Assembly: GCF_033153115.1 (NCBI RefSeq)
Contig: NW_026889758.1
Span: 2,852,001 to 2,916,000, forward strand
Source of the DNA: Saccostrea echinata
Taxonomy: Eukaryota
Length of the DNA: 64,000 nt
Direction: 5' to 3'
Part shown: positions 1 through 64,000 of the stretch, one piece after another
How the letters are laid out: every line of letters starts with the position of its first letter
Position numbering within the stretch: position 1 is the stretch's first letter
The notes under the pieces: generated by a model
What the model was told of the DNA's origin: nothing
Seen by the model: the letters and a program-made list of their open reading frames with translations, nothing else
The model's database searches: none
Translations under genes and position numbers: made by a program

Positions 1-19
1 TTTGAAACATCTCTATACT

Positions 20-270
20 GTGTGGGTATTGGCCCTTGGTGCCAAAATGTCGCGGGTTCCAATCCACTGTGTAACGGGGAGATCGGTCCTTCGGATGAGA
101 CCGTAAAACCCGAGGTCCCTTGTCGTAGGTGCTGGCACGAAAAAATCCCTCACTGCTTTAAGGCCATAAGTGCCGAGTGACAGGTCTAAATTTGCAGCCC
201 TCCGCCGGCAAGTGGTGTCGTTTCAATATGAGTGAAAAATTCTCATTGACGTTAAGCAAACAAACAAACA
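20..270 (+). mobile_element. tRNA-derived SINE with Deu/Nin-type central domain and (AAAC)n tail
   Basis: B-box-like GGTTCCAATCC at ~56-66. Central CCTTCGGATGAGACCGTAAAACCCGAGGTCC resembles the Deu/Nin SINE core. 3' end is TATGAGTGAAAAATTCTC followed by an AAAC tail. The same 3' end recurs at ~31315-31423. Confidence 0.65.
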
Positions 271-571
271 GATGGCATACAAGAAGTACTTTTTTGCATT
301 TAATTTGCCTGTTCCACAGAATGATGTGCAATAATGTTTTGAGATTTAGACTAATTGATGCCAAGGGCTAAAAAGGGTGTTCCGAAATGTGTGTTGACAT
401 TGGAACTTCTCTACATATTACCCGGTAATAGGTAGAATTTCTATGCATATGATTAACACTTTTATGTTGATGGGCAAAGTTTTCGAATTTCTATTTTTCC
501 TCTAGAGCTCCTTTGAGGCTCAAAAAGATCTTGTTCCTTCGTCAAGTTTCTCAAAGAAATTTCACTTTAGG

Positions 572-583
572 CTTTCTAGCTCT

Positions 584-616
<33 letters not shown>

Positions 617-640
617 TTTTGTCCGTTGTCTGTCGTTGTC

Positions 641-672
<32 letters not shown>

Positions 673-697
673 CCAGAACTACTGGGCCAATTTTAAT

Positions 698-728
<31 letters not shown>

Positions 729-2430
729 GGGATTCAGGTTTGTTCAAATGAAGGGCCACGCCCCCCTCCAAGGGGAGATAATAACGAAATAGCAAAAAAT
801 AAATGGCATTATTGAAAAATCTTCTTCTCAAGAAATAATGGGCCAGGAAAGATGAAACTCATGTGGAATTATTGTCAGGTAGTGTAGACTCAAATTTGTT
901 CAAATCATGACCCCTCGGGGTAGGGTGGGGCCACAATGGACGATCAAAGTTTTACATAGGGATATATAGGAAAAATCTTCAAAAATCTTCTTCTCAAGAA
1001 CAGCAAAGCTATGATTGGTCATATTTATACGGAAGCATCCTCAGGTGGTGTAGATTCAAGTTTGTTCAAATCATGATCCCCGGGGGTAGGTTGGGGGCAC
1101 AATGGACGATCAAAGTTTTACGTAGGAATATGGGAAAAATCTTCAAAAATCTTCTTCTCAAGAACAGCAAAGCAATGATTGGTAATATTTAAATGGATAT
1201 TCCTCAGGTGGTGTAGATTCAAGTTTGTGCAAATCATAACCCCCGAGGGTAGGGTGGGGCCACAATGGACGATCAAAGTTTTAAATAGGGATATATAGGG
1301 AAAAAACTTCAAAAATCTTCTTCTCAAGAACAGCAAAGCTATGATTGGTCAAATTTTATGGAAGCATCATCAGGTGATGTGGGTTCAAGTTTATTTAAAA
1401 CATGACCCCCGGGGGTAGGTTGGGGAAGATTAAAGTTTTAATTAACATAGGAATATATATGAAAAATCTTCAAAAATCTTCTTCTCAAGAACAGCAAAGT
1501 TATGATTGGTAATATTTATATGGAAGCATCATCAGGTGGTGTAGATTCAAATTTGTTCAAATCATGACCCCCGGGGGTTGGGTGGGGCCACAATGGACGA
1601 TCAAAGTTTAACATAGGAGTATATAGGAAAAATCTTCTTCTCGAGAACAGCAATTTTGTCATTGGTCATATTTATTTGGAAGCATCCTCAGGTGGTGTAG
1701 ATTCAAATTTGTTCAAATCATGACCCCCGGGGGTTGGGTGGGGCCACAATGGACGATCAAAGTTTAACATAGGAGTATATAGGAAAAATCTTCTTCTCCA
1801 GAACAGCAATTTTGTCATTGGTCATATTTATTTGGAAGCATCCTCAGGTGGTGTAGATTCAAGTTTGTTCAAATCATGACCCCCGGGGGTTGGGTGGGGC
1901 CACAATGGACGATCAAAGTTTAACATAGGAGTATATAGGAAAAATCTTCTTCTCGAGAACAGCAATTTTGTGATTGGTCATATTTATTTGGAAGCATCCT
2001 CGGGTGGTGTAGATTCAAGTTTGTTCAAATCATGACCCCCGGGGGTAGGGTGGGGCCACAATGGACAATCAAAGTTTTACGTAGCAATATATACGAAAAA
2101 TCTTCTCAAGAACAGCAAAGCTATGATTGGTCATATTTATATGGAAGTATCCTCAGGTGGTGTAGAATCAAGTTTGTTCAAATCATGACCTCCAGGGGTA
2201 GGGTGGGGCCACAATGAAAGTTCAAACTTGTAGAGAAAAATTTCAAAAATCATGTAAGCATCCTTAGTTAGTGTAGATTTAATTTTGTTCAAATCATACC
2301 CCCCTCCCATTCACTTTTAGGGGTAGGTTGGGGCCACTTATGCATTTAAGGTTTTCAATACTAAACAGATTTTTCCTCTTTTTCTAGCCACAGTGCTCAG
2401 GTGAGCGATGTGGCCCCTGGGCCTCTTGTT
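572..2430 (+). mobile_element. Non-autonomous Helentron/HINE-like element carrying ~10 tandem copies of a ~155-167 bp satellite (Cg170-like)
   Basis: 5' TTTCTAGCTC..GCCGAAGGCTCAAGTGAGC hairpin followed by a GTC-type microsatellite. Tandem monomers (AATCATGACCCCC recurs at ~903, 1070, 1233, 1400, 1560, 1717, 1872, 2029, 2182). 3' GCTCAGGTGAGCGATGTGGCCCCTGGGCCTCTTGTT has a subterminal inverted repeat and palindrome. Confidence 0.8.
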
Positions 2431-3333
2431 TAGAATTAGATTTTATGGAATAATATTGCTAAAGTTGTAAATGTGTAAAAAGGTTGCCTTTTTTGCCTAA
2501 AACATCTGGTTAATCTGATTTAGATCTTTTGGCAAGTTTTATTCCAATAAGCTTTAAGTTGTTGCATAATTGTTTTGGATTTACACCTATTCTTCACCTT
2601 TGTGTTTCCATACATCTTTATGTGACGTCATAAATCAAAGGACTCTATAATTGACATCAGAAGAATAGCAGTTTATAAATGACACTAATAGTAATGTATT
2701 ATTTACGCAGCTATATTATGTAGGTACTTTATTCGAGACAATTATTGGACAAAATTTAACGAGTGGCTTTGAAGGTCAAAAATGTAAAACGTTAATAGTA
2801 ACGACAGACAGAAGGAAAATTTTTGATTCGAGAAAAAATAATTTGAACAAAAAAAAATTAAGGTAAAAGAAGGGAAAATTAAAGTAGGTCAAGATCATAA
2901 GGTTAACAGATTGGACATGTTTGGCAATAAATTAAGCAAGACAGAATTTGTTGTTCCAATGAGAAACGCTATATGGTGAAAAATTGAGGAAAGACGGACG
3001 AAATTTATCTAACATATGAGTCAAAAAGTGATATTTTGAGTTTTATTTTCAATATTCAATTCTTTCTGCAAATCTAAGCCCATCGACTGAAAAAAAATTT
3101 CCTTAAAGCAAAGTCATCTTATGCAGTGGAAAAATATAAAACCACGAAAATGACATAAAAACTTATATTACATGTATATTACATTTTTATCATCAATTTC
3201 TCTTTTGATAGAAAAAGAAACAAACAACTGTTTAATTATAATTAATACTTTAATAGTGTAACAAAGATAACTATATACATACATAAATATATATGATAGA
3301 AAACAGATAAAACACCAAAATAAATCTACACGT

Positions 3334-6300
3334 TTAATACTTTGACGTCCTGCGTTTTGAATACTGATTTATCTTTTGCAATGAATTTTGGAACAGCTGA
3401 CTTTGGTGTAGCACAGATGAACCAAAAATAACAGGTTGAAAATGTAAAGGAAGAAGAGGCTTCAGGCCCATAACATGTTTGTTGACTTGTTGTTGGATGA
3501 TATTAGGTTGCATAGGATACGGTGTGATAAAAGGTCTTATTGATAGGTTTGATGAAAATCTTTTTCCATACAATGGACGACTAGAATATCTGTTACCGTA
3601 AGTATTTTTATATCCATACCCCCGATTTCTTTTGTAGGGTAGATGAGGTGTAGTTCGGTAGCTGTGACCATAACCTGTTTTCTTATCATACGAATTCCTA
3701 GTGTTCAAACCATAACCATATCCTGGTTTTTTATCATATATTGTCTTCAAGCCTCGATATCCGTAACCATAACTATTTTTTCCGTAGCCATAATTCTGTC
3801 TTTTACTGTACGGATTCCTTTTGTAATACCCCTTATTAAGATTTTGTTTGTAGCTATTGGTCCAGGCCTTTTGTAAGTCGACATTCATAATCTCGTTTTC
3901 TAAGACATCATATGAAGACACTTTCTTTGATTTCGTTTTCTTTGGTTTGAACATAAAATAGAAATGCTGCTGTTTTTGTTTGGGTGCAGGAGCAGGAATT
4001 GGTTTGTTTGGTATATAAACTCTCGGTGTCGGTTCTGGTTTAGGAACAGGTGGCAGATTAATAGGGATTCTCCAAATTTGTAACCTCGGTGTTGGTTCAG
4101 GTTTTGGAGGAGGTGCAATTGGTGTTCTTAGAATTTGTAATTTCGGTATTGGTTCTGTTTTAGGAGGGGGAAGTGTGGGGGGAGGGAGAGTAAGGGGAGG
4201 GTTAGTCGGGGGAGGAAACGTTGGAGGGAATATTGGTGTTCTTAAAATTTGTAGCTTTGGAATAGGAGGGGGAGGGGGAGTTGTAGGGGATGGAGGTATA
4301 TACGTTCTATGAATTATTGTTCGAGACGGAGAAGGGGGAGGAGGAGGGGTAGGAGATGGGGGAATATAAGTTTTATGTACTATTGTTCGAGGCGGAGAAG
4401 GGGGAGGAGGAGGAGGAGTGGTAGGTGTTGGGGGAATATATGTTCTATGTATTATAGGAGGAGAAGGGGGAGGCGGGGGTGGAGGAGTAGGGGAGTGTAT
4501 TATCGGCTGAGGCGGAAAAGTGGGAGGTGGAGGAGGAGAAGGCGCCAGATAGGTTCTGTGTATTATTGGTTGAGGAGGATTTGTAGGGGGAGGGGGAGGG
4601 GTAGTTGATGGTACTGCATATGTTCTATACATTATTGGTTGAGGAGGAATCACTGGAACTGGAGTTGTTGGTTCGTAATTAATTCTGTTGATTTGGAGAT
4701 GATTGACCTGTAATGTTGGTGGGATGTATTCTATCGTATTGTCATCATCATTATATTTATGATAGATTCTACTTTCCTCTTGATATCTATTGTGATGTTC
4801 ACTTTCCCAAGCATGCTTGTCGAAGAAATTGCGATAATGGTTAACATTATTCTTTGGTGGATGTGCTTGAGCAGCGATGGGCAAGTGTTCTTCACTGCTT
4901 TTGTGGTAATCCTCAGCTGACGAGTAGTACTCCTGGCTGTAAGATTCAGAACTATCATCTTCCCACATATGTGCCATACTGTGACCAATCTCTTCGCTTC
5001 CTATTTCTTTACTTCCACTCTCCCCATCGCGTTCGTTTGATGTTGATGAAGACCTAATTCGAGACTCTGAATAAGAAGTAGTTCTTGTTATGCCTTTGTT
5101 ATGCTTATGATGTGGTGATAATGTCTCTTCACTACTATAATCGTCATATTCTTCACTTGCGCTCTTGTCATAGTTTATGTCTTTTCTATGCTTATAATGT
5201 GGTGATAAAATCTCTTCACTACTGTAATCGTCATATTTTTCACTTCCGCTGTTGTCATCGTTTAATTGGTGGAAAAAATCACTTCCTTTGGTTGATTTGC
5301 GATAAGCCTCTCTCAGCTTATTTGCAAATGCCACTGCGTCTTTTGCAACAAAGCGTTTGTTTTTCCATATACCCCCTGCTGAAAGGTTTTCCTTGGATTC
5401 ATCAACATAGTCATCACCTTCTCGACTTTCTCCATCACTATCAACATGTTTACCTTTATACGATGCAACAGTTGAGGGCGTTTTATTTGAGGAATCCTTG
5501 CTATATAGCTTTTTGTTCACCAATTTATATTTTGAAGACCGATCGTCATATTCGTCGACGTAATCTGGGGTATCCTCATATTGGTAATCAATGTCCTCTC
5601 CACTTTCGAAACTGTCGCCCTCTTCATCATGCCCAAAGTCTTTAACATAAAATGGTACTTTAAAGGAACCTTTCTTGTTCACTGGGTTTCTACTGTATGT
5701 CTTTTTATTAGGTACTTTAACCTTTGAAGACCGATCTTCGTATTCATCAACATAATCTGGAATATCCTCATATTGGTAATCAATGTCCTCTCCACTTTCG
5801 AAACTGTCGCCCTCTTCATCATGCCCAAAGTCTTTAACATAAAATGGTACTTTAAAGGAACCTTTCTTGTTCACTGGGTTTCTACTGTATGTCTTTTTAT
5901 TAGGTACTTTAATCTTTGAAGACCGATCTTCGTATTCATCAACATAATCTGGAATATCCTCATATTGGTAATCGATGTCCTCTCCACTTTCAAAACTGTC
6001 GCCCTCTTCATGATATTCAATGTCTTTAACAGAAACTGATTTCCCATAGGTAGCCTTATCATTTGATGTGCCCCTATCGTATGACTTTTCATCAAACATC
6101 TTAGCCTTTGCAGGCTTTTCTTCATTTCCATCGGTATAATCAGGGTTGTCCTTAGATTGATAATCATAATCCTCTTCATTTTCCAAGCTGTCATCCTCCT
6201 CATAATCGTACTTTCCGTCAATCTCAGTATGTTTCTCATTATAATGTTGGTTCGATATCTTTCTCTCAGGCTCGAGAGATGGCACTTCTTTTCTTTTGGT

Positions 6301-7629
6301 TATTTTGTCTGGGATTTGAAAACTGAAGAAATCTTTCCAGAGTAGACTTTCCAGCTTTCCATCTTCTACATTCCCTGCAGTATCAACACTACTAGCCTCC
6401 TTGTTTTCAGTTGCATGACTTGGTGTGTGATAATGATAATCGTGATCTGTTACTAGAGCGTGTGGTTCTTCATTTTCATTTATTCTCTTGTCTTGAGCAA
6501 CTGATTCAACTTGACTTTTGGGTATGAAATTCCATTTCAGGTTAAATAATTCATGATGTGGTTCTATCCGATTTTCGGGTTCCGATTTCCAATCAATGGT
6601 TTTTGATTCATGGAGTGGCTCAACATGACTTTTGGGTGCGAAATTCCACTCGGTGTTTTCTGGTTCCTGGAGTGATTCCATGGTTCTGTCGGGCGTAAAA
6701 ATCCATTCCGTGTTGTCTGCTTCGTGATGTGGTTCTGCCTGATTTTCGGGAGTATACATCCAATCAACATTATTTAGTTCTTGTTTCCCACCAAGTACCC
6801 TTATTATAAAGTCTGAAATATCATAATCGTCATCTTTTTCTTCTCTGTTTTCATCTCTTTCTTCAATGAGGTCTTCGATATCATCTTCGGATAGAAGTTC
6901 TTCATTTTCTTCATTCGTATTTTGTGAAATCCTTGTTCGAATAATAGGCGATTCGCTTTCAAATAAGCGTACAAAATTCAATAATAAACTTGTATTTTTA
7001 TCGCTTCCTATATTTACTGAATAATTTGCATTAACTGAAGAAAATTCTGAGGTGTTATTGACTTTTGTAGGTGGACTGACCTGTTCTTTATATTGTTTGA
7101 ATTTTGACAAAATATTTTGCAAAACTTTTCCTGGAATAACTTGAATTGTGTCATCTCGAGTGTCATTAATGTTTTCAGTGCTGTTACTCGAAATCCTTTC
7201 TTTTATCATTGAACGAAGTTTTCGTATCTTCTGCAGGAAACTTTGTATTTGTTTTAAGCGAATTGCATTGGTCTTTTTTAAGCGTATGCTATTATTCATC
7301 ATCATCTTTGGTTGTTCACGCGGTGCATCGTCTGCAGTGTTATTAAATTCATTATCAGGACTTTCTGCAGTGACAGATACGTTAAGTAAATGCGAATCCA
7401 ATGTGTCTTTTGACTGATTGAATGTTTTTACTTTGTTTACTTCTATCTCTGGATTTAGTTCTTGTGGGTCCGTAGGTTTTGCCTGCTGTTCATGCTCTGT
7501 TTTTGATGATAAGTTTGTTGGAAGTGTTGACGCAAACGCACTGGCTGTGGTTGCCGTAACCATGGTGGACGTTGGAGCGCCATCTACCAGGACTGCAACC
7601 AGCAAGACTGACGTAACAAAGCTCAACAT
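3334..7629 (-). CDS. Large secreted low-complexity protein (1431 aa), shell-matrix/adhesive-like: signal peptide, Trp repeats, acidic/basic 64-aa repeats, Ser/Tyr/Glu region, poly-Pro extensin-like region, basic Gly/Tyr/Lys/Arg tail
   Basis: 4.3-kb uninterrupted ORF in AT-rich DNA. The ATG at 7629 directly follows a splice acceptor (TTTCATTGCAG|ATG), so an upstream exon probably exists. Hydrophobic N-terminus MLSFVTSVLLVAVLVDGA. Internal repeats keep the reading frame (192-bp units). Stop TAA at 3334-3336. Confidence 0.88.
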   Translation of the reverse strand: MLSFVTSVLLVAVLVDGAPTSTMVTATTASAFASTLPTNLSSKTEHEQQAKPTDPQELNPEIEVNKVKTFNQSKDTLDSHLLNVSVTAESPDNEFNNTADDAPREQPKMMMNNSIRLKKTNAIRLKQIQSFLQKIRKLRSMIKERISSNSTENINDTRDDTIQVIPGKVLQNILSKFKQYKEQVSPPTKVNNTSEFSSVNANYSVNIGSDKNTSLLLNFVRLFESESPIIRTRISQNTNEENEELLSEDDIEDLIEERDENREEKDDDYDISDFIIRVLGGKQELNNVDWMYTPENQAEPHHEADNTEWIFTPDRTMESLQEPENTEWNFAPKSHVEPLHESKTIDWKSEPENRIEPHHELFNLKWNFIPKSQVESVAQDKRINENEEPHALVTDHDYHYHTPSHATENKEASSVDTAGNVEDGKLESLLWKDFFSFQIPDKITKRKEVPSLEPERKISNQHYNEKHTEIDGKYDYEEDDSLENEEDYDYQSKDNPDYTDGNEEKPAKAKMFDEKSYDRGTSNDKATYGKSVSVKDIEYHEEGDSFESGEDIDYQYEDIPDYVDEYEDRSSKIKVPNKKTYSRNPVNKKGSFKVPFYVKDFGHDEEGDSFESGEDIDYQYEDIPDYVDEYEDRSSKVKVPNKKTYSRNPVNKKGSFKVPFYVKDFGHDEEGDSFESGEDIDYQYEDTPDYVDEYDDRSSKYKLVNKKLYSKDSSNKTPSTVASYKGKHVDSDGESREGDDYVDESKENLSAGGIWKNKRFVAKDAVAFANKLREAYRKSTKGSDFFHQLNDDNSGSEKYDDYSSEEILSPHYKHRKDINYDKSASEEYDDYSSEETLSPHHKHNKGITRTTSYSESRIRSSSTSNERDGESGSKEIGSEEIGHSMAHMWEDDSSESYSQEYYSSAEDYHKSSEEHLPIAAQAHPPKNNVNHYRNFFDKHAWESEHHNRYQEESRIYHKYNDDDNTIEYIPPTLQVNHLQINRINYEPTTPVPVIPPQPIMYRTYAVPSTTPPPPPTNPPQPIIHRTYLAPSPPPPPTFPPQPIIHSPTPPPPPPPSPPIIHRTYIPPTPTTPPPPPPSPPRTIVHKTYIPPSPTPPPPPSPSRTIIHRTYIPPSPTTPPPPPIPKLQILRTPIFPPTFPPPTNPPLTLPPPTLPPPKTEPIPKLQILRTPIAPPPKPEPTPRLQIWRIPINLPPVPKPEPTPRVYIPNKPIPAPAPKQKQQHFYFMFKPKKTKSKKVSSYDVLENEIMNVDLQKAWTNSYKQNLNKGYYKRNPYSKRQNYGYGKNSYGYGYRGLKTIYDKKPGYGYGLNTRNSYDKKTGYGHSYRTTPHLPYKRNRGYGYKNTYGNRYSSRPLYGKRFSSNLSIRPFITPYPMQPNIIQQQVNKHVMGLKPLLPLHFQPVIFGSSVLHQSQLFQNSLQKINQYSKRRTSKY
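5430..6200 (-). repeat. Coding tandem repeat, 192 bp / 64 aa, ~3 near-perfect copies plus one degenerate copy
   Basis: GAAGACCGATC recurs at 5534, 5726 and 5918 (period 192). Unit EEGDSFESGEDIDYQYEDIPDYVDEYEDRSSKIKVPNKKTYSRNPVNKKGSFKVPFYVKDFGHD. Confidence 0.92.
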
Positions 7630-7865
7630 CTGCAATGAAATTTAAAAAAACATGTTTGAAAATCATAAGATTCGGTTGAGACGTAATCATTCATCTGCGA
7701 AATATTCAGATAGAATGTATCTATCACTTTTTAATTAAAATTACATTAAGCAATGCAAAAAGAAGAGACATATGATTAGAGTGGCATCAAGTTAAAAGCT
7801 ATTTTAGATGACAAAAATGATTAACTGAACGCAAATCAGATAAAACTGTATAAAAATGAAATCTT

Positions 7866-8036
7866 TAAAAAAATATTTAAAAATAAAAGTTTGATTATTA
7901 TTTAGTAAATGTATATCTGTATAACGGGCTCGGGGTTAGAATATTTTTTTTAAAAAATATTTAAAAAATAAAAGTTTGATTATTATTTAGTAAATGTATA
8001 TCTGTATATCGGTCTCGGGGTTAGAATATTTTTTTT
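7866..8036. repeat. Local tandem duplication, ~86 bp x2
   Basis: AAAAAATATTTAAAAATAAAAGTTTGATTATTATTTAGTAAATGTATATCTGTATA..CTCGGGGTTAGAATATTTTTTT occurs twice back-to-back. Confidence 0.85.
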
Positions 8037-10846
8037 AATTATAAAAATATCAGTTTCAAACATGCTTGTTGGCCATATGATCATCGATGTAATTTCTTCG
8101 CATTTCCAATATTTAAGTTTTATAATATTCGTTGCAATATGCTCTGGAATCTTTCCTTTGGGTACAATAATTTGTCGATCTGTATCGTTAACTTCTAATT
8201 TTATTCCGTTAAAGGCCCCTGTTATGGTTTCTTTGGTCAGTGTTTCAATTCACATGCATATTTCAATTACAAACGATCTGACAAAAGTTTATGAATAAAG
8301 TTAATGTATTTAATAGGACTAGTTTTATGCACTGCCCTTAAAAGAAAACTATGATGGGTTGGCCTTTCAGGAAAAAAATTAATAAACCAAAGTGACCGAA
8401 TTTTGATTTGTTGATGTTTTTAACCACACCTCTTTCTGAGACAGGTGAGTTGATTTAAGATTTTGACAAGTTTTCCGTCAGGTTTGACGGTTCATGATTG
8501 ACCCAGAAGTTCCGATTGAGTTATAGCTCCATTGCAAATATAATTATTATTTATTTTGAGAAACAAATCGTTATTTTTATCGGAGATATCATTTGCATGT
8601 ATAATGACCCATTAATTCTTTCTGATTTATGGCTTGGCTAAAACAAATCAGTATAGTATACCTCAAAAAGTACACAATTTAACATTTTTTTTTATAAAAG
8701 AAAGACGTTTAAAGTACGTTTGTATGTCACTATATCCATAAGAATTATTCAAAAAGTCAGTGTAGTAAAGAAATAAATATTGATATTGAGAAAATGTAGA
8801 TTATATGAACATAGAAATGGAGGGGGGTCAACATTATTATATGTATCTGAAAAATCATTAGTTTTTTGGGTGGTGGGGTGGGGGTTGATTGGTTTTTTTT
8901 TTTAAAGATAATACTATTTCTAGCATATGCTTATTTTAGAAGATTTTAAGATATTACTATGTATGCAAATTTATTAAGTTCAAGTTTTGAAGATATTTCT
9001 ATGCTAAGAGCATAATTATTTTAGTGTTTTAATGCTATTACTATGTAGAGCATACTTTTTAAAGAAGCTGTGAAGATATAAACTATGTAAATCCTTTTTT
9101 CACAAACAAGTTAGGTTGCTTTTATTTTTATCCCATTTTGAATTCTTAAGTGAGATGTAAAATCAAAATGATGAAGATTACGTTTAATAAGTATTAGGAT
9201 TTCTGCAGAAATGTTCAACACCCATTTACATGAACAGATCAAAAAATAAAGAAACTGCATGCACTTTACCAATTCAAGGATATTTTTTTAATATCATATA
9301 GAATAGTAGGCATTAAAGGTAAAAATATTTTTAAACTTATTTTGACTTACTGAGAATTGTGATGCTCAAGTTACATTTAGATAACAGTAAATTCCGTCGT
9401 GTAAGTGAGTTAACATTGTAATTTTTCAAAGTCAGCATACAATAAATACACAACATAGCCAAGTATTTTTGTTATAGAAAAAAGTTTGGACCTTAACATT
9501 TTCACCAATTTAAACTTATAAAACTACTTCAAGCTGAAGACTGACCTGTCTGCGTCCTCTGGTAATGACCAGTTTATTTTTAATCAAGTATAAAAAGTAA
9601 GTACTAAATAAGTATTTCAGTGCCACATGTCAAATATTACAACGAGGATAATCCAATATTACAATCGCATAATTAATATTGGCATCCTGCTTCAACGACA
9701 TATGACAAAATAAAGAATTTATTTATTTTTTTTTTTACAATTTTAAAGCAGTCATAATTATTACTTAATTGTTGTTATAGCAATGACATGCTGTAATGTC
9801 AAATTCGTGTGAAGTGAATATTCAAAACTGATATATATATTACTGAAGTACTATTGCTACATGTAACTGTTACTATGCATATCAAGCCCAGACATGTACC
9901 CTCTCCTCAACCTACTACCACCCTGGCGGCCAATTTTTCTGAAGATTAAAAGCTATTAAAGAACATTATTTTCTTGGATTTACTTTAGAGCTTTAAAAAG
10001 ATAACTTTGTTATTTAAATTTTAATTTTTAGGAAATAACTACTTAAATTTTAGTTGATTGCAATTACGTTTGTACTTACAATGAGTACTGAAAACGCGAT
10101 AAGTATCCAATATTTTAATAAATGGAATGGTATACCTTTTATAAAACAGTGCAGTACTTTTAAAAAGCTAGGAAATGATCACTGCACCGTGACATGTGCA
10201 GTTAATCGATCAAATCAGCGGAAGATATTTTTTTACAGTATCAAAATATACATTGTACATACCCTTTTGCCTGGAGTCCCGGTAGACTTTTCACTTCAGC
10301 AGTCCATTCATCAAATAAGTTAAAAACCAAACTCTCCCGAGTAAATTCTCCAGTGGCCCTGTGCCTTACATACTAATGAGAGAAGAAGGAAAGCTCTTCT
10401 GTGGTCACATTATTATTGGTGAATCTAATTAATACCAAATGATCGCCATAATTAGACATAATTGAGGGGGAAAGACAAAGATAAAAGGTTTCAAATGAAT
10501 CAGTTTTAGGATTTTGATTGGCAGTGAATATGGTTTTCAACTCTATAATAATTTGACTTGAATTTTAAATTTAATTGCAGTGTGTGTAAATATAGTAAAA
10601 ATCATGATATTTTTATTTATTATTAGCAATATATTTATTTAAGGCAGAGTGTAATTGCTGTGAATTTAAAATCGTCAAGCCCTGTTACATTTTGACACAA
10701 GTACAAACATACAACAGATGAAGGACTACCACTTTGTTTAACTCTCTAACTCTATAACATAAAATTAAATTAATATTATACATTTATAAAGAATAGATTT
10801 TATTGAAGTTTCTAAAAATGTGTTTTGCTTTTCAAAAGGCGTTATA

Positions 10847-13800
10847 TTATACCAATAAGTTTAAAAGTTTTACTTCTTTAAATTCACATTTACAATGTGA
10901 TGTCGGACATTTCGGACAACTTTGTAAACACCACTGAATCATTCCCGGAACGGAACGCCAACGCTTAGTAGGGCGACAGTTCATTTGATTGGCTTTGTTT
11001 TTAACCATGTCAATGTATTTTCCGCTTCCTTTTCTTTTCAATTTTGAAACCATATCTTCATCCGATATTTCACTGGTATCTTCACTAGATTTTTTGTTGT
11101 CGGTTTCTTCTGAGTCTTCTGTTGAATCTTTTTGTATGATTTTTATCTTCTTTAGGATGCTTATGTCAGCACAGTTGTAGAATTGTTCTTGTGGACCAAG
11201 CCCAATACCACATCCGCTATCACCACAACCCCAGCTGTTACCTGAATGAAAAAAAAATGTTTTCTTTGGTAAACTTTGCATCAAGCTGAAATTTATTTCC
11301 TTGAAGAGGAATCAACCTGGTACTAGATGTTGGTCTGTGACTACATAGAAATCCTGATTGTATTACCTGCGTTATATTTCCATTGAAGAACACATTTTTT
11401 GCATGAAAAATCAGATGGCAATTTGATCCTCAATGAAATCAGTTTCTGTTTCCCAACATAAAACCTCTTGACGGTTCTTTTCCCTTTGTTATTGGGTAGT
11501 ATACGTAATACATTCTTATCTAGGCACTCCTGGGTGACAGGTTGGTCACTGTTGTCATGGGAACAGAGTTTGAACTCCATCCATCCTAAGTGGTTGGCAG
11601 TTAGATTGACAACAACGTCAATATCCTCACCGGAGCGATACGTTCTGATTACGACCCCCTTTCCAAAGAACCCACCGTCCTCGTTAGGGCGGGGTGGCAG
11701 AAGATCGTAGGCGTCCCCACAAATACCACATTTACCGCCATTCTGAGTCCAGTGGCGCTAGAAATAAGGCAGAATATTAGTAACATTTAATACAATCCCC
11801 TAGGAATGAATTGTCACGTCTTTATCTTCAACATCTCTTTTATTGTTTTCTCTTTTAAAACATTCTCTTTGTCTTCTTTTGAAATAAAAATAAAATCATT
11901 AGTAAGATAAAAAGTTTTTTTTTTTAAATATTTTATTCTGTTTTCTTTGGATCTGCAAGCAACTGAAAAATCAATTAATTATCACCATTTAATCCTTTTT
12001 TATGCCCCCGTATCGAAGATTGGGGGTATATAGTTTTTGCCCTGTCCGTCTGTCTGTCTGTTTGTCCGCAAAAACTTTAACATTGCCCATAACTTTTGAT
12101 TGGTTGGAGCTATGACTTTCATATTTCACATGTGCATTCCTTGTGACAAGACCTTTCCTTGGGCACCCTCATATTTGACCTTTTGATCTTGACCTTGGAG
12201 TTTGACCATCTTTTACAAAATTTTATGAGACTTTAACCTTGGCCATAACTTTTGAACAGTTGGTGCTTTGGGTTTCAAACTTCATTTGTATATTTCTTGT
12301 GACAAGACCTTCCTTTGGATACCAACAACTTTGACCTTTTGATCTTGACCTAGGAGTTTGACCTACTTTTGAAAAACTTTAACCTTGGCCATAACTTTGG
12401 AAAGGTTGGTGTTAGGGTTTCCATTTTTAAAATGTCAATTCCTTGTGACAAGACCCTCTTGGATACCAAGCACTTTCACCCTTTGACCTTGGGGTTTAAC
12501 TTACTTTTGAAAAACTTTTATCTTGGTCATAACTTTTAATCATTTTGTGCTAGGGCTTTCATACTTCACATGTGCATTCCTTGTGACAAGACTTCCCTTT
12601 GGATACCAACAATTTTGGCAGTGACCTTGACCGAGGAGTTTTGAACTACTTTTAAAAAACTTTAACCTTCGTCTTTACATGTGAACGTTTGGTTCTAGGG
12701 CTTTCACATTTCACGAACATTGTGTATCACTAGTGACAAGACCTTCCCTTGGGGCCCCATTTGACCTTGACCTTGACGTTTTACTTACTTTTAAAAAACT
12801 TAAACCTTCGCCATAACTTTTGAACAGTTGGTGCTAGGGGTTTCAAATTTCACAGGTATATTCCTCGAGACAAGACCTTTCTTTTGGTACCAACATTTTT
12901 GATCTCTTGACCTGGAGTTTGACTTGCATTTCAGAAACTTTAACCTTCGCCATAAGCTGTCATACAGGGGACATCAGTATTTCACAAACACATTTTGTCT
13001 TTTTAATATCACGACGTATATTTTTCAATTCTTATAGTTTAGCATATATATGCAAAACATATGCTAAACTGTCTCGGACATTTGTTTAAGTTCGGTATGA
13101 TAGATAGACACAGCAAGTAAATGATGATGAATTGGATAAAGCTTGTTTTTTTCATGATTTTGCATGTCCACAGCGATGTTTCTTTATAGCTTCATAAGCA
13201 CGTGACACATCAGCAGGGCAGTTATCATGAGTTCAAAGAGGTCAAACTATTTCATTTAAACGCAGTCCTCATCATATTTTTGCTGTCGATACCGCCTTTC
13301 CACGCACTTCAATAAACAAGTATTTTGCGCGGTGGAAAAATGATGAATGTCACCTCAATGATAACTCAAGGTCGAGACGCCCCAAAGAAATGAAAAACAA
13401 TATTAAAATTTGTCTCTTCAACTGAAAAACGGTACCATTCGTCACTCTTAATTAGTAGCAAAATTTCATCTCTTAAAGTAGTTCTCTAAGTTCGTGCCTC
13501 TTAGTTCATTTTCGTAATAAAGTCTAGATGGGAAGTTTTTTTTTCCCCCGTGACTGCTGATACATGCTAAGAAGACTATTGAATCTATAGCTACAAAGTA
13601 AACGAGCATCAGAACTCAAAACTTTATAACCATTGATACCCTAAAAAAAGAAGAAAAAAAAGTTGTACAAGGAGATAATGAACCTAAAATTGTTGTAATA
13701 CGACTTATTTGAATTATAATTTATAATAAGTTAAACAAAGATACAGTGCCATATCAAATATCAGAGCTTCCAATTAAAGCCCTTATTTCATTAGCACAAG

Positions 13801-15853
13801 ATAGACAATTGTCATGTACATGTACTTAGTCCAATTCTAAAATACCAAACGTGTTTTTTTAGTTAAATGGTAAGTTTCTCAGAAAAAAATCCCTTTTCTA
13901 TCCAAAGCTTTGAATCGTTTAAAGCGATGAATTTTTTTAATGAAATTCTGTAGATTAAAAGTAAAAAAGTTTTACGCCTCCTTATTGCGATCGATCAAAG
14001 AGAATCTTTTATAAAAATACCAGGAAGTGAGTGAAAAACTTCAACCTCTAAACAAGATATCAAAGCCTGGATCAAAATAGCAACTTCTTCTGGAGAAAAA
14101 CTTAGTTCTAAATAGCACCTAAAAGTATAAGAACCAGATGTTTAAGAATATCAATGATATTAATTTTTTTTTACCTCTTAAAGAATTTAATCTCTTTTGA
14201 CTTTTTACCTATCTAGTATGTAAAAATAGATTTGGTCAGGATACCGGTGTACCTGACCTGACTACAGATATGTGGGGATAAAGTGACCCAGCTTAAGTTT
14301 ACAGATGATATACGTTACTAATGCGGTCTATTTATAAACATCATCGTACATCAAAATGTATTCTTTTACGTCTTTCCTAAAAGCAAGTCGTCCAGTTGAC
14401 GAAGCATATAATTTATAGATAATTCATCAACCGGACAACAATTAACAGGACACAATTAATTTGTCCACTGTAAAAGGTCAACAACTGAATTATACAATGC
14501 AGTTGATTAATATTTTCTGAATGTTTAAAATGAATAAAAAAAATTAAAAAGCATATAGCCATAAAGATAGAGTTGTGTAAACCGATAACCTTTTAAAGGA
14601 TTTTTTAATCAACAGGTAAATTCATCAAAGCTTTGCAACTGAATGTGTAAATTAATGTCATTGAAGAATGTATTTGTTTTAGGATCTACAACATGACTTG
14701 TTATCTTAAGAATGTTAATGCACGTCCTTATAAATTCTTTTGTGCATAATGCCCTATTTGTCTAAAAATTATTAAAACAGACGAATAATTTTTCCATACA
14801 AAGTTATATAACTATTGGAGTTGAGTTACAGTTTAAAAGACGAAAAATAAGNNNNNNNNNNNNNNNNNNNNNNNNNNNNNNNNNNNNNNNNNNNNNNNNN
14901 NNNNNNNNNNNNNNNNNNNNNNNNNNNNNNNNNNNNNNNNNNNNNNNNNNNNNNNNNNNNNNNNNNNNNNNNNNNNNNNNNNNNNNNNNNNNNNNNNNNN
15001 AATTTTTTCCCCTTAAAATCTTTTGTATCCAGTTCATTATATCTAAATCTCATTTCATTTGTAAATGTACTAATTCTACATTTAACAATTGCTTTGATTT
15101 TAAATGCCATCATACTAATTAAGTTTAATTTTTTTTCTAGTGAACTAAATAGTGAGAAAGCTAAACCGTGAAAGATTTATGGTGCGTGCATGTAATTGTA
15201 ATTTTCTACTGACAGAGGTCGTAAAAGTAAGCAGTAAGGTGGGACATTATCTGAAATTTATTATAAATACTTTAGTAATAGTAGACATTATATATGATTA
15301 AACGTGTATTTTCTACCCTCCCTTCTTCCAATCAAGTGTTCTGATTTTTTGAACTTATTTCAGCAGAGAAAACATATCTTTATGACCCCTGAATTCAAAT
15401 CAAGTTAATATTCATCACTTAAGCAACGTTAAATATTGATTCTATCATTGCATATTAAAATCTACTTTAATCAATTTTACTTTAAAGTTTAAATATTAAA
15501 ATTATTTTAAGTTATGATTAAAGGTGAGATTAAAAAATATCGTATATATCATCCAAGTTTTTACCTTATTGGAAGTGTAAAACATTTCTTATTACAAAAG
15601 TGATTGTTTTATTTAAACTGGTTGATTTCATTTTAATTATAAATGTCTGTGAATCAACCATCCCGCCACTCACCTTAAATCCGCCACAATTAAGGGCGTT
15701 ATCATTGTAATTATCAGGCCCGAGTCCATGTCTCCAGAGAGAGGAACGCTGGGGTGGTTCCACGAGGTATCCATGGCCTTTGGTTCTAGGAAGGCCGTAA
15801 AATATCACGACAATCAAAATCCAGAGCCAGCGCATACACGGAGTCCACTGCAT
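10847..15853 (-). CDS. Lytic polysaccharide monooxygenase, AA15 family (chitin-binding type-4 domain), 321 aa, with C-terminal six-Cys module; exons 15674-15853, 11367-11757, 10847-11241
   Basis: A 26-aa signal peptide precedes His1 (G|HGYLVEPPQRSSLWR). Family motifs NYNDNALNCGG, NGGKCGICGD, LTANHLGWMEFKLC, CVLQWKYNAGNSWG and GPQEQFYNCADI are present. GT-AG junctions are phase-compatible (0 and 1) and give an intact frame. Confidence 0.93.
11995..12998 (+). mobile_element. Second HINE/pearl-like non-autonomous element with ~6 internal ~130-157 bp tandem repeats, in LPMO intron 1
   Basis: 5' TTTTTATGCCCCC..GGGGGTATA hairpin then a (GTCT)n microsatellite. Monomers contain CCTTGTGACAAGACC and TGACCTTGACC. 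3' GGGGACATCAGTATTTCACAAACACATTTTGT. Confidence 0.75.
14852..15000. other. Assembly gap (149 N) in LPMO intron 1
   Basis: Run of N. Confidence 1.
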
Positions 15854-18238
15854 CTTGACTGTGTGCAACCATCGGAAACCAGAGAAATTTAAATAAAATT
15901 GGTAAAGAAGGAGGAAGGTGTTTACAAAGGCCAGACTTATTGCAACTGCAGGGTATGAATGTGTATCACACAATGCACAGAGTCTTTTGTGGGTCAAAAA
16001 TACCGGCTAGCGACGTTTCCATATGAACTTTGTGACCTATACCTTAAACATCTGAGATTTGGGTCTGTTTGGGGGTAATTAATAATAAACTAACAACACG
16101 GTCGAATGTCAAAAGGCATAGGATGAGATCATTACAACAGAGGTATAAAACTCATCAAAGGGATAAGTCAGCAAATCTTAAACAGAAACTTTTTAAAACA
16201 TTCAAATATCATTTAAGCCAAGACAGATTTTTAAATTCACTACATACGAGTGAGAGAGAGAGAATATAGTGGTCAAGTTAGTCTAAGTTCAATTTCCTTT
16301 ATTTCACTTTGCTAATTTACATGCTGATATTTATGGCTTGAATTCATAGAATCCTAAACAACCTGTATTTCGGGGAATATTAACGGACACCGGAGACCTA
16401 GAATGACGGTAAATTGGACACTCTGCAAATTCTAAGAATTATGAAGCTTTAATTTAATAAGGTATATCAGGATTAAAATATATGTACTGCTTTTGAATTG
16501 TTCTTAAAAAAGGCCATTCAGGGACAGCGATTGAAAAGTTAAGTTCACAAGAAAAATCATTACACTGTATTCATTTCAAAGGGATGATAAATTTTATAAT
16601 CCATTGTATAACTTAAGCTGTGACATTCATAAAAGTTTCTGTTAAGCCACAAATATTTGTATTGTATTTTAAAGTTGTATGTGTGTGAGTGGGGAAGATG
16701 GGGGTAGAAAAAAAATGACAATTTACCTGAAAAATCTTTGTCAAGCCCTAAAAGGGATATTTGTCCAAACTCGTAAAATCCCATTTCGTGAGGAGTGGAT
16801 GGGGTGGGTGGGGGAGAAAAATTTTGAATATTAACATGAAATGATTTAAGTATTTCGTAACAAAAAGAGGTGGTCAACTGGCCTTTCAATGATCATTTTC
16901 ATACTAAATCAACGATGAAACGATAAAAAATTATGTTCGGAAAAGGGGTAGCTGCCCCTATACTACGTTCCTGTATACACACCGCTAATTTTATACTCAT
17001 CTTAGAGCGTATTGATTCCAAATTTTTGATTTTACGTTGGTATAATCATTTAAATTGGATAGTGCATTTTTATTTCCATGATATATAAGGTTCAACAAAC
17101 GAACCTAATGGTTTCCTCAGGCAAGTCTGACGTCGTCCTTCCCTAGTGACACAAGTACATTTTAGGCGACTCTCATCACGAATCTAAAGTCTGAATAAGA
17201 CTTTGTTCGTAACCCTTCAGGATAATACTCAAACCATGCACTTATTATAGCTAAATCACAATTGAGTCATTGTTAAAGTAAAATTATTTTCACTCTAATG
17301 CACTATTTATCTGTAATTTTATAATTAACGCTGATTTAACGATATTTTTTGTCTCATAAGAACATTAGACAAATAGTATTAATATTTATGGGTACATTCA
17401 AAATTTCGATTTGATACTTGTAATATTTGATCTGTGATATGAACCTTATCGGGCGCGTTATTCAAGGTAGTCCCTACCATGGCAAAAGAAAGCAAAGCAC
17501 AAAGCACAAACAGGTATTTGAAAGAACATCATGAAGATCACAAAAACTTTATTAAGTTACCCCACCCCCAATTTATTAGGTATATATTATCCAGAATATT
17601 TTTGCTATTTAAACTTTAGTTACCTTAAGCTAACACAAGATTTTCACTTCAATTTTAGCCATTTTGTTGTTGTTGTTGTTGTTGATTTTATGTTCTTATT
17701 TCACATACATTTTGAATAATATACTTCTCTGTTTATAAGTAGCATGTTTGACATATAGGAAAAGTTTTATTTTTTATTTAATCATACGTAGTACTTGATT
17801 GCACAACATATACTTAGACAGTACAGAATATTTGTTTACAAATAAAATATTAAGCTAGATCTTATAATAAACAACACAAAATAAACACTGCATGGCCTGT
17901 CTAAAAAAAGAGATTTTTCAAAAATTAAAAAAAAAAATAAGATTGAATGGGGTGAAATGAAATGATTGAACCTGCACAAAATTTGTTCTCTGGGCGTTTT
18001 CTTTGTTTTAAAATAAGTTAACGTACATGTATGTGTTTCGAGTGCAAAACTAGTATTACATTGTATATTAATAAACAATGTAAAGATTTTCAGAAAACTT
18101 TATTTGATGAACAAATTGATATCATTTCTTACATCTATTATTATCACTTATTAAGTTGCTTTCATTAGAAATCATCCTTGATATATACACTGTTAAAGGG
18201 TTTAATCAAAATGGGTCAATATTTCTTATCGCTTAACA

Positions 18239-21200
18239 ATGGCGAACATAGCAGCTGTTCTACATGGAGCAAATGACTTGCGAGTTGTAAGCATTTTTTA
18301 TATAAAGAAATTGCAAATACACTTTTCACTCGTCTACTGTAAAAGTTGATATTATTGCAAGATATTTTTAGGGCACCTGCTTAATTCATGTAAATCCTAT
18401 ATGTACAAATATATTTGTCAACGCACCTGCCATCATTTCAACGGTAATGGGTCAATTGGCCACCAGACTTTATATATCCGACTTGGAAATATGAAATAAA
18501 TAACAGATCTTTAGCAGCTAATTCATTATAGCTTTTGTTTAAGTAACACCACAATCTGTTAACTCTCTCCCTTTTAAGTACAGTTCTCTGTATAATTTTC
18601 TCTCATTAAGGAATCTCTCATTCTAATTTTCAGGAATCAATTCCTCTGCCTGAAATAAAGGAAAATGGTATGTCCCTTTTAACTTTTGAGTCATAAAGAT
18701 ATTTTGACAAAGCAGTATTCTACTTTAAGGATGAATTTTTTTTTCATATTTATTGTCTTTAAAATTTCATTAAATTTCACACAATCAAGAAGCTAATATA
18801 TCACTAAGTTATGACATCATATCAGTGAACCGACTTATTTTAGTAACAGTCAGGTCAAGGTCATCAAGTTTTTTCTCGACATGAAGGATTAAAAATTACT
18901 GTTGCCATGTTATGTCCACTTCTATTAAAAATATGTTTGTTCATCTTTTTGCATTAAACAGATAATACCACATGAGGTCTAACAAGAATAACAAGGCTGT
19001 AGTTTGAAAATTTTTATTTATATATTTCAAAACTTCTAGTTTCTAATAATAATTTTCATTGGCTTAAAAAAAAAAAACATTTAGGACTTTCATTGTTTTA
19101 AACAGCGAACTTAATTCATTATCCATAGTTAATTGGAAAAGCAAATCTTGTGATATTTTCCTACGCTGTTTTTCTGCCAAAAATATACTCCCTGCTAAAT
19201 TTTAAACTCAGTGTACCCTATAATTGTCAAGTTGTACAGTTGTAAGAAGGCAAGAAATATATGAAAAATTCCTAACATCTCAATATATTGGACATTTATG
19301 CAAATATACTTCAATGTTTTAATTAGTCAGAATCCTGGCAAGAATACCTCTTTAAGTGGAGTATATTTAACGAAATGTTTGTTAATCGGTTGCATTTCGT
19401 ACAAAGTTCTTGAAAACGTTTTGAACAGAAGTCCTCCTATCAATGAGATCGGTGGGGATCTGCGGGTCAGACCTGAAGTACTGGATGTATGGCAAATGCG
19501 GAAAGTTCACCCTGGAGAAACCCATGATTATGGGTCATGAGGGCAGTGGAAAGGTGGTCAAGCTTGGAGCAGGGGTCAAGAACCTGAAGATAGGTAGGAC
19601 CTTTGAAAATAGATAGGATCTCTCAAAAGAGATATGGGGATCAAGCTTGGAGCTGGGGTCAAGAACCTGAAGATAGGTAGGACCTCTGAAAATAGATAGG
19701 ATCTCTCAAAATAGATATGGGGGTCAAGCTTGGAGCTGGGGTCAATCATCTCAAAATAGGTAGGATCTCTCAAAAAAGATGAAGTAATCAAGCATGAGGC
19801 TGGGGTAATACATCTATGAAATATGAAGATAACGAACAGTATTCAATCTCAAAAGTCCAATGAAACGATACAAATTTGGAGAAGAGCAAACACGGACCTC
19901 AAAATTTAGAGGTGGGATCAGGTGCCATGGAGGAGTGAGCATCCCCTGCCGACCGGTCACACCCGCCGTGTGCTCCTTCATGATCGGGAAACAAAAACCA
20001 GAAAAATCCGTAGAAAGTTCAGTGTATAAATAATGGCCTAACAATTAGTATGAAAAACGCCATCAGCCTTTGACTCAATGATAGGTTGTATGTACTGATA
20101 AGTCATTGTATCGAACAAAAAAACTTGCGAAAAGATGACTTCAAACGAGACATTTGATATCCTTGTTTCGTCAACTTGTTTGTCAATAGCTTGCCTCGTT
20201 TTAGAAATTATTTATACGTTGAGCATGCTCTTGCGTATCGAATCAACTGAGAGACATAAACCCATATGCAGATGATAAGGGTATATTGCTACATAAGTAA
20301 AGGATGTTGACGATTGAAAAGTTGAAGTCATCACGTTTATCATAAAGCTTTGTTGTTAGTTTACCCTTTACGTCTTTTTCTAGTAAAATATCTAAATATC
20401 AAACAGATGTGTCAGAATCTGTGGTATCTTTTCTTTCAAGCTCACTGGGATATATCGAGTCGACATATGAATGAAAGTAACTATTGTTAATTGATAATAC
20501 GTCGTCGATATATCGGAATGTCGAGTTGAAGGCCATAGTAAGTGTTTTCTTCTACTTCATATGAATACAAAAATAGGTCTGTTAATAAGGGGGCGCAATT
20601 GGTACCCATATGAATTTCATTTTCACCTGCATTCATTTGTCAACTCGATATATCCCATTGAACTAGAAGTAAAAACACTACAGAGTCATATTTGAATGTT
20701 TTACTTAATATAAACGTTCATGTCAAACTAACAACTTTCCACATTTATTATGCAATAGTATTCCATGTTCACCTGCATGTGGTGTTTGTGTTATCCAGCT
20801 GATTCGGTATAAAAAGAGCATACTCTGAGGCAGATCAATCTTTAAACTGAGACAGATTACTGGCTTATAAATCGATGTTATGAGGCTTTCAACTATATCG
20901 TTTAAAGTCAGCATTTCTCAAATTCTGTGGCCATGTTCGCATTCAAAAACCATGAGTGGGGCGAACTTTGACGGACATGTTTCAGACCATTAATTATTAG
21001 GCTATTATATTCTTGCTATAACTGACTACGGATAACTCCATTTGCCTGATCCATATATAGTATGGCTGATCGACAGGGGATGCTTACTCCTCCTAGGCAC
21101 CTGATCCCACCTCTGGTGTTTCTCTGCCTTGTTCGCGGCTGATTTTGTGAGATCTCTGTTCGTTATCTTCAGCTTTTTCAGCTACTAGTTATATATTTTA

Positions 21201-24200
21201 TTCTCATTATTTAGTGTTATTTGTCTGAATTTTTAAACAACCACATGGATTAATAATATTTCACTGGTAAACATCGTTCTCTTACTTTCAGTAATTCAAT
21301 ACAAAAGATATAAACATGGATGCCAGTATTTCAGAATTTTTTTATTGCTTTTGCTAAGACAATTTATTTTATGTGTCATGAGAAATTAAAGTAACATCAT
21401 TTGCTCAGTATACTCTTTATGGAAAGAATAGCTTTCCATAAGAATAATATTCATTACGTAGAAGATTGCGTAATATATCTTACATGAGAATTTTTATGAA
21501 ATACTTCAAATGTGACACGTTTTCTGTCTCTGGAAAGCACAGTAGTTGTTGAAAACCCTCTGGTTTTCTCATCCTTACTTAAGTTCATCAGAACGGGTGA
21601 TAAATCATTTTATGAGTGCAATCGTAATTGATGCCTTTTTTCTTTAAAAATAACTTTAAAACAAAGAATACGATAAGTAACACAGTTAAATCAAACTACT
21701 GTTACTAGGCAAGATTCTACATTCTCTAATCTTAACCTAAATATTTATTAAACTTGCTGAAGCTTTGTAAGATTATATTTACTATGTACGAGGGTATTTT
21801 TTAAAGTTCTGAAAATGGTTAATGGTTCATTGATAACTGATGGATTTGAATGCAAATTTAAAATAAGAATGAATGTCACCATACCAAAATACAGTATTTA
21901 TATATATATTTTTAAATTATGATCGTATAAAATGGGAAGATTTGACAGCTGTCAGGAATTCAGGTCCAATGTAATATTTTTTATCAATTGCTGACACTTT
22001 CTCAAATTGAACCACAAGTATTTAATATATGAGAAACGGGTTATTGAATGACTTTTTATTGTTTACGTCCTTACAAAGCAATCGTGCACTGTTTCCATTA
22101 TCGACATAGTACAGTAATGTGTGATTTTGACAATCATATCAGATGATGTTACTATTTCTTTTAAATAAGAACATTCAAGCCTTGTAAAAGTCCTAACGAC
22201 ACTATAATCTACCAGATGAAGATTGATAACTTTGAAAAAAATTACATGATGTAAGATGAAATGCAAATTGATTAAATTTCTGGAGTTTTCAACATTGTGA
22301 CAATCCCAGTGTGAACCATAAAAAGCCTGTTAAAATTGAGCAGACAGTTACTTTTATTTTCTAGTCATTATATATTACAAATTAAAGATGATGTCAAATG
22401 AATTCTCTATAAGTTTAATTCTTGGCACGTTCCTTAAGCTTTAAATAAACAGCCTTAAAATACATGTATGTGTGATCTAAATATGATGGATTGGTGGACA
22501 ATAAACGACATTAATTAAAAATTAAATTATCTTATATAAAGGAAAATATTAACTGATTACTGTAAATAGATACATCTTAAAATTTATTTTAGTTTTGGTT
22601 GACGAATGTTAGCTGTTGTCTAATATAACTCCTTTCTTACAATTATCCTGTGGAATGGAATTGAAATCCTCTGTTTACATATTATCTTTTTTTTAAATTA
22701 AGTTTAAAAAGAACTTTCTAAGATGAATTTCACATTGCTCTGTTTGAAGCCAAAGTTGCAACATTGATACTTGGAGAAAAGAAACATCTAAATTCAGTAC
22801 TAGTATTTGTAAACCCTCAAGTATTGTTTACTAAGACTAAATAGGGTGACCAGATTTATCAATTCTTACTAGAGATTCCGATTTTTTTTTTATTTATTGA
22901 GAATCCCAAGAATAAATTAATTTACATAAGACCAAATGATTATTTTAGATTATTTGAAATCATTAACCACAAATAAATCCATCATGACAAAATCTCCCAT
23001 AGAATATTTATGTATTTCAGCAAGATGTGTAATAGAATTTAATTGACATTCTTCGTTGTGTCCTATCCTGTTCTGTAAATCAGTATTACTTACGTGTGGT
23101 AATTAAATAAAGTATTGCGAAAGCAGTTTATATGTACGCTGTATCCAATATAACATTGAAAATTAATTTCATTTTAACATTTTTTATGTCCATTATCATG
23201 ATTTTACAAATTGAAACCAAAAATCTGTATTTCCTCAATAATATGAGCTTGCATCTATGGTTAACATTTAAAGTGAAATCATTTTAAGTTAACAGCCCAT
23301 CACTTTGATAAACAATGTTAGCAGTATATGAACAGGAGTTATGAATGTTGTTCACCATTGATATAAATAGTTATGAATGTTGTTCACCATTGATATAAAG
23401 TTATGAATGTTGTTCACCATTGATATAAATAGTAATGAATGTTGTTCACCTATGATATAAATAGTTATGAATGTTGTTCACCATTGATATAAATAGTTAT
23501 GAATGTTGTTCACCTATGATATAAATCACAAAATGTAAGTAAGCAAATGGTTTTCTTCCCAATATAGTTTTACTTCTTTCACCATCACTTGTGATACCCG
23601 TGGAAACCAACTTCGTAACGTTTGCACATTCTTCCGTTGCCCCCACACCCGAGAATAGGATAGTTTCGGACAGATTATGCGACGTATGTAATTCACCAAT
23701 GGAGAGTAAACAGTCAAATTTATAAGATCTCTGTGTCTTTTTAATAGATTTGAATGAATGAAATATACTTATAACGAACACGGTCATGTTCATAAGTCCA
23801 ATTAAACAATACAATTGAGAGCAGATCAAATATGAACCTTTGAAAATATCAGAGATTGGATAAGGTGCCGTGGAGGAGTAAGCCTCTCCTGTCGACCGGT
23901 TTCACCCCTTTGAGTCATTTGCATTGATCTATTAAACAGAAAAATACATAGAAAATTCAGTATGAAAATAATGGCCTAACATTTCTTTTTTAAAAACCTC
24001 AATCTTAAGACAGATTTTATTTACAAAGTCATTGTATAACCCATGGAATTTGCAAAATATTGGCCTTAAACAAGATTGTTGATACTCATGATTCATCAAC
24101 TTATTTAAAGTTAGCATACCTCCGATAAGAAATTGTTAGTACGTGAAACATGCTCTTGCGTATCGAATTAATCAGAAGACATGAACACCATATGCAGGTG

Positions 24201-64000: not shown

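Follow-up and report, generated by a model that had tools for sequence, protein, structure and literature searches.

A conserved oyster-restricted gene from Saccostrea echinata encoding a predicted secreted, disordered block-copolymer protein

In the stretch of Saccostrea echinata DNA analysed here (the window, 64,000 nucleotides), a long open reading frame that holds tandem repeats raises two questions: whether it is a gene at all and, if so, what kind of protein it encodes. The coordinates 3334..7629 and the length of 1431 aa given in the first-pass annotation were correct, and the gene lies on the minus strand (7629 to 3334, 1431 aa followed by TAA). The sequence of its product, hereafter P0001, is present identically in NCBI/UniRef.

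A spliced gene at the locus

The contigs of run X1, the sole transcript-bearing run found, which is not on record as RNA and has no recorded tissue, span positions 3332 to 7630 and fill 25 of 30 bins. In a single contig of this run, an exon of 5'-UTR is spliced to the ATG, the GT-AG intron between them measuring 2.6 kb (Table 1). The match of exon 1 to the window is exact, with 0 expected from 100 shuffles, and its end at about 10308 is inferred from a 45-letter loose end of the contig. The earlier view of a single 4.3-kb exon holds for the whole coding sequence, but the gene also has a second, 5'-UTR exon. An N-terminal extension through exon 1 was ruled out, as all four upstream ATGs run into a stop inside the exon. 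A spurious long frame over the repeats is refuted by the spliced transcript together with conserved orthologues with intact frames, and we regard its probability as practically nil.

Four protein searches of genome G000 (10, 1, 18 and 4 candidates scored) returned no paralogue of P0001 and, judged by these searches, the gene is single-copy in this genome. Among the ORFs of at least 130 aa within 100 kb on either side of the gene, no cluster of similar matrix genes was found.

Table 1 Features of the gene and of its product (positions in the window; residues of P0001)
Feature	Position	Strand	Evidence or remark
Exon 1, 5'-UTR only	10263..10308	-	30 letters matched at 10264-10293; 5' end not fixed
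Intron, 2633 nt, GT...AG	7630..10262	-	splice joint in run X1 contig
Exon 2, complete CDS (1431 aa), ATG directly behind splice acceptor	3334..7629	-	ORF and run X1 contigs
Predicted signal peptide, residues 1-18, conserved 6/6	7576..7629	-	hydropathy; probable cleavage after G17 or A18
Near-neutral N-terminal cap, residues 19-219	6973..7575	-	11 N-x-S/T sequons vs 4.5 expected
Basic amphipathic helix, residues 124-146, inside N-terminal cap	7192-7260	-	hydrophobic moment
Two conserved helical islands, residues 214-234 and 265-283, flanking acidic stretch	6781..6990	-	alignment, prediction
Five Trp repeats of ~19 aa, residues 286-372	6514..6774	-	expanded only in P0001 and P0002
Conserved island, residues 415-447, LLWKDFF core	6289..6387	-	64% identity between lineages
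D/E/Y repeats of 64 aa, 192-bp period, 2.6 copies at 94%	5531..6035	-	repeat detection
Ser/Glu/Tyr/His block, residues 734-920, highest S-x-E density	4870..5430	-	composition, motif count
87-bp x2 repeat within Ser/Glu/Tyr/His block	5088-5264	-	two 29-aa S/E/Y/H repeats
Conserved aromatic helical island, residues 923-964, at acid/base switch	4738..4863	-	alignment and prediction
Pro-rich basic block, residues 970-1216: short Pro runs, I/L/V/K/R/Q/T spacers	3982..4722	-	
Conserved island, residues 1234-1270, EIM..DLQKAW core, two predicted helices	3820..3930	-	64% identity between lineages
Basic Tyr/Gly/Lys/Arg/Asn tail, residues 1266-1365	3535..3834	-	composition
Basic C-terminus ending KY	3337..3357	-	[K/R]Y end in 29/29 family proteins compared

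Architecture of the protein

The N-terminus of P0001 is its only strongly hydrophobic 19-mer (KD 1.93, next best 1.06), in agreement with the predicted signal peptide. In all six orthologues, P0001 included, the sole hydrophobic 19-mer sits at residue 1, so that hydropathy gives no sign of a membrane anchor. P0001 is free of Cys, as had been noticed (about 6e-7 by chance at 1% Cys), but this absence is not family-wide, as three of the six orthologues carry one Cys in the mature chain. Most of the blocks listed in the first-pass annotation were recovered: the basic amphipathic helix has the second-highest hydrophobic moment of the protein, and the acidic stretch, the Trp, D/E/Y and S/E/Y/H repeats and the Y/G/K/R/N tail are all present. 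What had been described as ~230 aa of poly-Pro is indeed a Pro block (36% Pro over 277 aa) but not a pure one, the longest Pro run being 7 and the runs being interrupted by basic/aliphatic spacers of 5-10 aa. The proposed acid-to-base gradient was not borne out: charge instead steps at about residue 967, behind the near-neutral cap, with a net charge of -87 over residues 235-967 and of +49 over residues 968-1431. The block-copolymer layout itself stood up to the charge-patterning check that had been recommended (SCD z = -21.6 vs 200 shuffles), and the order of the blocks is kept in all six orthologues.

The claim that the protein has no globular domain agrees with the Pfam, PDB and AlphaFold2 results. 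No Pfam family matched P0001 at E<=1, and a PDB profile search gave no match among 177,635 sequences. AlphaFold2 predictions, built on 8-10 sequences, yielded pTM values of 0.19 and 0.16, with no residue reaching pLDDT 70 and no fold. The disorder index, another of the suggested checks, was negative in 89-98% of the sequence windows in each of the six orthologues. When all six were searched against Pfam, YihI and DUF6049 were each hit by one member, and these hits were taken as compositional. Look-alikes in the ESM Atlas reached 0.79 at best, all below 0.9, with no usable match for residues 900-1431. These results support a predicted secreted, disordered block-copolymer protein without a named orthologue.

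Orthologues and pattern of conservation

Although none of them is named, orthologues of P0001 do exist. They are 1041-1653 aa long; three are labelled (Saccostrea, Ostrea, Crassostrea) and two unlabelled. XP_062605215.1 (S. cucullata), XP_048735569.2 / LOC125651010 (O. edulis) and XP_078315209.1 / LOC144619843 (C. virginica) are all annotated as uncharacterised. These three have the C-terminus and the islands of P0001, its signal peptide and its order of blocks, whereas each lineage expands different blocks. A search of 1.84 billion representatives without length limit gave three matches, all from P0001's own family, a 5.8-billion set was searched at 580-2505 aa, and in these protein-set searches no sequence outside the family matched. 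None of the 594 and 15 matches to patterns from scans of metagenome contigs was confirmed. The tree (P0020,P0029),((P0001,P0002),(P0003,P0006)) has all three branches at 100/100, with intact frames throughout.

All six orthologues keep the order of the blocks and the short helical islands. They also share a cap rich in N-glycosylation sequons, a middle rich in S-x-E, basic spacers within the Pro block and [K/R]Y as the last two residues. The motif zoning exceeds expectation in each of them, for S-x-E (11-31 vs 4.8-9.9 expected; <=8/2000 shuffles) and for N-terminal sequons (8-13 vs 3.7-5.2 expected; <=30/2000 shuffles), in tests whose segment borders were picked after viewing the alignment and whose six sequences form three related pairs. 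The S-x-E excess holds also in two orthologues without repeat expansions. Charge zoning is equally general, the two segments after the cap being negative and the last two positive in 6/6. Net charge is not conserved (-35 in P0001, +16 and +17 in P0003 and P0006), YG enrichment of the tail is found in only four of the six, and expansion of the Trp and D/E/Y repeats is confined to the Saccostrea pair (three D/E/Y units in P0001, five in P0002, unexpanded in the other four). With an identity between lineages of 23%, the family offers a clean case in which block order and modification motifs are conserved and sequence and block length are not.

The conserved islands are isolated and comprise ~22% of residues. 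This concentration would also suit a granin-like precursor, whose low-complexity blocks pack into secretory granules and are then cut off, the islands being the active peptides. Island 214-234 terminates in a basic cluster, and such clusters stand behind this island and island 415-447 in most orthologues; yet they vary, being RTR in P0001 and missing behind the second island of P0003, and are not found on both sides of an island, and P0001 has no R-x-K/R-R site. The conserved block order, the Pro spacers and the terminal [K/R]Y point to an intact chain in use, and we consider a precursor of this type quite unlikely.

Candidate roles in oyster extracellular materials

The explanation that we prefer, and to which we give about even credence, is that the mantle secretes P0001 as a disordered polyampholyte that is phosphorylated and serves as a scaffold in shell matrix or cement. 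It would likely self-associate in a mantle-secreted organic matrix, be it the insoluble shell framework, the periostracum or the attachment cement. The signal peptide would route the protein through the secretory pathway, and the N-terminal cap would be N-glycosylated and hold it soluble. A Fam20C-type kinase would phosphorylate the S-x-E middle, making it a strong Ca2+-binding polyanion. The Pro block may be a stiff spacer that makes it easier for the acidic block to pair with the basic tails of other molecules, and hence for the protein to condense, in which the short aromatic helices would serve as sticky patches. Finally, the Tyr/Gly/Lys tail may bind chitin and be fixed by tyrosinase or peroxidase cross-links. 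G000 carries matches to Fam20-family kinases at two loci and, according to PMC5824888, Fam20C expression in Pinctada is highest in the mantle edge. Several features of molluscan secreted repetitive low-complexity-domain (RLCD) matrix proteins were found, namely a signal peptide by hydropathy and no membrane anchor, repetitive low-complexity disorder and lineage-restricted fast evolution. Several observations run against a matrix reading: net charge varies between orthologues, YG enrichment of the tail is limited to four of the six, the flanking 100 kb hold no cluster of similar matrix genes among ORFs of at least 130 aa, Gly is low (3.5% overall, 9% in the tail), and S-x-E motifs and basic tails are known too in non-mineral secreted proteins.

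The shematrins and KRMPs of Pinctada are likewise secreted and low-complexity, with a Tyr/Gly-containing basic region and a basic-plus-Tyr C-terminal signature (PMC3896809, PMC4498902). In KRMP-3, chitin is bound by the Gly/Tyr region (PMC4498902). Of the fusion of acidic, extensin-like and shematrin/KRMP-like modules proposed at first, the extensin and shematrin/KRMP parts stand as a resemblance only: the C-terminal signature matches, whereas the Ser-Pro4 repeats of extensins, the GGY repeats of shematrins and the Lys/Trp domain of KRMPs do not. KRMPs are ~10 kDa proteins (P0001, 163 kDa) with a Lys/Trp domain behind the signal peptide, whereas the first Trp of P0001 is residue 290, and shematrins have Gly-rich GnY (n = 2, 3) repeats, whereas P0001 contains no GGY. 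All six orthologues end in basic residues plus Y, but none in one of the five RKKKY-type pentapeptides listed in PMC3896809. P0001 adds a long acidic S-x-E half and the Pro block, and the protein searches gave no sequence match between its family and shematrins or KRMPs.

With the acidic matrix phosphoproteins that are Fam20C substrates (molluscan MSP-1 type, vertebrate SIBLING/SCPP, enamelin), P0001 shares disorder, predicted secretion and S-x-E richness, enamelin being a weak feature look-alike (0.76, below the lead threshold of 0.9); it differs in that no homology was found and in its single large coding exon and its own polycationic half. Vertebrate SCPP/SIBLING genes have many small coding exons, and membership of P0001 in this group was rejected (no sequence match, one coding exon). 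Plant extensins are built of Ser-Pro4 repeats with Tyr cross-link motifs. P0001 resembles them in that basic spacers, some of them containing Tyr and His, separate its short runs of Pro, but SPPPP occurs 1, 1, 0, 0, 0 and 0 times in the six orthologues and the Pro block is less than a quarter of the chain, so that the resemblance is at most convergent.

The cement of sabellariid tubeworms forms by condensation of phosphoserine-rich proteins of opposite charge. P0001 is similar in that it has blocks of opposite charge as well as Tyr and putative phosphoserine, a combination suited to complex coacervation. In the tubeworms, however, polyanion and polycation are made as separate cement proteins, of 128-405 aa in the table rows compared (PMC12621633), whereas in P0001, as a putative adhesive, both charges share one chain, which also contains conserved helical islands and a Pro spacer. 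A bolder version of the scaffold explanation, to which we give little weight, is that of a single-chain coacervate precursor, with polyanion and polycation split by the Pro spacer and a glycosylated solubility cap, conserved across Ostreidae for a material peculiar to oysters, either chalky calcite or attachment cement.

The labelled members of the family come only from cementing oysters. This would also fit a protein expressed for a short time at settlement, as part of the glue that the foot of the pediveliger larva makes. So would the blocks of Tyr/Lys and of putative phosphoserine, which marine glues typically have, and the 21 pediveliger-specific C. gigas genes listed as hypothetical in PMC6337334. 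No identifier ties the family to that list, however, and the family motifs are absent from two larval footprint proteome supplement files (PMC6193008), which may not hold all sequences, so that we regard such a role as doubtful. The motifs are likewise absent from the supplements of PMC5379566 and PMC10543319, files that may not hold sequences. Literature searches found no mention of five family accessions or two family motifs, and topic searches gave nothing recognisable as this protein.

Shell proteomics, recommended in the first-pass annotation, did not recover the family from two C. gigas shell proteomes: neither of the two family motifs occurs in a larval shell protein supplement with gene-model sequences (PMC6231486), and none of the peptides of the 52 adult shell entries compared from PMC5854119 was seen in P0029, by eye. 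This is a weak negative, because P0029 is not labelled by species and proteins that are modified and cross-linked readily go undetected. It speaks for a lesser but real possibility, that P0001 helps to build an extracellular coat that is not mineralized (mucus, the coat of eggs or larvae, or a chitin-containing lining of gut or gill), with the same polyampholyte condensation and no role in calcification. The sequon-heavy cap resembles mucins, as does the Pro/Thr block. The nearest gene, on the same strand and ending ~540 bp before exon 1, is of the LPMO family, and such low-complexity domains occur also in eggshells and cuticles (PMC4498902). In contrast, the excess of S-x-E, the abundance of D/E/Y and a C-terminus of shematrin/KRMP type are in keeping with mantle matrix proteins, and P0001 lacks Cys-rich mucin domains.

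Altogether, the family is undescribed so far, and the kind of protein is already known. Should P0001 turn out to work in the gut or in a coat, it would still be one more lineage-restricted low-complexity protein. Little is known of the proteins behind chalky shell and the cement of adult oysters, and proteomics easily misses disordered proteins with many modifications; for these materials, the family is a single-copy, oyster-restricted candidate with accessions in three genera, and it yields concrete testable predictions in its glycosylation sites, phosphorylation sites and condensing halves.

Gene structure and genomic surroundings

The frame of P0001, the 1431-residue protein under study, is a real gene. 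Contigs of sequencing run X1 span it from 3332 to 7630 (25 of 30 bins covered, with two short gaps that fall on repeats), and one of them carries a 45-letter loose end at 7630, of which 30 letters matched the window once, at 10264-10293, and gave no match in 100 shuffles. The intron so defined, on the evidence of one contig from this one run, measures 2633 nt, is bounded by GT...AG and has its acceptor immediately before the ATG. The splice joint thus places the entire coding sequence on one exon, as the first-pass annotation had claimed, but gives the gene itself two. Each of the four ATGs in the 5'-UTR exon and its flank reaches a stop ahead of the donor, leaving no N-terminal extension. Run X2, from another organism under the same study code, contains a diverged copy. 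Because X1 contig coverage stops at 3332, the gene may have only a very short 3'-UTR, although contigs cannot fix an end. Polyadenylation-type hexamers lie on the minus strand at 3333-3338, overlapping the stop codon, and at 3236-3254, 80-100 nt downstream of it.

Features in and beside the window
Feature	Position	Strand	Details
P0001 frame	7629 to 3334	minus	1431 residues plus stop
LPMO-family gene, three exons	10847-16006	minus	PF03067, E 3.4e-12 for middle exon
Homeobox gene, three exons	52718-55271	plus	PF00046; 45 kb from P0001 gene
156-bp tandem array	875-2216		8.4 copies, 85% matches; within repeat with structured ends
138-bp array	12230-12955		inside LPMO intron; similar to 156-bp array
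40-bp tandem array	58121-58969		21 copies, strong GC skew
L010-L012, large multi-exon gene	G000:C9:2831965-2847811	plus	immediately left of window

The LPMO-family gene, a putative AA15 member, shares the strand of the P0001 gene and ends about 540 bp before the latter's first exon; in its product a His follows the signal peptide and the C-terminal module is Cys-rich. The homeobox gene, which resembles goosecoid, has Lys at position 50 of its homeodomain and also encodes an eh1-like motif. By eye, the gene to the left combines a VWA-like exon with many long exons resembling fibronectin type III-type repeats. The 156-bp array resembles oyster Helentron-associated satellites, and the 40-bp array has long stop-free minus-strand frames, non-coding in appearance. 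No similar secreted low-complexity gene was seen among frames of at least 130 aa within 100 kb on each side.

An oyster family with a conserved block grammar

Protein searches of the genome for paralogues returned the P0001 locus only, and Pfam, PDB and ESM Atlas gave no usable match for the family. Word-indexed searches matched 3 of 7828, 3 of 7989 and 2 of 7993 candidates; phmmer with P0003 (1056 aa) against 1.84 billion representatives gave three matches, every one within the family. Members include uncharacterised proteins of Saccostrea cucullata (XP_062605215.1, 1653 aa, 72% identical), Ostrea edulis (XP_048735569.2, 1041 aa) and Crassostrea virginica (XP_078315209.1, 1293 aa), together with P0003 and P0029 (1324 aa), which pair in the tree with the Ostrea and Crassostrea proteins, respectively. 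All three inner branches of the six-orthologue tree have 100/100 support and agree with the three oyster subfamilies; the window probably comes from a Saccostrea oyster. That no named orthologue was recognised at first is borne out: the species-labelled members are all uncharacterised.

P0001 contains 10.9% Pro, 9.4% Ser, 15% Asp+Glu, 12.6% Lys+Arg and, as first noted, no Cys; every block listed in the first-pass annotation was found. Its only strongly hydrophobic stretch is the N-terminal 19-mer, consistent with a predicted signal peptide without membrane anchor. The 64-aa D/E/Y units correspond to a 192-bp DNA tandem repeat (2.6 copies, 94%), and the 29-aa units to an 87-bp repeat (2 copies); the Pro block, too, coincides in part with a DNA-level tandem repeat. 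Acidic and basic residues are strongly segregated along the chain (SCD z = -21.6, 200 shuffles), but the proposed acid-to-base gradient is a step: cumulative charge drops to -84 at residue 967 and rises afterwards (-87 over residues 235-967, +49 over 968-1431).

Identity between lineages is 23%, focused in short islands comprising about 22% of residues, of which the best two (415-447 and 1234-1270) reach 64%. AlphaFold2 rendered the islands as isolated helices within a fold-less chain, with no residue at pLDDT 70 either in full-length P0006, the Ostrea protein (pTM 0.19, shallow 10-row alignment), or in P0001 residues 19-470 (pTM 0.16, shallow 8-row alignment). A composition-based disorder index agrees (89-98% of windows in all six).

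Beyond the islands, the block grammar is kept. In all six orthologues the two segments after the near-neutral N-terminal cap have net negative charge and the last two net positive, and the Pro block interleaves short Pro runs with basic/aliphatic spacers; as segments were chosen after viewing the alignment and the sequences form three related pairs, these counts and the motif counts below do not amount to six independent tests. The first ~190 mature residues contain 8-13 N-x-S/T sequons where 3.7-5.2 would be expected (0-30 of 2000 shuffles), and the rest of the chain has fewer than expected, clearly so in three to four orthologues. S-x-E motifs in the middle number 11-31 against 4.8-9.9 expected (0-8 of 2000 shuffles), and the two orthologues that lack repeat expansions show this excess too. 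All 29 family proteins collected end in [K/R]Y, the last ~100 residues being barely alignable. Block lengths vary: Trp and 64-aa repeats are confined to the Saccostrea pair, and P0029 and the C. virginica protein, P0020, have a long Ser block. Net charge ranges from -35 to +17, and YG enrichment occurs in four of six. P0003, P0006 and P0029 each have a lone Cys, set in a K/E-D-C motif 37-42 residues before the C-terminus; it could form intermolecular disulphides in those lineages, and neither the Saccostrea pair nor the C. virginica protein has it.

Proposed role and competing readings

Our favoured reading, about as likely as not, is that P0001 is a secreted, modified, self-associating scaffold of the mantle-made organic matrix. 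We infer each step from secretion to cross-linking: the protein would be secreted, glycosylated on its cap and phosphorylated in its middle, its acidic blocks would condense with its basic ones, and it may bind chitin and be cross-linked through Tyr. Support comes by analogy. Fam20C, which phosphorylates S-x-E, peaks in the Pinctada mantle edge (PMC5824888), and the oyster genome has Fam20-family matches at two loci. KRMP and shematrin C-termini carry basic residues then Tyr (PMC3896809), and KRMP-3 binds chitin through its Gly/Tyr region (PMC4498902). Tubeworms package their cement by coacervating phosphoserine-rich, oppositely charged proteins (PMC12621633). The boldest reading, that the single P0001 chain is a coacervate precursor from which oyster cement or chalk is made, seems improbable to us.

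Counting against the matrix scaffold, family motifs were missing from a supplement that gives C. gigas larval shell proteins together with their gene models (PMC6231486), and P0029, compared by eye, matched none of the peptides of the 52 adult shell entries covered (PMC5854119). A non-mineral coat component is a weaker candidate than the scaffold; larval glue is unlikely, and a processed precursor equally so. Hypothetical pediveliger genes are given by ID only in the part of PMC6337334 covered, and the motifs were not found in the accessible supplements of PMC6193008, PMC5379566 and PMC10543319, files that may contain no sequences. The literature searched had no mention of the five accessions or two motifs, and that on the topic no description of the family; supplements to bioRxiv preprints and to subscription papers dealing with oyster cement, outside its scope, may bear on it.

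Class feature tests rejected P0001 as a shematrin, KRMP, extensin or SCPP; the extensin-like and shematrin/KRMP-like modules first noted are a resemblance and no more. It would work like the molluscan low-complexity matrix proteins and has the sequence features of that loose class. The P0001 family, undescribed in the literature searched and restricted to oysters, is of a known kind and has a conserved block grammar.

Follow-up and report, generated by a model that had tools for sequence, protein, structure and literature searches.

To our knowledge it is poorly known how molluscs shape and turn over the chitin framework of their shells, for which attention usually falls on chitin synthases and chitinases; in oyster data sets from shell and mantle, LPMOs have so far, as far as we know, appeared only as a listed domain. 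The closest described enzymes are the AA15 LPMOs of two insects, TdAA15A and TdAA15B of Thermobia and DmAA15A and DmAA15B of Drosophila. The available part of PMC5823890 describes an AA15 catalytic domain with ten conserved cysteines, an axial phenylalanine as the chitin-type state found in the chitin-specific TdAA15B group, and roles of insect AA15 enzymes that also include digestion and the chitin of gut and tracheae. In oysters, LPMO_10 is among the domains of the Magallana gigas shell proteome (PMC11464482, section 16, as far as this source was available), and LPMO-domain proteins have been reported from the shell proteome and from one mantle cell type of oysters, the paralogue not being specified in the available main text. 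These proteins belong to the same domain family, and come from the same animal family, as the LPMO described here. The Saccostrea echinata genome contains roughly 30 AA15 places, scattered over many contigs, and the shell and mantle papers therefore do not point to this particular gene.

We analysed a window of 64,000 nucleotides of S. echinata DNA. It holds four intact genes at the positions given in a first-pass annotation, and these almost certainly are what that annotation had named: a gene for a secreted repetitive protein (below, the disordered protein), an AA15 LPMO, a sorbitol dehydrogenase and goosecoid. Open reading frames, exon matches and Pfam and PDB hits bear out both identities and positions. 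The LPMO gene lies upstream of the disordered-protein gene on the same (minus) strand, with 3.2 kb between 7635 and 10850, in agreement with the tandem that had been described. Likewise, the start codons of the LPMO (15853) and of the dehydrogenase (18239) confirm that these two genes are divergent and 2.4 kb apart. The features of the LPMO gene and its upstream flank are as follows:

15674..15853, minus strand: LPMO exon 1, coding part, with the predicted signal peptide (residues 1-26) and the putative mature N-terminal His27 (exon match to P0198)
11367..11757, minus strand: LPMO exon 2, AA15 domain core including His116 (LPMO_10, E 3.4e-12)
10850..11241, minus strand: LPMO exon 3, end of the catalytic domain (Phe211), acidic Ser/Asp/Glu linker, 6-Cys C-terminal module and stop (exon match)
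14852..15000, no strand: assembly gap within LPMO intron 1 (protein-to-window alignments)
15854..18238, no strand: 2.4-kb stretch separating the start codons of the divergent LPMO and sorbitol dehydrogenase genes

The LPMO gene is complete in these three exons, and their junctions are canonical (GT/AG). The LPMO, dehydrogenase and goosecoid genes were searched exon by exon, and whole-protein work used the database records P0198 and P0006. P0198 (RefSeq XP_061174101.1, S. echinata) matches the three exons with residues 1-60, 59-193 and 188-321, while P0006 from Ostrea edulis aligns with residues 6-68, 67-201 and 196-324; since both align with nothing left over, the gap hides no LPMO coding sequence. 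From residue 27 onwards P0198 covers the full Pfam LPMO_10 profile (1-183, E 7.8e-20). His27, which follows the hydrophobic leader, corresponds to profile position 1, and signal cleavage would make it residue 1 of the mature LPMO. A PDB sequence search returned 5MSZ (TdAA15A) as the sole match (E 1.8e-56, 45% identity), with His27 aligned to His1, His116 to His91, Ala114 to Ala89 and Phe211 to Tyr184. All 34 aligned homologues share H27, H116 and F211; the set comprises 32 sequences hand-picked from 285 matches (mostly with a query coverage of about 89% or higher), together with P0014 and P0312. P0312 is the M. gigas orthologue and carries the UniProt name 'Chitin-binding type-4 domain-containing protein'. 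Residues 27-219 of P0198 contain ten cysteines, eight of them in invariant or nearly invariant columns of this alignment.

The predicted structure of the LPMO resembles 5MSZ in Foldseek (TM 0.91 normalised to 5MSZ, rmsd 1.9 A, E 3e-22), and the next matches are AA10 enzymes with E values of about 1e-6. By sequence and by modelled fold alike, the nearest family of the LPMO is AA15, ahead of AA10 and the other LPMO families. Its earlier designation as a secreted copper enzyme of this family is upheld by the predicted signal peptide, the His brace, the axial Phe211 and the 5MSZ match; judged from sequence and model, it is an intact, secreted, chitin-type AA15 with a full His brace. Signal peptide, N-terminal histidine, second histidine, axial aromatic residue, ten cysteines and fold are shared with the Thermobia and Drosophila enzymes, as far as PMC5823890 was available. 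Unlike those insect AA15s, the oyster LPMO continues beyond its catalytic domain with an acidic Ser/Asp/Glu linker (about 60 aa) and a 6-Cys module (about 32 aa). This module is common to other lophotrochozoan AA15 proteins in the 34-sequence alignment, is modelled with a pLDDT of 70-84, and had no Pfam match even at E values of up to 5.

The entire coding sequence of the neighbouring gene lies in one exon, with the following features:

3334..7629, minus strand: disordered block protein (ORF 3334..7635, real ATG at 7629; window protein P0001)
5531..6035, minus strand: 192-bp (64-aa) unit in tandem, 2.6 copies (94% identity), with acidic Tyr-rich and Lys-rich halves in alternation
4265..4493, minus strand: 66-72-bp repeats (x3.3) encoding the polyproline block (tandem-repeat search)
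7630..7650, minus strand: pyrimidine-rich tract ending in CAG and abutting the ATG, resembling a 3′ splice acceptor (read from the sequence)

A further tandem repeat (87 bp x 2) is present in this gene, which is single copy in the S. echinata genome. Its product of 1431 aa has a hydrophobic N-terminal signal and no cysteine, and is built of an acidic Asp/Glu/Tyr/Ser block (241-960), a Pro-rich block (961-1200) and a basic Lys/Arg/Tyr/Gly block (1201-1431). With a mean pLDDT of 31.9, its predicted structure contains only short helices, which coincide with conserved islands; together with the N-terminal signal this makes the protein secreted-looking and disordered, in line with its earlier description as a secreted repetitive protein. 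The acceptor-like tract directly before the ATG suggests that a non-coding 5′ exon probably lies upstream. S-x-E motifs occur 14-31 times per protein in five of five orthologues versus 7.9-11.8 times in shuffled sequences, an excess that is partly an effect of composition because whole-sequence shuffles ignore blockiness.

No Pfam, NCBIfam or PDB match was found for the disordered protein, and a PDB profile search also returned none. A word-indexed search with 8000 scored candidates gave five matches, all of them the protein itself, oyster proteins or proteins of the same architecture, and a profile search recovered three proteins among 8000 candidates. By blastp against 319 fetched proteins, only oyster orthologues matched, and none of the 16 long LPMO-bearing proteins did. 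In an Atlas search the best score (0.79) and that of an 'Enamelin' cluster (0.76) were both under the noise level of the tool and count as leads at most. Within the databases searched, no similarity to the disordered protein was seen outside oysters. As comparators we take the low-complexity acidic and Gly/Tyr-rich proteins of mollusc shell matrices, such as aspartate-rich proteins, shematrins and Lys-rich matrix proteins. By composition only, the disordered protein has in common with these a signal peptide, compositional blocks without a folded domain, acidic stretches open to phosphorylation and a basic tail rich in Gly and Tyr. It differs from them in its much greater length, its lack of cysteine, its long polyproline block and its oyster-only relatives.

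New here is that the order of LPMO and then disordered protein is kept in other oysters, and this tandem is very probably a conserved feature of the group. In Saccostrea cucullata both genes are on one scaffold of 241,851 bp, and in M. gigas they are LOC105322064 (LPMO) and LOC105322066 (disordered protein), two locus numbers apart. Furthermore, in a UniProt model of M. gigas (A0A8W8HPM3, P0310, 1615 aa) the LPMO (residues 1-283) continues into the complete disordered protein, in the order seen in the window. In Magallana angulata and O. edulis, both genes lie on the same chromosome-size contig. Of the microsynteny that the first-pass annotation had asked about, part is borne out, for this pair and among oysters: the order is seen again in S. 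cucullata and M. gigas, and M. angulata and O. edulis show a shared chromosome only. An orthologue of the window LPMO from Crassostrea virginica was absent among the 120 matches listed. Gaps between accession or locus numbers were tried as a proxy for position and rejected (200 in M. angulata versus 2 in M. gigas), and the O. edulis gap of 490 is uninformative for the same reason.

Our main reading, to which we give a probability of roughly 0.4, is that the four genes of the window are separate and lie side by side by descent, and that the LPMO and the downstream disordered protein alone behave as a unit. The M. gigas fusion raises a different view of the same pair, namely that the LPMO promoter reads through into the downstream frame and that splicing yields a chimeric LPMO-scaffold protein like the 1615-aa model. 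P0310 joins its two parts through a short translated leader, the acceptor-like site at the ATG would place the 5′ exon of the disordered protein upstream, and AA15-like domains with long tails do exist in this genome, as in a paralogue with a 2128-aa tail. However, RefSeq separates the two genes in S. echinata, S. cucullata, M. gigas, M. angulata and O. edulis, and the LPMO ends normally in six of six transcript-length Logan contig proteins examined. In the window, the equivalent donor codon combined with either candidate acceptor leads to a stop or to the wrong frame, and a chimera would drop the conserved 6-Cys module. We therefore regard a single chimeric transcription unit as very unlikely. 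A bolder form of the two-gene reading, in which the pair is an old, conserved Ostreidae cassette, co-transcribed at least in part by read-through, that supplies the growing shell matrix with a chitin-oxidising enzyme and a block-copolymer scaffold of its own, also appears unlikely, if somewhat less so.

Since local gene order is broadly kept in oysters, the kept tandem is weak evidence for shared function. The LPMO and the disordered protein could serve unrelated purposes, such as an LPMO of digestion or the gut lining next to a mucus, egg-coat or adhesive protein, and be adjacent only because oyster gene order changes slowly. The many AA15 places across contigs fit this well, as do the digestive, gut and tracheal functions of insect AA15s reported in the available part of PMC5823890, and the M. 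gigas fusion is a single model, compared with six normal transcript-length contig proteins. On the other hand, order and strand are the same in Saccostrea and Magallana, a public model splices one gene into the other, both products have predicted signal peptides, and LPMO-domain proteins are known from the oyster shell proteome and mantle cells, as far as these sources were available. We consider mere adjacency a serious possibility, at somewhat less than even odds, and only tentatively favour the idea that the two proteins work together in a chitin matrix. A literature search on accession and locus numbers of the orthologues returned no papers, although supplementary lists of shell proteins and markers may name the genes. 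The pair is likewise undescribed in the available parts of PMC5823890, PMC12046283, PMC9484238, PMC11464482 and bioRxiv 10.64898/2026.05.15.723513. Five sequencing runs matched positions 3334-11800, one with 0.56 of the words and three with 0.07-0.10; none is recorded as RNA, and their labels are coded.

The other two genes of the window have the following structure:

18239..36100, plus strand: sorbitol-dehydrogenase-like gene, nine exons (Pfam exon by exon, PDB matches)
18239-18286, 18634-18667, 19429-19593, 31564-31723, 31911-32029, plus strand: dehydrogenase exons 1-5
32970-33035, 33127-33302, 34738-34859, 35941-36100, plus strand: dehydrogenase exons 6-9
52775-52997, about 53190-53397, 54843-55271, plus strand: goosecoid-like gene, three exons (Pfam Homeodomain on exon 2)

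Intron 3 of the dehydrogenase gene spans 12 kb and is rich in repeats. Its exons match the Pfam domains ADH_N and ADH_zinc_N, and exon 3 shows Cys and His-Glu motifs, which we take to be zinc ligands of the zinc MDR family. The goosecoid-like gene has an eh1-type motif in exon 1 and a paired-type homeodomain with the Lys50 context in exon 3; we assume that the eh1-type motif and Lys50 are marks of goosecoid. CpG observed/expected ratios are 0.59 for the dehydrogenase exons, 0.69 for the disordered protein, 0.81 for the LPMO exons and 1.07 for goosecoid; as a proxy for expression breadth this measure was dropped, as the range of 0.59-1.07 separates the four genes unclearly. Goosecoid had been called the next gene after the dehydrogenase, and this is consistent with the region between 36.1 and 52.7 kb, which contains no gene-like stop-free frame of at least 70 aa, though short exons might escape such a scan.

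The first-pass annotation had gone further and proposed a co-regulated module of all four genes that would remodel shell chitin oxidatively. The confirmed adjacency, the head-to-head LPMO and dehydrogenase with start codons 2.4 kb apart, and the expression of goosecoid in scaphopod and cephalopod shell fields and aculiferan spicule cells (PMC12046283, as far as available) speak for such a module. However, the dehydrogenase has no signal peptide, and its best PDB matches are the sorbitol dehydrogenases 1PL6, 3QE3 and 1E3J. Because it also matches solved sorbitol dehydrogenases from its own first residues, the enzyme looks cytosolic and probably is; if so, it cannot meet a secreted LPMO. Goosecoid begins 16.7 kb past the dehydrogenase stop and 37 kb from the LPMO, outside the interval 3334-36100 to which the proposal referred, and is linked by position only; moreover, a transcription factor near a gene is no evidence that it regulates that gene. 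The four-gene module thus appears highly improbable.

If the LPMO and the disordered protein do act as a unit, both would enter the secretory pathway and go out into a chitin-protein extracellular matrix, and the likeliest destination would be the mantle-made matrix of shell or periostracum. The LPMO would hold copper between His27 and His116, with Phe211 in the axial position, and cut chains of crystalline chitin oxidatively, perhaps anchored by its acidic linker and small 6-Cys module. The disordered protein would serve as a scaffold, in which the acidic, S-x-E-rich block of Tyr and Ser could take up calcium or mineral once modified, the polyproline block may be a stiff spacer, and the basic tail rich in Tyr and Gly might be cross-linked or bind acidic partners. 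Sorbitol dehydrogenase and goosecoid would be bystanders. The paralogue with the 2128-aa tail (G000:C48, loci L001+L002) offers a parallel, as it joins an AA15 fold to a very long disordered secreted region. There, a mucin-like, Ser/Thr-rich tail is in frame with the last LPMO exon; its sequence is unrelated to that of the window's disordered protein, and both brace histidines are substituted (Arg and Met). Such an arrangement is what the window pair would give if its two proteins met on chitin, and were the cassette real, the pair would be a split version of the proteins found elsewhere in the genome that combine an AA15 domain with a giant tail.

If the two genes prove unlinked, the window is an ordinary, well-annotated stretch of an oyster chromosome, and the value of the analysis lies in retiring the idea of a four-gene module. 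For shell chitin, an intact chitin-type AA15 enzyme kept beside a lineage-specific, disordered secreted protein across oyster genera provides a concrete, testable pair.

All four genes that the first-pass annotation had tentatively joined into a module for chitin remodelling, encoding a disordered protein, an AA15 LPMO, a sorbitol dehydrogenase and goosecoid, were recovered where it had placed them. The spacings of 3.2 kb (disordered protein to LPMO) and 2.4 kb (LPMO to dehydrogenase) were correct, and goosecoid is the next recognisable gene. We take the stretch to be four separate genes.

Features of the four genes (window positions)
3334..7635, minus: open reading frame of the disordered protein (coding sequence 3334-7629, ATG at 7629, product 1431 aa)
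about residues 241-960 of the disordered protein: acidic Asp/Glu/Tyr/Ser block
residues 961-1200 of the disordered protein: Pro-rich block
residues 1201-1431 of the disordered protein: basic Lys/Arg/Tyr/Gly block
10850-15853, minus: LPMO gene
15853-15674, minus: LPMO exon 1
14852-15000: assembly gap (N) inside LPMO intron 1
11757-11367, minus: LPMO exon 2
11241-10850, minus: LPMO exon 3
10853-10950, minus: C-terminal 6-Cys module of the LPMO, about 32 aa, modelled at pLDDT 70-84
18239-36100, plus: sorbitol dehydrogenase gene, nine exons
52775-55271, plus: goosecoid, three exons

The LPMO product is the Saccostrea echinata RefSeq protein XP_061174101.1 (P0198), and its record and that of the disordered protein lie on one 54,306,292-bp contig; the window itself corresponds to G000:C9:2852001-2916000 of the assembly. 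The exons, with splice junctions GTGAGT/TAG and GTAATA/CAG, were searched singly rather than as a joined model, and whole-protein tests were run on P0198. The protein matched the Pfam LPMO_10 profile full-length from residue 27 (E 7.8e-20), and its sole match among PDB sequences was Thermobia TdAA15A (5MSZ, E 1.8e-56), with His27 aligned to His1, His116 to His91, Ala114 to Ala89 and Phe211 to Tyr184. The predicted model (domain pLDDT about 90) superposed on 5MSZ with a TM score of 0.91 and an rmsd of 1.9 Å, followed by AA10 enzymes at E about 1e-6. H27, H116 and F211 were unchanged in 34/34 homologues of a hand-chosen set; an axial Phe is given as the mark of the chitin-active type in PMC5823890. 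The catalytic domain is followed by an acidic, disordered linker (pLDDT under 50) and then by the 6-Cys module, which matched no Pfam family, is common to other lophotrochozoan AA15s and hardly varies among the AA15 proteins of molluscs and annelids. Since P0198 and the O. edulis orthologue each align across the three exons with 0 residues unaccounted for, no LPMO coding sequence is missing at the assembly gap. Intron 1 also holds, at 11990-13000 (minus), a row of near-identical short reading frames, suggesting a tandem or dispersed repeat.

The disordered protein begins with a hydrophobic signal, contains 0 cysteines and found no match in Pfam, NCBIfam or PDB. Its gene, present in one copy per genome in a search of the S. 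echinata assembly, carries repeats detected by Tandem Repeats Finder (192 bp x 2.6 at 94%; 66-72 bp x 3.3; 87 bp x 2). Modelled with AlphaFold from a six-row alignment, residues 1-1198 had a mean pLDDT of 31.9 and only isolated helices, which coincide with conserved islands; because the alignment is shallow, the model is compatible with disorder rather than proof of it. The whole coding sequence lies within one exon, its ATG directly preceded by a pyrimidine tract with a terminal CAG, and the gene probably has a non-coding 5' exon.

Collinear orthologues of the disordered protein were found in S. cucullata (63% identity), O. edulis, M. gigas, M. angulata and C. virginica, and none beyond oysters within reach of protein searches; clear LPMO orthologues occur in the first four. 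Microsynteny across oysters held for this pair in two genera, and a third does not contradict it. The two proteins come from one 241,851-bp contig in S. cucullata and from the loci LOC105322064 and LOC105322066 in M. gigas; for O. edulis as well as M. angulata, a single chromosome-size contig carries the two genes. As a conserved gene pair the two are new here and modestly interesting. A public Magallana gigas gene model of 1615 aa (P0310, UniProt A0A8W8HPM3) fuses LPMO residues 1-283, without the 6-Cys module, to the entire disordered protein by way of a short leader, in the gene order and strand of the window. Known from that single model, the fusion reflects either read-through RNA or an artefact of annotation. 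All 6/6 transcript-length M. gigas LPMO contig proteins read in Logan have the normal end, and equivalent joins in the window are out of frame or meet a stop. Adjacent genes often remain together among oysters, so its conservation in the tandem argues only weakly for a common function, and a pure bystander adjacency is nearly as probable as the functional pair that we favour.

The AA15 family in S. echinata is large. The core exon of the domain matched roughly 30 places on many contigs of the 923-Mb assembly, a lower bound in which some places may be duplicate haplotigs, and at several of them the last exon stays open for 227-562 aa. One paralogue lies on another contig:

L001:1100-10000 with L002 (its two loci), = G000:C48:53600-63035 of the assembly: AA15-like paralogue, with a twin place on G000:C58

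Both of its brace histidines are replaced, the first by Arg and the second by Met, and its last exon has an in-frame, Ser/Thr-rich, mucin-like extension of 2128 aa. The whole resembles a non-catalytic chitin-binding fold with a giant tail attached. Since this genome does attach giant disordered tails to AA15 folds, there is still room for the bolder, rather improbable reading of LPMO and disordered protein as an old, at least partly co-transcribed Ostreidae two-gene unit for shell matrix.

The other two genes fit a common module poorly. Searched one at a time, the dehydrogenase exons matched Pfam ADH_N and ADH_zinc_N, and the closest solved structures (1PL6, 3QE3, 1E3J) belong to sorbitol dehydrogenases and to a ketose reductase; its start has no signal peptide, so the enzyme is probably cytosolic. 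Goosecoid, which encodes an eh1-like motif and a homeodomain with Lys50, is reported to be expressed in shell fields (PMC12046283), which favours a four-gene module, but it is connected to the others through position only; with the dehydrogenase apparently cytosolic, such a module is very improbable.

Repeats occur elsewhere in the window. The repeat-filled, 12-kb intron 3 of the dehydrogenase (19600-31560) is dense with short, recurring pieces of ORF in both orientations. At 58119-58973 (minus) a 284-aa ORF built from a unit of about 30 aa, in a stretch where the GC skew is strong (0.41 for 58-60 kb), looks like satellite rather than a gene. Upstream of the four genes, two copies of one stop-free frame of about 45 aa (911-1189 and 1939-2214, plus) are probably a repeat family.

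In published data, LPMO_10 is among the M. gigas shell-proteome domains (PMC11464482), though this need not be the same paralogue, and two chitin-binding type-4 proteins mark mantle cell type 2 together with chitin synthase (bioRxiv 10.64898/2026.05.15.723513), which again need not include the window LPMO. Overall, the original observation holds, and its interpretation finds partial support, in the secreted pair rather than in the four-gene module. LPMO and disordered protein are a conserved secretory pair, and with a probability that we put at about 0.4 they would meet in a chitin-protein matrix, most likely that of the shell.
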